Source: a virus. Taken from it: a stretch of 64,000 bases of DNA. The notes under the pieces are model-generated. The model worked only from the letters and a program-made list of their open reading frames with translations. It did no database searches and was not told where the DNA came from. A program made the translations under genes and the position numbers. The DNA is taken from positions 12,111 to 76,110 of IMG/VR virus record IMGVR_UViG_3300025117_000061. One strand, 5' to 3'. Below are positions 1 through 64,000 of this stretch, one piece after another (the stretch's first letter is position 1; each line of letters opens with the position of its first letter).

Positions 1-3
1 AGA

Positions 4-219
4 ATGGCGTGCTTATTGAATCACCACAAGGTCTTAAACGAAGCGGGTGAGGGCAAATGTTCGGTCCCGATGTGGCAAGGGGGAATGCCAGCCGGTTTTT
101 GTGACATAGTAGCTTATGGGAGGCAGGAACCAAAACAGCGTAGATATGACGGATACTGCCCTGCCTTGGCTTGTTATGGGCATGGTGGGCCGCTTGAACG
201 GAAGGATGGTGAAAAGTGA
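4..219 (+). CDS. hypothetical phage protein (Cys-rich, may be 5' partial)
   Basis: ORF overlaps next start (GTGA); same strand as operon. Confidence 0.5.
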   Translation: MACLLNHHKVLNEAGEGKCSVPMWQGGMPAGFCDIVAYGRQEPKQRRYDGYCPALACYGHGGPLERKDGEK

Positions 220-473
220 GCGAGCACAAGACGAGGTTTGAGATCGGTGAAGAGGTGTTTACGGTACGAAACGATGACGAAATGGTGAGGGGGGAAATCT
301 CATGGCGGAAAATCGTTACCAATGCCGGTAATGATTCGGTGGAATATTGCATCGTTGGACGGGCTTCATGGACTGCGGATGAATCTCGCGTCATGACCCG
401 TTCCGAGGCCATGGCTTGGTACTGGAAAAAAGCCACGGACGATTTCATGGCCCTGTTTGGAGGCGCGCGATGA
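216..473 (+). CDS. hypothetical phage protein
   Basis: 85 aa; coupled start/stop overlaps on both sides. Confidence 0.6.
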   Translation: MSEHKTRFEIGEEVFTVRNDDEMVRGEISWRKIVTNAGNDSVEYCIVGRASWTADESRVMTRSEAMAWYWKKATDDFMALFGGAR

Positions 474-652
474 AGATCATCTTCAAGCGCAACGCCAACG
501 ACCGCGAAATGTGGGACATGATCACAGAGGTCAAGTCCCAGGGGAAACGCACGGTATGGGCCACGATCCATGAGGACTTTTTGCCTGGAACATACGAGGA
601 TCGGTTGGACACAAACGAGGTCGTTTTGATCGCCGGGGTGGATGATGACTGA
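470..652 (+). CDS. hypothetical phage protein
   Basis: GGAGG SD then ATGA overlap at 470. Confidence 0.6.
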   Translation: MKIIFKRNANDREMWDMITEVKSQGKRTVWATIHEDFLPGTYEDRLDTNEVVLIAGVDDD

Positions 653-839
653 TTATTCCCGCGAGAAGCATGAGGCATTACGAGACCAAGACCAGCCACC
701 GATCAATCCGAGATACTACCGGAGATACGCCGACGTGGTTGACCGCATGGGGGTGTGGTGGTTGGAAGAGAAGGTGTTGGAGTGGGATCATCCTGAGACT
801 GTGCCGAGAAGGAGGGGAGTCAGTGGGCGTAGAGAATAA
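642..839 (+). CDS. hypothetical phage protein
   Basis: 65 aa ORF filling the gap in the operon. Confidence 0.45.
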   Translation: MMTDYSREKHEALRDQDQPPINPRYYRRYADVVDRMGVWWLEEKVLEWDHPETVPRRRGVSGRRE

Positions 840-1329
840 GTACCCGATTTATAGCACATCTGCAACGTGGATCGAGAAGGGCATGGATCACCCAAACAGC
901 ACATCTTTCCAGACCATGTTCCCAATCGGTACAACTATTGAGGGTGCCCGCCAAGATGCCATTCGGTGGTGGGATGCCTACCAGGAATCCACTGGATGGA
1001 ACAAGGACAAGCCCCCTCTCGGTGACCGGCTTATCGGATTGGTGTCCATTGAGGTGAGATATGTAGAGCATGAATCGTGGGTATCGGGATGGTTTCAGCA
1101 TATCACGAGGAATGTTCATTTGTCAGACGATGAAATATTGCAGTCGTTCTCCGATTTTGTGTCCAGAAAAACACGTCAAAACATAAGGAATGGCCACGAG
1201 TCCACGGACACGAACTTCGATAGCAAGCTTCCGTATCATTGCCTGATGGGGGCCGAAGACGAATGGCGGTGGAAACTTTGCCGGTGTGAGCACTGTCAAA
1301 AACGAGGGGTGGTCACCATTGACCATTAA
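823..1329 (+). CDS. hypothetical phage protein with C-terminal CxCxxC motif
   Basis: GGAGGGG SD before GTG 823; LMGAEDEWRWKLCRCEHC. Confidence 0.65.
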   Translation: MGVENKYPIYSTSATWIEKGMDHPNSTSFQTMFPIGTTIEGARQDAIRWWDAYQESTGWNKDKPPLGDRLIGLVSIEVRYVEHESWVSGWFQHITRNVHLSDDEILQSFSDFVSRKTRQNIRNGHESTDTNFDSKLPYHCLMGAEDEWRWKLCRCEHCQKRGVVTIDH

Positions 1330-1344
1330 GAAGGAGGGGAGAGC

Positions 1345-2226
1345 GTGAATGAAGAGAGGCAGCGATTCATAGGCGGGTCAGACATTGCGGCCATCTGTGG
1401 GTTGTCTCCCTGGAAGACAGCCTTTCAGGTGTGGCAAGAAAAAGTGGGGGAGTCTGAGGGGCAATCTGACAACGATGCCATGGCGTATGGTCGGCTCATG
1501 GAGTCTGTAATTCGTCAATGGTACAGCAACGAGACGGGAAGAGTGGTTGTCGTTCCAGATACGAAATTGATTCACCCGAAGTACCCGTTCATCTGTGCAT
1601 CTCTGGACGGGATAGCCGATATGAAGCGGATAGTTGAGATCAAGACCACGCGTAGCGGATCTGATTGGGGCGAGCCCGGAAGCGATGAGATCCCAGTGTA
1701 CTATCGGCTTCAAGTCGAACAGTATATGATGATTACCAAGCTTGAGGTGGCAGACGTTCCAGTCAGTGTTGCTGGGTCCATCCCTGTAATTTACGAGGTA
1801 GAGGCGGACATTGAAATTCAAGAGATGATCGTTGAGCAGGCCGTCTTGTTTTGGGGGATGGTGCAAAGGAGAGAACCTCCTGAGTTAGTTGGCATTCGGG
1901 ATGTTGTCGCCAAGTTTGGCCGGTCATCCATGGCGGGATTGGTGACGGCTACGCAAGACACGGAGATGGCAGTTGCTAAGATCAAACAGATTCGAGAGGA
2001 AATAGACAAACTCAAGAGCGAAGAGGATGCCTTGAAGTTCCTTGCCATGAAGGAAATAGGGGAGAAAGACACTTTGACGGCTATCAACGGAAGCCTCCTA
2101 GCCACGTGGAAGATGTCACGAAGCGGGAAGAAGTTTGACGAAGCGAGTTTCAAGAAAGACAATCCAGAACTGTACGCGAAGTATCTAAACGATAAACCTG
2201 GGTCCAGGAAATTTTTACTGAAATAG
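1345..2226 (+). CDS. YqaJ/lambda-exonuclease family recombination nuclease
   Basis: IGGSDIAAICGLSPWKT, ASLDG, VEIKT and YxxQVxxYM motifs; strong SD. Confidence 0.93.
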   Translation: MNEERQRFIGGSDIAAICGLSPWKTAFQVWQEKVGESEGQSDNDAMAYGRLMESVIRQWYSNETGRVVVVPDTKLIHPKYPFICASLDGIADMKRIVEIKTTRSGSDWGEPGSDEIPVYYRLQVEQYMMITKLEVADVPVSVAGSIPVIYEVEADIEIQEMIVEQAVLFWGMVQRREPPELVGIRDVVAKFGRSSMAGLVTATQDTEMAVAKIKQIREEIDKLKSEEDALKFLAMKEIGEKDTLTAINGSLLATWKMSRSGKKFDEASFKKDNPELYAKYLNDKPGSRKFLLK

Positions 2227-2237
2227 GAGAAAAACAC

Positions 2238-3272
2238 ATGAATGAAGTAGCTAATCCATACGGAAACATTGCCGTAACGACTCCGCAAAGAACCGGAATG
2301 GCCGTTGATGTCGAAAGTGCAAGAGCAGTGGCAGAGGTTCAGGCCATGGTGCTCATGGCCAAGAGGTTTCCTAGAGATCCCATTCAGGCCACCGAGCGAA
2401 TCTTGAACGAATGTCAGCGCCAAGGATTGGCAGAAGTGGCTATTTACAGTTACGCAAGGGGTGGCACGGACATTGCTGGCCCATCCATTCGCCTTGCCGA
2501 GGCGATTGCAAGAGCGTGGGGCAATCTTGATGTCGGGGTCAAGGAACTTTCTCAATCCAATGGTCAATCCGAGATGATGTCATATTGTTATGACATGGAA
2601 ACAAACGTCCGGCACGTGAAGCTCTTCACCGTGAAGCACGAGAGGTTTACCAAGAAAGGGTCCTACAAACTCGAAGACCCAAGGGACGTGTACGAGCAAA
2701 CCGCAAACCAAGCCGCAAGGCGCCTTCGAGCCGTTATCTTGGCGGCAATCCCAGGAGACGTGATAGAGGCTGCGGTGTCTCAGTGTGAGCAGACCTTGAA
2801 GGCCAAGGCCGACACATCTCCCGAAGCCGTAAAGAAGATGGTTGAGAAATTCTCGGAGATCCAAGTTACGAAAGATCAGATCGAAAAGAGAATCCAGCGT
2901 CGAGTGGACGCCATAACCCCGGCTCAGATCATATCTCTCCGTAAGGTATACAACTCCATCAATGACGGGATGAGCGTGGCTTCTGACTGGTTTGAAGTTG
3001 TGGACGCATCGGAAACCCCGATGGATAATCTTAAGACTGGTACTGAAAAGGCCAAGGAGGCCTTGAAGCGTGGCCGCAAGCCCAAGGATCAGTCCACAAC
3101 CGAGCCTACGGGAATTAAGGCAGAACCGGCAGTCGTGGTTGATGAGCCCGACGAGCTGGTTGATTGCCCAAACGGGGACCGGATGAAGGCGAGTTACTGC
3201 AACCAGGGATGCTCAAGCCGCGAAAACTGCCCGGCATGGCCCGAACGCGAGCCCGGTCAAGACAGTGAATAG
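2238..3272 (+). CDS. putative ssDNA-annealing protein (recombinase partner of YqaJ)
   Basis: directly follows exonuclease; AEVQAMVLMAKRFPRD and GPSIRLAE motifs seen in phage proteins at this position; acidic disordered tail. Confidence 0.7.
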   Translation: MNEVANPYGNIAVTTPQRTGMAVDVESARAVAEVQAMVLMAKRFPRDPIQATERILNECQRQGLAEVAIYSYARGGTDIAGPSIRLAEAIARAWGNLDVGVKELSQSNGQSEMMSYCYDMETNVRHVKLFTVKHERFTKKGSYKLEDPRDVYEQTANQAARRLRAVILAAIPGDVIEAAVSQCEQTLKAKADTSPEAVKKMVEKFSEIQVTKDQIEKRIQRRVDAITPAQIISLRKVYNSINDGMSVASDWFEVVDASETPMDNLKTGTEKAKEALKRGRKPKDQSTTEPTGIKAEPAVVVDEPDELVDCPNGDRMKASYCNQGCSSRENCPAWPEREPGQDSE

Positions 3273-3291
3273 TACAAGGGAGGGACATCCA

Positions 3292-3753
3292 ATGTCGGTA
3301 ATTCCAGAATTTGGAGACAACATCACCACGTTTCAACTTGGGTCGCTCATAGAGAGAACCGGGAAGGCACTCCAACAGCTTCCAATGGCATCAATCAAGA
3401 ACGCTGAGGAGTATGCCGTAGAAGCCATCCAGGGGCTTGAAGGCAGGTTAAAGGCCACGCTCCAATACTTGCAGACCTTTGAAGCCAAGGTTAATGAGAT
3501 CGAGAGAGAGGCTTATGAGGTAACTGAGGCCGCATATTCCAAGATGTACGAGCATCGCAAGCGGCTTGAGAAGAAACTTTCCGAGCTTCCAAAGGTCGAA
3601 TTCCCCAAAAACCTGAACCTCTATGAGCTCAAGAATTTTCTGGATGTAGCCGACAAACTCTGCGCTATGTCTGATCGTTCATGGGAGCGTCTTGTGAAAA
3701 TCATGGAACTGTATAACCAAAGACCCGACTCGGTTGTACCAGAAACGGAATAG
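3292..3753 (+). CDS. hypothetical coiled-coil protein
   Basis: GGGAGGGA SD; helical heptad-like composition. Confidence 0.65.
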   Translation: MSVIPEFGDNITTFQLGSLIERTGKALQQLPMASIKNAEEYAVEAIQGLEGRLKATLQYLQTFEAKVNEIEREAYEVTEAAYSKMYEHRKRLEKKLSELPKVEFPKNLNLYELKNFLDVADKLCAMSDRSWERLVKIMELYNQRPDSVVPETE

Positions 3754-3799
3754 CCAACCACGCAATGGCCGGGTCACCACGACCGGCCAAGGAGGGGAT

Positions 3800-4780
3800 A
3801 TGTTGAAGCTTATTGCAGTAGTAACGCCAACGTTTACATACCTGAGCGATTCGGAAGAAAACAGGAATTCACTTAGAACGTCAATTGAAAAGATGGAATT
3901 TGACGGAGCAATTCCACTTTCAACGTTTCATCCCAAGTGGGTTCGTGTAAATCACCTGCCAAAAAATATTCAAGAATGGAAGGCACAGCCCAACATCAAC
4001 AAGCGGTGGGAACTCAAAGACAAAGATCTCGCTTCGGACAAGATTCCCCTTGTTCTGTTGCCGGAAGACGTTGGTGAGTACCGTGACGAAGAATATGATT
4101 GGCACTGGAAGGAAGGAATGGACACGTTGAGACCGCTCTATGAGATGCTGTCCGATCCTGCTCCACCCGCGCTGATTAATGTGCCATTCGAAATCGTTCA
4201 ACGCATTGATCTTGACGATGTGATTGACTTCAAGGGTTTTAGCTACCCGGTAAAGCGCGACGGGATATGGGACAAGAAAACTACTCCGGTGACCGACAAA
4301 GATGTGAGCCATCAACTTCTTGATCGGATACTCTTCCCGGAAATTGTCCTGGCATCCAGACCGTGCAAGCTTTCATCGAGAGACAGTTACGATATCGTCA
4401 GGTGCCATGTCCAAAACAACATCGACCCCAAGTATGCCAAGATTACCTCGGACTACGATTTTTGTTTCGCCGTGGAGAAATTGCTTCGATACCACGAGCC
4501 GATCCAGTACCAATATGACGCTAATTGGGCCAAGAAACGAGCGAGGCCCAAAATGGTAACGTCATATCGCCAACATCGAACCATGAAGGTTTTTGAAATG
4601 ACATGGAGTCCGGAGAACTACAAGGGCTATTCGCCCATCCAGGGATTCCAGGGAGATAGCCATGAAGATCTACACGCCAATATTGAGGCATACTTGACGG
4701 CACTTATACACGAGATCAACAAACCGATTATGGATTGCCCTACGTGTAAGGGATCTGGCGTAATTGTTGATCCACAATAA
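3800..4780 (+). CDS. hypothetical phage protein with C-terminal CPTCKGSG zinc knuckle
   Basis: AAGGAGGGG SD; 326 aa ORF. Confidence 0.75.
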   Translation: MLKLIAVVTPTFTYLSDSEENRNSLRTSIEKMEFDGAIPLSTFHPKWVRVNHLPKNIQEWKAQPNINKRWELKDKDLASDKIPLVLLPEDVGEYRDEEYDWHWKEGMDTLRPLYEMLSDPAPPALINVPFEIVQRIDLDDVIDFKGFSYPVKRDGIWDKKTTPVTDKDVSHQLLDRILFPEIVLASRPCKLSSRDSYDIVRCHVQNNIDPKYAKITSDYDFCFAVEKLLRYHEPIQYQYDANWAKKRARPKMVTSYRQHRTMKVFEMTWSPENYKGYSPIQGFQGDSHEDLHANIEAYLTALIHEINKPIMDCPTCKGSGVIVDPQ

Positions 4781-4796
4781 GGAGGGGAATAAACAT

Positions 4797-5054
4797 ATGG
4801 ATCTAATTTGCCCGTATTGTGAAGCCAAAATGGAAGATCCAGACGATAATATTAACCACAATGTTTCGGATCATGAATGGCGATGTGGCTATTGCGATAA
4901 AAATTTCATTTTCAGCGTGGAGTATGAACCGATTTACACCTCACACCAGGTGCCTTGTTTGAACGGTGAGCCTCATGATTATCAACCGGCAACGAACGTC
5001 AATTATGTGATTTGTCGGCATTGTCACAAGGCAAAGTTGAAGGAGGCAATATGA
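4797..5054 (+). CDS. zinc-ribbon protein
   Basis: CPYC...CGYC...CRHC; AAGGAGGGG SD. Confidence 0.7.
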   Translation: MDLICPYCEAKMEDPDDNINHNVSDHEWRCGYCDKNFIFSVEYEPIYTSHQVPCLNGEPHDYQPATNVNYVICRHCHKAKLKEAI

Positions 5055-5118
5055 GAAAATCCCAAACAGAAGCCCTGCAAGCCGCGCTGGTCGAGTGCTA
5101 AAAAAGGGGGGGGATAAC

Positions 5119-5355
5119 ATGGTGACACGTGATCAACATCGCAAATTTGGGGACGCCTTCCTGCAATCCATAATCGAATGGATCAAAGAAAACATCGAGC
5201 CGGACGAGGTGTTTGGTGAAGAGGCGATGGAGGCCGTCAAGAAGCAATGGTGTAAGGACTATGCGAGCACTCACTTTGCGCCCTGGGAGCTTTTTGCTCG
5301 TTCCGATTTGGAAGCGTGGGCAGAAGATGAGGGATTTGTGGAGGCCAGCGAATAA
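5119..5355 (+). CDS. hypothetical acidic protein
   Basis: G-rich SD; 78 aa. Confidence 0.6.
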   Translation: MVTRDQHRKFGDAFLQSIIEWIKENIEPDEVFGEEAMEAVKKQWCKDYASTHFAPWELFARSDLEAWAEDEGFVEASE

Positions 5356-5367
5356 GGAGATGGGGAT

Positions 5368-5772
5368 ATGCCAAGCAAAGTCAACGACCCAATGACTGCG
5401 GAGAAGTTCAGGAAAGAGCTTCAAAATATAATGCCTGGGTATAAGTGGACGATCCGCCGGGGAAGTCGCATTTATAGATGTCCCGAAATTACCAGTTTTG
5501 GAGCAACCGGCATACAGTCGGCAGGATTCAATCGGATTTCCACTTTGGAAGTGATTTACAGGAAGAAGGACGGGAAGGTCGAGTACGAAGTGAAAAGCTC
5601 CGGTTTTGGCGTGAAAGCGCCGTGGGGTCATGAATGCACAAGGGAGACGCTTGCTCGGGCATTAAGGGGTTTGCAGGACCACTATGAGAATCAATCATGC
5701 CATTACGGAAGGCTCGCATCGGACTTGGAAGCGGGCAGAAAAAAGTCGGAGGATATAAATGGCAAAAAGTGA
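5368..5772 (+). CDS. hypothetical phage protein
   Basis: SD present; 134 aa. Confidence 0.65.
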   Translation: MPSKVNDPMTAEKFRKELQNIMPGYKWTIRRGSRIYRCPEITSFGATGIQSAGFNRISTLEVIYRKKDGKVEYEVKSSGFGVKAPWGHECTRETLARALRGLQDHYENQSCHYGRLASDLEAGRKKSEDINGKK

Positions 5773-5923
5773 CCCAGTAACCGTATTCGTAAACGCCGGC
5801 AACGAGATCTGGATACCCAAGAGCCAGATCGAGGATGATTTTGATTGGGACTCTTTTGAGCGCGGCGACATCCTGGACCTCGATATCCCGGAGTGGCTTG
5901 CGGAAGACAAGGGGTTGTGGTGA
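5759..5923 (+). CDS. small acidic phage protein (not in ORF track)
   Basis: GGAGG SD; MAKSDPVTVF...IWIPKSQI...IPEWLAEDKGLW; TGATG coupling to next gene. Confidence 0.7.
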   Translation: MAKSDPVTVFVNAGNEIWIPKSQIEDDFDWDSFERGDILDLDIPEWLAEDKGLW

Positions 5924-6753
5924 TGAGCGGAAAAACCAATATTGAATGGACGGATTACTCATGGAATCCCATTGTGGGCTGCTCTAAGTGCAGTCCGGGT
6001 TGCCTCAACTGCTACGCCGAGCGCATGGCATGCCGACTCGCGCACATGAATATCAGGGCTTACCAGGACGTGACCGAGGGCGATGAGGATAACTGGTTTC
6101 GACGCTGGAACGGGAAAACTGAGTTCCGGCCCGAAGAGCTCAAGAAGCCCTTGCGATGGAAAAAACCGCGCCGGATTTTCGTGTGCTCCATGGGGGACCT
6201 CTTCCACGAGACGGCTGATTTTAAGAATATCCTATCGGTTTTTTCTATCATGGAGCGATGCCGGCAGCACACGTTTGTGGTGCTCACCAAACGGCCTCAG
6301 CGCATGCTCGATTTCTGCGGTAACTATGGAATTGGGAGCGGTAATGTGTGGCCGTCAAATATATGGGCCGGAGTGACGACCGAGAACCAGAAGATGGCCG
6401 ATGAGCGCATTCCGCTCCTCCTTCGGGTTCCGGCGCCAATCCATTTTATTAGCGTCGAGCCAATGCTTTCAGGGGTTAATATCCAAAGGTATTTTCGAGG
6501 CCACAAAACCGGAGCGGATATTCCGCAAGGATGGTTTCGACTTCACGGGATTGACTGGACCATCTGCGGTTCCGAGACTGGGCCAGGCGCAAGGCCAATG
6601 GCGATTGAGTGGGCAAAATCGCTCCGGGATCAGTGCGTATCGGCAAAGGTTCCTTTTTTCTTCAAAAAAATGATCCTGGCATCAGGTCAAAAAGAGCACA
6701 CGCTGAACGGCCAAACGTGGGAGCAATTCCCGGAGGTGCCGCATGGCGAGTAG
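5923..6753 (+). CDS. phage Gp37/Gp68 (DUF5131) radical-SAM-like protein
   Basis: TNIEWTDYSWNPIVGCSKCSPGCLNCYAE, IFVCSMGDLFH, LTKRP, SVEPML, WTICGSETG, PFFFK. Confidence 0.92.
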   Translation: MSGKTNIEWTDYSWNPIVGCSKCSPGCLNCYAERMACRLAHMNIRAYQDVTEGDEDNWFRRWNGKTEFRPEELKKPLRWKKPRRIFVCSMGDLFHETADFKNILSVFSIMERCRQHTFVVLTKRPQRMLDFCGNYGIGSGNVWPSNIWAGVTTENQKMADERIPLLLRVPAPIHFISVEPMLSGVNIQRYFRGHKTGADIPQGWFRLHGIDWTICGSETGPGARPMAIEWAKSLRDQCVSAKVPFFFKKMILASGQKEHTLNGQTWEQFPEVPHGE

Positions 6754-6807
6754 TGCGTTTCAATACGAGTTAGCCGGGCGGGCGGTGGATCTTTGGAGGG
6801 AGACGGC

Positions 6808-7359
6808 ATGAATGAGGGGACGAAATCGGTGTTATTCGGATGTCACAATCCCGTTTTGCACGGGCTGGCAGTGCTGCGAGCATGGAAGCAGGAATACGGC
6901 TCGTGGCCTGAATGGTGGCAGGTAGTCGGGATTTTTCTCCACGACATAGGCGTGTGGGGGCGTCAGTATTTAAGCGACGACGAGGCCAAGAAGGGTCATT
7001 GGATGAGAGGAGCGTGGAAGACTTGTTTTGTAGTCCTTCGGATTGGACAGTGGTTCCTTCGAGAGTCTTATAAAGACGCAAATCGCAGGGCATCGTATGC
7101 CTGGCTTTTTTGTGCAGGTCATTGTCCGAAAGAATCAGGATGGCCCCAAAGTAAGCTTGCCCGTGCCGATAAGAGATCATGGCTCGTGGCTCCGATGTGG
7201 TGGCTTTGGTGGAATTATTATGTGGAGTGGCATGGAAAGGGGATTGGCGTAACGCCTCCACCTGTGTGGCGAAAGTTGGTGGCCGAGAACCTGAAGCGTG
7301 AGAATCCTATGGGGAATCACGAACTTTACATGCGGAATCGAGTGAGGGAGACGGCATGA
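6808..7359 (+). CDS. hypothetical protein, possible HD-domain-like (LHDIG)
   Basis: H...H...HD...H...D pattern; strong SD. Confidence 0.6.
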   Translation: MNEGTKSVLFGCHNPVLHGLAVLRAWKQEYGSWPEWWQVVGIFLHDIGVWGRQYLSDDEAKKGHWMRGAWKTCFVVLRIGQWFLRESYKDANRRASYAWLFCAGHCPKESGWPQSKLARADKRSWLVAPMWWLWWNYYVEWHGKGIGVTPPPVWRKLVAENLKRENPMGNHELYMRNRVRETA

Positions 7360-7637
7360 TAGTAGACCATTGCTCTTTTTGTGGGCGACACAAATGGTAC
7401 GTTGACATGCTTTACACCGGGGTATCGGGTGCGGCTATCTGCTCGATGTGTATAGCGCGGAACTTGCGGAAAGTCGTGGGCGATATAACAGATCGTCGAG
7501 TATGGATCGAGCGAGCGCGGCTCGGCGAGCTTTCAGAGATTGGCTCATCCGGATTTTATGACGTGGTTGATTCCTTTTACGACTGGACGGACATGAGGGA
7601 TGTTTGGTGGGGAGACGAGAATCCGTTTGTGGCTTAA
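7356..7637 (+). CDS. ClpX C4-type zinc finger protein
   Basis: CSFCG-x(16)-ICSMCI pattern like ClpX N-domain. Confidence 0.7.
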   Translation: MIVDHCSFCGRHKWYVDMLYTGVSGAAICSMCIARNLRKVVGDITDRRVWIERARLGELSEIGSSGFYDVVDSFYDWTDMRDVWWGDENPFVA

Positions 7638-7741
7638 TGGGACGGCGGCATGAGCCGTTGCAGATGAGAGGATATGAAGGCATGAAAGATGAACTGGGAC
7701 ACATCATCGCTGTTATGTGCGGATTTTGCGAGAAAAAAGCC

Positions 7742-8102
7742 ATGGACAAGCAATTGTTGCATATTTTGCAACACTCTCTCGGCCTGGGTCAGTACGGCCA
7801 GGGGAAGCAATACCGTAACCATTTCGTGGCTGGTGACGACGACGCCGAAAAGTGCCGTGAGTTGGTTGGGATGGGATTCATGACCGAGCACCGAGCCAGT
7901 GAATTGACCGGGGGGAGATCCGCTTTTCCGAGTGACGCGGGCCGGCATTGATGCCGTGGCAGTTGAAAGTCCGAAGCCTCCAAAGCTTACTCGTGGGAAG
8001 AAAAGGTATCGGGCATATCTATCGGCGGATTCTGAAGAGACGTTTGGCGAGTGGCTGAAAAACCCTTATTGGGATGATTACCGGAAGAGGGCAGGCGGTT
8101 GA
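7742..8102 (+). pseudogene. phage protein gene frameshifted at a G6 run (7910-7915)
   Basis: LQHSLG...YRNHFV...ELTGG continues in the shifted frame as DPLFRVTRAGIDAV...PPKLTRGKKRYRAYLSADSEETFGEWL to TGA 8102. Confidence 0.7.
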
Positions 8103-8123
8103 TCTTTGGAGGGAGACGACGTG

Positions 8124-8498
8124 ATGGGACTATCGTGCAGTTGTCATGATTGGGATCGTAGTGATCCTGGGGCTTGGGCTTATTACTTTCCAGAGGATTT
8201 CACAATCTTTCCCGGTGTCGGGAAAAGTAAGCGGAGAACTCGTTGTTCGAGTTGCAAGAGACTGCTTTCCATTGGTTCCGAATGCCTTGAATTCCAGCGT
8301 ATCCGATCTCCGTATACCGAGATGGAGGAAAGATTTTCTGGAGAAGAGATTCCTATTCCATCGCTCTGGCATTGCTCTGAGTGTGGCGAACAATACCTCA
8401 ATCTGCATGATATTGGATACTGTCTGACCCCCGGGGATGACATGCGGGAGTGCCTGAGGGAATATCACCGGCTGACTGGGTTCAAAGCCTCGGTGTGA
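8124..8498 (+). CDS. Cys-rich zinc-binding hypothetical protein
   Basis: CSC, CSSC, CSEC; SD GGAGGGAG. Confidence 0.7.
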   Translation: MGLSCSCHDWDRSDPGAWAYYFPEDFTIFPGVGKSKRRTRCSSCKRLLSIGSECLEFQRIRSPYTEMEERFSGEEIPIPSLWHCSECGEQYLNLHDIGYCLTPGDDMRECLREYHRLTGFKASV

Positions 8499-8550
8499 GC
8501 GCGAAGGATCGCGGCTCCGGTTTTACGTTGACACCCCATAGGAAAATCCG

Positions 8551-8790
8551 ATGACAAAAACGAAAGCCAAGCGATGCAGGGAGCACCATATTTGCGACTG
8601 CCATCTTTATCAACTTGAGCAGGCACAAAAGGCCCTAGCGATAATCCAGACATGGGCGAAAGTCGATGCGGACCACATTGAATCGTGGATGAAGCGGCCG
8701 GCGCTGGATCGGGTAATGGATGCCGGCGATGTCCTGCTTAAGCTGCGACTGATCCAGGTGAAGGCCGAGGAGGGGCTTGAAAAGATTTGA
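8551..8790 (+). CDS. hypothetical protein
   Basis: CREHHICDC N-terminus. Confidence 0.55.
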   Translation: MTKTKAKRCREHHICDCHLYQLEQAQKALAIIQTWAKVDADHIESWMKRPALDRVMDAGDVLLKLRLIQVKAEEGLEKI

Positions 8791-8815
8791 CACTGAAAAC
8801 GGGCGGGGATAGATT
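8787..8815 (+). promoter_or_regulatory. sigma70-type promoter upstream of replication genes
   Basis: TTGACA(8787-8792)-17 bp-TAGATT(8810-8815). Confidence 0.7.
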
Positions 8816-9002
8816 GGTTGTGTCGTCGGCTGGAGTGACGCCTGGCTGGCAGATTTGTCCACATTACAACTGGAGCGCGCAACCTCATGAAACCCATAAT
8901 AGAATCGAGCCACCGAGACCGAGGGGGAACCTTGCTCCCATCTCTGCGCTCCGAACGTGAGAAGTACCCGCGTCAACTCGCTTTCGGTGGCTCGACTGTG
9001 CT

Positions 9003-9590
9003 ATGGAGTCAATTATGAGTGAAGAAATCAGAGGCGCCAATTCAAACGTTGTTGATGTATACTCCTTGGGGAATTGGGACAAGGAGGCCGACTCGGTATC
9101 TTACCTTGACAAGATCATCCGATCAACAAGTCTGTTCACGATCTATCCCGAAATAACCGGAAATCTCCTTTTTATGAAACCCCATCAGAAACAACAAGGC
9201 ATGCGAATAGACATGATTATCTCCCCTAAACCAGCAATGGTTTTGGCCGGATGGGATCGTGGAGCCATAGGAATCGAATGCAAGAAGTCGGGTGAAAAAA
9301 TAAATCATGCGTTCGCTCAAGCCTGCGACTATTCAAATACTCTGTGGCAGCTCCCGAATGGCTTTACTACCATGTGTGAGTTCTCTTTTTTGTGGCCATT
9401 TCCAAAAATGGGTGGATTTGCGGCTAGCCAGATGGCTCAATGTAAAATCGGTACACTTTCTCACAAAGATGGCAACTGGCCTGTATTGAAGTTCTTTTGT
9501 GGGGAATCAAAGGTTATCAAGATAGACCTGACAAACAATCAAGTAGAAATCGGGAAACTCAACTTCGGGAACAAAACTGGAAGCAGGTGA
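9003..9590 (+). CDS. PD-(D/E)XK restriction-endonuclease-like protein
   Basis: E...RIDMII...GIECKK...QACDY catalytic pattern. Confidence 0.6.
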   Translation: MESIMSEEIRGANSNVVDVYSLGNWDKEADSVSYLDKIIRSTSLFTIYPEITGNLLFMKPHQKQQGMRIDMIISPKPAMVLAGWDRGAIGIECKKSGEKINHAFAQACDYSNTLWQLPNGFTTMCEFSFLWPFPKMGGFAASQMAQCKIGTLSHKDGNWPVLKFFCGESKVIKIDLTNNQVEIGKLNFGNKTGSR

Positions 9591-9591
9591 G

Positions 9592-11772
9592 ATGGGGCAA
9601 ATCGAGGAATGGGAATCGTTGTCTGGATTTTTCTCCATGATCCCCCTGGAGGGAAAGCGACCGATTGAAGATAACTGGAGCCAGTGGTGCCTCAAAAAAA
9701 GACCATTCGACCGCAAGGATTTTGAGGGACGTAACGCTGGCGTAGCATGTGGGCCGGCAAGTGGTGTCATTGTTCTTGACATAGACAACTCTGACCTGTT
9801 CAAAGAGCTGCGTGTTGAGCGAGGATGGGATGTTCCTGAAACATTAATCATTAAGACTGGTAAGGGTTTCCATCTTTATTTTGAATATGGTCAGAATGGA
9901 AAACGTTATGGTTGCACATCATTCAAAGATCCCAAGGGCCGCCTTGATGAAAAAGGCAAGCCAATCACCGTCTTCGATGTTAGAGGGATTGGTGGTCAAG
10001 TTGTCGCACAAGGATCAATTCATCCCGTTACGGGAAAACCATACTCCGTATTTAGGTCTACTACAATCAAACCTTGCCCAAAGTGGATACTTGATCTGGT
10101 TGTCGAAGAGGATGCTCCTAGATATGTCCATTCAATCCGTTTAGCTTCAGCGTGGACTGGAGATATTTCCGATCTCCCTATCTCGAAAGAAGTCAAGGAC
10201 AAGATCCTGAATGGTGGTGATAAAGGTGAACGTTCCGAATTTATTATGAGTGTTGTTAATGCTTTGGTTTTTGCCAATCTCACCGATGCACAAATCCAAG
10301 ATGTTTTCGAGAATTACGCAATAGGAAATAAGTATCGAGAAAAAGGACGTGGTAAAACCAAATGGCTTGGCAGACACATTCAGAAAGCCCGCTCATTTGT
10401 GACGGAAAGATATGACGATCAACAAAATGATTCTTGCTACAAAGATAGGCCTTATGTGAGTGAGAGAGTAAAAACAAATATTAACATTTTATCTAATACA
10501 GATAATTGCAATGGGGATGCCAATTGTGAGGTACCAAACCATGAAGCCAATACAGAGGTTGCAAACCAAGAGCCAGAGCCAATAGAAAATTTTGACGACA
10601 AAAGACGACGTGAGACGACACTTGACGACACCGTGACGACAGAAAGACGACAACTTGAAAATGATAACGGAATCAGCAAGTTACTAAAACAATCAGGGAT
10701 TCCCGACCAAGATGTTATCAATCTATTGGAAATCGTTGACAAAACATGCGAACGAGAGTTTGACGCTCCCTATCTGGAAAATCTCTGTCGTCAACTTGTC
10801 GTCACGTTGTCGTCGGATGTCGTCAGCCGTCGTCTTGTATCCTCGTGTCGTCAAGTGTCGTCAAAATTGGTTGATGACGTGAGAGGTTGGGTTTTCTCGG
10901 CTGATGGAGAATTTTCCATCAACGATATTTACCGCGATCTCTGCATTACCTCACGGGACGTAAAGAAAAATACTTCAAAATGCCTTGAGCGCATACAACA
11001 AGAAGGCTTGATCGAGAAGGTTGGTTCAAAGCGGGGATCTTTTAGGTTGGTGCAAGGCGAATGTGAAGAGATTGATTTCTGGAATGAGTCGGGCGGATCA
11101 ATGAGCCTCTTGTGGCCGTTCGGCATTGAGTCGTTGGCCAAGATTTACCCTGGAAATATCATCGTTATCGCAGGTGAGAGCAACGCCGGGAAGACGGGGT
11201 TCCTTCTCAACTTTGTTGCCAAAAACATGTGGAAGCACAAGATCCATTTTTTCTCTTCTGAAACCAAGAAGCAGGAGCTCCATGGTAGATTGAAAGACTT
11301 TGCCTCTGTCGGTGTAGATCTTCAAGAATGGAAACGAGCAAGGGACGCAGGGCAAGTCACGTTTTTTGAGAGGGACTGCAACTTTTCCGACGTGATCCGT
11401 CCCGGTATTGGTAACATCAACATAATAGACTTTCTTGAGGTTTATGAAGACTTCTACAAGGTTGGCAGGTACTTCTTTGAGATATACCGGAAGTTGGAAG
11501 GTGCCATAGCGATCATCGCAATTCAGAAAAATCAGGAGCAGAGCCACGGACTCGGAGGCGCGCGAAGCATAGAGAAGGCGCGGCTTTATCTGTCTATTGG
11601 TTACAGGTGGGCTCAACTCATGAAAGTGAAGGAGCCGGTTAGACCTTTCCCGTTGGGTGAGCATCCAGACAAGCATGCCATCAATTTTGATTATATTGGA
11701 GGGTGTGATTATTGCGTTACTAAGTCGTGGTTTAAGCCAAAGAATCAAGATGATATAAAGCCAAAAAAATAA
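9592..11772 (+). CDS. bifunctional primase-polymerase (AEP Prim-Pol) fused to RecA/DnaB-like helicase
   Basis: NAGVACG..SGVIVLDID, KTGKGFHLYF, DVRGIGGQVV; Walker A GESNAGKT; IIDFL Walker B. Confidence 0.9.
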   Translation: MGQIEEWESLSGFFSMIPLEGKRPIEDNWSQWCLKKRPFDRKDFEGRNAGVACGPASGVIVLDIDNSDLFKELRVERGWDVPETLIIKTGKGFHLYFEYGQNGKRYGCTSFKDPKGRLDEKGKPITVFDVRGIGGQVVAQGSIHPVTGKPYSVFRSTTIKPCPKWILDLVVEEDAPRYVHSIRLASAWTGDISDLPISKEVKDKILNGGDKGERSEFIMSVVNALVFANLTDAQIQDVFENYAIGNKYREKGRGKTKWLGRHIQKARSFVTERYDDQQNDSCYKDRPYVSERVKTNINILSNTDNCNGDANCEVPNHEANTEVANQEPEPIENFDDKRRRETTLDDTVTTERRQLENDNGISKLLKQSGIPDQDVINLLEIVDKTCEREFDAPYLENLCRQLVVTLSSDVVSRRLVSSCRQVSSKLVDDVRGWVFSADGEFSINDIYRDLCITSRDVKKNTSKCLERIQQEGLIEKVGSKRGSFRLVQGECEEIDFWNESGGSMSLLWPFGIESLAKIYPGNIIVIAGESNAGKTGFLLNFVAKNMWKHKIHFFSSETKKQELHGRLKDFASVGVDLQEWKRARDAGQVTFFERDCNFSDVIRPGIGNINIIDFLEVYEDFYKVGRYFFEIYRKLEGAIAIIAIQKNQEQSHGLGGARSIEKARLYLSIGYRWAQLMKVKEPVRPFPLGEHPDKHAINFDYIGGCDYCVTKSWFKPKNQDDIKPKK
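10594..10862. repeat. putative replication origin: GACGAC iterons in two inverted blocks
   Basis: 6 GACGAC at 10594,10604,10614,10624,10635,10646; 7 GTCGTC at 10787,10798,10809,10819,10829,10847,10857; mostly 10-11 bp phasing. Confidence 0.8.
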
Positions 11773-11786
11773 GGAGGGAAACCCAA

Positions 11787-11972
11787 ATGGAAACCGAAAG
11801 AGAAAACACGAAGTTTTACCGAGTCCAGGATGACCAAGGCAACGACATAGGCAAGGTGTGCATCGAGCCAACCGGGGATGGGTTTATAGTCATGGAGGCT
11901 TTCCCTGGCATAGTCCTCCGCTTGGTCCCAAAGCTAACCGGTGGCAAGTGGTCAACAACAAAGGAGGGGTGA
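11787..11972 (+). CDS. hypothetical protein
   Basis: AAGGAGGG SD. Confidence 0.6.
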   Translation: METERENTKFYRVQDDQGNDIGKVCIEPTGDGFIVMEAFPGIVLRLVPKLTGGKWSTTKEG

Positions 11973-11973
11973 G

Positions 11974-12222
11974 ATGCAAACGAAAGAAGACACAGACAGA
12001 CTCATAAACCACTTTTTGCCGGTGGCAGAGGGTCCAAGCGCTTTACAAATAGCCAGAGAGTATTTCCCCGAAGCCACGGAAGAGGAAATAGAGTACGTCA
12101 TTTGGGAGCAGACCGGCTTCCCGTCTTTCTGGCAGATCCCCAAGGATGGAGCTACGCCGGAAGAGTGTTTCAGAAAGCAACTGGCTGAGTTCGCGGCTTC
12201 GGTTAAGGAAGGACAATCATGA
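11974..12222 (+). CDS. hypothetical protein
   Basis: AAGGAGGGG SD; IWEQTGFPSFW motif. Confidence 0.65.
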   Translation: MQTKEDTDRLINHFLPVAEGPSALQIAREYFPEATEEEIEYVIWEQTGFPSFWQIPKDGATPEECFRKQLAEFAASVKEGQS

Positions 12223-12228
12223 GCGACA

Positions 12229-12486
12229 GTGTACCAATTTGACGGCCTGACCATTGACGAGGCAAAACGCGCCGTGAATTATGGCGTCAACGCCGTGAGG
12301 AATTCCAAGGGGGCATTTGAGTGCTATTGTGATTTTGATCCAAAAGATGGTCCTGATCGTTGTGAAATTGACAAGGGAACCCCTGAATTTTGCGTATATG
12401 CTGGGAACTTAGTCAAGAAAGGTTCCGATCAGTGGTCTTGTGTTTACTGGAGGGCCATTCCCGATGGAGAGAAGGAGGATGTGTGA
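12229..12486 (+). CDS. Cys-rich hypothetical protein
   Basis: 85 aa; start uncertain. Confidence 0.5.
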   Translation: MYQFDGLTIDEAKRAVNYGVNAVRNSKGAFECYCDFDPKDGPDRCEIDKGTPEFCVYAGNLVKKGSDQWSCVYWRAIPDGEKEDV

Positions 12487-12989
12487 TGCCAAATTTATTA
12501 TGTGCTCTGCGTAGAATTGACCAACCAACCACGATCCAGGAGATGGTGGAAGTCAAGAAGTACGAGATGGCCTTCATTGCGGGTCATTGTGGGAAAGATC
12601 CATCTACACGAACAACGGCTGGCGGGAAGTCGATCACGTCTGTATCGGTTGCAGTTAGTTGGGGCAAGCGTGGTGAGCCCGACCAGAAGACGGAGTGGGT
12701 GGAAATTTTGGCGTGGGAGAACCAAAGTGAGATCCTGAGTCAATTCAAGAAAGGCGATGCAATTATGGCTGCGGGGAAGCTTTCTCTTAACCGTTGGACC
12801 GGGAATGACGGTGTTGAGCGGGTTGCCGGCCAGATCACGGCATGGGAGATTGCAAAACCAAAGCGTGTTCAACGAGATCAGCCTCCCCAACAACAAATCC
12901 AGTCGTCCGGCGCAACCACTTCCGGGCCAGGTAGCCAAGTCGGGATGCCTCCTGCGGGCGGTGGGGATAGTGAGGGAATCCCGTTTTGA
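12486..12989 (+). CDS. ssb: single-stranded DNA-binding protein
   Basis: GHCGKDP..RTT..G, KTEWVEILAW, KKGD..MAAGKL..W, Gly/Pro linker, C-terminal EGIPF. Confidence 0.9.
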   Translation: MPNLLCALRRIDQPTTIQEMVEVKKYEMAFIAGHCGKDPSTRTTAGGKSITSVSVAVSWGKRGEPDQKTEWVEILAWENQSEILSQFKKGDAIMAAGKLSLNRWTGNDGVERVAGQITAWEIAKPKRVQRDQPPQQQIQSSGATTSGPGSQVGMPPAGGGDSEGIPF

Positions 12990-13013
12990 TTGGCAAAAGA
13001 AAGGAGAGGAATC

Positions 13014-13337
13014 ATGACCAAGAAACAATGGATTGACCGAGTGGCAGCCTTTATGGATTGCCCGAAGGTCCGCGCTAAGTGGCTGTGGAATTTCCTGTCT
13101 ACGGAGAATGCTTCGGCGCTTTCCTTTCCTCACGGTGACGGGGTGGTTCCCGTTCCAGGCATCGGCAAGATTCGGCGCAAGTATCGGCGGCCAACGACGA
13201 AGCGGAATCCCAACACGGGGGAGGCTATCGAGGTCCCTGCGCGCCTAGTGGCCGCGCTTCGGGAGAGTGCCGAGTTCAAGGCGTTTATGAATCCCGAGAG
13301 CGCGTCAATCGTCGGGTTGGCTAAGAGGGGGGAGTGA
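13014..13337 (+). CDS. HU/IHF family DNA-bending protein
   Basis: VPGIGKI...RNPNTGEAIEVPAR arm motif. Confidence 0.85.
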   Translation: MTKKQWIDRVAAFMDCPKVRAKWLWNFLSTENASALSFPHGDGVVPVPGIGKIRRKYRRPTTKRNPNTGEAIEVPARLVAALRESAEFKAFMNPESASIVGLAKRGE

Positions 13338-13603
13338 TGGGAAAATCAACAGTAGGAAACGCAGAACAAGCCCTAGCCTATATAACCGATTGCACCTTGG
13401 CAACCGTGGAACACATGGCATCACTGGAAAGCAAGCGGAAGGGTCATGAATACAGGCGCCAGATTGCCATAGCACAATGCGCTATTGGTTGGATTCAGAA
13501 GTTCGGTGTGGACTACTCAGAGACTAGGGCGAAGGAAGTCGTGGAGCGATTTAACGGGGATGTTGCGAAGTGGGCAGAGAGCTACATGGGGGATCGGTTG
13601 TGA
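13337..13603 (+). CDS. hypothetical phage protein
   Basis: ALAYITDCTLATVEHMA; coupled start. Confidence 0.65.
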   Translation: MGKSTVGNAEQALAYITDCTLATVEHMASLESKRKGHEYRRQIAIAQCAIGWIQKFGVDYSETRAKEVVERFNGDVAKWAESYMGDRL

Positions 13604-13833
13604 TAAATATCAGCGTTGAGATATGGCCTCATGGCGACGAATCCAAAAAAGAGGAAATCGCCAAGGGCATGATTGCAAACGACGGGACCGGGACGCCAGA
13701 GGTTGGGAATTACGTCTACTCGATCCACTCCACAAAGAGACACATCAAGGGGAGGGTACAAGGGCATAACCGGGAGTTGGACGTGCTGGAGTTGTTGCGG
13801 TTGGTTCTAAATCAACACAAGGGAGGGGAGTGA
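13600..13833 (+). CDS. hypothetical phage protein
   Basis: VEIWPHGDE...IANDGTGT..GNY; GTGA overlap. Confidence 0.65.
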   Translation: MINISVEIWPHGDESKKEEIAKGMIANDGTGTPEVGNYVYSIHSTKRHIKGRVQGHNRELDVLELLRLVLNQHKGGE

Positions 13834-14288
13834 TGGTCATTGGTATAGATCCAGGCAAGACCGGGGCGATATGTGCCGACAAGCCCAAGAAGAAAGCCAA
13901 GAAGACTTCTCCAACGCAGCGAAGTCTTTCCGCTCTCAGGAAAGAGGGGGCCATAGCTCACATTGTTGAAAAATGGCAAGCAATACCTGGGCATCCTGCT
14001 GGTGGAGTAAGGATCGACGCTTGGGGTTTTGGGGATTTGCTTGTTGCCTTCCCGGGTGAGCCCGGCGCCGTCTTGGTGCAGACTACGAGCGGCCCCAATT
14101 TGGCGGCACGAAGGACAAAGGTTCTCGGCATACCAGAGGCCAAGGTGTGGTTGGAGTGTGGGAATCGGATCTTACTGGAAGGATGGAGAAAAACGAAGCC
14201 TCGTGGTCAGAAGGTAGCGAGGTGGTCCGCGAAGAGAGAATTTGTGACGCTGGAGGATTTTGACGGTAGCGGCAAGACTCAGACATAG
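13833..14288 (+). CDS. PD-(D/E)XK resolvase-like nuclease with RuvC-like N-terminal stub
   Basis: SPTQRSL..LR..G..VEKW...DAWGFGDLL...LVQTT; starts MVIGIDPGKTGAI. Confidence 0.65.
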   Translation: MVIGIDPGKTGAICADKPKKKAKKTSPTQRSLSALRKEGAIAHIVEKWQAIPGHPAGGVRIDAWGFGDLLVAFPGEPGAVLVQTTSGPNLAARRTKVLGIPEAKVWLECGNRILLEGWRKTKPRGQKVARWSAKREFVTLEDFDGSGKTQT

Positions 14289-14396
14289 CCGTTTTTAGTG
14301 GTACGTGGTAGCCTAGAATCAAAGATCAGCTTTCGACCGTCCCGAAGTAGGGTGGAGAGTCTGGCAATCAACCACGCTCAAAATAGGAGGAACAGA

Positions 14397-14609
14397 ATGG
14401 ACATCGAGAAACTCAAGGATGAGCTTCGCAGGAGCATTGCGATTGATGAGCAGTGGCTGAAGCAGGAATACGAGGACACAGCTCGACTGACGCCGAGTAT
14501 TGCTCGCCACGAGGGGAGAGTGGAGGCGATGAAGTGGGTATTGGAGAGATTGCAAGGCACAAAGGCGACGCCGGCCACGCAGTCCGATGTTCCGTGCGAG
14601 ACCGAGTAG
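14397..14609 (+). CDS. hypothetical protein
   Basis: AGGAGG SD. Confidence 0.6.
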   Translation: MDIEKLKDELRRSIAIDEQWLKQEYEDTARLTPSIARHEGRVEAMKWVLERLQGTKATPATQSDVPCETE

Positions 14610-14654
14610 GCTAGCGCGGGTTATCGCCACGTTAGACGGTGGGGAGGTGATTTG

Positions 14655-14924
14655 ATGGCACAAGTCGTTATGGAAATGACAGCCCTCGCGGTTTATGGCT
14701 CCGAGTCGTGCTCGGGATGCGACAAGGCTTTCGAGCGCGGCGAATTGATGAGCGCCGTAGAGGCGCAGGATGGGGCAAAGCTGGGATGGTTTTGCCGGCA
14801 GTGTTTGGCTGACTGGTCTAACCATCAAAATGCAGCGAACCCGCCAGTCGGTGAAGCCGCGGGAATCGGCGATGTCATCGGGACATGTCGAAGGCGGGAT
14901 TGCCGGAATATCGAGGCAGGATGA
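14655..14924 (+). CDS. zinc-finger hypothetical protein
   Basis: CSGC...CRQC; GGAGG SD. Confidence 0.6.
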   Translation: MAQVVMEMTALAVYGSESCSGCDKAFERGELMSAVEAQDGAKLGWFCRQCLADWSNHQNAANPPVGEAAGIGDVIGTCRRRDCRNIEAG

Positions 14925-14973
14925 GGCGGAGACGATTACCTCATGTAAGATGGAAAATTAAGGGGAGTAGGAT

Positions 14974-15201
14974 ATGAAAATGATTCGGCTGGATCAAGAC
15001 ACGATAATAGATCCATCGGGAATCAAAGCGATCCGTGCCGTTAAAAGGCAAGATCTTGGTGATATGTTTTTCGGTCCTCGCGTCGTTATCGATTATGAGG
15101 TAGGAGGAAAGAAAAATTATATCGTTTTAGACTTCGACACAATAGAGGAAGCCAGGAATCGGGTAGGGGAGATATGGGAAGAGATGAAGATGATGTCTTG
15201 A
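14974..15201 (+). CDS. hypothetical protein
   Basis: GGGGAG SD. Confidence 0.6.
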   Translation: MKMIRLDQDTIIDPSGIKAIRAVKRQDLGDMFFGPRVVIDYEVGGKKNYIVLDFDTIEEARNRVGEIWEEMKMMS

Positions 15202-15220
15202 TATGAGAAGGGAACAAGCC

Positions 15221-15583
15221 ATGAGCGAAGACCAGAAGGAATTCAACGCGCCATCGGACGTGGAGCTGGGTCAAATCCGATACAAGTCAACAGCGCAGGT
15301 CCTTGACCCATCATTCGGGGAGACCTTCGCAACGTGTCCAAGATGTGGCAAGTGGAAACGGGTTGACGATTCAGGGCATTGCAAGGACTGTCGTACCATC
15401 GTTGTGAAAGATCCAGTCCGAGAGGCAGCCATAGACAAGCGCATTCATCAAGTCCAGCAGATCGACGAGATCGTGCGGGACATGACGGATAGTATGGACC
15501 TGCAAGAGTTGATCGTCCACGGACGGTGGATTTTGAGTAGGAAGATCGGGAATCCTTTGGCGGGAATCATGGGAGGGAAGTGA
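15221..15583 (+). CDS. zinc-finger hypothetical protein
   Basis: CPRC...CKDC. Confidence 0.6.
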   Translation: MSEDQKEFNAPSDVELGQIRYKSTAQVLDPSFGETFATCPRCGKWKRVDDSGHCKDCRTIVVKDPVREAAIDKRIHQVQQIDEIVRDMTDSMDLQELIVHGRWILSRKIGNPLAGIMGGK

Positions 15584-15720
15584 TGGTAAAATTTGTGGCT
15601 TCGTGGATAGTGGCGATGGTCCTACATGTTGCGTGGACCTACACGACAGATCCGCCAGCATGGGTACAACTTCCTGGATTCGTGGTCATGATGGCTTCAG
15701 TTCGAGCAATGCTTTGGTGA
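15583..15720 (+). CDS. small two-TM membrane protein (not in ORF track)
   Basis: GGAGGG SD, TGATG coupling; 45 aa hydrophobic. Confidence 0.45.
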   Translation: MVKFVASWIVAMVLHVAWTYTTDPPAWVQLPGFVVMMASVRAMLW

Positions 15721-15798
15721 ATACCTGCCACGCCTATTGAAGAAGCGCACCCCGGCAGGTGAATGGCCCCCTTGAGACTGGCTCTTGGGGGCTTTGCT

Positions 15799-16179
15799 TT
15801 ATTCCTCTGATTCTTCGCAGTCCACACCAAAGAGCGCCTTGGCATAGTCCATCTGCCCACTTACACGTGCCGAGATAGTCTCTCGTCCTGAGTAGATTGC
15901 GGCGGCAAACCGGTGATTTCCATCGGTCAGAAGCCATTGCCGGTGATACCCAACCACGGGGATTCCTACGTCAATCTCTATGGGATCTTCGGAAGGATTC
16001 TCAACGAGATAGGCAACTCTTCCGTCGTGGTCTTCTGTTGCGTGTTCAGCCACAAGTCTTCCATCCCTGAGAGCTTTCCTTACCGATCTCCGGTTGAATC
16101 CCTTTGCTCCCCATGGGTTGGTATGACAAAATGGATTGCAATAGCGCATCAGCCGCTTGACTGGAATTTGTACTGGCAT
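15799..16179 (-). CDS. stand-alone ParB/Srx N-terminal domain protein
   Basis: PIEID...LLTDGNHRFAAAIYSGRETISARV. Confidence 0.75.
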   Translation of the reverse strand: MPVQIPVKRLMRYCNPFCHTNPWGAKGFNRRSVRKALRDGRLVAEHATEDHDGRVAYLVENPSEDPIEIDVGIPVVGYHRQWLLTDGNHRFAAAIYSGRETISARVSGQMDYAKALFGVDCEESEE

Positions 16180-16238
16180 TCATCCTCTCCTTTCAAAATC
16201 GCCTCCCGGCATGGGTCGGGATGGCTGAAAGCCCGCAG

Positions 16239-16760
16239 TCACGAACTCTCCTTCTTTTTCTTTGCTTCCCTATGGATTTTATTATGTTCGCCAGGAGATA
16301 CAATCTTTAGATTTTCCAATGAATTATCCAGCTTGTTTCCATTGATGTGATGTATATATTCGAACGTGTCTAGTCTCCTACCCAAAGATATCTCGACCAC
16401 ATGCCGATGTTCGGGTCTCATTCTTTCTAGGTCGGTACTCCACAACTCAACGTATCCACGTTCGTTGATTTCCTTATACGGGTATTCTTTGTATCCGGAA
16501 GGTTCAAGCCTGCCAATCCTAGCCAGTGTTTTTGCTGAAGATACACGGAAGGATTCAATATCTGGGAGCATGTTTTTGATCATATAAAAATGCGGGTTGA
16601 ATATTTCAGGCGTATTAGATCTGCATGGGCGATCATTGATTCCGATGTCAAGTTCTTCGTCTAAGTCTTTAATTATTTTTACTATTTGAGATAGTGCATT
16701 GTCTATTTTTTTGATAGATGGGGCAAGTTTGGAATGTTTGCGACGGAGCTTTTTCATCAA
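16239..16760 (-). CDS. HNH endonuclease
   Basis: EHRHVVE..LGRRL...IHHINGNKLDNSLENL...EH..IH. Confidence 0.88.
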   Translation of the reverse strand: MMKKLRRKHSKLAPSIKKIDNALSQIVKIIKDLDEELDIGINDRPCRSNTPEIFNPHFYMIKNMLPDIESFRVSSAKTLARIGRLEPSGYKEYPYKEINERGYVELWSTDLERMRPEHRHVVEISLGRRLDTFEYIHHINGNKLDNSLENLKIVSPGEHNKIHREAKKKKESS

Positions 16761-16770
16761 GCATCTCCTT

Positions 16771-16851
16771 CCGACAAAGGATTGTTGGATAGTCCGGCTG
16801 TTAAATCATGTCGGTGATTTAACGCGCGGGTGGCGACCCCGCTGGCCGGAC
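16771..16851 (-). ncRNA. structured leader / c4-antisense-like three-way junction upstream of HNH gene
   Basis: P1 16792-16798/16845-16851, P2 16826-16830/16838-16842, P3 16800-16808/16815-16823; loop complementary to 16771-16776 beside the SD. Confidence 0.5.
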
Positions 16852-16931
16852 CAAATAGACACAACCATTTTACACTAACACAGGATTACTGCAAGAAAAA
16901 TCACGTCAATAGGCTCCCTCCTTCTAGTGGT

Positions 16932-17177
16932 TCACTTCACCGTTGTCTTAATCCACCCCTTAGCGCCCATGCATTGATCCCGGAGTTGAACCCGCTGGAT
17001 GATATCAGCGAATGCTCCCCCGTACACGGCCACGGGGAGCATGGCGGCATCGCGTTGACAGGAATATGCATCTTGCTGGAATTCCTGCATCGTGGCTCCG
17101 GGCTTAACCCATTGGGTTGAGGCGCAGCCGGACAAAAGCAATGTGGCGGCGGTCAGTATTGCTATTTTGGGGTTCAT
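16932..17177 (-). CDS. small lipoprotein
   Basis: MNPKIAILTAATLLLSG-C lipobox; W.KPG...C...C.AKGW; AAGGAGG SD. Confidence 0.75.
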   Translation of the reverse strand: MNPKIAILTAATLLLSGCASTQWVKPGATMQEFQQDAYSCQRDAAMLPVAVYGGAFADIIQRVQLRDQCMGAKGWIKTTVK

Positions 17178-17202
17178 GGTCTTGGTATCCTCCTTCGTTG
17201 GG

Positions 17203-17622
17203 TTAGTCGTCCTCTTCCTCTTCCTCTTCAGGGTCAGTATCAATTGCAATGTGACCGAAGTGGATCACTCCACCCTTCTCGTAGCACTCAAATGGATCGG
17301 GGAAGTTGACGAGCCTTCCTCCATCGAAATCAACGTTCTTTATCCCGACGTCACTTACGAGCATAATTCCGATCATTCCGGCGTCAACACCGTAGCTATT
17401 TCCCTCTTGGTCGAAGTATTCTCCATCGCCGTAGGATGTCCCGAAGGCTACAACATGGACCATCTTGCGGCCCTTCTTGTAGTGGCCCAGGTTTCCGTCA
17501 AGGAGACCGTTGTCCAATACTTCGCTCCAAAATTCATCAGGAACCTGGTAGCATGGATCGGAGATTATGTATCTACCTGGTGCAAGCGTAAAGCGTTCGT
17601 TCTCGTTGTTGATTATTCGCAT
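17203..17622 (-). CDS. hypothetical acidic phage protein
   Basis: YIISDPCY...TSYGDGEY...YGVDAGMIG motif. Confidence 0.7.
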   Translation of the reverse strand: MRIINNENERFTLAPGRYIISDPCYQVPDEFWSEVLDNGLLDGNLGHYKKGRKMVHVVAFGTSYGDGEYFDQEGNSYGVDAGMIGIMLVSDVGIKNVDFDGGRLVNFPDPFECYEKGGVIHFGHIAIDTDPEEEEEEDD

Positions 17623-17642
17623 CTTTCCCCATTCCTTTCCAA

Positions 17643-17858
17643 TCAAACTGGCACTGTCTCAAGCTTCAGTTCGCGCCAGGTGACCCGCAGCGCCTCACTC
17701 TGAGTCATCCCCTGGACCATGTGGTACGCCGTGTAGCATTGGAGGTCGTGGCTTTCGTTGATCTCGGCGATTCGTCTCATGGCACCTGGGCCGACGAGAC
17801 GAACTTGAAGCGACGCGAGGTCCTGGACTATGGAGATTCGGTTAGGGTTGATTGGCAT
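17643..17858 (-). CDS. hypothetical protein
   Basis: AGGGAG SD. Confidence 0.55.
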   Translation of the reverse strand: MPINPNRISIVQDLASLQVRLVGPGAMRRIAEINESHDLQCYTAYHMVQGMTQSEALRVTWRELKLETVPV

Positions 17859-18081
17859 ATTGTGCTCCCTTTGCCAAGACTCTCCACGCGTGTGTTTCGA
17901 TGTCAGGATTAAGCCAATCTTTATTTGACGGTAGATCGTCGATGATTGACTTGAGGACAAAGATAGCCTCTGCCAGGGATTCCTTGAGTTTGATCTCCCG
18001 CGCAGTTCTGGCCTCGGTGAATTGAGACCACTCCAGGTAAAGCTTGTCGAGTGTTTCAGTTTGTCGGTTAGAGGTCTTCAT
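17842..18081 (-). CDS. hypothetical phage protein
   Basis: LDKLYLEWSQFT.ART.RE...LP.NKDWLNPDIE. Confidence 0.65.
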   Translation of the reverse strand: MKTSNRQTETLDKLYLEWSQFTEARTAREIKLKESLAEAIFVLKSIIDDLPSNKDWLNPDIETHAWRVLAKGAQYANQP

Positions 18082-18313
18082 AATTCGCCCCTTTCACGCC
18101 CTCTATCGTTCGGTTTCGCGTAATGTCCAGGACGATAGCCAACTCTGCCCCGGACCATCCATCACGGAGGTCCTCCGGGGGCATGTCGGGATTGCCGTGG
18201 ACTTGGGCCATTTTCGCCAACGATTGGCAGCGTTCCCACGGTCTAACATCAGCCTGCCATAGTTGATTGGCGAGAGCTTGTTTCGGAGGTGTTTCGATCA
18301 CGAATTGTTGCAT
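18068..18313 (-). CDS. hypothetical protein
   Basis: GGAAGGGG SD. Confidence 0.55.
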   Translation of the reverse strand: MQQFVIETPPKQALANQLWQADVRPWERCQSLAKMAQVHGNPDMPPEDLRDGWSGAELAIVLDITRNRTIEGVKGANYEDL

Positions 18314-18489
18314 GATTTCCCCTTCCCTTTCTTGGTTATGGTCAAAGCAAGTTCCCGGTCAATGAGCATCCTGACCCATGAACCGAACGAGCGCCCGCCG
18401 TCAATTTTGGCCGCGATAGTTGCAGCCTCAGCCTGTGTGACGTCTAACAGGATGGTCTTTTGGACCTTCCCCGGTGGTAATTTTGGCAT
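18298..18489 (-). CDS. small basic DNA-binding protein, ribbon-helix-helix-like
   Basis: beta-strand TILLDV, then helix, then SFGSWVRMLIDREL. Confidence 0.5.
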   Translation of the reverse strand: MPKLPPGKVQKTILLDVTQAEAATIAAKIDGGRSFGSWVRMLIDRELALTITKKGKGKSCNNS

Positions 18490-18829
18490 GGGTTACTCTC
18501 CTTCCCCTTTTCTGTGATCGTCAACTCCAACTATCCCGACTCCATCCCATGCCACGACTCTCCACGTTCGCGGCATGGCAAAAAGGCGGGAATATTAAAA
18601 GCACGTTGTTCGTCCGCAGTATTCGCAGACGTAGACATTTGTTTGCCATGTCAGGCGCATTTCTATTGGGGTACTGGATTGTCCCGACATTTCCTCCCCC
18701 TGTCGTTTGTCTCGGAGTATCCATTTGTGGTTTCCCGTTCCTGGACTCGTTCGATCTGGCGCTTGGATGCATGGAGTATTCACAATTCATTCCTTTCCGC
18801 CCGCCGAAGCGGGCTTGGTGGGGTGGTTA

Positions 18830-19264
18830 TTACCACTGCGAGTCATGCTCGGCGATAAATTCGGCATCCCGTTTTGTGTCCTCACGCCTCATGTACTCGG
18901 ACAATTCCTTGCGCTCTTTGACAATTCGCCCGTCAAGGCATCGCTCAATCAGGTCTTGGAGCCACACCGTTTTACTCGTAGCTCTCATATGGTAATCGTC
19001 GCGGTAGTTCGACGGGTCGGTCTCAAACTCGTACTGCGCCAAATCGTCGGGCAGGATTCGGACACCAGCAATCTCGATCCAACTCCCCTGATGGCCTACG
19101 TTGCCATATCCATGCTCCATGCTCTCCGAGTGTTCATGGAGATCCGTGATGGCTCTCATGAGGTTGCGGGGGCCTATTTTGTAGGTGTAGTACGTGAGCG
19201 TTTTTCCGCCTATGCTGGCGATTCCATAATGGAAACTGGTTTTGATTTGGATTGTCTTTTTCAT
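18830..19264 (-). CDS. hypothetical early protein
   Basis: GAGAGGGAG SD. Confidence 0.7.
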   Translation of the reverse strand: MKKTIQIKTSFHYGIASIGGKTLTYYTYKIGPRNLMRAITDLHEHSESMEHGYGNVGHQGSWIEIAGVRILPDDLAQYEFETDPSNYRDDYHMRATSKTVWLQDLIERCLDGRIVKERKELSEYMRREDTKRDAEFIAEHDSQW

Positions 19265-19292
19265 GGTCGTTCTCCCTCTCTCGGTGGGTGGG

Positions 19293-19589
19293 TTAATCGG
19301 TGACAACGACGCGGGCCACATGCTCATCATCCCAGGGATACCATTCAGGCTCTCGCGGCTCTCCGTCGCTGTCAACGATATCGTCATCATCAAACAGGTA
19401 GATTTTGAGGCATTGCCGCCCATCGGGGAGCTTTGCGGGCTCTGCCCATTCCTCGGCATATCCTGCGTCGGAGCTGCCATCGAGGACGCGAGAGGTGGGG
19501 TATGCGTTGTCGATGCCCTTAACCGTTGCCGGATTGATTTTACCTACTGCGTGATCGCTGACGTGGTCATAGTGCAGGTTGACGTTCAT
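19293..19589 (-). CDS. hypothetical acidic early protein
   Basis: GAGGGAG SD; AYPTSR...EW...YPWD. Confidence 0.7.
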   Translation of the reverse strand: MNVNLHYDHVSDHAVGKINPATVKGIDNAYPTSRVLDGSSDAGYAEEWAEPAKLPDGRQCLKIYLFDDDDIVDSDGEPREPEWYPWDDEHVARVVVTD

Positions 19590-19689
19590 GTTTGTCTCCC
19601 TCTTGTCTGTGGTTGTCGCTTACTTCGCCTGCCTTCTCCCCGCGCTCCCGGTGTCCAGTCGAGAGCGTAGGGGGAAATCAGGATCTGCG

Positions 19690-20025
19690 TTATTCTTCTT
19701 CTTCGTCGCTCTCATCCAGTTTGGCTGCCTTGGCTTCGGCCATTTTTACGGCGGCGGTCAGGTCAGACGCATAACCATGGATTACCTCGATACTGCCAGG
19801 AGACGAAAGCTCGGCCACCATCCAGGCCGAAGCTGCATGCATACTCGTATCTCCCTCGGGATAGACGGGATAGACGACAATGTCCACGTCGCCCAGGTCG
19901 TCGCCAGTCTCACCGAAATATCTACCCTGGTACGTGGCAGCGTGGCGGTAGTCGCCCAGCTCGTAGCCGGCTCGGTGGAGGTCGGTAAGCGTGGTGCAGT
20001 TCATGATTTTGTCTAGGTGTTTCAT
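19690..20025 (-). CDS. hypothetical acidic early protein
   Basis: GAGGGAG SD; acidic tail. Confidence 0.7.
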   Translation of the reverse strand: MKHLDKIMNCTTLTDLHRAGYELGDYRHAATYQGRYFGETGDDLGDVDIVVYPVYPEGDTSMHAASAWMVAELSSPGSIEVIHGYASDLTAAVKMAEAKAAKLDESDEEEE

Positions 20026-20158
20026 TGTCTTCTCCCTCTCGGTTGTGGTTGCTCTGTGTCTCGTTGTCCGCGTCGCTCTCTCATACTTACGACCCAGCCC
20101 TGCCCGCGAAGGGTTGGGGGCTCGGCCTCTTAATTAGGAGGGTACGTAGTACGGGCTC

Positions 20159-20470
20159 TTAATATCGTCGCCATTGTCCGTCCTGGTACGACTTGGCCCA
20201 CCGTGGGCGCTTGATCGGCTCTACTTCTCGGCGAATGGATACCGTCTCACCGCCGTTCACTAACTGGATGGGGAAGCGCCGGCCGTTGTCGTACAACTCA
20301 TACACCGATCCGCCGAAGCCGCGCACGGTCATCCCTACCCAATCTGGATAGTCAGCCGTTTTACGACCTATCGGCCAGTAATTGCGGTATCTCTCGGGCT
20401 GGAGAAAGTCCTGTTGCCATTCGTCTACAATACAGAGCTGGCCCTTGTGATCGGCTATTGTGTAGGTCAT
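20159..20470 (-). CDS. hypothetical early protein
   Basis: GGGAGGG SD. Confidence 0.7.
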   Translation of the reverse strand: MTYTIADHKGQLCIVDEWQQDFLQPERYRNYWPIGRKTADYPDWVGMTVRGFGGSVYELYDNGRRFPIQLVNGGETVSIRREVEPIKRPRWAKSYQDGQWRRY

Positions 20471-20571
20471 TGTCCATGCCCTCCCGTGTTGTTTGTGGTT
20501 GTCCTCGCCTCATAGCTTCCATGCTGCCCACCGGCGCCGAAGTTCACGGCATACCGATGGGCAGGAGCAGG

Positions 20572-20769
20572 CTAGGAAACGTGGTTGGCAGCGCGAACGA
20601 GATCCCAAAACTTGTCTTCGGCTTGTCGGAATGTCCCGGTGAAAATATGAAGCCCACCATCAGCCTTAACCGTTCCCATTGTTCCGGACTGGATCAGACG
20701 CACTGTTCGCCTCGCATTGGGGTTTTTCCCGTCGGCCAACATTTTCCCGACTGACACTTGTGTTTCCAT
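20572..20769 (-). CDS. hypothetical early protein
   Basis: GGAAGGGG SD. Confidence 0.6.
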   Translation of the reverse strand: METQVSVGKMLADGKNPNARRTVRLIQSGTMGTVKADGGLHIFTGTFRQAEDKFWDLVRAANHVS

Positions 20770-20789
20770 GTGGTCCCCTTCCCTGTGGC

Positions 20790-21119
20790 TTAGGATGCGT
20801 TGAACAACGCTAAAAGCTTGTTGTATCTTGGGTTGTCGTGGTGGAACGATTCATGATGATATTTCATATCCCCGTTCATGATTGTGATGATGCCATATGT
20901 GGAGGAAAGCTCTGCGATATAGGTCCGACCGTCCGATCCATCCACGATACGAGCCTTTGTGACATACGTGAGTTTCTTGACGGCTCCGGTAGTCTGCCGG
21001 GTAGCTCTCTCTCCGCGCTTCGGGTTCTGTTCGATTGCAAACACGGCAGTTACCTTGCGGCTACCGCTCGGCCAATTCTCGATTGTTGCGCTCATTCTCG
21101 GATTCGAATACTCTATCAT
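20790..21119 (-). CDS. hypothetical early protein
   Basis: YSNPR...IENWPSG...RGER...KKLTY...IVDG.DGRTYI. Confidence 0.7.
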   Translation of the reverse strand: MIEYSNPRMSATIENWPSGSRKVTAVFAIEQNPKRGERATRQTTGAVKKLTYVTKARIVDGSDGRTYIAELSSTYGIITIMNGDMKYHHESFHHDNPRYNKLLALFNAS

Positions 21120-21340
21120 GGCGTTTCCCCTTCCTTCTCGGACGTGGTTTTAAGCTCAGTGTCGAAAAAATACAGTCCACCTTGACGCTCCTGCATATCT
21201 GTAAAGTCCAAGTGGGCAGGAACGGAGTCGAACGTGTCCAAATGCACGCAAAAACGGGTTGCTAAAATGCCCACATCGCCTTCGCGTTTTACTACCGTTC
21301 CCGGTCCATACGGGGTGGTTACTCTGGGTCCTGGGCTCAT
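21116..21340 (-). CDS. hypothetical SH3-like small protein
   Basis: RVTTPYGPGTVV...RFCVHLD. Confidence 0.6.
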   Translation of the reverse strand: MSPGPRVTTPYGPGTVVKREGDVGILATRFCVHLDTFDSVPAHLDFTDMQERQGGLYFFDTELKTTSEKEGETP

Positions 21341-21396
21341 AGCTTCCCCTTCCTTTGTCTTGCCCCGAACGTTGGCGCGCCTCGGGGGCTTTCTGG

Positions 21397-21540
21397 TTAA
21401 CCGTTTATCGCGGCATCCAGGACCTTTCTCATTCCGTCCCAGAGTTTCAGGTAAAATTCTTGCGAGCTGCGTTTCGGGAAGAGGCCCAATCTAACAGCCT
21501 CTTTCATGGCTCTCTCTACCATTTCTTGCGTTACTTCCAT
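21397..21540 (-). CDS. 47-aa early protein (not in ORF track)
   Basis: GAGGGG SD; MEVTQEMVERAMKEAVRLGLFPK... Confidence 0.6.
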   Translation of the reverse strand: MEVTQEMVERAMKEAVRLGLFPKRSSQEFYLKLWDGMRKVLDAAING

Positions 21541-21638
21541 TTTATCCCCTCTTCTCTTTGTGGTTGTCGTTGCCCTTGCCCTTGTCCCTGTCTTCGCACT
21601 AGCCCACCACCATGCTTCGGTGATGGGCAGGCGTGAAA

Positions 21639-21845
21639 TTAGGAAGGTTCGTGGCCAGCGGCTCTTAGATTTTTGACCGCCTCATATCCGTTCTTTCCCC
21701 AAGGACGGCCTCCGAGCTTATTCATTTTGATTTCTTCTTGCGTGAGAACAACTGGCGGACCTCCGGTCTCAATCGGTGAGCGCCATTGTCCGTGTGAATA
21801 GCGTAATCCCATTGCCTTTAGCGTTTTTGCGTAGTTTTCAATCAT
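21639..21845 (-). CDS. hypothetical early protein
   Basis: AGGAGAGGG SD. Confidence 0.6.
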   Translation of the reverse strand: MIENYAKTLKAMGLRYSHGQWRSPIETGGPPVVLTQEEIKMNKLGGRPWGKNGYEAVKNLRAAGHEPS

Positions 21846-22132
21846 TGTCCCTCTCCTTTGTGGTTGGTAGTGGTGGGTGTTGCCGATCATCCTTCGGTGC
21901 ATGCCATGATAGATGATTTGTTCGGGCTTGTTCATGGCATCCACGAAAGGATGAGTCAAATATCTCTTTCGTTCGGGCTTGTACTCTTGACCACTGAGGG
22001 CTTGCTTTTGTGTTCACCCGGTCGGCCATGCTGCTAAGCTCTGAAGTCTACCCGCTGATTCGCCGCTTTCTCGGTTTTGGGAGAGGCTTGTTTTCGCGTC
22101 CCGTTTTTGCTTTTCCTCCGTCGTTAGGTAGG

Positions 22133-22161
22133 AAGATAGCACCCCAAAAAACCAATGTCAA
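22133..22161 (-). promoter_or_regulatory. strong sigma70-type promoter driving leftward early array
   Basis: minus strand TTGACA-17 bp-TATCTT with A-rich UP-like tract. Confidence 0.75.
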
Positions 22162-22372
22162 CATTTTTTTGGAGGTTTTTGGGGTTGAAAGTGGGTATTC
22201 GAGTGGGTAGGGTTGTGGGTGCTCTGCTTGGATTGGCTTTGGGGGATGATTTGTGAGGATAAAATACCTTCAAGCTTGCCATTTACCCGATTCGTACTGT
22301 ATCTTGTAAGTGAAAATGAACAATATTCTCCACTTTTTTGACCGTCCTCTAACGCAAAAATGGGAGCCAGCC

Positions 22373-22984
22373 ATGGGAATTATGGGAAGACCACCACTCG
22401 AAAATACCGTGCAGATCGCGGAAATGACGGCTGCCGGTTACTCTCAAAGGGCCATCGCCGCCGAATTGGGGTGTTCCGCGCCTACGGTCAACTACAAGCT
22501 CAAAAAGGCCGAAGTCAAGGCCTTGGTCGAACGCATGGGGCAAGAACTTATCACCAGGTCCGCCGGGTTGCTTGTTGAGAATCACGTCCTCGCCCTCCAG
22601 AAAGCCCATAAGATCCAAGCCAGGCTCGCCAACTCTGAGTCCGAAGAGATCGAAACCGGGGGCGAAGACGACGAGACAGAAGCAGGCAAGCAAGCTGCCA
22701 AACCCAAGAGACACAGGAAGATCCGCTCCGAAGAGTTGTCGGATTCCGAGAAGGTCATTCTGGCTCTCGCCGACAAAAAAGAGTACCGGCTTGGACAGAT
22801 GATGGGGATCTTCCCCTCTCACGCACCTTCCGTATTGGTCCAGAACATATTCCAGGCCGGGAGTGCGGCGGTTCTCCTGCCCAACGTGGCCGCAGCTCTG
22901 GGTCAAGCCGGTATCCAATTCCAGGCGGAACCGGAGCTTCCAGACGAAGACGAGGACGGAGTGATTGACGTTGGGGACGATTGA
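22373..22984 (+). CDS. putative terminase small subunit (N-terminal HTH)
   Basis: GYSQRAIAAELGCSAPTV HTH, helical middle, VQNIF...IDV tail typical of TerS; possible TTGCCA-18-TATCTT promoter at 22276-22305. Confidence 0.55.
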   Translation: MGIMGRPPLENTVQIAEMTAAGYSQRAIAAELGCSAPTVNYKLKKAEVKALVERMGQELITRSAGLLVENHVLALQKAHKIQARLANSESEEIETGGEDDETEAGKQAAKPKRHRKIRSEELSDSEKVILALADKKEYRLGQMMGIFPSHAPSVLVQNIFQAGSAAVLLPNVAAALGQAGIQFQAEPELPDEDEDGVIDVGDD

Positions 22985-23331
22985 GGCATCGTACACTTAC
23001 GGCGGATATGATGCATAGTTGTTATATTGTCGATATGTGTGTGAAAGGTTTAGAATATTCTAAATTGAAAGACTTCCAGGTTTACATAATGCATGTTATC
23101 GGAAGTTACTGAAATCCCGATTTATGCTCCCGACCTCGACTCCATCCTTAAGTGATACCGGGTATCCACCATCCCCGCCGGGTAGAGGACTAGCCCCATG
23201 GGGTAGGGCAGAGACCCATGGGGATGCATGGGGGTGGATGGAGCGGGACGGGCTGGCTCACCTCCGGCACCCTAATCGCCTTCTCATAAACACACGCTCA
23301 CACCCACACACAGACAGAGACTCTTAGATCC

Positions 23332-23550
23332 CTACACCGATACGCTCCCAAAGACTCCTTGAAGGTAATTCAGTAATTCTCCGGCTTTTTTTACGCAAAG
23401 CGGCATAAGGCAGAATGCGGCATGGCTTTGGTGTGTGTCCCCGATGAAGATGCTCCTTCCGAATGGATCTTTAAACGTCAAGTCAATTTGGTAGTACAAA
23501 TCACTCCCGGGCTCGATGGTTTTGCCACAAGATCTACACGTTCTAGTCAT
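23332..23550 (-). CDS. zinc-binding hypothetical protein
   Basis: CRSC...FC..LC; AAGGAG SD. Confidence 0.6.
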   Translation of the reverse strand: MTRTCRSCGKTIEPGSDLYYQIDLTFKDPFGRSIFIGDTHQSHAAFCLMPLCVKKAGELLNYLQGVFGSVSV

Positions 23551-23563
23551 GGTTTCGCTCCTT

Positions 23564-23944
23564 CTACGCTTCGATGATTTGTTTAGCCATGCACTTGACG
23601 ATGATTTCGGTCAGTTTTTCGCTGAGTCGTTCTGCGACCATGTGGAGGATTTGTGTGTCATTGTGTATGTGACGGTCTTCTATGGGGATTTTGAGCTCGA
23701 AGGTTTTCCCGCTCAGGACCAATTTGACCATCAGTATGATTTCTCCCAGCAGAATGTCCCGGTACGCGAAGCCCGAGAAGTCGATGGTTCCCTCCTGTGT
23801 CCTCATTGATCGCAGGATGGAGGTTCTGGCCTTGTCCAGCATCTCCCCATAGAGTCGGATAGAGTCGTCAGTAGGTGCTCGCTTCTCTTCTTTGACGTAT
23901 GGGACGTACTCTTTTGTGGATCTGGTCACATAGGTGTCAAACAT
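23564..23944 (-). CDS. hypothetical phage protein
   Basis: MFD...EKRAPTDDSIRL..EM; AAGGAG SD. Confidence 0.65.
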   Translation of the reverse strand: MFDTYVTRSTKEYVPYVKEEKRAPTDDSIRLYGEMLDKARTSILRSMRTQEGTIDFSGFAYRDILLGEIILMVKLVLSGKTFELKIPIEDRHIHNDTQILHMVAERLSEKLTEIIVKCMAKQIIEA

Positions 23945-23973
23945 GGTCTTTGCTCCTTTGTGATTATGCGTTA

Positions 23974-24438
23974 TCAGGGAGGGCATGGCAGTAGAATCCA
24001 GTGAGTGGGGGAGACTTCGTGGAGGCAGTCGTCATCTTCGGTCCACACGCCATTATGGAATGATGCCCAGGTAGGTCTTGAGTATGTTGGGATGAAGACG
24101 AGGACTAAAGATCCATCTCTTGGTGCAGAGTGTATCGGTAGCCATTTGGGTCCCCCTGTAGTACATGGGTATGGTTCTTTTATTGGGGGTATTGTTGTGT
24201 ACAGCCCTGGTCCATAAGTGCCGTCTTCTGTCCTGGATGTGTTCTGTGTTTTGGTAGCATGGATGAGGGAAAGGATTTCCGTTACAGATTCCATTGCAAG
24301 GACGGATGAGCATGAAAGTAGGATAAAGGATTTGGCGTCAAAACTGGGGAGAGTGGGGGTGATGGAGATAATCTGTGAGATGTTGACGACGAAGTTTCTG
24401 CCTTCGTTTGGTGAGGTAAGTTCGATAAAGCTGTTCAT
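23974..24438 (-). CDS. hypothetical protein with C-terminal DUF551-like domain
   Basis: WLPIHSAPRDG...PTHWILLP. Confidence 0.7.
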   Translation of the reverse strand: MNSFIELTSPNEGRNFVVNISQIISITPTLPSFDAKSFILLSCSSVLAMESVTEILSLIHATKTQNTSRTEDGTYGPGLYTTIPPIKEPYPCTTGGPKWLPIHSAPRDGSLVLVFIPTYSRPTWASFHNGVWTEDDDCLHEVSPTHWILLPCPP

Positions 24439-24628
24439 AATCTTCGCTCCTTGGTGCGGGTTGGTGGTTATCAGGGTTATCGGTTGCCATATCTTATTTT
24501 AGGCAACCAGATTGCCAGTTCAGCGTTGTGTGGTACGGATCTAAGTGATAACCATCTCCATCTTTGGAACCCCTTCAAACTGTGGTTGGGGAGGGTCTTA
24601 ATGTAGCTCTTATAATAAAAGATAGAGG

Positions 24629-24709
24629 GCACCACAAAAAAAGTGGTACGCGGCACCACAAAATAGTTTTTGCTATGGGCCTTCTGGCACCACATTGTTT
24701 GTGGTACGG
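24629..24709. repeat. palindromic iteron-like repeats GCACCAC-N7-GTGGTAC
   Basis: full units 24629-24649 and 24687-24707, half site 24653-24659; another GTGGTACGG at 24530. Confidence 0.65.
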
Positions 24710-25023
24710 TCATCTCGGTACGGTTCATCAATTATCAAGTATCTACAAGCTTTTCTATTCTTTGTCGTCTTAAATTGCAGGTAGCCATTCATCTCTAGTT
24801 CGTGCCGCGCCGATAAAATGGTGTTTGGGTGCATCGCCATGAGGATGCCTAGCTCTTTGTCAGAAAACCTTAGCCATCCATCTTTTTGTTTAGCTCCATT
24901 CCTTGGTCTGTTTCGGAGTCGGCACATGTGGAAGAAAAATAACTGTGCTGATTTTGATTGAAGGACAAACCGATCTTCACCGGCGGATTTGTGCGAGACC
25001 TTAAAGAAGTTATTCTTTGGCAC
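24673..25023 (-). CDS. winged-helix replication-initiator-like protein (possibly frameshifted/truncated)
   Basis: AAGGAG SD before GTG; AQLFFFHMC...W..SDKELG....NTI..AR.EL...GYL wHTH pattern. Confidence 0.55.
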   Translation of the reverse strand: MPKNNFFKVSHKSAGEDRFVLQSKSAQLFFFHMCRLRNRPRNGAKQKDGWLRFSDKELGILMAMHPNTILSARHELEMNGYLQFKTTKNRKACRYLIIDEPYRDDRTTNNVVPEGP

Positions 25024-25222
25024 ATGCCGGCTCCTTGCTCTCGTCCTTGTTCCCGTTCCGCCCTGACTTTGCCATAAACTCATTAAGAGACGCTTGGCTA
25101 ATCCTGACGGTGTGAGAAGAAATCCGGTTCACGGATAACTGACCCGTTCTCATCCAGTAGCGCACGGTTTGGACTGAAACCGACAAGATTTCAGCCACTT
25201 GCTTGTAGGTGTACCATTTCAT
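25010..25222 (-). CDS. excisionase/MerR-like HTH DNA-binding protein
   Basis: YTYKQVAEILSVSVQTVRYWMRTGQL...VRIS. Confidence 0.8.
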   Translation of the reverse strand: MKWYTYKQVAEILSVSVQTVRYWMRTGQLSVNRISSHTVRISQASLNEFMAKSGRNGNKDESKEPACAKE

Positions 25223-25253
25223 TTTGGGCTCTCCGATTTCTGCTTGTATTTTA

Positions 25254-25303
25254 TCTTCCACTATAGTATTAATGCTTATATAGTAGAAGACAAACAATGT
25301 CAA
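25254..25303 (-). promoter_or_regulatory. promoter with overlapping inverted-repeat operator
   Basis: minus strand TTGACA-17-TATAAG; arms TCTTCCACTATA (25254-25265) / TATAGTAGAAGA (25279-25290), 11 of 12 complementary. Confidence 0.5.
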
Positions 25304-25517
25304 CCAAGATGAAGGGATGACCGATGGGTGAATTAGTTAACGGAGAGTATGAACCATGCACGAGAGATCATTGGTGTGAGAATCATTGTCCGCGACGCCT
25401 AGAATCTGAGGGCGGAATGCCGTCATGCGATTGTGACCAGTTTGAGGACGATGAGGAATAAATCATCATCAGGAGACAGAATTAAGTAGAATGTCAACCA
25501 GAGAAAGGAGCGACAAA

Positions 25518-25754
25518 ATGAGCACCAAAGTAGAAGAGATCAAGGCGAAGAAAGAAAGCATGGGATACTATGACAAGCCCCTGTATCATCGCTGCCGGGC
25601 ATGCGTGAACGTCCAGGTCAAGAAGAAAAAGAAGGAAGGCAACTACGGGAATTACTACACGGAGGCTCTTGTGTGTGGTCTCGGCGGATTTCCGGTGAAA
25701 CCGAATTCGTGCTGTTCTGTTTTTGATCTCAAGGTGGGTTACAAGCCGGTGTGA
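25518..25754 (+). CDS. Cys-rich basic hypothetical protein
   Basis: CRAC...C.LGGF.VK...C..F; AAGGAG SD. Confidence 0.65.
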   Translation: MSTKVEEIKAKKESMGYYDKPLYHRCRACVNVQVKKKKKEGNYGNYYTEALVCGLGGFPVKPNSCCSVFDLKVGYKPV

Positions 25755-25887
25755 GACGGGCTCGCCAGTATGTCGAGGTCATGCGCGCCGTACTCGAGGC
25801 GTGAGACGGGGAGCCGGTTGTTGAGATGGCCACGCTGGAATCATGGAAGGCGTCACAAGCAAAGAATGAGGGATAAAAAGGGGAACC

Positions 25888-26322
25888 ATGAGGGGATATT
25901 TTGAGATCGGAATCTATCATACCAAAACAGAGGCAAATGTAGGCACCCTGTGGAGATCTGCGTATCAACTTGGGGCTAGCGGCATCTTCACGATAGGGCG
26001 CAGATACAAGCAACAGGCCAGCGATACTGTTTGTTCCCCACGTCATATACCATTGAGACATTATGTCTCTTTCGAGGAATTCAAAGCATCGCGTCCGGTT
26101 GGGGCCGTATTGGTGGGGGTTGAAATGGGCGGGACTCCGCTAGAGGGGTGTACTCATCCCGCACAAGCTATTTATCTGTTGGGGGCTGAAGACAATGGCC
26201 TTCCAGATTCCGTAGTTCAGCAATGCAATAGGGTGATCTCGTTGTCTTCAGTGAGAGTGAATTCGTACAACGTGGCTGTCGCAGGCTCTATTGTCATGTA
26301 CCACAGGAGTTTTCTGGCATGA
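25888..26322 (+). CDS. TrmH/SpoU family (SPOUT) RNA methyltransferase
   Basis: NVGTLWRSA (motif 1), LLGAEDNGL (motif 2), SYNVAVAGSIVMY (motif 3). Confidence 0.9.
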   Translation: MRGYFEIGIYHTKTEANVGTLWRSAYQLGASGIFTIGRRYKQQASDTVCSPRHIPLRHYVSFEEFKASRPVGAVLVGVEMGGTPLEGCTHPAQAIYLLGAEDNGLPDSVVQQCNRVISLSSVRVNSYNVAVAGSIVMYHRSFLA

Positions 26323-26684
26323 GACTATCGAAGCCGCAGAAGAATCTACTGGAAGAATTGCAAGAAGCAAAGGGCGCATGGTGCGAGTGCATGGGCAGCG
26401 AATACAGGACGGCCAAGGCACTCCAAAACATGGGATTAATCGAGATCAGCGAAGAATGGGGGCCGGTCAAGACACACGATGACCGTTTCGAGGCTCGGTC
26501 TATGGCAGGCCAAATCCTTCAATCCCAGAGCGATCCAACAGTTATTTATGAGATGGGTGAGAACGGTAACCGATGGAGATGCCAGGTTCAGCCCGGTGGG
26601 GTGAATTCAATAACCCAAAAAGAAGCCGCCGAGATTGCGGCCAAGATCGTTGAGGCTCTGAATGAATGGAGGGCCAGCCAATGA
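26319..26684 (+). CDS. hypothetical protein
   Basis: ATGA coupling. Confidence 0.55.
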   Translation: MRLSKPQKNLLEELQEAKGAWCECMGSEYRTAKALQNMGLIEISEEWGPVKTHDDRFEARSMAGQILQSQSDPTVIYEMGENGNRWRCQVQPGGVNSITQKEAAEIAAKIVEALNEWRASQ

Positions 26685-26959
26685 ACGTTGACGTAGTGGC
26701 GATGTTGCAAGGTGTCCACAACGCCAGGGATGCCAAGAAGATCCCCCAAGCCATGCACTCGGCTATTGTTCACGCGATAGTGGCCGTGGCCAAGCCTGGG
26801 CCTGTGCGACGTAGCGAGATAGACTATGGGGTGATGCTCCGGGAAATCGCGGGGGTTGATGGATTCCCGGCGTGTCAATGGGCGGGTCTGTGGCCGTATC
26901 TCGGGAAGTCCATTGCCGAAGGTATTGGCGTTGCAAGTCATGGGCACATTGAGTGTTGA
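26681..26959 (+). CDS. hypothetical protein
   Basis: GGAGGG SD, ATGA coupling. Confidence 0.55.
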   Translation: MNVDVVAMLQGVHNARDAKKIPQAMHSAIVHAIVAVAKPGPVRRSEIDYGVMLREIAGVDGFPACQWAGLWPYLGKSIAEGIGVASHGHIEC

Positions 26960-26966
26960 GACACAA

Positions 26967-27137
26967 ATGATTGAAGTGGTTAAAGATTTTTTGTGGGCAG
27001 CAAAGCATGGCCATTGGTATTTCGGATTTGGAAACTATCCTGGAAAGCCCATGCTATCTTTTCACCGGGTTCAGCATGACGGGCTGTGGATCAACGCATT
27101 GCATATAGGCGCGTTTTGGGTAGAGTGCTCATATTAA
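26967..27137 (+). CDS. small hypothetical protein
   Basis: 56 aa, aromatic-rich. Confidence 0.45.
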   Translation: MIEVVKDFLWAAKHGHWYFGFGNYPGKPMLSFHRVQHDGLWINALHIGAFWVECSY

Positions 27138-27178
27138 AAAAATAGTCAAGGAGGAAAGGGGAGAGGACAAACACGACC

Positions 27179-27385
27179 ATGGAAAATTACAAGTGGGGAA
27201 CCGGCAAGTGGGGCCGCAAGAAGCATCTATGGAGGGGAAGCGGGGACGGAGCTTTTCCTTTTCACGCCGCATGCGATGAGCCGGCCGATGCGGTGTCTGT
27301 GGAGTGGTCGGATACCGAGCCAAGATGTAAGGCATGTTTGCGGTTGATAAGGCGAACGAAGCAGGAGGGGGGACAGGATGAATGA
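27179..27385 (+). CDS. small hypothetical protein
   Basis: H...AC...CKAC pattern; SD. Confidence 0.55.
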   Translation: MENYKWGTGKWGRKKHLWRGSGDGAFPFHAACDEPADAVSVEWSDTEPRCKACLRLIRRTKQEGGQDE

Positions 27386-27412
27386 TTGGGAGAGCCACGA
27401 CAGGAGCAACCC

Positions 27413-27625
27413 ATGAACATCAGAATGACCAAGACCAGGCCGACCAAAAGAGGCGACTACCTGTGCATATTCTCCGGATCGGCTCATCCTGACTATGTGA
27501 GGGTGAGAGAGACAGAGTATGGCCTGTTTGTGTATGGCTACTCGTTTAAGATGCGGCCACTTGAGTTAATCACAGACGCTCTGTGGTCAGAAGAGATCGG
27601 TTTGGAATTTGGGGAGGGGGAGTAA
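27413..27625 (+). CDS. hypothetical protein
   Basis: AGGAG SD; PTKRGDYLC. Confidence 0.6.
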   Translation: MNIRMTKTRPTKRGDYLCIFSGSAHPDYVRVRETEYGLFVYGYSFKMRPLELITDALWSEEIGLEFGEGE

Positions 27626-27751
27626 TGCCAAGGGAAGGTGAATCATTTGCTTACATTTTCATCGGGTCTGTAATTATTGGGTTCGGTTTTGGATTTTGCG
27701 CCGGGATGGGAGTTTTCTTTATTTCCTGTGGGATAGCCGTGAGGATAAGCG

Positions 27752-27976
27752 ATGAGTAACAGCACCCGTGACCCAAGAAGAGATCCGATACCAGGCGATG
27801 AGATCCAGCATTGCGTTACAGGGATAAGACGAGAAGTAGTCCCTGCGCTCAATGCCATGAGCGGCATGGTGCTATATAGAAGGGTGATGTACTCACTTAT
27901 TCGCAGATGTACGCTTGCCACCTGGCGCCAGTGGGCGAGGGGCGCGAAGGTCTTAAAGAGAGGGGATGAGCCATGA
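27752..27976 (+). CDS. hypothetical protein
   Basis: RDPRRDPIPGD...WRQWARGAKV. Confidence 0.65.
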   Translation: MSNSTRDPRRDPIPGDEIQHCVTGIRREVVPALNAMSGMVLYRRVMYSLIRRCTLATWRQWARGAKVLKRGDEP

Positions 27977-28395
27977 ATGCGAGAGCCATAAAGAAAAAGC
28001 GTGCGCGGATGAAGACTGCCGTTGCATATCTCCAGAATTACATGAGCACGTACTCGGGCCAAGTGGGATACGAGGACTACGCCGACGAAACTCTGATTGA
28101 CGATGTTCTTTATGGGTTGGGTATGGCCCTTGATCCAGAGAACAATCAATACGGCAACGGGTTTATGCGGTTTAAGGGCATTCTCATGGAGCATCTTGCC
28201 GGGAAGCCAAAATACCTCACAGCCGATCAACTCACGGAGCCGGGGTATTACTGGTGGCTGCCGGAGAAATCTCCGTCCAGTGATTGGAGGTCAGGCGAAT
28301 GGATGATCTGTCCTCTCCCGGAAGCGAAATCTCCCAAACCCAAAAAGGGCGGTGTTTTCGTTGGCCCGCTCAAGGCTCCGACGAAGAAAGGGTAA
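27973..28395 (+). CDS. hypothetical protein
   Basis: ATGA coupling; TEPGYYWW...FVGPL. Confidence 0.65.
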   Translation: MNARAIKKKRARMKTAVAYLQNYMSTYSGQVGYEDYADETLIDDVLYGLGMALDPENNQYGNGFMRFKGILMEHLAGKPKYLTADQLTEPGYYWWLPEKSPSSDWRSGEWMICPLPEAKSPKPKKGGVFVGPLKAPTKKG

Positions 28396-28398
28396 GCC

Positions 28399-28539
28399 AT
28401 GCAATCAGCACCAATAATGGAGTGGGTACAGTGCGCGAACTGCGGAGAGTGGACGCTCGTTGATCTAATACCGGGCTTCGAGTATGCGTATTGTCCGGAG
28501 TGTGCATTTGCTCCTGTGTTGGCTTGGGGCGCAGGATGA
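28399..28539 (+). CDS. 46-aa zinc-ribbon protein (not in ORF track)
   Basis: WVQCANCGEW...CPEC. Confidence 0.5.
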   Translation: MQSAPIMEWVQCANCGEWTLVDLIPGFEYAYCPECAFAPVLAWGAG

Positions 28540-28553
28540 AAGGGGGATGAGCC

Positions 28554-28808
28554 GTGACGTTTGAAGAGTGGTGGGGACAATACGCCATGGAGCAAAGAAT
28601 AAACCATCCTGGCAGAGAAACCATGTTGAAATCGGGGACTAGAGCGGCTTTCGAATTGGCCGAATCCCAGTCCAATGAGCGAATTGCCGAACTTGAACAG
28701 CTCCTTGATGATCTTACAGACATCGTGATGATCTCAGATATTATCTCGAACAAACAGGAACTGGCAGAGCGGGTAAACAAGGTGCTCACTGAAAAGTTCT
28801 TGACATGA
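28554..28808 (+). CDS. hypothetical protein
   Basis: TFEEWW; SD. Confidence 0.6.
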   Translation: MTFEEWWGQYAMEQRINHPGRETMLKSGTRAAFELAESQSNERIAELEQLLDDLTDIVMISDIISNKQELAERVNKVLTEKFLT

Positions 28809-28820
28809 GTTTTGGAAGTA

Positions 28821-28864
28821 GAGACGGCCACCCTTTTGAGCGGGAGTGGCCGTTTCTGGTTTTA
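28821..28864 (+). terminator. rho-independent terminator between convergent genes
   Basis: ACGGCCAC/GTGGCCGT stem then T-rich tract. Confidence 0.6.
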
Positions 28865-29095
28865 GTGGGGAAGTAGTCGGTTGAGGGCTTGGTCTAGGGC
28901 TTCGGCTTGTTCTTGATTGCGAATGATCCATGTTTTGCGCTTACGGTCTCGTGATGTGTAAACGTGGTGCATTACTCCACTTGCAGCCGTGCAAACCTCA
29001 TCCATGGCCTTGAGCCAGTCGGCCAAGTCGCGCTCTGGCGGACAGTGAACAAGTTCCTTGACGGTGGATATTAGGTCTTCAGCCTCGGTCTTCAT
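28862..29095 (-). CDS. hypothetical protein
   Basis: AAGGAGGG SD. Confidence 0.55.
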   Translation of the reverse strand: MKTEAEDLISTVKELVHCPPERDLADWLKAMDEVCTAASGVMHHVYTSRDRKRKTWIIRNQEQAEALDQALNRLLPH

Positions 29096-29111
29096 GGTCA
29101 TCCCTCCTTCT

Positions 29112-29831
29112 TCATGTGGTTTGTGCCTTTTTCTTCCCTCTCGGATCAACCTGTAATTTGGCGCGCGGCGCAGGTGGTACTTGAATATCTCCGCACCTTC
29201 CAGCCTTCTTCATCAGCTTTCCCATGGCCTTCTTCTCTGCGATGTCAATGGCCTGGGGGGTTATCCCCAACACTTTGGCCATTTCTCTGGTTGATTTCTC
29301 TGAAAGTCTTCGCTGCCGAATCATCCATTCTTGCCGCGGAGTGAGTTGACACAGTAGTCCGTTGAGTCTTTCTGGAGCAGACATGGATTCGGCTTCGTCT
29401 TCCGGGCTCGGCCCCGGATGTGGCAGAACATCATTGAACGTTACTGGCGTGACGGGATTTACAATATCGCAAATGATTGGAGTCTCGAAGCTTATCTCGT
29501 TACGCTTTAGTCTATAGTAGCCCTTGATGTATCGGATTATCTCCCAATGGATGGGTCTCTCTGCGTGCGTAGCGAATTTAAAACCGAGTGATGGGTCAAA
29601 GCTGACAGAAGCGTAAATGAGCCCTTCCATCCCGGCCTGAATAAGGTCAATGAGAGGAATTCCACAATGCTTATACTTTTGCACGGCCCCAGTTACCCGG
29701 AAAAGACAGGAACAAATCAACTGATGTTTGTCGGTAGGATCTGGATTGTAGTTTGTTACTCGTTTGGCGTCGTTGTAGAAGAGTTTCAGAAGATCCAAGT
29801 CTGATGTGTCAATGTGCCTTACATTCCCCAT
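29112..29831 (-). CDS. sigma70-family RNA polymerase sigma factor (group 3-like)
   Basis: region 2 DLIQAG..GL..A..FDPSLGFKFAT; region 4 LTPRQ...STREMAKVLGITPQAI...KKAMGKL. Confidence 0.88.
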   Translation of the reverse strand: MGNVRHIDTSDLDLLKLFYNDAKRVTNYNPDPTDKHQLICSCLFRVTGAVQKYKHCGIPLIDLIQAGMEGLIYASVSFDPSLGFKFATHAERPIHWEIIRYIKGYYRLKRNEISFETPIICDIVNPVTPVTFNDVLPHPGPSPEDEAESMSAPERLNGLLCQLTPRQEWMIRQRRLSEKSTREMAKVLGITPQAIDIAEKKAMGKLMKKAGRCGDIQVPPAPRAKLQVDPRGKKKAQTT

Positions 29832-30312
29832 TTATCCCCCCTTTAGTTGTGTGTGATGTGCCCTGCATTGTATGCCAATTCGGATAGATGTTCAAACCTA
29901 TTTTATTTGACACGCACACATGGCTTGAGTTATCTCTTACACGTGGTGTTGGTTGTCTTTCTCCTGTGCAAGGGCTCCAGCGGGCCGTCAAAGTCGGGTT
30001 TCGATTCCCCTCCTTTCCCGGTTTCTGGCCCCGGAGCCCGATGCAACGGGGGAACCGAGAAGGAAGGGGGCTTATTGGTGGGGTGGCTTTGCCGTAAATG
30101 GTATTCTTTATTGTTCCATCGACATGCGAAGACTGACGCCACACCTACCTCTATCTCATTGATCCCATCCCTTCAAGACATTGAACGCACCAGATCTCTC
30201 GCAATGTCCGCCCTCAGAAATCACAAATGGCCTCTCGCTAAAGCATATCTCCAAGAGCAAAAACGATACATCCGTGAATTGGAAGCCCTTCAAGAGACTA
30301 ATGGAGGGGATG

Positions 30313-30558
30313 ATGCCGATTAACTCCATCCTTGCCAAAATCTCATCTTACATTGAAGCCTCAAAGGGCTCCGCAGCTTTGGCCGAGAAAGAGCTTTGGA
30401 ACTTAGTTCACACTGAATCTGAATTGTTGCCCGACAAGGGGGCTCATGACCTGGCGGTTGTTGCAGGGAACCTTTCGGCTACTGGGCTACAAATGCGTGC
30501 GCACCTTGAGGTAGTGCAGAGTTTTATTACACGGGTCATGGAGACAACGAAAAAATGA
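30313..30558 (+). CDS. hypothetical helical protein
   Basis: GGAGGGG SD. Confidence 0.55.
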   Translation: MPINSILAKISSYIEASKGSAALAEKELWNLVHTESELLPDKGAHDLAVVAGNLSATGLQMRAHLEVVQSFITRVMETTKK

Positions 30559-30568
30559 GGCGAGAGCG

Positions 30569-30775
30569 TTGGAATGGGTAAAGCTATTCGAGGTTCCAGG
30601 CCTCCTTTTGGCGGCGGGCGTGATTGGGATGCTATTTCGGTTGCTGTCCAGGATTGTGGATCAGGAGTCGGAACGTATGCATCAGCGCACGGAAGAGCGA
30701 GCGTTGATGGCGGAGATGGCTACCATGCTTCGCCAGTTGTGCAGGATCGACAGGGACGGGGAGCGCGACCGATGA
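30569..30775 (+). CDS. single-TM protein, holin-like
   Basis: N-terminal hydrophobic helix plus charged coiled tail. Confidence 0.5.
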   Translation: MEWVKLFEVPGLLLAAGVIGMLFRLLSRIVDQESERMHQRTEERALMAEMATMLRQLCRIDRDGERDR

Positions 30776-30963
30776 AATGGCTGCGGACCTTAGTCGATAT
30801 ATGGAGCGGTGATTTCTGGCGGGAGGAGCGCGAGAAGTCGCGTGAGGTATTGGAAGATGCTCGAAGGGTAGTGAACGAGAGTCGCGCCATGCTTGACGGT
30901 GAAGATGACTGGCTGATCCCCCTGGAGAGGAGAAGGCGATATTGTGACTTCCCAAAAAAATAA
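30772..30963 (+). CDS. hypothetical protein
   Basis: GGGGAG SD; LDGEDDW motif. Confidence 0.55.
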   Translation: MKWLRTLVDIWSGDFWREEREKSREVLEDARRVVNESRAMLDGEDDWLIPLERRRRYCDFPKK

Positions 30964-31525
30964 ATCAGTCCTGAATGGATACAGGATAGCCTTCTTCTGG
31001 GCCATATCTAGCGGGCTGGTTGGCGCTGTTACGATTATAGATCACTATGAAATAGCGGACGCGCTACTTCTTTATCATGGGATTATCGCTGGCATTTGTA
31101 TGATATGTGCCGTGATGTTCGCGGACTGGTGGCGAGTCAAGGGATCGGCGTCCAGCATTTTCAAATGGATCACGGTTCTACTGTTTGCAGTTGGGATTAA
31201 TCAATGTGCTCAGTTTGTTTCGCACTGGGTTTCTCTTTACGGCCCGTGTTTTTATAGTGAGCTCGTGTGCTCAAGGTTTTTGGTGTGGCAATTGGTTCCG
31301 CTGTTGGTGGCGATGGTGTACTTGCTTTCGTTTGCTATCTGGCAGCGATTCGGGCGTGGTTCAACATATCATGACGGGATTCGGAATGATATGGCTAATG
31401 GGTTTGAGAAGCTGTCGGCGAGAATCGTTGATGGAGAAATCAAATTCTTACATCATTCACATGACGGATTGGTGTTGGATGCCAAGATAATTCTGAGAAA
31501 CATTGAGGAGGGAGAGAGCAAATAA
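30944..31525 (+). CDS. multi-pass (about 4 TM) membrane protein
   Basis: four hydrophobic stretches. Confidence 0.65.
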   Translation: MTSQKNKSVLNGYRIAFFWAISSGLVGAVTIIDHYEIADALLLYHGIIAGICMICAVMFADWWRVKGSASSIFKWITVLLFAVGINQCAQFVSHWVSLYGPCFYSELVCSRFLVWQLVPLLVAMVYLLSFAIWQRFGRGSTYHDGIRNDMANGFEKLSARIVDGEIKFLHHSHDGLVLDAKIILRNIEEGESK

Positions 31526-31545
31526 TTAGCCTTGCAAGGGGCGTT

Positions 31546-31599
31546 GGTCATTCGCCTCCGTTGGGCTCTGGAATGACCGGGGCACAGCAACCCAACGGA
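31546..31599 (+). promoter_or_regulatory. H-type pseudoknot candidate in intergenic leader
   Basis: GGTCATTC(31546)/GAATGACC(31571) and TCCGTTGGG(31557)/CCCAACGGA(31591), interleaved. Confidence 0.5.
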
Positions 31600-31622
31600 A
31601 CAAAATAAGGAGGAAGAGAAAA

Positions 31623-32087
31623 ATGGAGAGACACAGTAAAGCACGTGGGGTCGAGAGAGTAGCTATGGCAATGGCGGCGGCAACGCTGGCGCTGATTTTC
31701 TTCGGGGCACTTTTCCTTCTTCATGGGTGTGCAGGAATGTCCACGAAAGATACGGTGGATTCAATCGCCGAGAAGGCTGGTTTTGCGGCATATTCCTACC
31801 TTCCCAAGCATAAAGACATCATCGTCACAACCTGCACGGTCAAGGATATTGTTCAGGACAGCGACGACCCGATTGCCATCCAGGGTCTCATCTCTGAGCA
31901 GATCGGTCGAATTTGGGTCAAAGCGACTGAGAGCGATAAAGTGTTTGTGGCTCTTTTGCTTAACGACATGGTGCGAATCATGGGGCTCAAGACCACGAAT
32001 CCCACGATGACAAACGTTGTTGAGTGGCTGAGTGTGCTCGACGCTTTTTGTGGGGGTGTGGACCTGGCCTCGAAGGTGAAGGGATGA
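31623..32087 (+). CDS. predicted lipoprotein
   Basis: hydrophobic segment ending FLLHG-C; AAGGAGG SD. Confidence 0.65.
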   Translation: MERHSKARGVERVAMAMAAATLALIFFGALFLLHGCAGMSTKDTVDSIAEKAGFAAYSYLPKHKDIIVTTCTVKDIVQDSDDPIAIQGLISEQIGRIWVKATESDKVFVALLLNDMVRIMGLKTTNPTMTNVVEWLSVLDAFCGGVDLASKVKG

Positions 32088-32091
32088 TCCA

Positions 32092-32388
32092 ATGATGACG
32101 GAGAAATGGCAGGCGAACCAACTGGGCAGGTTACTGGTGTCCATAGCGACGTGGGTTACGTTGATTATCGTGGTCGGGCTTTGCTCAAGTTGTGCTAGCG
32201 GTGCCAACATGCGCGAGGCGCGGATCACGGTCAATCTTCCTCCTGGCATGACGGCGATTGCTACTGTTGACGCCGAGGGCAAGGGTGTCCCCGCAGTCCA
32301 GGTAAACATCGGGAACACCACGCGCACGGTGGACATCGAGACGGCGCGGGAGGCTTCGGCTACTATCCCCATGGCGGGGGCGTTGTAA
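32092..32388 (+). CDS. membrane-anchored/lipoprotein (spanin-like position)
   Basis: TM segment then LCSSC. Confidence 0.55.
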   Translation: MMTEKWQANQLGRLLVSIATWVTLIIVVGLCSSCASGANMREARITVNLPPGMTAIATVDAEGKGVPAVQVNIGNTTRTVDIETAREASATIPMAGAL

Positions 32389-32651
32389 TCTCATGTCAAT
32401 GCGCTGCATGGTAATCACCTTCAAGGTCACTGTGACGATGAAGTCCCAGGGCACCGCAAGCTAAAACGGTCTCATGAGCGGCGCAGATTCACCATAGAGT
32501 ATTTTGCGCCACGGGATGGGGTGTGGCGTAGGTGGACCAAAAAATATGCTACCGAGAGATCCAGGGATGAAGCTGTTACGATGTTGACCGAGAAATGCCG
32601 GTCGATTGGATGGGTGTTTCGAGCTGGAAGATAAGCTGAGAGGGTAAGGAT

Positions 32652-33044
32652 ATGAGAAAGATGGGACGCAAACTATCGGTTGAGGATTCTGCCAGGATTT
32701 ATGACGCAGCCGTGTCGTGCCTCAAAAGCTGTCAGACTATTGGGCACTTGGAGGTAGGCAGGAAATTTGCCAAGAGGGCAATGGCTATATTGGAAGAAAT
32801 GTCATGCAAGAGTGGGGACTTCTGTAGCGAGGCGTATTGGAGCATTCACGGCTTGATTGACAAGACGGAGAAAAGGCTGAACCCCGACAGTGCGATGATT
32901 GCACCGCATAACCCTTTGCGGCAGTTTCCGTATGGGGATTGGAGATATATTGCGGCGATGACTTCTACGCTTCCCAACTGGCTATGGGGTTTATCTTCTG
33001 ACGTTCGATGTGGGCCGGCAAACCAGTCCGAAAAAAGGTTTTAA
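32652..33044 (+). CDS. hypothetical protein
   Basis: AAGGA SD; 130 aa. Confidence 0.55.
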   Translation: MRKMGRKLSVEDSARIYDAAVSCLKSCQTIGHLEVGRKFAKRAMAILEEMSCKSGDFCSEAYWSIHGLIDKTEKRLNPDSAMIAPHNPLRQFPYGDWRYIAAMTSTLPNWLWGLSSDVRCGPANQSEKRF

Positions 33045-33213
33045 TCACAACAACATGGAAATGCACCGAATCCTAAACTGCGGCTGTGCGGCGTGCCGGA
33101 TGCGAGAGCGAAATGAGCTGTGCGATGCCGAGTCTATGATCTCGCGGCTCGGTTGGATTTGGACTTGGGCGATGAAGCCGTATCGAGACATGTGGACGTA
33201 GGGAGGTGGCAAG

Positions 33214-33510
33214 GTGGACGGATTCCCGCGCAATTGTACCATCTGTGGTACTCGAATACTTGACAAAGAACAATTCCATCGACACACAAGAATGGCCTCC
33301 CATATAAGGGCTCGAGAATCTATGGCGCGAAGAGAAGACGCGAGAAGAGATGCCGAAGCAAAGAACCTCCATGATAAATTAGAGCTGGCGTCCGCCCTTG
33401 AAGGACACAGTTTGTTTCCCGGAGATGAAGTGACCACGAGAGAAGGTCGGGCGTTTAAGGTGGACATCTATGGGAAACTCTTCGAGGTTCCGTGCGGGAG
33501 TGTTGGATGA
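33214..33510 (+). CDS. C2H2-like zinc-finger hypothetical protein
   Basis: CTIC...H....H; GGAGG SD. Confidence 0.55.
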   Translation: MDGFPRNCTICGTRILDKEQFHRHTRMASHIRARESMARREDARRDAEAKNLHDKLELASALEGHSLFPGDEVTTREGRAFKVDIYGKLFEVPCGSVG

Positions 33511-33525
33511 GAATAAGGTGACATC

Positions 33526-33867
33526 ATGCCAGAATGCAGCGCAGTCCACATCTCAACGAAAGCCGGCTACCGTGAAGGCACGATGGTCCGTGTCGAGAAT
33601 CCTGCGGGCCGGTGGATAGAGCGTTGCATTCATTGCGGCGGAACGTGGCTGAGCTTGCGGCCTGGTGAGTTTGAGAGGGAAGTTGAGAGAAAAACCGAGA
33701 GGGAGGGGGATTTTGACCGAGAAATACGAGCCGATGTTCCTGGAAGATCTTGTGAGAAGCGTGAGGTTCGAAAGCAGCGCGAGCCATGCCCCGATGAGTG
33801 CGGAGAATGTGGGGAGCATGGATCTGTCGTCAAACTCAGACATCATGGGAATGGACGATATTATTGA
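33526..33867 (+). CDS. zinc-finger hypothetical protein
   Basis: PEC...RCIHCG. Confidence 0.5.
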   Translation: MPECSAVHISTKAGYREGTMVRVENPAGRWIERCIHCGGTWLSLRPGEFEREVERKTEREGDFDREIRADVPGRSCEKREVRKQREPCPDECGECGEHGSVVKLRHHGNGRYY

Positions 33868-34018
33868 CGAAGGGTTTTCTCTGGAAGATATAAAAGGATG
33901 GCAACGGATGGCTTGCCTGGCATGCGAGATTGTTTGGGCTACGCCTCCCAATCCTGTTAGGATGAGTATGCCGTGTGCCAAGTGCGGTGGGATGGCTCAC
34001 AATGATGGAGTGTTCTGA
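33851..34018 (+). CDS. small zinc-ribbon protein
   Basis: CLAC...CAKCG. Confidence 0.5.
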   Translation: MDDIIDEGFSLEDIKGWQRMACLACEIVWATPPNPVRMSMPCAKCGGMAHNDGVF

Positions 34019-34203
34019 TGGGAATTGAACAGCAACTTATAGATCTGGCCGTAAAGATGGCTACTCGAGCCGCAATGAATGGGGTGCCTCTTTCCGGAAT
34101 GGTTTGGATTCCACCCGCGTCGGCCACCGATAATCCATTGGGTGTTTTCGTGGTGAAACACTATCAACCGTCAACGACCGAAACGCCGCCATGGGATCAA
34201 TGA
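34018..34203 (+). CDS. hypothetical protein
   Basis: TGATG coupling. Confidence 0.5.
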   Translation: MGIEQQLIDLAVKMATRAAMNGVPLSGMVWIPPASATDNPLGVFVVKHYQPSTTETPPWDQ

Positions 34204-34215
34204 GGAAGTGATACA

Positions 34216-34500
34216 ATGACCGAAGAACAACAACGGCTTCCCGAATGCGAAACCAAACCAGCCGGCATGCTTCAGGACGAAAAGGGCAACGGCAGCTCCA
34301 GCCGACTCGTGAAGGTTATGTGGGTTGCTGGGCTCATTGGAATTCTGAGCATCGTGGCGTGGAGGTCCAATCCGGTGGTTGTTCCCGATGTCCCCTGGGG
34401 TATCGTCATGATTACGCTCATCATCATTGGCGGCGGGGCCGTGGGGAAGTGGATGGAACTTGGCGGGACTTTGCAGGGAATAATGAAAGGAGAGATGTAA
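34216..34500 (+). CDS. two-TM holin-like protein
   Basis: LQDEKGNGSSSRL followed by two TM helices. Confidence 0.55.
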   Translation: MTEEQQRLPECETKPAGMLQDEKGNGSSSRLVKVMWVAGLIGILSIVAWRSNPVVVPDVPWGIVMITLIIIGGGAVGKWMELGGTLQGIMKGEM

Positions 34501-34501
34501 C

Positions 34502-34624
34502 ATGGCAAAAAAGTGCATGATGGGTGGTGGTGCGGGAATGCCGAAGGACAAGAAAATGCGGTCAGGCGGCAAGAAGAAGCAGGGTGGAAAGAAGCAGGGT
34601 GGAAAGAAGCAGGGGAAGTCGTAA
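34502..34624 (+). CDS. 40-aa Lys/Gly-rich basic peptide (not in ORF track)
   Basis: AAGGAG SD; MAKKCMMGGGAGMPKDKKMRSGGKKKQGGKKQGGKKQGKS. Confidence 0.6.
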   Translation: MAKKCMMGGGAGMPKDKKMRSGGKKKQGGKKQGGKKQGKS

Positions 34625-34628
34625 ACGA

Positions 34629-36485
34629 GTGAGCAACGACAACGACAACGATATAGCGATAAAGCAGCTCAACGAGTTTGCTGTTTTCATAAGTTTCAAG
34701 CCAACATGGCTTTTGAAGCAATACTTACTTTTGCCTCATAAGTACGACAAAATATGTCTTTTCTGTGGAAATCAGGCAGGAAAATCATGTCTAATGGCAT
34801 ACTCCTATGCATTAAGGATGTTCGGGAGCCATCCATGTCCCAGAAAAAACCTTTTGTATTTTGAATGTGACAATGGCCACGAGTTCACTCGCCCAGCGCC
34901 ATGGCCGGGCTTTCATACTTTTAAGTTGGAGTCGGGCCAATGTTTTTGGACGAAAAACGCCAACGTCCAGCCGAAGCCCATCCTCTTCCCGGTCAGCATG
35001 ATATGCCCTGAATGCGGGGGAAAAATAAGGATACATAAGAGGGGCTCTCATGTTTTGCGGATGGCTTCGGAGAATCTCCCGGAAGATAAGGATGGCGAGG
35101 GTGAGGATAGCTCGGAGATCAAAAACAGGACGTATCCCGAGTTCAAGAAGTGGCTTCCTCCTTTCTTGGTGAAGAGGGATATCACGGCTCGTACCAAGTC
35201 CATGATCATCAGGAACATGAACAAGGGGGAGAAGTTCGGGGTTGGAGAAAACGTCGTGGTTTACGATGGCAAGGACATCGTTTTGGAGTTCATTTCGTAT
35301 AGCCAGGGGGCTCAATCCGGAGCTGGGTCTCAGCGGGTTTCCGTGGCGTGCGATGAGGAGCCCGACCCGGCGACATGGGAGGAACAGCTTCCCCGTTTGT
35401 TTGCCGAGAATGGAACGATAGAGCTCTTCCTTACGCCGGCCAGGAAGATGACATGGACATATTCCGGATTGTTTGAGCAGGCCGAGATCATACTCAGGTC
35501 TAAAACCATCCAAGATTTTTATCGAGGGAAGGGGGAGCTAGCAAATGCGGTTCCGTTGACGAGAATGGGCAACCATACCGGGATTGCCGTTTTCCAGACA
35601 TCTTCGTATGACAACCCCACTTTGAGCCGTGAAGCCATAGACAGCAAGGCCTCGACTTATGAAGATCCGGAAGTGAAAGAGGCGCGCGTCTTCGGCATCT
35701 TCCACCAGGCTAGCGGCCGAATCTTCAAGATGTATGATCCCAAGATCCACGAGATTGATGAGAACGAGTATTTTCCTCATGGCATCCCGCACTTTTGGAC
35801 GCACGGAAGGGGGATAGACATCCATCCTCATGTGAATTGGGCATGTGGGGCGGCGTCGATGAGTCCGACGAATGAGATGTTTATCTGGGGGGAGTGCTGG
35901 CTTTCTCCAGATAAGTACACGACTTTGGATATTATTTCCGAGTTTGTGAGCCGATGCATGGACTATAGGTTTAAGATCAATCTCGTGGACCCAGAGGCGA
36001 GAACGATCCAGAAGGACACCATTACTCTCCTGGACGATATCAACCGGATTTCGCTGGAGCTGAAGAAGGCGGGGAATGGGACCGGGGGTTACTGGACTCC
36101 GTGGGACACCAAGGGGCTTGTGGGGAGGAACGAGATCAAGATGAGGCTCCAGAATAGTCGGCTGGTGGGGAGGCCATTCAATAATCTCGTTTCTCGGGAT
36201 GGTGGAAGCAAAAGGCTCCCGACGCTTTGGTTGTTCAGGACATGCAGGAACGCAGCGGAGCACATGCGAAAGTGGTCGTGGGATGTATGGGCTGATTCCA
36301 GAACGTCTTCCATGAAGGATGCCAAGGACACTCCCCAGCAGAAGTACAGCCATTTGAATATGGTGTGGGAGGCGTTGCTAAAGAACCCGTACTTCAAGGC
36401 GGGCACGACGAATGCTCCGGTTGAGAGGCACGAGGGACGGCAGTATTACAAGTCGGCTACGGGGATTGGTGGCGGCCGGCGATAA
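34629..36485 (+). CDS. terL: terminase large subunit
   Basis: Walker A GNQAGKS, Walker B ACDEEP, motif III FLTP, DNP.L, nuclease GIDIHP; upstream of portal. Confidence 0.9.
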   Translation: MSNDNDNDIAIKQLNEFAVFISFKPTWLLKQYLLLPHKYDKICLFCGNQAGKSCLMAYSYALRMFGSHPCPRKNLLYFECDNGHEFTRPAPWPGFHTFKLESGQCFWTKNANVQPKPILFPVSMICPECGGKIRIHKRGSHVLRMASENLPEDKDGEGEDSSEIKNRTYPEFKKWLPPFLVKRDITARTKSMIIRNMNKGEKFGVGENVVVYDGKDIVLEFISYSQGAQSGAGSQRVSVACDEEPDPATWEEQLPRLFAENGTIELFLTPARKMTWTYSGLFEQAEIILRSKTIQDFYRGKGELANAVPLTRMGNHTGIAVFQTSSYDNPTLSREAIDSKASTYEDPEVKEARVFGIFHQASGRIFKMYDPKIHEIDENEYFPHGIPHFWTHGRGIDIHPHVNWACGAASMSPTNEMFIWGECWLSPDKYTTLDIISEFVSRCMDYRFKINLVDPEARTIQKDTITLLDDINRISLELKKAGNGTGGYWTPWDTKGLVGRNEIKMRLQNSRLVGRPFNNLVSRDGGSKRLPTLWLFRTCRNAAEHMRKWSWDVWADSRTSSMKDAKDTPQQKYSHLNMVWEALLKNPYFKAGTTNAPVERHEGRQYYKSATGIGGGRR

Positions 36486-36504
36486 CGAGCAAGGAGGGGA
36501 AAAA

Positions 36505-36735
36505 ATGAAGGCGAAGGCAAGAACGAAAGCAGTAGCGGTGGGAATGATTCTATTTTTTATGGCGTTATTGCTGGTGGGTTGCGCGACGACAAGACCAACG
36601 GCGACAACCATTGACGGAGTAACGATGGTGACGAATCAAGCCAAGCCGCTCGAGAAAAAGAGTGATGGGCAGCATATCTTCGAGGATATCGTTGACATTG
36701 CGATCATGGCGATAACGATTCCGATTGTGTACTAA
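36505..36735 (+). CDS. small lipoprotein with C-terminal TM
   Basis: lipobox LLVG-C; AAGGAGGGG SD. Confidence 0.65.
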   Translation: MKAKARTKAVAVGMILFFMALLLVGCATTRPTATTIDGVTMVTNQAKPLEKKSDGQHIFEDIVDIAIMAITIPIVY

Positions 36736-36748
36736 GAGGAGAGGGTGT

Positions 36749-36931
36749 GTGAAGACCAGCAGAGTCTATGATTATCATTGCAAACATTGTGGATACAAGG
36801 CAGAGTGCTTCGTATCCTTTGATTGCGACCCGGACGAACAGCATCCGGAATGCCCGTGCTGTCAAGGGAAAATGGACAAGTTGATGCCGGCCCCGGTGTG
36901 GTCGTGGGCTTCGGGGAGTCGAGGTTTTTGA
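36749..36931 (+). CDS. FmdB-family zinc-ribbon protein
   Basis: YDYHCKHCG...CPCC...MDKLMPAP. Confidence 0.75.
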   Translation: MKTSRVYDYHCKHCGYKAECFVSFDCDPDEQHPECPCCQGKMDKLMPAPVWSWASGSRGF

Positions 36932-38946
36932 TGGCGAAGAAGAAGACATCCAAGCGCAAGTACGACGAAACCATTGAAGGGGCCATGTGCTCCGCGATGA
37001 TGCATGAGTACGAGACCTGTAAGCAGAATCAGCGAGTGGACTTCGATGACTTCGAGTCGTACTTGGCCCTTCTCGATGCCGAGAGGACGGAGAAAGACTA
37101 TGATTGGATGTCCGACATTCACATTCCGGAGTTCCTCTCTCACATGCTTACTCAACTCAGCATGGATGTGGATACTTACTATCAATCCAGGGATTTCGTG
37201 GAGTGCTACCTCCAGGACGAGTCAATAGAAGCCCTGCGCGCGTCGGACGCCACAAAGGAGCTTATCAACCGAACGTTGAATCAGCGCTCATTGTTTCATT
37301 ACCTCAAGTTTGTCAGGGCTCGGCTTTTGAACCGGTTGGACGGGAAGGTTTACGCCGAATGCTTGTGGAATCAGCAGAGCAGAAAGGCTATCACGGGATA
37401 CGAGGAGGTTTATCAGGAGCTCGATGTTGACGTTGACGGGAACCCGATAGAAGATCCGGAGACACAGGAGGCCAAGATTGAACTTGTTAAGAGGCCGGTT
37501 TACGGTGAGAAGGTTTTCATTGACCAGTTCGAGTATGAGATCCTTGATCCTCGCAACGTATTCACGGACAACTCCTATGTGTATTCGCTCCAGCAGAAGC
37601 CTTATGTCATAATCAGATCAGAAAAAACGCTGTCTCAGCTCAAGCGGGATAAGGACCGGGCCGGATATTTCAACCTGGACCTGCTGGAGGAAGTTGGGAC
37701 CGGGGAAGAGACCGAGACGGCACGGGAGACTTACAACAAGGATGAGAACAAGGAGTACGCTCCTCCCAAGGGAGAGAAGAAATTCGACATTCTGAAACGA
37801 TACGGCGAGGATTGGTGCCTTGTAGATGAAATGGACGACATGGTCGGGCTTCCGAGTAAGGTGAGCCCTGGAGTTGACGAGGACGGGGAGCCGCTGGAGA
37901 AAGCGGAGCTCCATCACGTCATCAAGGAAATAGCCATGTCTGATGGAAGCAGCGGGACGTTGATCGCCTTCCATGTGACTCCGTATCTCGACGCCAGCGA
38001 CATTCCGTACATCCCGGTTATCCGTGGACTTTGCTATCCTCATCCGGTTAATGATGGAGGGTTCGGGGATGCTAAGCATGTGAAGGACCTGCAAATAGCC
38101 ATCGACGACACCTTCAATTTGTGCCAGGACGGAACCATGCTGGCGACCATTCCTCTCTTCCAGGGGAAAGAGTTGAGCATAGAGGACAACGATTCCCTCT
38201 TCGTAGAGCCGGGGCACATTATGAGTGTCAAGGAGATCGGGGACCTTCAGCAATTCCCGATCAGAACGGACATTGGTGGGTCGATGAATCAGTTGTCGAT
38301 GCTGTTTTCTAAGATGCAGCAGTTCGACGCGACCTTCCCGACGACCATGGGGGACGTCCCGAGCCGGGCATCCACGACGGCAACGGCCGTGGCTGGGGCC
38401 GAAGGCCGGTCAAATCAGAGATCCAATTTCAAAGCTCTTACCTTCGAGCATACCTTTGACGATCAGCTTTATTGGATGATCCAGCAGATGACATGGAGGT
38501 TCGCCAAACCAGAAACCGGGTACAAGCTCATGGGCCAGAAGGTTTTACACTTCGATCCCACGAGGGATTATTGGTTCAAGCCGTTATCCCAGGCGCTGGA
38601 AGGAGAGCAGAGCAAACAGGCCAAGATCCGCAACCTGCTTCAATTTATTCAGGCTCTTTCTCCATATTCTCAGCTCTATGCGAACGATCCTCAGTTCAAG
38701 GTGTTCATGAACTACTTGTTCGAAAGAAGCGCAACCTACATGGGTGACGAGGTTGTGAATGTGTCAAGGAAGCTCTTGAACCCCAATGTCATGCCTCGGT
38801 TGCAGGCGCCTGGGGGAAATGGTCAGCAAGGTGGAGGACCGGCACTCCCCGGAGCGTCATTCGAGGCACCGACCGGGAATCAGAACGGGATGCCGCAGAG
38901 CGATACAGAGGTCATGGCGAGAGCCAACGCGGGAGGAGGAATGTAA
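36931..38946 (+). CDS. portal protein (P22/podovirus-like)
   Basis: 671 aa after TerL; DPRNVFTD, DLQ.AID...N, TATAV motifs; Q/G/P-rich tail. Confidence 0.85.
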   Translation: MAKKKTSKRKYDETIEGAMCSAMMHEYETCKQNQRVDFDDFESYLALLDAERTEKDYDWMSDIHIPEFLSHMLTQLSMDVDTYYQSRDFVECYLQDESIEALRASDATKELINRTLNQRSLFHYLKFVRARLLNRLDGKVYAECLWNQQSRKAITGYEEVYQELDVDVDGNPIEDPETQEAKIELVKRPVYGEKVFIDQFEYEILDPRNVFTDNSYVYSLQQKPYVIIRSEKTLSQLKRDKDRAGYFNLDLLEEVGTGEETETARETYNKDENKEYAPPKGEKKFDILKRYGEDWCLVDEMDDMVGLPSKVSPGVDEDGEPLEKAELHHVIKEIAMSDGSSGTLIAFHVTPYLDASDIPYIPVIRGLCYPHPVNDGGFGDAKHVKDLQIAIDDTFNLCQDGTMLATIPLFQGKELSIEDNDSLFVEPGHIMSVKEIGDLQQFPIRTDIGGSMNQLSMLFSKMQQFDATFPTTMGDVPSRASTTATAVAGAEGRSNQRSNFKALTFEHTFDDQLYWMIQQMTWRFAKPETGYKLMGQKVLHFDPTRDYWFKPLSQALEGEQSKQAKIRNLLQFIQALSPYSQLYANDPQFKVFMNYLFERSATYMGDEVVNVSRKLLNPNVMPRLQAPGGNGQQGGGPALPGASFEAPTGNQNGMPQSDTEVMARANAGGGM

Positions 38947-39278
38947 TGGCCGACGCACTCCAAAGAGACAAGCTCTCGCAGTTTGTCCAGTCCTTCGGGA
39001 AGAAGCGGACGGTCAACATCCTTTCCACGCTGGGGAAGGGGCAGGCGTTTATTGATGCCATGTCGAGCGTCCCAGGCCAGCAGATCCTTGGCGAAGCGCA
39101 GGCCGAATGGAGTGCCTTGCTGGTCAAGATTGCCAAGCAAGAAGCCACCCCGGAGGATTCGATCAAGTTCAGAGTTTTGGATCAGCTCTTGGTTTCATGG
39201 GCTTCCAAAATCGCCAAGCATTTCGATTATGAGTTGAAGATAGAGGATCAGCTTAAAACCTACAAAGGCGGGAGCTAA
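38946..39278 (+). CDS. hypothetical protein (portal-adjacent)
   Basis: TAATG coupling; GGAGG SD. Confidence 0.65.
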   Translation: MADALQRDKLSQFVQSFGKKRTVNILSTLGKGQAFIDAMSSVPGQQILGEAQAEWSALLVKIAKQEATPEDSIKFRVLDQLLVSWASKIAKHFDYELKIEDQLKTYKGGS

Positions 39279-39279
39279 C

Positions 39280-39438
39280 TTGGACGAGAAGCAAGTCACG
39301 ATAGACAGGATAGTTGAGCAGATCAAGGTGTGGATGGACCGGAAGAAGTACGGAAACATCCAGATCAACTTCTTTGCCGGCGGGGTGAGCAACATCAACT
39401 TGAATGAGAGCGTCAAGGTAACCGAAAAGAGGGGATAG
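39280..39438 (+). CDS. 52-aa protein (KYGNIQINF..G motif; not in ORF track)
   Basis: TTG start with GGGAG SD. Confidence 0.5.
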   Translation: MDEKQVTIDRIVEQIKVWMDRKKYGNIQINFFAGGVSNINLNESVKVTEKRG

Positions 39439-39543
39439 ATAATTTTTCTTGACAACGGCAAGTAACCACGTAATTATATTGGCGTAACTCTAAGAAGGAT
39501 ACTCCTTCAAGGAATCCTTCGAGACTTATCACACAATCCGCAC

Positions 39544-39597
39544 TCCAAGAGACTCCTATCAAGGCAAGCTTGGAAGCCATGATAGGAGTTTTTCTTT
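39544..39597 (+). promoter_or_regulatory. hairpin/pseudoknot sequestering the scaffold-gene SD
   Basis: ACTCCTATCA(39552)/TGATAGGAGT(39580) stem contains AGGAG SD, followed by T-tract; TCCAAG(39544) pairs with loop CTTGGA(39569). Confidence 0.6.
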
Positions 39598-40497
39598 ATG
39601 CCACCCGAAGCCGCCAACGAAGCCAGCCAGTTGCAAGATCAAGACATCAGTCTCGATGATCTGCACCGGGCCGCAGAGGAAGCCAGATCCTTTGTTGAAA
39701 ACGAACCCGTTGCAGCAGACAAGGAAGAAGAGATCCCCCGAGAGGAAAGGTCCGAAGAATTTCCTGTAGAAGCCAAGGAAGAGCCAGAAGAGCCCGCAAG
39801 AACCGAGCGCGAAGAAGAGGAGCCACCGGAGCCCAGAGACAACAAGGAACGGTCACAACTCGGGCGCAAGGTAGCCGCTCTTGAAGGAACTCTCAAGGCC
39901 TACGAGCAGCAAATTCAACAGACCAACATGCTTCTGAATACGCTGTTGCAGCAAAACGCTCCACCCGCTCCCGTCGATCAGACCGTGGAAGGGGAGGATG
40001 AAGCCGAGTACATTCCTTCAACCCGCAAAGAGTTCGATGCTCTGCTCGAAAAAAGAATCAAGCAGATTCAGGAAAAGGAAACTCAAGAACAGACCGCTCA
40101 AAGAACACAATACGAGACGGGGTATCTTTCGACGCTCACCAAACTTGGAGCCGAATCAGACGACTCTGCCCTGCATGAAGAGGCCTTTAAGCTTTCAACC
40201 GAGGCCGGTGCTCCGTACAACGTGGTTCGTACGGGAAACCCGCTCATTGATGCCGAGACAAACTATCATGCCGCGCAGGTACATGTCCTGAAACAAAGGC
40301 TCACGAGAGCGAAGAAGGATGAAGCCCCCAAAAACCCGCTCAAGGGAGATCCGCCGCGGGCTCCTCTTGGGGCACCTTCGGGGATGGCTGCTAAGGTAAA
40401 GGAGCCACCAAAGATCAAGCTTGACGACCATGCCAGGCGCGCGGCCATGAGGATGGGGCTTACCGACGCCGACGTATCCGACATTTTGGGAGCATAG
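39598..40497 (+). CDS. capsid scaffolding protein
   Basis: very acidic N-terminus, coiled coil, C-terminal AAMRMGLT helix; between portal and MCP. Confidence 0.75.
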   Translation: MPPEAANEASQLQDQDISLDDLHRAAEEARSFVENEPVAADKEEEIPREERSEEFPVEAKEEPEEPARTEREEEEPPEPRDNKERSQLGRKVAALEGTLKAYEQQIQQTNMLLNTLLQQNAPPAPVDQTVEGEDEAEYIPSTRKEFDALLEKRIKQIQEKETQEQTAQRTQYETGYLSTLTKLGAESDDSALHEEAFKLSTEAGAPYNVVRTGNPLIDAETNYHAAQVHVLKQRLTRAKKDEAPKNPLKGDPPRAPLGAPSGMAAKVKEPPKIKLDDHARRAAMRMGLTDADVSDILGA

Positions 40498-40501
40498 GTT
40501 C

Positions 40502-40954
40502 ATGTCTTTAGGGAGAGAATACAGGCTTGGAGGAAGAACGCGCATCAGGCATGACGCCCGCACACTTCTTCTTCGCGGGAAAGATTCTCCCGGCAAGAAG
40601 GAACATGGTCGCTACGTCAAGTGTTGGAATTGCGGGTTTATCTGTGACACGGAACGGGATGATTTGGGGGGGGCACAGTCGAGAGCCGGGGATGGAGCGG
40701 AGTTTTACTATGCGATGTATCCGCAATCTTCCGGGAGTGACCGAGGCGTGGTTGCCACTTTGAGTCTGTTCGAAGAAGGGATGAGCGGTGAGTCGTTGAC
40801 CCTGGCTTCATATTCCATGAGGCGAGGACATCGAAGGGGGATGCTTCTTGGTCCCGATGGATCGGAGGTCCCGATTGAATTGACGTATGTCTCGAAGGTA
40901 ACTGGCGGCTGTTCTTTTTGCGGAACCAGAAATTATCGAGGCGATTTTAGATAA
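40502..40954 (+). CDS. zinc-binding protein in head module
   Basis: CWNCGF...GCSFCGT. Confidence 0.65.
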   Translation: MSLGREYRLGGRTRIRHDARTLLLRGKDSPGKKEHGRYVKCWNCGFICDTERDDLGGAQSRAGDGAEFYYAMYPQSSGSDRGVVATLSLFEEGMSGESLTLASYSMRRGHRRGMLLGPDGSEVPIELTYVSKVTGGCSFCGTRNYRGDFR

Positions 40955-40965
40955 GGAGCATTTCA

Positions 40966-41784
40966 ATGGCTGAAGTAGTTTCCCAAAATCCTCAACTGAT
41001 TTGGGCTCCGGTAGCCACCAATGCTGCGAACACACTCTGTGAGGGCTCCATTGTAACCGATGGGACCACGGGTGTTATTGCTCTTGGTGCTGCTGCTGGT
41101 GTTGGTGATACGACCGGGAAAAATGCAACTCTTACTACTGCGGGGGTTCCGCTGGGTGTCGTCGTGGGAACGAGTCGTCAGGAGCCTCTCTACAATTCTA
41201 CCGCGAGGCGGCAGAGCATTGCTTCCATCATTACCAGCAATGCCAACATGACGGTGGATATGATGGGTATCGAGGGCGAGTGGGGGAACGACAAGCAGGC
41301 GTATGTCCAAATCGCCAAGATCACCCCTGAAACCTTGCTTCGCGTTCCCATCTATGATGGAGCGGTTGGTACGGCACCCACAGCGTCTACGGTTACGGGC
41401 GGGGCCAGTGCTACCGGCATGGGTTTCAACACGGCGGCTCTTGATTTCACGACCATCGCCAGCGTTACGACCGCATACTGTACCAAGGGCCTAAACATGG
41501 GATTGTATCGCACCCTCTCCAGTGCGAGTACCACGACCCATACGGTGACGTCGCCGTTTCCTTATGCCACGGCGGTCGGAGATAAGTTCCTGATTTCCTC
41601 TGTCAAGATGTTCGGGACTTCGCTTGTTCAATTCGACGCCACGTCTTCGTACATCGAAAATGATGCGGCTCTGTCCGCCGACTATTACTGGATTGACGTT
41701 ACCAGGCTTTATCTGGGTGAATCCGGCAAGGAATACGTCGAGTTCCGGTTCAACCTTTTTCAGTTCATGCCCGCCTTGGCGTAA
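40966..41784 (+). CDS. virion structural protein (capsid decoration/cement-like)
   Basis: immediately before MCP; Thr/Ala/Gly-rich beta composition. Confidence 0.65.
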   Translation: MAEVVSQNPQLIWAPVATNAANTLCEGSIVTDGTTGVIALGAAAGVGDTTGKNATLTTAGVPLGVVVGTSRQEPLYNSTARRQSIASIITSNANMTVDMMGIEGEWGNDKQAYVQIAKITPETLLRVPIYDGAVGTAPTASTVTGGASATGMGFNTAALDFTTIASVTTAYCTKGLNMGLYRTLSSASTTTHTVTSPFPYATAVGDKFLISSVKMFGTSLVQFDATSSYIENDAALSADYYWIDVTRLYLGESGKEYVEFRFNLFQFMPALA

Positions 41785-41822
41785 CGGCATCCCTGCCGCA
41801 TGAATGAAAGGAGTAAATCACC

Positions 41823-42746
41823 ATGGGTAGCCCTGTAACAAGTGCCCAGTTCAGGAAGTTGGTCGAGGGAAAGGTTCAGCGGGTTGTGCGTAACACGTAC
41901 GACCAGATCCCGTCCGTGAAGGACAAGATTTACGACGTCATCACATCCGACCGAGCCTACGAGGATTTTTATGGAATCACCGGGATACAGGATATCCCCA
42001 GGTTCAACGGTCAGCTTTCGTACCTTTCCATGTTTCCGGGATGGTACACTAAAATCGAGCCCAAGGAGTTTGCCGGCGGTATCCAGTTCGAGCGCAAGCT
42101 GTTGGACGATGAGCGGTATGGCGTTTTGACCGACCGGGCTAGTCTCCTTTCCGAGTCTGTTCGGCGTGTCCAGGTCAAGTACGAGGTTCGCCCCTTCGCA
42201 TATGCGGCCACGGCGGCCTTCGATTTCACCACGTCCGAGGAGGGGGTGGCTTTGGCGTCCAATAGCCATGCCACCAAATCGGGAGTGAGCACGTCGTCTG
42301 GTTTTGATAACCTGGGGACCTCTCCCATTACCAATACGTCCATAGCGACCACGCGGCTCACCATGAAGATGTTCCGGGACGATATTGGAGAGCGGTTCAA
42401 CATGCCCGACGACTTGGTCCTGATTGTTCCGCAGACCCAGGAAGAGGCGGCATGGACCTTCGTCAAGACCCAATCCGGGTATCAAACGGCGGCTTCGGAT
42501 AAGAACTTCCACGCTGACCGCTACGAGATCATGGCCCTCCCGTATCTGGACGACTACGATACGGCGAGTTGGGGTATGGCGAGCAAGTCCCTCATGAAGA
42601 AGTACATGAAGTGGATCGAGCGGATCAAGCCGGACCCCAATACCACCTGGGACTTCGATACCTTCATGCTGAAGCTTTCCATCTATCTGCGGTTCGCCAA
42701 CGGGGTTACGGGCTGGAGGCACCTGTACTGGCACCAGGTTACATAG
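41823..42746 (+). CDS. major capsid protein (Mu gpT-like family)
   Basis: 307 aa; SDRAYED, LLDDERYG, LASNSH, DDIGE...LVLIVP, WR..Y C-terminus. Confidence 0.82.
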   Translation: MGSPVTSAQFRKLVEGKVQRVVRNTYDQIPSVKDKIYDVITSDRAYEDFYGITGIQDIPRFNGQLSYLSMFPGWYTKIEPKEFAGGIQFERKLLDDERYGVLTDRASLLSESVRRVQVKYEVRPFAYAATAAFDFTTSEEGVALASNSHATKSGVSTSSGFDNLGTSPITNTSIATTRLTMKMFRDDIGERFNMPDDLVLIVPQTQEEAAWTFVKTQSGYQTAASDKNFHADRYEIMALPYLDDYDTASWGMASKSLMKKYMKWIERIKPDPNTTWDFDTFMLKLSIYLRFANGVTGWRHLYWHQVT

Positions 42747-42830
42747 GTGCCCGTCTGTTTACGTGAACACTGCGGGGTGGTCAAGAAGACACCCCGGAAC
42801 AAACGAGATATTCAATAGAAGGAGTACACC

Positions 42831-44624
42831 ATGCCTCTCAGTCCTTTTCCTCAAGGGCTTTCGACCTTTGGTGTTCCCGTGCTCCCTGGGGCCGGTACTC
42901 CGCCCATTACCGGAGATGTTTTTTGGGTGGATAACGGAGATCCTATTGCGTCTGATACGCCGAGCAATGGAACATTCGAGCAACCCTTTGATACGATCAA
43001 CTATGCATCCACGAGATGCACCGCAAGCAATGGGGATCAGATCTTCGTCAAGGCCGGGCACGACGAAGCCGTGTCTGCCATCGCCGGCCTCAGTCTTGCC
43101 AAAGCCGGGGTTACGGTGTGGTTTTTGGGTGAAGGTGCAGACAAAGCCAAGGTAACATTTTCAGGCGTTGCCGGTGCCGACATGGATATTGATGCGGCCA
43201 GCATTACCCTGGTCAACCCGAAGTTTGTTGCGGCTCTCGATGCATTGACCGGACCCATCGACGTTAATGCCGCGGACTTCACCATCATCAACGGTGAGTA
43301 TCACGACGGAACCACCATCGATACCACGGACTGTATCGTTGTGACTTCGGCCGCCATCCGGCTCAAAATCCACGGATGGAAGTATTACAAGGGAAATGAG
43401 GCCGGGACTGCGAAGCAGAGCGGGATTCAGCTCAACGGCGTCGATGATGCTGAACTGTTCGACATCGACATCTTCGGTGCGTTCGACGAAGGCAATATCG
43501 AGTGTTTAACGGACGAGTGGCTGAACATGCGCATGAAGAATGTGACGCTCGTTAACACCGATACCGATCCCAGTCCATGTATCGTGGGCGATGCAAATAT
43601 GACCGGCGTTGCCGAGAACGTGAAGTGCCGTGTGGCCTCTGGAACGACCTACGTTTCCAACGTGGGCAAAATGTCTTGGGGTGCGGACTGCGAAGGGTTC
43701 AGCACGGACGGGTACGGTGGTGAGCCCATTGGTACGGCGGTGAGTACGGGTGTTGAAGGAAAACTCGATACAATTACCACGGCCATCGGTGTCATTGACG
43801 AATTCCACGACGTTCCGGCCGCCAATAACGTCCTGAATGCTCAAATCAATGAGGTGATCGGAAATAAGACAGATACAGCGACAACCGGAGCCGTATCGGC
43901 TACCGCTACTTTGGTGGCATATATCAAACAGCTTGTCACCGAGGGTATCGCGCGCGATGCGGCCATCACCACCATTGATAATTTTCTGGATACCGAAGTG
44001 GCGGCGATTCTTGCCGATACCGATACTATCTCTGGGATTACTCTTCCCTCTAACCCGGTGGCCAATTCTCTCGCCGCGTTCATCGCTTCTGGTGGAACGG
44101 CCCTCGGGACCGAATTGGCTGACAGTAAGTCCATCGTGGATGCTATTGGATTCGATGGATCTGCATTCGTTGCCGGCGGGCTTGGCATGTATCTTCCTCG
44201 CTGTGTCGAAAAATCAGACGGAGCCGTACTCACTGGAAACGACAATCTCTTTACTATCACTGGCGGCCCTGTCCGAGCAAAGATTGTTGGATATGTCTCC
44301 GTCGAGATTGGCGGGGCATCGAACGGGGATCTGCAGATCGTAACGACCGCCCCGGCTGCCACCGCTGACCTGAATGCGGCTCCGGTCGCCATTACAAGCG
44401 ATGCTGTCGGGACCGCCTATCACAATGTTGGTGCGACCAGTGTTTTTACCCCGACAACTGCTGGCGCCGTTATCCTTGATCCCGTGACCGAGGAGGAGGT
44501 TGAATTTATTCTTCCTCCCGGGACCGTTCATTTTCGGAGCTCTGGTGCTCAGACTGGAACGATCAAATGGTACATGACCTACACGCCGCTTTCTCCCCTT
44601 AGCGTTGTGACGGCTGCCGCCTAG
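42831..44624 (+). CDS. virion protein with beta-helix-like domain (head fibre/spike candidate)
   Basis: FPQGLSTFGVP, PFDTINYA..RCTA.NGD.I.V..GH start; follows MCP. Confidence 0.65.
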   Translation: MPLSPFPQGLSTFGVPVLPGAGTPPITGDVFWVDNGDPIASDTPSNGTFEQPFDTINYASTRCTASNGDQIFVKAGHDEAVSAIAGLSLAKAGVTVWFLGEGADKAKVTFSGVAGADMDIDAASITLVNPKFVAALDALTGPIDVNAADFTIINGEYHDGTTIDTTDCIVVTSAAIRLKIHGWKYYKGNEAGTAKQSGIQLNGVDDAELFDIDIFGAFDEGNIECLTDEWLNMRMKNVTLVNTDTDPSPCIVGDANMTGVAENVKCRVASGTTYVSNVGKMSWGADCEGFSTDGYGGEPIGTAVSTGVEGKLDTITTAIGVIDEFHDVPAANNVLNAQINEVIGNKTDTATTGAVSATATLVAYIKQLVTEGIARDAAITTIDNFLDTEVAAILADTDTISGITLPSNPVANSLAAFIASGGTALGTELADSKSIVDAIGFDGSAFVAGGLGMYLPRCVEKSDGAVLTGNDNLFTITGGPVRAKIVGYVSVEIGGASNGDLQIVTTAPAATADLNAAPVAITSDAVGTAYHNVGATSVFTPTTAGAVILDPVTEEEVEFILPPGTVHFRSSGAQTGTIKWYMTYTPLSPLSVVTAAA

Positions 44625-44648
44625 TAAGAGTCTCCAACAAGGCAACGA

Positions 44649-44666
44649 ACGGCCCTTCGGGGCCGT
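44649..44666 (+). other. C(UUCG)G tetraloop hairpin
   Basis: ACGGCCC-TTCG-GGGCCGT, intergenic, no clear U tract. Confidence 0.5.
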
Positions 44667-44688
44667 AACCCCAACCAAAAGGAATCCA

Positions 44689-45507
44689 ATGGAAACGACC
44701 ACGACCACAACAATAATCGACAAAACGGCCGGCGCCGATCAGATCAGCTTTTTTGGCGCGGTTGACCGCAAGAACGGGCACAAAGACGGTGCGATCATGT
44801 CGTCATATCCCGCATGGTTTTTCAATCGTCACATTGACGACCTCAAGGAATCCATTGCATCGGACGAACGGATGATGGAGCGGGGGCAAGTCCCGGTCGA
44901 GGCACAGCCGACCCACATTGCCGATATCAAGCAGAGAAAAGAGCGGCTCGATCAGATCTTGGAGTCTCAACCCGGCCTCAATGTGGGTCAAAGAATGCAT
45001 CTCGAGCGCGTGCATCGTGAGCTCGAAAGCCGCATAGTGGATGCCAGGTTTACCTATGACGAGATGAGATATGGCTCGGCGTCGCCTCATGACGAGATGA
45101 TGCGCCAAAAGATGCCATGCATCAAGATGGAGCCGGACATCATCCAGTCCCTCAATCTCAGGGCCAATGCCGATAGTCTGGTTTCCCGAGACGAAGCCGA
45201 GAAGGCATGGAAAATCATAGGGCGGCGCCTGGGCCGGCAGAGCAACACGGGAGTTCTCGAACAGAGGAAGGCCACATGCAGGACCGAAAAGGTTTCAGCC
45301 TTCACGGGAGATCCGGAGAACCCCATGGCTGCACTCTCGGCCATGATCGCCGTCATGGTGAAGGATCAAATCGCCGAAGTTTCTGCGGCGGGAGCGGGCA
45401 ACCCGGCACCGGGGGGAGTAGAGCGAACTTTCGAAACCTTCGCAACCGTACTGGAAAGAAACCAGGGTCAGGAGTCCAAGCGTGGACGGAAAGCTCTTAA
45501 TACGTGA
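44689..45507 (+). CDS. hypothetical protein (head-completion region)
   Basis: 272 aa; AAGGA SD. Confidence 0.7.
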   Translation: METTTTTTIIDKTAGADQISFFGAVDRKNGHKDGAIMSSYPAWFFNRHIDDLKESIASDERMMERGQVPVEAQPTHIADIKQRKERLDQILESQPGLNVGQRMHLERVHRELESRIVDARFTYDEMRYGSASPHDEMMRQKMPCIKMEPDIIQSLNLRANADSLVSRDEAEKAWKIIGRRLGRQSNTGVLEQRKATCRTEKVSAFTGDPENPMAALSAMIAVMVKDQIAEVSAAGAGNPAPGGVERTFETFATVLERNQGQESKRGRKALNT

Positions 45508-46399
45508 GTTGAAAGACCTTCTGAACGAATCTTCCAATTCGGGATGGTTCAGTGAATTCACGGCCTATCAATATCTCTACCAGGCGGCGGTTGAGTTCAC
45601 CATGCGCACGAAATGCCTTCGATCCACGCAGGCCATTACCACGGAGGCCAGCCAAAGTGACTATACCTTGAATGCCGACTTCCTGGACTTCTTTATGCGG
45701 GAGGACGACAACCGAAGGTTCATTAAACTGAACGATGGAAGCACGGACTATTTTATCCCGTTCAGGGATTACGAGGATGTGTTTTACGGGAACAACACCA
45801 CGGCACAGCCCGTTCCTGATTACTTCACCATAACGGACGTGCCTTCTCTCTCGGCCCGCATTACCGGGACGGCCTCTCTTGCAGGAGCGACATCAGGAGG
45901 GGAATGCACATTGACGGATACCAGCTCGAGCACGAAGTTCGCTAATGTGTCAGCCGGGGACATCGTTCACAACACCACGGACGGGTCGGATGGGATTGTC
46001 CTTTCCAAGACCAGCGACACGGCCTTGGTGGCAGCCCTCTTCGAGGGAACCGCGAATGATTGGACGCTCGGAGATTCGTATGTGATCCAGCCCCAGGGCA
46101 GGTACAAGATCGTGGTCGATCCTCCAACGTCCGCGGCCGGATACACAATCACGGTTCCCTACGTGACCCGGCCAGCTCCCGTCTTCTCGGATTATGGGAT
46201 GTATAAATTCCCATCCCAGTATTCGTCAGCCCTCGTGAAGTACGCCTTCTGGCTCTACAAGTATCGAGATGGAGAGCCTTCGTTCGGGGATGCCATGTAC
46301 GTGTTCTTTGACAATCAGTGCAGACTTTTCGGATCGAGTGTTACGAAGAGCCTGCGGGAGAAGCGTCAAATCTCGGTCAATTTCAGGGCAAGACGTTAA
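45482..46399 (+). CDS. head-tail adaptor / tail tubular A-like protein
   Basis: LI.ELKDLLNE...W.....YLYQA; P.YF; YSSALVKYA pattern. Confidence 0.7.
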   Translation: MDGKLLIRELKDLLNESSNSGWFSEFTAYQYLYQAAVEFTMRTKCLRSTQAITTEASQSDYTLNADFLDFFMREDDNRRFIKLNDGSTDYFIPFRDYEDVFYGNNTTAQPVPDYFTITDVPSLSARITGTASLAGATSGGECTLTDTSSSTKFANVSAGDIVHNTTDGSDGIVLSKTSDTALVAALFEGTANDWTLGDSYVIQPQGRYKIVVDPPTSAAGYTITVPYVTRPAPVFSDYGMYKFPSQYSSALVKYAFWLYKYRDGEPSFGDAMYVFFDNQCRLFGSSVTKSLREKRQISVNFRARR

Positions 46400-49300
46400 T
46401 GGCTGAAAACCGGCTCACGAAGGAAATAGCTCTTCAAGGGAAATTGATCACGGCCCTTGACGGGACATTAGTCGGGACTAACTATGTTGCACTCAAAAAC
46501 TTGAGGTACACGGACGCCGGGCTAAAGGGGATTGCTGGTTGCACCAAGATCAACACCACGGCGTTGTCGTCTCATCCTCTTATTGACAACGCTTTTCACT
46601 TCACGAAGTCGCGCCCGGAAGAGAGTCATCTTTTGGTCCAGGCGTTCAACACAGCGGAGACGCAGAGCAAGATCTTCACAAACGATACGGCCATTCCCGG
46701 TCAAGGCGATTTCAATGCGGTAGCATTGCACACGGATTCCGCGGACGCATCTCGGGGGTATTTCTCCAAGGCTCCCAACGGGAACATGGCGTATTGCAAT
46801 TCGGCGGAATCGTGTATTTGGGGTGGAGACGAGCTAAAAATAGGGGCGTTTGTAAATTACGATCCGAATGGTACGTTCAAATACGACTACACCGATGCCC
46901 TTCGGAACAATTTGACCGATTCAGACAACATTGCCACCCTGCATACCATCGAGGGTGGGATCGACGTTTACACGCTCCTTCTCCTTTCCCTGAACAGCAA
47001 CGTTACCGATACGAGCCCAACCACGCCCCACACGGTCACGGATAACAACGTGACATGGGATACGACCAATAAGAAGTTTGGGACGGCTTCGGCGGCATTC
47101 GGAGGGGTCAATTCATATTTGACCATTCCCGACAACGCCGACTTCAACTGGACAGCCGGAACATTTACCTATGATAAATGGATCAGGACGACAAGCCTTG
47201 CCGCTGTCCAATGTCTCTATTGCCATTACACAGACGCCAACAACTGGTTCTCAATCGAGGTTACGACCACGGGGGCGGTGCGCATCAGGGTTGACGTGGC
47301 TGGAGTCGTCAGCACGATAGCTACCAGCGGAGCGGGGAAGATTGCGACGAATACATGGTATCACGTCGAAATCTCTGAAAGTGGGGATGCGTGGCGCATC
47401 TTCGTGAACGGAGACATGCTTGCAAGTGTCTCTTCGGCACTTCGGGCCGCAAACTACACCGGAGTCGTTCAAATCGGAAGATTTTACGACGGAGCAACCG
47501 ACCAATACTATTTCACCGGAAACATGGACGAGATTCGGCTGAGCAGCGTGGCTCGCCATACAAGGAACTTCAATCCTTCGAATCGTCCCTACAACAACAG
47601 CACGAACGAGGCTTATTGCTACGTTGGCTCCACCAGACCCATACAGTCGCTACGAGCATACATTCAAACCGCCAATGCGGTGAATGGAACGGTGTACGTT
47701 GATTACTGGAATGGATCTACGTGGACGGCGGTCGGAACCCTTGTTGACGGAACCAATGGATTGACCGAAACGGGGAGGATACTCTTCGATTCCACGGAAA
47801 CCCAGGCCAAACTCAGCATAATCGACATGGTTTCTCTGTACTGGTACAGGCTTTATATTTCGAATTCCACCAGCACGGCCCTGTACTATCTCACTGTTGA
47901 TGCCCCCTTCCAAACCATCAAGGACGTATGGGATGGAATCGAAAGGACAATAGCCTCGTGCCAGAAGAGCGAATCCGACAAATACGCCGATTACACCCTG
48001 AATGTTTTTGACACGACCTATGAGCCATCCACCACCACGACGTACTTGGATGTCGGGAGTATGGCCACGACGGATCATTTCGTGGTGGGGTTTCCGGACA
48101 GAATGATGGGGCTGCACATCTACATGCCGGGAGACATGACCAATGCGCAGGCCAACACCATTTGCACGGTATCCTACTGGAATGGAACGGCGTGGACGAG
48201 CGTAGGAAGGTTGAGTGATGCGACGAGTCATGAAGCCATTTCTCTTTCACGGTCGGGAGTCATTTCGTGGAATGCGCCGGCCAAATCTCTTGAGTTCACA
48301 CATATCATGGACGATCCGTCCCTGGCCGGGACATCTCCTGACCCGACATCCACGACACCCCCGGTTCTAAACCAGACGGATGTAACGTATTTTGGGCAGG
48401 TCCCCCTATACTTTTACAAGGTGTCCTTTGACCAGACAATCGATGCTGATACGAGAATTTACAACATAACCGGCATCCCGGCTCAAACGGAAATCGCACC
48501 TTACAAATTTCCGCTGTATGCTCTCGGCCGCTTGTTTCTTTGCAATCGGGTAGGCAGTAAGCCAAATGCCGCGATCTACTCGGCAACGGAAAGTGCCGAA
48601 GTTTTCAATGGAGATGATTCAGGCGAGCTGTATTTTGGAGACGAATCCAGCCTCATGGGAGGATCTTGGCTTTACAGCCAATTCGGGTCCAGCCTTTACA
48701 ACGTGGTGGTGTTCTTCAAGGCAAATGAAACATGGGTCATTGCCGGTAACTCTCCGGAGGATTGGGCCACGTATCAGGTATCGGCCTCCATCGGTTGTCC
48801 GTCTCCCAAGACGATTGTGACCACCAACGCACCCATTGAGCTCTATGCACAGTCGAATCGAACCATCACTATCTTCCAGGGATCGGCAGGCATTTACATC
48901 TTCGATGGTAAAGGGTTCGTTCCGATTCACACCGATATCGAGGATTGTTTCGATCAGAGATATTCCAACTCTATCAACCTGAGCGAGATACGAGAATCGG
49001 AAGCATTCTACGATCAAACCAAGGATGAATATCATTGGTGCTTTGCGTCAGGGACAAGCGCCACATGCGACCGAGAAATGGTTTACGACCTCAAGCGCAA
49101 ACGATGGTACGAGATTGACCGAGGAACAGGGAAATATCTTCAGACCGGGCTCCGCGTGAGATCGATCAAGGGAGCCGTCCACAACTACGGCATGATCGAC
49201 AGTGGATACGTTGTTCGGCTGGACAACGGGACCGATTTTGATGGAAACGACATCGTTCATGTGGTTGAGACCGGAGATATTGCACTCCACGAAGGAAGCA

Positions 49301-49596
49301 TTTGGGTCGTTACCAAAGTCAGGAATTTTATGTTTCATTGCGTGGCCAAGACCGTTACGACCAATACCGTGGCTTTGACTCACTACGGAGACACTTCGGC
49401 CACCGGAACCGCTTATACCCTTTCTCCGTCTCATGCCGGCTACCGGATTGCTTCCCCAAAGCTGAGCGAGAAGGACATGGGGGATTACGTGTATCACCGA
49501 TTCAAACTGTCCATGACGACGGACAATGAAGCCGTGGGGTTTGAGCCACTGTTTCTTGGAATCAAGTATTTGATAGTCCGGGAAGATACGAAATAG
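46399..49596 (+). CDS. tail nozzle / tail tubular B-like protein with inserted LamG domain
   Basis: GRLF, YSA, FFKANE, SIGCPSPKTIV, IYIFDG propeller motifs; LamG: KKFGTAS, NTWYHV, IFVNG, GNMDEIRLS. Confidence 0.75.
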   Translation: MAENRLTKEIALQGKLITALDGTLVGTNYVALKNLRYTDAGLKGIAGCTKINTTALSSHPLIDNAFHFTKSRPEESHLLVQAFNTAETQSKIFTNDTAIPGQGDFNAVALHTDSADASRGYFSKAPNGNMAYCNSAESCIWGGDELKIGAFVNYDPNGTFKYDYTDALRNNLTDSDNIATLHTIEGGIDVYTLLLLSLNSNVTDTSPTTPHTVTDNNVTWDTTNKKFGTASAAFGGVNSYLTIPDNADFNWTAGTFTYDKWIRTTSLAAVQCLYCHYTDANNWFSIEVTTTGAVRIRVDVAGVVSTIATSGAGKIATNTWYHVEISESGDAWRIFVNGDMLASVSSALRAANYTGVVQIGRFYDGATDQYYFTGNMDEIRLSSVARHTRNFNPSNRPYNNSTNEAYCYVGSTRPIQSLRAYIQTANAVNGTVYVDYWNGSTWTAVGTLVDGTNGLTETGRILFDSTETQAKLSIIDMVSLYWYRLYISNSTSTALYYLTVDAPFQTIKDVWDGIERTIASCQKSESDKYADYTLNVFDTTYEPSTTTTYLDVGSMATTDHFVVGFPDRMMGLHIYMPGDMTNAQANTICTVSYWNGTAWTSVGRLSDATSHEAISLSRSGVISWNAPAKSLEFTHIMDDPSLAGTSPDPTSTTPPVLNQTDVTYFGQVPLYFYKVSFDQTIDADTRIYNITGIPAQTEIAPYKFPLYALGRLFLCNRVGSKPNAAIYSATESAEVFNGDDSGELYFGDESSLMGGSWLYSQFGSSLYNVVVFFKANETWVIAGNSPEDWATYQVSASIGCPSPKTIVTTNAPIELYAQSNRTITIFQGSAGIYIFDGKGFVPIHTDIEDCFDQRYSNSINLSEIRESEAFYDQTKDEYHWCFASGTSATCDREMVYDLKRKRWYEIDRGTGKYLQTGLRVRSIKGAVHNYGMIDSGYVVRLDNGTDFDGNDIVHVVETGDIALHEGSIWVVTKVRNFMFHCVAKTVTTNTVALTHYGDTSATGTAYTLSPSHAGYRIASPKLSEKDMGDYVYHRFKLSMTTDNEAVGFEPLFLGIKYLIVREDTK

Positions 49597-49608
49597 AAGG
49601 AGCATGAA

Positions 49609-50406
49609 ATGCCTGATGCTGGAGCTTCTGGAGGTGCCGAGGGCGCCGGGGGCGGACTCGGAGACGGAACCGCTGGAATGGGTGATTCTGGATATGGCGG
49701 CGGTGGAGATGTTGGCGGCGGCGGTTACGGAGACGGTGGTGGCTATGGCGGCGGCGGGCTTGGTGCGGGTGATGTTGCTGGAACCGGTTTGGGAGCCATG
49801 GATGTTGGGGCTCAGTCTGCCGGCGCACCCGGAGCTGGTGCAAGTGGGGCACAGGGGATTGGTGCCTCTACTGGAGCTGGGGAGGAATTTTCGATTTCTC
49901 AATATGCAAAAGGTTTTTTTTCAAAAGCCAAAACAATGATGGGATACGTTACCAACCCGATAGGAAGCCTTATGGGCCCGACGCAGATAGGAATAGCGCC
50001 CAACACTCCACCTTCAAAAATGGACGCGGCTATTGGGATGAGAGACAAGCAACTAGGCTGGGGAGGTGCCGCAAAAACCGTTGGGGCCGCTATTGGCAGT
50101 GTGATGGGTCCCGCCGGAACTGCATTGGGGGGGAGGGTGGCTGAACTTGGCGGCATGACGGCTGCAAGTCTAACCGATTTGGATGCAGCTTCCCTGACCA
50201 CCGGTCCACTCGGGACCCACGATCCCGCCGCCGTGGCAAACTTCAATAGCATGATGGCCGACTCTCAACCCGGGGGTGGCGGATCAGAAGGCACGATATT
50301 GGATGAAATGAGGAAGAAAAGCGGGCTCCCGGCGATATCTCCAGCGACATATCAGCGGCCGGCCATAATGTCGCCACAGGCAAGAGCGGTGTATCAGAAC
50401 CGATAA
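49609..50406 (+). CDS. Gly-rich internal virion (ejection) protein
   Basis: position after nozzle; G/D/Y low-complexity N-terminus. Confidence 0.6.
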   Translation: MPDAGASGGAEGAGGGLGDGTAGMGDSGYGGGGDVGGGGYGDGGGYGGGGLGAGDVAGTGLGAMDVGAQSAGAPGAGASGAQGIGASTGAGEEFSISQYAKGFFSKAKTMMGYVTNPIGSLMGPTQIGIAPNTPPSKMDAAIGMRDKQLGWGGAAKTVGAAIGSVMGPAGTALGGRVAELGGMTAASLTDLDAASLTTGPLGTHDPAAVANFNSMMADSQPGGGGSEGTILDEMRKKSGLPAISPATYQRPAIMSPQARAVYQNR

Positions 50407-50421
50407 AAAGGAGGCCTTGAT

Positions 50422-51150
50422 ATGGCTGAAGGATATCAGCAAACCCTTTCTCCGCAAGTCCTGTCACAGATCAACGCACATTTGCGTCAGGTCAAGGCTT
50501 CCGGCCGTCCCGTTACAGACGCCGATATTCGAGCGGCTTATGCCGCGGCCTTGGACGTCGAGGCCGGGCGAGCTTTGCAGAATCGCGGCCAGGCTATTCA
50601 ACAGGAGCAGTGGAAGAAAACGTATGAGCTTCAAAAGAAAGCCCTGGCCGATCAAAAAGACGCAGCCACGATGACGGGTGTCGCCACCATAGGCAGTGCC
50701 TTGTGGCAGATGGGCGGCAAGGAAGCGATCATGGGAGGAATAAACAAGCTTCGAGGGACCCCGGCCGTTGGAACAGGAGGGGCTCAAACTCAAGTTCCAA
50801 CGGGAGTTGGAGGGGTTGTGGCTCCGCAGAATCCGGTTTCGGCCTTAGCCCCGACATCTACCCCTTCTATGCTTCAAGATGCCGGACCATCCAACATTCA
50901 GCCCGCAGGCTCCCCCGCCGTGGGCGCTGGGGCACCCGGCGGGGGAGCCATGGAATTCGCCAAGGATTGGGTTCTACCGGGAGTAGTCGGCTCGGGAATA
51001 GGATACGGAGTCAAATCCCTTACCGGGTCCACGGCGGCGGGAGTAGCGGTCGGGGCCGGCATTGGTGCCATTGGTGGGTATGCAATGGAGGGTGATGTTG
51101 TTGGCGGGCTCGTCGGAGGACTTCTCGGCGGCGTGGGCGGCTTCTTTTAG
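50422..51150 (+). CDS. ejection protein with C-terminal glycine zipper
   Basis: GAGIGAIGG...GGLVGGLLGGVGGFF. Confidence 0.6.
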   Translation: MAEGYQQTLSPQVLSQINAHLRQVKASGRPVTDADIRAAYAAALDVEAGRALQNRGQAIQQEQWKKTYELQKKALADQKDAATMTGVATIGSALWQMGGKEAIMGGINKLRGTPAVGTGGAQTQVPTGVGGVVAPQNPVSALAPTSTPSMLQDAGPSNIQPAGSPAVGAGAPGGGAMEFAKDWVLPGVVGSGIGYGVKSLTGSTAAGVAVGAGIGAIGGYAMEGDVVGGLVGGLLGGVGGFF

Positions 51151-51162
51151 GGAGGTACGATC

Positions 51163-52716
51163 ATGGGATTTCTTGATGCGGTAGGTCGGGCCTCCCCGGC
51201 GATCATGAGCAACATCGGCCAAATGAAGCAGATGGCCATTCAGGACGAGCAGGAGAAGCGTGAGGCCGTAAAGTTTCAGTATCTTCAAAAGAAGATGGCC
51301 GACGAAGAAGCGGAAGAAAGCAAGCCCATTCCCTTGGCTCTTTTGCAAACCACCCCACTTGCTCAACATCCGAGGGCATTCAACCTCCTCCTGGAAAATG
51401 CGCGACAAAATGGCTCCATTCAGAAGACGATAGGCGGGGAAGAGTTCATTACCAAGAAAAACATGAAAGGCGTGCTTGACACCATGAAGCTCGGGACCGA
51501 AGCCGGAAACGCCTGGATTGGTGAGTTGGTGAACGATAAGAAGGCACAGGTTGCCAATCTTTACCAGACCATGCAGAGCGGTAAGGTAAAGAAGCCGGAA
51601 GAGTTGGAGCAACTCAAGAAACAGTATTCGGCGGCCACGGAGGACCTGATAGAGCTCACCCGCATCAGCGACCCCGATTTTATCAAGGAGTACGTGAAGA
51701 CTCAGGAACAGATGAAACGGGTTGCATACGAGCAGCAGACGAAGCCGCCTCATGTTGAATCCTTCATCCAAGGAGATGAACAGGTCCAGGGTCAATGGAA
51801 TCCAACGACGAGGCAATGGGAACAGGTTGGGAAGGGGCCTCGTAGAATTGAATCAGATACCGAGATATCCCTGACAAACAAAGCACTCCAAGGTGACCCT
51901 CAATCAAAGGCTATTCTGGATAGCATGGAGGAGCGGAAATCTAGGATTGCAGCGGCCACAACCGAAGCCAGACAAGGTGCCTTGAGCAAAAGTGGATTTG
52001 CAAGTCTTCCGCTGGATGAGAAGGAAATCTATTACCAAGCATACTCTGTAGACAAGCAGGCCCTTCCTCCGTTTGCGTATCGAGACATAGATGGAAGGAA
52101 TGCATTTCTGAGTGGGTATTCGGCCTGGGAAAAATCCCAAGGGAAAACGGGGAGGGATATTGTCGCTGGACGAGCCGAGCAGAAGTCTCTCACGACATCG
52201 CTAACGACACAGGAAAAAGCTCGTGGGATGATGGGTGGATTTGCCCGAAATATCGAGAAGCAGATAGACCGGGTCTCAGAGGTCGGGAATAGTCTAGTGG
52301 ATAGAGTTGGTGTTCGTGCGTTGGACATGCCAATGAGGAAACTGAAAACGTCTGTCGTTGGGAGCGGAAACGAACGGATAGTTGAGGCATATCTCACTGA
52401 AATAAGCAATGAAATAGGAAAGTTGTCAACTGGATCACAAGCTTCAATAGCCGAGCTTTCTGTCGGGGCTCAGGAAAAATGGGCAAAAATTCACGACCCG
52501 AATCTCTCCTTCAATGAACTCAAGAAGATCCTTGAAGAAACTAGAGATATGGCAAGAATGAGGATCGAAAGCGCGGACGAAGAACTAAGGGCCACTAAGG
52601 ACAAGATGTCTGGGGGCAGCACTGGTGGAGGCCAACCACCCAAGGGTTCAGGCTCGCCTGGGGTGTCTAGGGATGCGGCCATGGCCGAACTTCGAAGGAG
52701 AGGGCTGGTTCAATAA
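51163..52716 (+). CDS. internal virion (ejection) protein, helical
   Basis: 517 aa; ends [10 protein letters not shown]; GGAGG SD. Confidence 0.65.
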
Positions 52717-54977
52717 TGGATCTGTCAAAAGTATCCGATGAAGACCTGATAAGGGCGGCTGGTCTTAGCGTTAAGGAATCGGCCGACATTCTTGCCAGAA
52801 AGCACGGAATACCTAAGCCGTTGGCGCATTCATTGATCGGCCAAGAGTCTGAATGGAACCAGAAGGCAGTATCTCCCAAGGGCGCAATGGGGCTAACGCA
52901 GTTGATGCCGGGCACGGCCAAGGATTTAGGCGTCAATCCAAAAGATCCCATCGACAATCTGAGCGGCGGATTCAGATATCTTAAGGCACAGAAGGACAAG
53001 TTTGGCGGCTGGCACGATGCTCTTTGGGCATACAACGCTGGACCTGAAAGGGTTAAGCAGGGATTCATGCCGGACGAAACCAAGAACTATCTTTCAAGGA
53101 TAGCCGAGAAGGTTTCCAGGTTTGCATCTCCATCCGAGGCTCAAGCGGCTGAGATTCCGAGCGTGGGCAATCTCAATTTGTCGGAACCACAGCCATCAGT
53201 CCAAGGCAATATCGACTATAACACGAGACCAATCGTCAGAAATGCAGACGGGACAACAAGCACTGTGAAGTCCATTAGTTTTGGAACCGATCAGGGCGAA
53301 GTCCTAGTTCCAACAATTTCCGACGATGGCAGGGAAATGTCACCAGAAGAGGCCATCAATCAATACAGGAAAACCGGAAAGCACCTTGGAATTTTCAAAA
53401 CACCGGAGGAGGCAACCAGATACGCAGAACTGCATCATGCTGAGATGGGCCCCCAAGACTTGTCGGGCATGTCAGACGAGGATCTTGCCAAAATAGCAGG
53501 AGTGGATCTGTCGTCCATGTCGGATGAGGATTTGTTCAAGGCTGCCGGGATAGAGGCACCATCATCTACCAACCAAGGAATAGACTCATCCGTAAAGCCA
53601 GATCTAAACCAAAGGATTAAGGAACGATACGGCGCAAACATCCCTGGTGCCCCTACTCAGGAAGAGGTCGATTCCCCAGATCTACAAAAACGTCTTTCTG
53701 TCATGGCCAGGCCAGTCTTGGCTGGTACTGGAGCGGTTATAGGAGGCATGGCCGGAACGGGTGCGGCAGGTCCGGCAGGTGCCCCACTTGGTGCCGGTCT
53801 TGGATACTCAATAGGAAACCGTGCGGCAGATATCGTTGAAGGAAAACCTCGGACTGTCGGAGAGGCATCGGTTCAATCAGTTAAGGACGTTGCCGAGGGC
53901 GGAATGACTGAGATGACCGGAATGGGAGCCATCAAGGTAATACAAAAGGGAGCGGCTGGAGTATCTCAAGTAGTCCGGCAGATTCTTGGAAGAATGAGTG
54001 GAACCGGAACCGGGGCAGTCGAAGAAGCTTTGAAGGGATCTCCGGATTTTACCAAGGCCATGCGAGGTGAGATCAGCGGAGATGATGTGGTGAAAAACGC
54101 AAAGAATGCTCTCTCCGCTATCAAGGATCAGCGTAGCGCGGCGTATCAAGTGAAATTGGAGGAGATATCAAAGAATAATCCACCCATAGACACGAGACCG
54201 GCATGGGGCAAACTAAAAGATCTCATGGATCGGTACAACATAAAAATTAAGCCAGATGGCAGCATTGACACTTCAAGAATAGCCATGGGTTCGTCCGGGA
54301 GAAGAGACATTGCTGACACCATAGAAACTCTCCGTAGCTGGGGCACCAAGCCAGGAGACAACACGGCCATTGGCCTTGATACGCTAAAACGCCAACTGGA
54401 TGATTTTTATTCCGATTCTTCCCAAGCCAGGCAATTTGTAGCAACGGCAAGGAATATGGTCAAGGATCTCATTGTAAAGAATGTTCCGAAGTATGCCGAA
54501 ATGACGGCTGAATATGCCGATGCGACCAAGCTCATAAAAGATGTGGAAGCCGGTTTGATGCTCAGAAAACAAGGGATGAGCGGAAGGATAGTGGCAGATC
54601 AAACGCTTAGGCGATTAGTGTCTTCCATGAGGGATAATTTCGCTCTTAGGCGCGACTTGGTAAACGTTCTTGGAGAAAAAGCCAAGGAAGATTTATCGGG
54701 CCAAATAGCTGGCCATGCCATGAATGCATGGATTCCAAGGGGACTGTCTGGAACTGGACCAGCGATAATCGGAGAAGCCGCTCTCGCCAAGTTTGTAAGT
54801 CCAGCTTTCTGGCCCGTATTGGTGGCAAGCTCTCCACGAGTGCAAGGTGAATTCCTTAGAGCCTACGGGAAAGCATTGGCGGAAACATCCGGCCTGACAG
54901 TTCCTGTTGTCAAAGCCATAGCATATAAATCCGTTATTGACGAGCCGCAAGAATTCTCTCAAGAAGGGAAGCCATGA
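52716..54977 (+). CDS. internal virion protein with lytic transglycosylase (SLT) domain
   Basis: [31 protein letters not shown]. Confidence 0.88.
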
Positions 54978-56857
54978 AATACATCCACCAAGATCACTAT
55001 TGCGATGGGAATGGCCGGGTAATCCAGGGCGGGACCGTGACCGTCTACCTTGCGGGGACCAGCACGCTCGCGAACATTTACTCCTCGGCCGATTCGACCA
55101 CGCCCATTTCCGGAAGCACGGTAACTACCGCCATCGACGGGCTCTATACCTTCTACGTCTCGGCCTTCGATTATGATTACGATCAGGAATTCAAGCTCGT
55201 ATTCTCGAAAACGAACTACTCCACCACCACCTATGACAAGGTTCTGATCAAGACCCCCGTCATTCAGACCTATGTCATTTCTACCAACACCACCGTTTCG
55301 GCAAAAATCAAGGACATCCCCTACGGCGTGCTTATCTCCCCGGCGAACGGGGTTACCATCACTTTCTCGGGCTCCTTCGAAGTCGAGGGCCACAAGATTT
55401 TCGATACGAGCGCCGCCGGGACCGTGTTGATTACCGGAGCCAACAAAATCAAGATGTCTTGGTGGGGGACCAACAGTGTGGCTATGAATAAGTGCTTTAC
55501 GTCCGTGGCCAATCGGGACGGCATCCGGGTCACTTTTGACGAGGCAGCCTATACGGTTGAGAGTACGGTAAACGTTCGTCCTGGAGAGAGAAGATTCTAT
55601 GTCGATGCTCAAATGGCCGCATTCACCGGAAGTCTCGATGACGACTGGTTCGATATCCAGTACGGCGACGCCGGGGTTACAAACAACCGTTTCCTGCTTT
55701 GGGATGGAGGATATTTCATAAACGGTACCATGGGGACATCCTGCTTGTTCAAGATGCTCAAGACGAGACAGTCTAAGATCTGGAACGTTCATGGCGATGG
55801 GTTCTATTACGGGGCATGGGTTGACTACGGGGAAACGGTCAGTATCGAGTACAACATGTTCCTCGGATGTTACTACCCGGTGTATGTGGCTCCAAACGCA
55901 GACTTTAGGACACAGAATCTCACCGTCAGGAAGAACACTTTCACAAGTGGAGCCGGGTACGTTGGGGGGGCCGCCGTTCGCGTGGTGGGGCGGTTCAGGT
56001 CTCTCGATATCATGGACAATACGTTTGATTCGGAATTCTCCGAAGCCACGATGAACATTGATGATGCTCCTATCGGGTCAACCGGGAATCCCGACAGCAC
56101 GGTAACGATCAACTCGAATCACATAGAAGGGTTCAGTGATTCGGCACAAGCCAGAACCGTTCTTAAAATAAATAACGTGGCTGGAATCGGGGTCGGGTGC
56201 CTGGAATATTGCGGGAACATGATGAGCACGACGGCCGCCGACGCTCCATACACTGCAACATATCTCGACCTTGAGAAAGTTCTTTACGCCAACATCGACA
56301 CCAACCCGTTCTATGCAAGTGGCGCCGGCAACACTCTTGTCGGGGTAAATCTCGATGCCGATTGCACCAACATCCACATAGGCCCGGGGAATGACTGGAC
56401 GACCACAAGTGGATGGAATCGAACCACGACGGTGGTTCACGCATGTCCAAGAAATGAAATCACCTTCGGTCATTCCATGCTCCCTCAGCAGAACATCGTT
56501 ACCGGGTACACCGGGGTTGAAAATTTTAGCACTGATGGACCAAGCGCGATGTCCATGGTTACGTTGATCGGGGCATCCAATTATCCTCTCTTCTACGCTC
56601 GCCAATACATCCTGAAAGTAAGAGTCAGGGATAGCGGATCTGCGGGGGCTCCGTGCTCTCTCGTGATAAAGGACGATGATGCGACCGATAACGCCTTTGC
56701 CATCAACATCAACCTGGAGGGGGTGGGGAATGACGTTTGGAAGGAAGTGACCCAACCCGTGACTTGTTCGGCCACGGGCGGGCTTCGAATGACCAGGACT
56801 GCAACCGGGGTTGATACAATGAACATAGAGTTGGTGGTGCTCGGTTATTCGATGTAG
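54974..56857 (+). CDS. tailspike / tail fibre (virion-anchored, beta-helix)
   Basis: N-terminal [25 protein letters not shown] anchor domain; Asn-rich beta-helix coils; no signal peptide. Confidence 0.75.
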
Positions 56858-56888
56858 CCGTGGTATCCCCCTTTCCGAAGGAGACGAA

Positions 56889-57182
56889 ATGGCAAATGCA
56901 ATGACAGGAAGAGTGTGGGTGTTGGATACGGCGGGAACGATCTGGACCGGCCCCATCTTTATTTCGAAAATGGAATATCATCCCAACGCGGCGGACAATG
57001 ATCTTGTCGTCAAGGACACCCGCGGGTTTCCCATTTGGCCACCCATTCGAGCCATAGCCTCATCCGCTGCCCATGAAACAATCGGAATCGAGAAATGGGA
57101 GAACCCCAGTCCGGAAGTTCCTTTCGATGGGCTCGTGCTCACCACTATCGATGGCGGTACGCTTTACGTCACCATAAACTGA
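56889..57182 (+). CDS. small beta-rich tail-associated protein
   Basis: AAGGAG SD; ends FDGLVLTTIDGGTLYV. Confidence 0.65.
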   Translation: MANAMTGRVWVLDTAGTIWTGPIFISKMEYHPNAADNDLVVKDTRGFPIWPPIRAIASSAAHETIGIEKWENPSPEVPFDGLVLTTIDGGTLYVTIN

Positions 57183-57209
57183 TGTAAGGTATTTCAAGGA
57201 GATGATGAT

Positions 57210-59054
57210 ATGCGTTCAAGGGCCGTCTTGTTTTTTGCTCTTCTTTTCCTGGCAATGGCTGGATTTTTTGGGGTAAGTAGCAGTGTTAGTGCCGAAAGAC
57301 TGGGATTCTTGGTTTCGGAGCCTGATGGTAGTCCGTCGAAGGCATATGTGCATTCGGTAACGTTGCCCAACGGTTCAGCGAGTGTAGATGCCGGAATCTT
57401 GACCTTGAACATCAGCGAGGCCGCGGCAAGCATCAACACCGAGACCCTATCAGGCAACATAACCCTCGGGGCCACGGATGAGCGCTCCAAGGCCATCCAG
57501 AACCTCGATCCCAATGGTGCCAATCGCAACGTCACGCTCCCGGCCGAGGCATCGGCGTCCGGTCGGTGGTATCAGGTCAAGAACACCGCGACCATCGGGA
57601 CGGCATTCGACTTGCTGGTTAAGGATGATGCCGCGGCAACCATCGCTACGGTGAGCCCTGGAAGCACGGTTTTAGTATGGTGTGACGGAACTACCTGGAA
57701 TATTTGGCAGGGCCTTCCCTTCAATGCCGATGGTACGTGGGCGAGTGATATGGTGCTGACGACCGGGAACGTGTTTTACGGAGTCGGCAATCTGGCCGTC
57801 TCAACATCGCTTGCATCCCTTGCCGAACCTCCACAAACCACGGCATCTCAAGCCGAAGCCGAAGCAGGGACCGAAGCGGCATTGCGCTCGTTTTCGCCGT
57901 TGAGAATCAAGCAAGCCATTGACGCACTGAGCGGGGCGGCCGCCGGCGCAGCCGAGGTCTATGGCAGCGGGTGGAATGCCGACACAACCATGCCCGAGAA
58001 AAACGATATCTATGATTACCTGCACAGTTTTGACGCGGATGATGACGGAAGTTTGGCGGATGAAACATGGTTTACCGGGCCATTGGCAGCCAAGCAGGAC
58101 GTTTTGGTCTACTCCGAAACGGTGGGTGGTGGGGCTGGAGCACTGGATGCCGTGGATGGAGACGACATCACCGTTAATGACATCGCGTTCGTCTCAAAAA
58201 GTGTCCAGGTAGATTCCGGAACAACGGACGGAACGACGGCATCTAAGCTTGTTGACGCCGGCCAGGACTTCCTGACGACGGTCACGGTTGGGGACGTTGT
58301 CGCCAACACCACGGACGGCACCTACGCTGCGGTGACAGCCATTGACGATGACGGGACGCTTTCTCTCTCCGCTGATATCATGACAACCGGAGAAGCTTAT
58401 ACCATCAGCTCTTGGTGGACATTACAATACCAAGTCACACTAAGCAACAAAGCTGAAAGCGATCCAGATGTGGTGGCCCCGGACACGAATCGGAACAACA
58501 AAACCTGGGAACGTCAAAACTGGTGGAAGAATGGGGTCTTTCAGTTTAACACGTTCAAGATTCCGAGCGATACGGCATCCCCGCCCACGGCCTGTACCGA
58601 GGGACAGGTTTACCGGGAGTCGAACACTGATATCAGCCATATGTGTACGGCAACTGGTAACCCTGGGACGTGGAAGCCGTTTCAAGGCCAGCTTCAAAAA
58701 ATCGCTGTCCTGAATTTTTCAGGAGGCGGGACCGATATTACCGACAACACCAAGTCCGATTCATACATTCCAATCGCTGCAACCGTAGCGGGCTGGACCA
58801 TATCGGCTACCGATGCGGCCGGGTGTGATGCCGTGGTGGATATTTGGAACGATGCTTATGCGAATTTCCCTCCTACTGTAGCGGATCAAATCGCAGCAGC
58901 GGCGCACCCGACCTTGAGCGGGGTTCTTTTTAACAAGGACACCACGCTTACGGGGTGGGATACTTCGATTGCGGCCGATTCATGGATACGAGGGAATTAT
59001 GACAGCGGGACATGCACGGGGACAGTGACAGTCACTCTGTTTGGCGTAATGTAG
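57210..59054 (+). CDS. multidomain tail-fibre-like protein with N-terminal signal peptide
   Basis: MRSRAVLFFALLFLAMAGFFGVSSSVSA; LDPNGANRNVTLP, ASQAEAEAGT, VVDIW..YANFPPTVAD domains seen in phage tail proteins. Confidence 0.7.
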   Translation: MRSRAVLFFALLFLAMAGFFGVSSSVSAERLGFLVSEPDGSPSKAYVHSVTLPNGSASVDAGILTLNISEAAASINTETLSGNITLGATDERSKAIQNLDPNGANRNVTLPAEASASGRWYQVKNTATIGTAFDLLVKDDAAATIATVSPGSTVLVWCDGTTWNIWQGLPFNADGTWASDMVLTTGNVFYGVGNLAVSTSLASLAEPPQTTASQAEAEAGTEAALRSFSPLRIKQAIDALSGAAAGAAEVYGSGWNADTTMPEKNDIYDYLHSFDADDDGSLADETWFTGPLAAKQDVLVYSETVGGGAGALDAVDGDDITVNDIAFVSKSVQVDSGTTDGTTASKLVDAGQDFLTTVTVGDVVANTTDGTYAAVTAIDDDGTLSLSADIMTTGEAYTISSWWTLQYQVTLSNKAESDPDVVAPDTNRNNKTWERQNWWKNGVFQFNTFKIPSDTASPPTACTEGQVYRESNTDISHMCTATGNPGTWKPFQGQLQKIAVLNFSGGGTDITDNTKSDSYIPIAATVAGWTISATDAAGCDAVVDIWNDAYANFPPTVADQIAAAAHPTLSGVLFNKDTTLTGWDTSIAADSWIRGNYDSGTCTGTVTVTLFGVM

Positions 59055-59065
59055 GAGACAAGCAC

Positions 59066-59983
59066 ATGAAGAAATTTGCATTTGCCATATTATTTGCGGT
59101 TCTGTTTTCTGCGTCGAGCGTATATGCCACTACTTGGTACGCACAAGATGGTGCAGGGGCCATGAGTACCCGAACATGGAACGATGCAGCCGGTGGGGGC
59201 GGGAACGCGCTTACTTGGGCTAACCGCTTGGCTGGAGACGTGTTTGTTGCCAACGCACAAACCGGGATAGATATTGACACTGACCCTGGTCTTGGAGCTG
59301 GTCAGAACGTCACTATTTCCACGGCCACCAGCGGTGGTGGGTTCACCTATGCGACCGCCACGAATCTCACCATGAACATGAATGTGCAAGGTGGAACCAG
59401 TATTTGTCTTTCTATCACAGGGTCCACGGGTGGTGGGACCATAGTCGGCACCGTAACCGGAGGATCGGTTAATCTTTGCCATGGAGTTTCCGATACCCAT
59501 ACGGTTGTGACTATAAACATTATAGGGAATATTACTGGTGGAGGGAACGGCGCGGCGCGTGGATATTACACTACCGGCGCAGCCTCCATCGTGGCAATTA
59601 CCGGGAACGCTATAGCAGCCACAGCTTCAGGAATTGAAAATTCTGGAACAGGTGGATGGACTATCACCGGCAATTGTTTAGGTCACGATACTACGGCCAA
59701 TGCCGGATGCTTTGCTTCTGGGTCTGGCGGCATTACCGTCACGGGGAATATCGTCAACGGTAAGCGAGGATCGGGGGCTACTGGAGCCATTTATTTTACA
59801 CCAGCGGCGACAAACTATGTTCTGTATCCCAAAAATACATCCTATTCGTTGGGAACAGTGAACGCCAATGCCACAGAGATGCCTGCAGATCCAGGAGTTG
59901 TGAACGTGTTGACCGGGACGACATACGGTACATTCACGGGCACGTTGAGCGCAAGCGGAGTGGCGGGGACCTATGCGTACTAG
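59066..59983 (+). CDS. Gly/Thr-rich beta-solenoid protein with signal peptide
   Basis: MKKFAFAILFAVLFSASSVYA; repeated xITGNxxG; C-terminal P..NV..GTTYG..TGTL. Confidence 0.7.
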   Translation: MKKFAFAILFAVLFSASSVYATTWYAQDGAGAMSTRTWNDAAGGGGNALTWANRLAGDVFVANAQTGIDIDTDPGLGAGQNVTISTATSGGGFTYATATNLTMNMNVQGGTSICLSITGSTGGGTIVGTVTGGSVNLCHGVSDTHTVVTINIIGNITGGGNGAARGYYTTGAASIVAITGNAIAATASGIENSGTGGWTITGNCLGHDTTANAGCFASGSGGITVTGNIVNGKRGSGATGAIYFTPAATNYVLYPKNTSYSLGTVNANATEMPADPGVVNVLTGTTYGTFTGTLSASGVAGTYAY

Positions 59984-62081
59984 ATTGCTTATCGTCTCAT
60001 TTTTTGTCCTATGTCCCCATGTTTTGGCATGGGCATACACTCCACCCATTGGAATACCAGATCCAGGCTCTTGGGGAAGTATTCATCCAATTGATTCTTT
60101 AGCACCAGATACGAATGTTAAGTGCTCATCTTGGCCGTCCGGCGAGTCGCCTGGCTGCTACTATATCGAGGCGAGCCACCTAGATTGCACCGACAGCGGA
60201 AACACATATGGCTATCCCACTCACCCACGTTGCTCAATCCCTGGAGGGACGTTCGGCCCTGGGTCTTATATGGAAATTCAAGGAACTATGGCTTATTCCA
60301 ATGTATATACTCAAACGTGGAATTGCATTGAAGCGGACCCGTGTTGGATTAGAGGTACGTCGGAAGTTAAAGCATACATAACTGGTGAAATGCGATTGAC
60401 AAATAGTGAATATTTATTAATGGAAAACATGGACTTTGATGGGGGCGCAGGTGCAGCCATATCAATTACAGGAAACGGAAATAATATAATAGTAAGAAAC
60501 AGCGACATAAAGAATAGAACGTATCCTGGGGTGCGATTATCTACCATTGGAATTACACCAGATCTAAATGCTACAATAAGCGATGTAGTAATCTACAATG
60601 TCAACTTTCAAAATAACGGAGACTGGCAAGCTACAGGTGATGAGGATTTTACGGGTATCACACCAAATACTTGGGGCCGCAATACGACTACGTTTCTGCA
60701 CCATGTTTGGATATTGAATTGTAATTGGTTCCGGCAAGGAGGTAGTGGCGTAATCATCAATGGGGGACTATACTATGGATCTCATGACAGCCTCCATCAT
60801 ATCTACGTTGGGAGATGTACGGGAAATCAAAACAACCAAGCTCCTGTGTTCGTGAAACAATCGAGTGATGTGATTCTTAGCGAGAACATATTCCACGATC
60901 ATCGATCACACGATACTCATGCACCAGGGGATTGTGCAGGTGCTCAGTATAATCCTAAAAACCTATGGGTGATTTACAACAAGTTCTATGACGCGAATTA
61001 CGGTTTCAGGAATTCGGATAATAGCACGGTAGATAGTGAGGGGGTAACCCACGATTGGTATAGGGATCATTCGATTTATATTATAGGAAACATAATACAT
61101 AATATACATCCAGAGATAAGAAACCCATCTTCTCCCACACGTCAAGGTGTAGCGTTGGCTATGTGGCAAGGAAATAATAATAAATACATAATTGATAATA
61201 CTATATATGACGTGGATGGAGGAATACTAATATATCAAAAAAGTGCTGGTAGCTATGCGTGGATTTACGGAAATATAGTTTCTACTATATATTCTTTGGA
61301 TTGGCAATTTCAAAAATCGTACAACTTCGGAAACGGTAATTGGTGGGCAGATTATAATATATTTTATGATGCTTCCATCGGCACGAGGCTGCATTATGAC
61401 GGAAATACAATCAACGGTATAGACAATTTTGTATCCGCAAGTGGGCAATGTATTGACTGTTTGGATATTGATCCTGAATTCATCATGCCTGGTAGTGATT
61501 TCACGCCTCAATCAGGAAGTGGGGCAATAGGCGCAAATATTGAATCGTCCGTTTATGATACTTTCTTTGGATTGTATGGGCTCTCAATAAAAATAGATCG
61601 GGCCGGAACCGTTCGTCCACAGAATACAACATGGGATATTGGAGCGTATGAATACACTACGGGGGAGACCGATACCACTGATCCAGTCCTTTCCGCCCTC
61701 ATTCCCTCCGGCGCTCAGTCATGCTCGTCCAATCCACGCAACGTCACATTATCCCTCACATGCACCGATGCGGTTGGTTGTACGGCATGTAAGGCTGATA
61801 CGGCAGATGTGGACATAGACTCCATGGCGATTACGCTTACGCAGGGCGGAACCACCTGGAGCGGATCAACCGGGAACTTGGCGTGTGGAGCATCGTACAC
61901 CTACTACGGGAAATGCGAGGACGCCGCCGACAACGAAAGCGCCGCATCGGAGTGGAATTTCAGCATCGCCGCTGCCGTAGCCGCTGCCATCGGTGGGGCC
62001 GGGCTTGATTCCTTGATAGGACCGATTGGTGGGGCGGGGCTTGATTCAACGGTCGGCGCTATTGGTGGGATGGGGAGATAG
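59973..62081 (+). CDS. right-handed beta-helix (pectin-lyase-like) protein with signal peptide
   Basis: MRTRLLIVSFFVLCPHVLAWA; IxGNIIHN/IIDNTIYD coils; DPEF...DF...S.AI...D..G..RP...WDIGAYE cap. Confidence 0.75.
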   Translation: MRTRLLIVSFFVLCPHVLAWAYTPPIGIPDPGSWGSIHPIDSLAPDTNVKCSSWPSGESPGCYYIEASHLDCTDSGNTYGYPTHPRCSIPGGTFGPGSYMEIQGTMAYSNVYTQTWNCIEADPCWIRGTSEVKAYITGEMRLTNSEYLLMENMDFDGGAGAAISITGNGNNIIVRNSDIKNRTYPGVRLSTIGITPDLNATISDVVIYNVNFQNNGDWQATGDEDFTGITPNTWGRNTTTFLHHVWILNCNWFRQGGSGVIINGGLYYGSHDSLHHIYVGRCTGNQNNQAPVFVKQSSDVILSENIFHDHRSHDTHAPGDCAGAQYNPKNLWVIYNKFYDANYGFRNSDNSTVDSEGVTHDWYRDHSIYIIGNIIHNIHPEIRNPSSPTRQGVALAMWQGNNNKYIIDNTIYDVDGGILIYQKSAGSYAWIYGNIVSTIYSLDWQFQKSYNFGNGNWWADYNIFYDASIGTRLHYDGNTINGIDNFVSASGQCIDCLDIDPEFIMPGSDFTPQSGSGAIGANIESSVYDTFFGLYGLSIKIDRAGTVRPQNTTWDIGAYEYTTGETDTTDPVLSALIPSGAQSCSSNPRNVTLSLTCTDAVGCTACKADTADVDIDSMAITLTQGGTTWSGSTGNLACGASYTYYGKCEDAADNESAASEWNFSIAAAVAAAIGGAGLDSLIGPIGGAGLDSTVGAIGGMGR

Positions 62082-62131
62082 TAGATAGAATGAATTTCAA
62101 GGAATTTCAAATATCACACGAAAGGATACCG

Positions 62132-63958
62132 ATGAAAAGAATCACTACTGCCGTTTTTATCTTTTTGACATTCCTCTTTTCAGTTCTCCCCTTCCAAGCA
62201 TCAGCGGTTACCTTCGTCCCGGCAAATGGATCGTCGGAGCTGTCGAACATGTACCTGGGTGAAGGTTACGCTCAGGTAGACACCGAGGCCGAGCTTGCTG
62301 CGGCGATAACGGCAGTGACACCCCGCATTCTGGCACGGGTGGATATCACCTTCACGGGGCCTCACACACTGGCGGCTGGTCAGGTCTACGCCGCCATCCC
62401 CGGGGCGGTCGTCACCACGGCGGGGAACACGTTTGACCTGTCAGCCGGGCATTTAGAGGACAACGGCGGGCAGATGTTTGACGCCGGAGATGGGGAGATC
62501 CTACTTCCAGATGTCTGCGTTGAGGTGCATCCCTATTGGTGGGGCATTACGGGCACCAACGACGAAATTGCCATCAATAAAGCCATGACCGCAGCCGAGC
62601 CTACGGTTAAAGCTATATCTCCCGTGGACAGCCAGTGGGACTATAGTGATTCTGGAAAAGTAGTAATTATGGCGCCAGAATATATTACATCTGGGACGAT
62701 AGAAATTCCTGCCCATGTTACGGTCAGGGGAACAGGGCCGAGAGGTTCTGTTATTACATCAGACTATGACGGGCAAGTGGTAAGGAGCAAGCTTACCACT
62801 TCAATGTATAATTATACGGGTATACGAATTGAAAACATTAAGATATGGGGCGACAAAACGAAAGCTAACCAGGTTGGATTAGATCTACTGCGGATGGATG
62901 AAGGTAAAATATCGACCGTTACTGTCGAAAACTGTGGATCACATGGGATAATATTGCGTGAATGTATCGGAAGTGAAATTGAGGCCTCATCCAAGGGAAA
63001 CGGTGGGGATGGAATATTAATAACCGAAGGCATTAATAGCTGGACAGATCCTACTAATGATAATTATCCATCCAATGGGAATAGAATTCGAGGATATTTC
63101 TCTAGGAACGACGGAGCTGGAATCCATATTTATGACTCCAACGGAAACGTTGTATCAGGTGTAAGTGAATATAATTACTTTGCTAGCGGTGACAATGTAG
63201 GATATAACGTGCTTTTCGATGGAAGTAATGGCAGTTACAACACTATAGAAAACATGTGGACGGAAGGTTGGGTGCAAGCTCATATCTACCATGACAGTCC
63301 TAACGGAAATAATAGAGCCGTTAATTGCCATTTCATATCTAATGGAGCAACTGGGAAGGTGGATCGAGCCGTAATTTCCGCTCAAGGAAAAATGATAATC
63401 GAAAACCCTATCATGCAGCAAAGTCCATTCAAGACTATAAACAGTAGCAATTCCCCTTTTAGGGTTGTTAAGGCAACCACGGGTAAGATTATTTTGGTCG
63501 GCGGGCATATATACCTTAGTCCGACAACTGGCTCCTTTGAGAATGCCGTCGAGGACGAAAACGGCAATCACACGGGACTCGAAAACTATGCCACCGTGTG
63601 GAGTTCTAATTCTGGGACGTGGTATGGTTTAGGAGGTGAATATCGGTATATGACCACTGGGAGCATAGCCAATAGATGGTACGGAGGCACTGGTGGCGCG
63701 TGGGACGCCCAACCATTCATGCAGATTGATAATACATTCGGGCTGCAGATGGGAGCGGGTGGAGCCACGGCGTTGGACGTAGGAATAAAACGTGTTGCGG
63801 CAAATGTCTTGGGGTTGGCGTCTGGTGATGGTTTGGGTGTCGGCAATTCAGTCGCCAACACAAATACTCCGTCCGGAGCCACGGCTAGAGCTGTCCCAAT
63901 TTACGATGAATCCGGAACGCTCCTTGGATATATTCCGGTGTATGCCGTCCAATGGTGA
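62132..63958 (+). CDS. tailspike-like beta-helix protein with signal peptide
   Basis: MKRITTAVFIFLTFLFSVLPFQASA; PYWWG...D..AINKA...VTVRG.G pectate-lyase-3-like start; C-terminal PIYDESGTLLGYIPVY. Confidence 0.75.
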   Translation: MKRITTAVFIFLTFLFSVLPFQASAVTFVPANGSSELSNMYLGEGYAQVDTEAELAAAITAVTPRILARVDITFTGPHTLAAGQVYAAIPGAVVTTAGNTFDLSAGHLEDNGGQMFDAGDGEILLPDVCVEVHPYWWGITGTNDEIAINKAMTAAEPTVKAISPVDSQWDYSDSGKVVIMAPEYITSGTIEIPAHVTVRGTGPRGSVITSDYDGQVVRSKLTTSMYNYTGIRIENIKIWGDKTKANQVGLDLLRMDEGKISTVTVENCGSHGIILRECIGSEIEASSKGNGGDGILITEGINSWTDPTNDNYPSNGNRIRGYFSRNDGAGIHIYDSNGNVVSGVSEYNYFASGDNVGYNVLFDGSNGSYNTIENMWTEGWVQAHIYHDSPNGNNRAVNCHFISNGATGKVDRAVISAQGKMIIENPIMQQSPFKTINSSNSPFRVVKATTGKIILVGGHIYLSPTTGSFENAVEDENGNHTGLENYATVWSSNSGTWYGLGGEYRYMTTGSIANRWYGGTGGAWDAQPFMQIDNTFGLQMGAGGATALDVGIKRVAANVLGLASGDGLGVGNSVANTNTPSGATARAVPIYDESGTLLGYIPVYAVQW

Positions 63959-64000
63959 TGCATCTCGGGGCATCCGGCCAACCCGGAGCCCCACCCTTTA

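Follow-up and report, generated by a model that had tools for sequence, protein, structure and literature searches.

Predicted Sec signal peptides on four consecutive spike- and fibre-like genes of an uncultured groundwater phage

At the 3′ end of the late, same-strand structural operon of an uncultured groundwater phage, four tightly packed genes for spike- and fibre-like proteins each start with a Sec/signal-peptidase-I signal, as called from their sequences. The reading we favour, at about even probability, is that the four products are exported accessory glycan-active proteins on the host envelope and that the signal-less spike encoded by gene 54974 serves the virion. The window analysed is a stretch of 64,000 nucleotides within a 76-kb viral record; genes are named by their start positions in it, and all those discussed lie on the plus strand.

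Signal peptides on four consecutive genes

The block encodes a fibre-like protein of 614 aa (57210..59054; signal peptide 57210-57293), a small right-handed beta-helix protein of 305 aa (59066..59983; signal peptide 59066-59128), a beta-helix protein of 702 aa (59973..62081; signal peptide 59973-60035) and a pectate-lyase-type beta-helix protein of 608 aa (62132..63958; signal peptide 62132-62206). With the predicted cleavage site shown as a slash, the N-termini read MRSRAVLFFALLFLAMAGFFGVSSSVSA/ERLG, MKKFAFAILFAVLFSASSVYA/TTWY, MRTRLLIVSFFVLCPHVLAWA/YTPP and MKRITTAVFIFLTFLFSVLPFQASA/VTFV, respectively. All four combine basic residues (1-2), a hydrophobic core of 12-18 residues and small residues at -3/-1, that is, the positive n-region, the h-region of about 10-18 hydrophobic residues and the small -3 and -1 residues of the c-region that define a Sec/SPI precursor. 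The sequence AGGAG or AAGGA lies 6-8 nt 5′ of the starts of 57210, 59066 and 62132, and a weaker GGAG precedes that of 59973, which overlaps the stop of the preceding gene. The earlier note had described four ORFs with Sec-type signals and SD-like starts, weakest at 59973; all four ORFs exist as described, and both observations were borne out.

Among the approximately 100 non-overlapping ORFs of the 76-kb record, such N-termini were found only on these four genes and on one doubtful short ORF of the early region, so that their distribution is far from chance; no other structural gene of the record carries a signal. This whole-record scan was crude, and flagged three of the genes outright and 59066 once it was read from its SD-backed Met. 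Homologues retain the character of the signal while the signal sequences themselves diverge and the mature start is conserved. The signal was present in the relatives of 57210, directly 5′ of the invariant YTPPIGIPDP in 67 of the 70 motif-bearing relatives of 59973, in 94 of the best 150 of 318 representatives of the 59066 family, and in two of nine relatives of 62132 (P0107 and P0114). Homologues likewise back the precise positions of cleavage in 59973 and 59066. True starts 3′ of the hydrophobic segments were not supported: the SD-backed starts and the homologue alignments both include the signals. Judged from the sequences, the Sec signals of the four genes are genuine.

The block is phage DNA

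The concern that the block might be flanking host DNA did not hold, because Logan contigs from two studies span the junction between the spike gene and 57210 at even depth (53089-58955 and 55019-57693), the ends of the 76-kb record overlap by 126 bp, and neither an integrase nor a resolvase was found in the record; the block is therefore phage DNA. In addition, the families of 57210 and 62132 are phage-borne. No tRNA was found in the record, and a promoter/terminator scan gave no signal above shuffled background.

Immediately upstream lie two signal-less genes. Gene 54974 (54974..56857) encodes a beta-helix tailspike of 627 aa with a weak Pfam Beta_helix match; its N-terminus is not hydrophobic, and residues 11-67 are similar to the beginning of P0106, a phage spike that likewise lacks a signal. 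The earlier claim that 54974 lacks a signal peptide thus stood, while the virion-anchor domain also assigned to it is no more than suggested by this 57-residue similarity. The product is likely the cytoplasm-assembled receptor-binding protein of the virion. No paralogy was detected between 54974 and the four exported genes, which leaves the idea of a paired exported copy of a virion enzyme unsupported. The small ORF 56889 (56889..57182; 97 aa) had no Pfam or PHROG match and did not resemble the small ORFs adjoining homologues in contigs L002 or L050; a role as adaptor or assembly helper would be a guess.

The four proteins one by one

In the 57210 product the signal peptide is followed by a phage-type N-domain, the fibre motif ASQAEAEAGT...SPLRIKQAI, a GTTDGTTASKLVD module common to phage tail proteins, and a C-terminal phrog_35197 domain. 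ASQAEAEAGT occurs once and is a motif rather than the repeat it had been taken for. Close homologues (P0002-P0004 and L002:9881) all possess a signal peptide, with differing sequences, and signal-bearing proteins of contigs L045 and L046 align with the first ~70-95 residues of 57210, across the signal and the mature start LVSEPDGSPS. The signal and first mature residues are thus kept across phages while the distal modules are shuffled, a fixed N-part and a shuffled distal part being, at the level of sequence, the pattern of an attachment module. The N-domain clusters with phage proteins; a tblastn search of cultured-phage records with 57210 gave no match, and a scan of viral contigs with the mature N-module found nothing.

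By its sequence relationships, 59973 is a phage-borne member of an exported bacterial beta-helix family. The invariant mature N-terminus YTPPIGIPDPG, preceded by Ala in 58 of the 70 motif-bearing members, leads into a beta-helix spanning approximately residues 60-560 and a Cys-rich C-terminal extension (565-702) of low model confidence. The model (pLDDT 81.6) matched the folds of GH136, PL6 alginate lyases, RbmB, Pel9A, AlgE4, VexL and the HK620 spike, those to PL6, RbmB, AlgE4 and VexL being generic fold matches (TM 0.2-0.5). Bacterial homologues are numerous, and those in L005, L007 and L009 lie within exopolysaccharide loci; neighbours on large bacterial contigs include flippase, APS kinase, sulfotransferase, glycosyltransferase, exosortase EpsH and heparinase genes, and some family members bear dockerin, T9SS, fn3 or PKD domains. 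Phage copies situated in structural modules (L003 and L004) are without signal, the L004 copy starting at the mature residue and the L003 copy bearing an N-terminal extension. Viral contigs gave no match when scanned with the 59973 sequence alone, and an alignment-based search was needed. The phage protein has the plain bacterial architecture without a recognisable virion anchor, the uncharacterised C-terminal extension being its sole addition. The estimate of about 17 Cys in the mature protein was correct (17), but the argument for disulfide folding outside the cytoplasm proved uninformative, because signal-less virion proteins of the same phage contain 10-15 Cys and no Cys column of the family alignment is invariant or nearly so.

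The product of 59066, with mature start TTWYAQ and an aromatic C-terminal tail TYAY, was modelled as a right-handed beta-helix (pLDDT 92) with generic beta-helix fold matches (Z 11-14). Among the best 150 of the 318 family representatives, 30 have no signal and begin precisely where cleavage is predicted. The signal-bearing members have in common a Gly-rich linker and a tail of the GGGAWAF or TYAY kind, both absent from the signal-less ones. Contigs with signal-bearing members measure at most 71 kb. A metagenome scan for the family returned only three short contigs with no informative neighbourhood. The family was not found in five MAGs containing 59973 homologues or in 400 sampled genomes from the class of G001, a Chromatiales MAG, in a genome search whose positive control on the phage's own record worked. 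The diversity of alignment A2 ruled out scanning by pattern.

For 62132, the Beta_helix match is sub-threshold and homologues carry PF12708. Its body is 40% identical over 451 aligned positions to P0106, and its N-domain (residues ~49-138) is common to other signal-bearing phage proteins. The signal-bearing homologue P0114 ends in a Peptidase_S74 domain.

Comparison with known systems

Canonical spikes possess an N-terminal virion-binding domain, lack a signal peptide and are assembled in the cytoplasm; depolymerase in free form normally leaves the cell by lysis, not through Sec. The four proteins share with phage tailspikes and depolymerases (P22, HK620 and CBA120 TSPs, Klebsiella phage depolymerases) the beta-helix body, a right-handed parallel beta-helix being seen in the 59973 and 59066 models and indicated for 62132 by the sub-threshold match and the PF12708 homologues. 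They further resemble tailspikes in the identity of 62132 to a signal-less phage spike and in the position of the genes 3′ of internal-virion and spike genes. They differ from canonical spikes in having a signal peptide in place of the virion anchor, an anchor-like N-terminus being present on 54974 and P0106 only.

Among bacterial proteins, WceF of Pantoea stewartii is an exported beta-helix with tailspike-like fold, encoded in an exopolysaccharide cluster and acting on the organism's own polymer (PMC7949094), and is grouped with AlgG, VexL and RbmB, further exported beta-helix enzymes of EPS loci. The bacterial members of the 59973 family similarly represent exported beta-helices in EPS loci, whereas the family uses a Sec-type signal rather than the Tat signal of WceF and the phage gene sits in a late operon instead of an EPS locus. 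No sequence relationship to WceF was found, and its Foldseek match to the 59066 model reached only E ~7. The phage-fibre-like MAT fibres of Bdellovibrio bacteriovorus, some with an S74 chaperone domain, comprise a signal peptide, a conserved N-domain and swappable distal tips (Caulton et al. 2024, PMC10769870). MAT fibres are defined by a conserved beta-rich N-domain of ~130 aa after the signal and then variable trimeric tips; what 57210 and the L045 and L046 proteins show of this is a corresponding layout. MAT fibres differ in that a predatory bacterium encodes them on its chromosome and displays them at its own cell surface.

Late phage proteins that use host Sec to reach the envelope before lysis are known from Sec-exported and SAR endolysins, such as Lys44 of fOg44 (PMC6116005). 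The four proteins are predicted here to use the same system, but endolysins are peptidoglycan hydrolases of lysis cassettes and the four lack a muralytic domain. Genes with Sec signals in Porphyromonas phages (Matrishin et al. 2023, PMC10367356) and envelope proteins with Sec signals in huge phages (bioRxiv 10.64898/2026.10.24.761521) have been read as host-envelope modifiers; these reports name capsid, spanin and unknown proteins, sortase substrates and outer-membrane proteins, not spikes or fibres. Our literature search turned up no published account of phage spikes or fibres with Sec signals.

Explanations for the signal-bearing proteins

We infer the export, cleavage, substrate, timing and benefit of the four proteins as follows. 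Each product would be synthesised as a precursor, its Sec signal still to be cleaved off, and moved across the host inner membrane, signal peptidase I trimming it at SVSA/E, VYA/T, AWA/Y and ASA/V, respectively, and the mature proteins would fold in the periplasm or envelope. Three products are right-handed beta-helices of the kind that cuts or binds glycans, and 57210 is fibre-like. From outside the cytoplasm, the cassette would target capsule, exopolysaccharide or O-antigen of the infected cell itself. Receptors on this cell and its debris would probably be removed or blocked and the matrix loosened, which would keep progeny from being trapped or lower superinfection; for its own particle, the phage would rely on the signal-less spike 54974. 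Of the two routes that the earlier note had proposed, this secretion or display on glycans is the one we lean towards, and periplasmic maturation with docking onto virions is less favoured, although the data leave the choice undecided. Our leaning derives from 59973 being a copy of an exported EPS-locus family without a recognisable virion anchor, from the phage keeping the signal-less 54974, and from the virion-type spikes of the same families in other phages having dropped the signal. Several observations point the other way: 57210 resembles a fibre rather than an enzyme and has the conservation pattern of an attachment module, and signal-bearing giant proteins lie between capsid and virion genes in related contigs. 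In a diderm host Sec alone reaches the periplasm only, so that action on external polysaccharide is left unexplained unless lysis opens a route, and it counts against an accessory role that it offers no reason for export when lysis follows.

The same observations on 57210 and on the structural modules of related contigs would suit virion appendages that fold in the periplasm and dock, through conserved mature N-terminal modules, onto DNA-filled tailed particles at the inner-membrane breach during lysis. This is unlikely. In its favour, the 57210 N-domain clusters with phage proteins, P0114 ends in a fibre chaperone domain, and the 62132 body and the 59973 and 59066 families occur as signal-less spike-type proteins in other phages; against it stand the signal-less spike already present, the plain bacterial architecture of 59973 and the lack of a precedent found in print. 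We hold it similarly doubtful that Sec-exported host-recognition parts with two-compartment assembly are common to several groundwater and soil phage lineages. Rather improbable is a further explanation in which the proteins stay on the infected cell's envelope as adhesins or receptor blockers. Their attachment would be through a signal that is left uncleaved as an anchor, through a surface partner that the conserved N-domain binds, or through the aromatic tail at the C-terminus, and they would exclude superinfection or make contact between cells, much as MAT fibres serve the cell that makes them. The MAT-like layout, with variable distal modules behind a signal and a conserved N-domain (PMC10769870), the confinement of the linker and GGGAWAF/TYAY tail to signal-bearing 59066-family members and the surface-display systems proposed for huge phages (bioRxiv 10.64898/2026.10.24.761521) are in keeping with such display. 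However, all four proteins have good -3/-1 cleavage sites, and in the family alignments the first residue of the signal-less forms coincides with the predicted mature one, which speaks for cleavage. Neither a lipobox nor an LPXTG motif nor a beta-barrel was seen that could act as an anchor, and the record looks virulent, making long-term display unlikely. An artefact of wrong starts, chimeric assembly or host DNA beside a prophage has been largely refuted and is very improbable: IMG/VR labels the record linear and 69% complete and 59973 has many bacterial homologues, but the SD-backed starts yield the signals, the homologue alignments take them in, and the bridging contigs, overlapping record ends, missing integrase and phage-borne 57210 and 62132 families speak against it.

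Implications

Spikes and depolymerases of tailed phages are regarded as cytoplasmic proteins whose sole way out of the cell is lysis. Three of the families described here occur both with a secretion signal and without one, and the signal-less forms of two of these families begin precisely where cleavage is predicted; these pairs suggest that phages and bacteria swap glycan-active modules between an exported and a virion life. Exported spike- and fibre-like proteins are most likely a variant of phage depolymerases for which we found no description in print. As the signal-bearing forms show, annotation pipelines that name every beta-helix gene beside tail genes a 'tailspike' can mislead. Should the exported forms remove or hide receptors of the infected cell, they would amount to a phage equivalent of receptor-destroying enzymes and to a novel way of controlling superinfection or progeny loss; if the mature forms end up on the virion, the textbook assembly pathway would need a periplasmic step. 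Either way, the signal-bearing forms would provide a ready source of secretion-competent depolymerases.

Results

Within the 76,110-bp IMG/VR record, the window (bases 12111-76110) ends where the record ends and carries a same-strand late operon encoding a terminase (gene 34524, named, like the others, by its start), a capsid-like protein (41823), a 1092-aa virion protein (46318), a 753-aa internal-virion-type protein with an SLT transglycosylase domain (52716) and a 627-aa beta-helix spike (54974); Gly-rich proteins are also among its products. Downstream, beyond a 97-aa ORF (56889), lie four genes at 57210-59054 (fibre-like product), 59066-59983 and 59973-62081 (beta-helix products according to models) and 62132-63958 (probable beta-helix product), with spacings of +27, +11, -11 and +50 bases along the row from 56889 to 62132. 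Read from SD-backed starts, the predicted signals are MRSRAVLFFALLFLAMAGFFGVSSSVSA before E (57210), MKKFAFAILFAVLFSASSVYA before T (59066), MRTRLLIVSFFVLCPHVLAWA before Y (59973) and MKRITTAVFIFLTFLFSVLPFQASA before V (62132).

A crude scan of the whole record (hydrophobicity, charge and -3/-1 criteria; about 100 non-overlapping ORFs) found signal-type N-termini in these four genes alone, apart from a questionable short ORF of the early region; the capsid, portal, internal and spike proteins all went unflagged. Three of the four genes were flagged outright; the 59066 signal is visible from the SD-backed Met, not from the longer upstream ORF. The homologues, in which the earlier note proposed to look for conservation, constitute stronger sequence evidence than the scan, the signal being kept in relatives of 57210, 59973 and 59066. 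Starts, scan and homologues together show conserved, predicted Sec-type signals on four consecutive late-operon genes, which upholds the signal peptides first proposed.

The stretch was present in groundwater and soil metagenomes from five studies; Logan contigs span 53089-58955 (run X1) and 55019-57693 (run X4, a different study), with even read depth over the spike and the signal-bearing block. The last 126 bases of the record (window 63875-64000) are identical to record bases 7-132, only the first 6 bases differing, a sign that the genome is circular or terminally redundant and that the early region at the record start lies next after 62132; IMG/VR labels the record linear and 69% complete. 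Searches for tyrosine or serine recombinases, with positive controls, found none. Because of the bridging contigs, even depth, end overlap and missing recombinase, flanking host DNA, the origin that would have undone the earlier proposal, or a chimera is very unlikely; the block is phage, and the phage looks virulent. The overlap resembles the k-mer overlap of a circular assembly with a variant branch, at the 62132 C-terminus (AGGATARAV versus TPSGATARAV).

Of 87 relatives of 59973, 70 have the motif [YW]-x-P-P-x-G-I-P in their first 80 residues, with a hydrophobic leader ahead of it in 67 and Ala immediately before it in 58; the predicted cleavage between AWA and YTPP is therefore a family property, in support of the site first proposed. 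The bacterial contigs on which family members occur reach 701 kb, and some relatives contain dockerin, T9SS, fn3, PKD or Calx-beta domains. A GTDB genome scan yielded 38 loci. The closest (37-41%) belong to Chromatiales and other Gammaproteobacteria; Desulfobulbaceae, Acidobacteriota, Planctomycetota and Chloroflexota are among the other groups represented. Exopolysaccharide loci enclose the gene in three bacterial loci (L009, L007 and L005); according to Pfam searches, its neighbours in L009 include a flippase-type protein, APS kinase, polysaccharide deacetylase, sulfotransferase, three GT4 glycosyltransferases, exosortase EpsH and a heparinase II/III-like protein. The Chromatiales MAG locus L005 (6124-9626) holds two tandem paralogues with nearly identical signals and N-termini, adjoining a putative O-antigen-ligase-like membrane protein (guessed from its sequence).

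In the AlphaFold model of 59973 (pLDDT 81.6), residues ~60-560 form a right-handed beta-helix, behind which a Cys-rich C-terminal extension is poorly predicted. The model's best solved-structure matches are GH136 lacto-N-biosidases, PL6 alginate lyases, the Vibrio matrix lyase RbmB, Pel9A, AlgE4, the phage HK620 spike and the periplasmic depolymerase VexL, and its matches among viral models are phage beta-helix proteins. The C-terminal 140 residues (window 61665-62081), a Cys-rich segment plus a tandem AIGGAGLDS-like tail, are poorly modelled and missing in most shorter (~550-620 aa) homologues. Signal-less copies were found on two other viral contigs: that of L004 (534 aa, N-terminus M-PYSPPIGIP) is encoded directly behind capsid-type genes, and that of L003 follows ~300 N-terminal residues of a 1012-aa protein.

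An exhaustive search gave 318 representatives of the 59066 family. Among the best 150 of these, 94 have a signal and then a W-Y-A motif, 30 have no signal and an N-terminus, M-(T/A)-TWYAQ, that coincides exactly with the predicted mature start, and the other 26 include many short, fragment-like sequences. Signal-bearing members (~300-350 aa) end in a Gly-rich linker and an aromatic tail, for example GGGAWAF or GGGAWGF, with the pattern [AS][WY][AGS][FYW]; the window copy (59930-59983) ends TYAY. Signal-less members are without this tail and reach 500-860 aa. We take the tail to resemble the aromatic C-termini found on outer-membrane proteins; it may act as a tag for docking or sorting. A compact beta-helix is modelled for 59066 (pLDDT 92), and its structural matches are only generic. 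Models give beta-helix folds for at least two of the four products; three probably have such a fold. Neither in five MAGs nor in 400 genomes sampled from the class to which a Chromatiales MAG (G001) belongs did a search detect the family, the control on the phage's own record being positive; contigs with signal-bearing members measure 71 kb at most, and the family is probably phage-borne. At the family level, forms predicted to carry a signal alternate with forms that have none, in two families exactly at the predicted cleavage site.

The nearest relatives of 57210 (P0002, P0003 and P0004) are 54-76% identical over the part in common, and a gene on a viral contig distinct from the record (L002) is 82% identical; their signals differ in sequence and are all equally typical (for example MYKKILLILFLCFTFVNPVYS before E and MKRTIALLAILMLAASGAWA before L). 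Remoter matches share only the GTTDGTTASKLVD...NTTD...ADIMTTGE module, embedded in phage tail proteins without a signal, one with tail-sheath domains, and residues 29-210 group with small phage proteins in ESM Atlas clusters. The 57210 product is a phage-type fibre-like protein. Two further groundwater viral contigs encode signal-bearing proteins (L045:927-1895 and L046:994-3987) that align to the first ~70-95 residues of 57210, comprising the signal and the mature start LVSEPDGSPS, and the L046 protein also has the 57210 fibre motif and the 62132 N-domain; because of these alignments, we regard the family as a mosaic of a conserved signal-plus-N-module and shuffled distal parts. Directly upstream of its signal-bearing fibre gene, L002 (6859-9868) has a putative methyltransferase-like gene and two putative glycosyltransferase genes (guesses from sequence), along with a gene for a 130-aa signal-bearing protein.

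The body of 62132 (residues 119-547) is 40% identical to P0106, whose N-terminus resembles that of the signal-less spike 54974, not that of 62132. Three relatives from uncultured Caudovirales phage annotated as 'pectate lyase superfamily protein' (P0108, P0109 and P0113) have no signal; P0107 and P0114 carry one, the latter with a Peptidase_S74 fibre chaperone domain at its C-terminus. A variant contig of run X5 (window 62117-62480) differs by numerous substitutions and small deletions within the region that encodes the signal (62164-62187), and loose contig ends lie at 62117, 62436 and 62479 in X5 and at 62435 and 62481 in X7; these variants and ends suggest strain-level exchange of the 62132 N-terminal module. 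In other groundwater phage contigs (L045:9530-13941 and L047:9965-12175), genes for signal-bearing proteins of 736-1035 aa are flanked by the major capsid gene on one side and virion genes (phrog_437, phrog_511) on the other; one of the proteins has a sub-threshold match to an archaeal disaggregatase repeat.

Discussion

We infer from these sequences that the four proteins are exported. Most likely, and with about even confidence, they would be accessory, non-virion factors acting on envelope polysaccharide, because 59973 retains the full layout of a bacterial EPS-locus exported enzyme, the signal is gone from those phage copies of these families that are set in virion-type architectures, and the phage has a normal signal-less spike. 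That the exported proteins instead become virion appendages seems unlikely to us, although the conserved signal-plus-N-module with shuffled tips, the signal-bearing homologue with an S74 domain and the signal-bearing proteins within structural modules of related contigs all argue for such docking. Surface display or masking, to which the C-terminal aromatic tail and a likeness to Bdellovibrio MAT fibres (PMC10769870) would point, we consider improbable.

For a set that would act on envelope polysaccharide after export, the closest functional analogue is WceF, a tailspike-like trimer from the stewartan cluster of Pantoea; it carries an export signal and trims the polymer made by its own cell (PMC7949094). 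Endolysins that are Sec-exported or of the SAR type are established (PMC6116005), some Porphyromonas phage genes have signal peptides (PMC10367356), and exported envelope proteins have been reported for huge phages (bioRxiv 10.64898/2026.10.24.761521); spikes or fibres are not named in these three sources. What the window contributes is the link to bacterial EPS-locus enzymes, the switch exactly at the predicted cleavage site in two families, and a signal-less spike alongside a putatively exported set in one phage.
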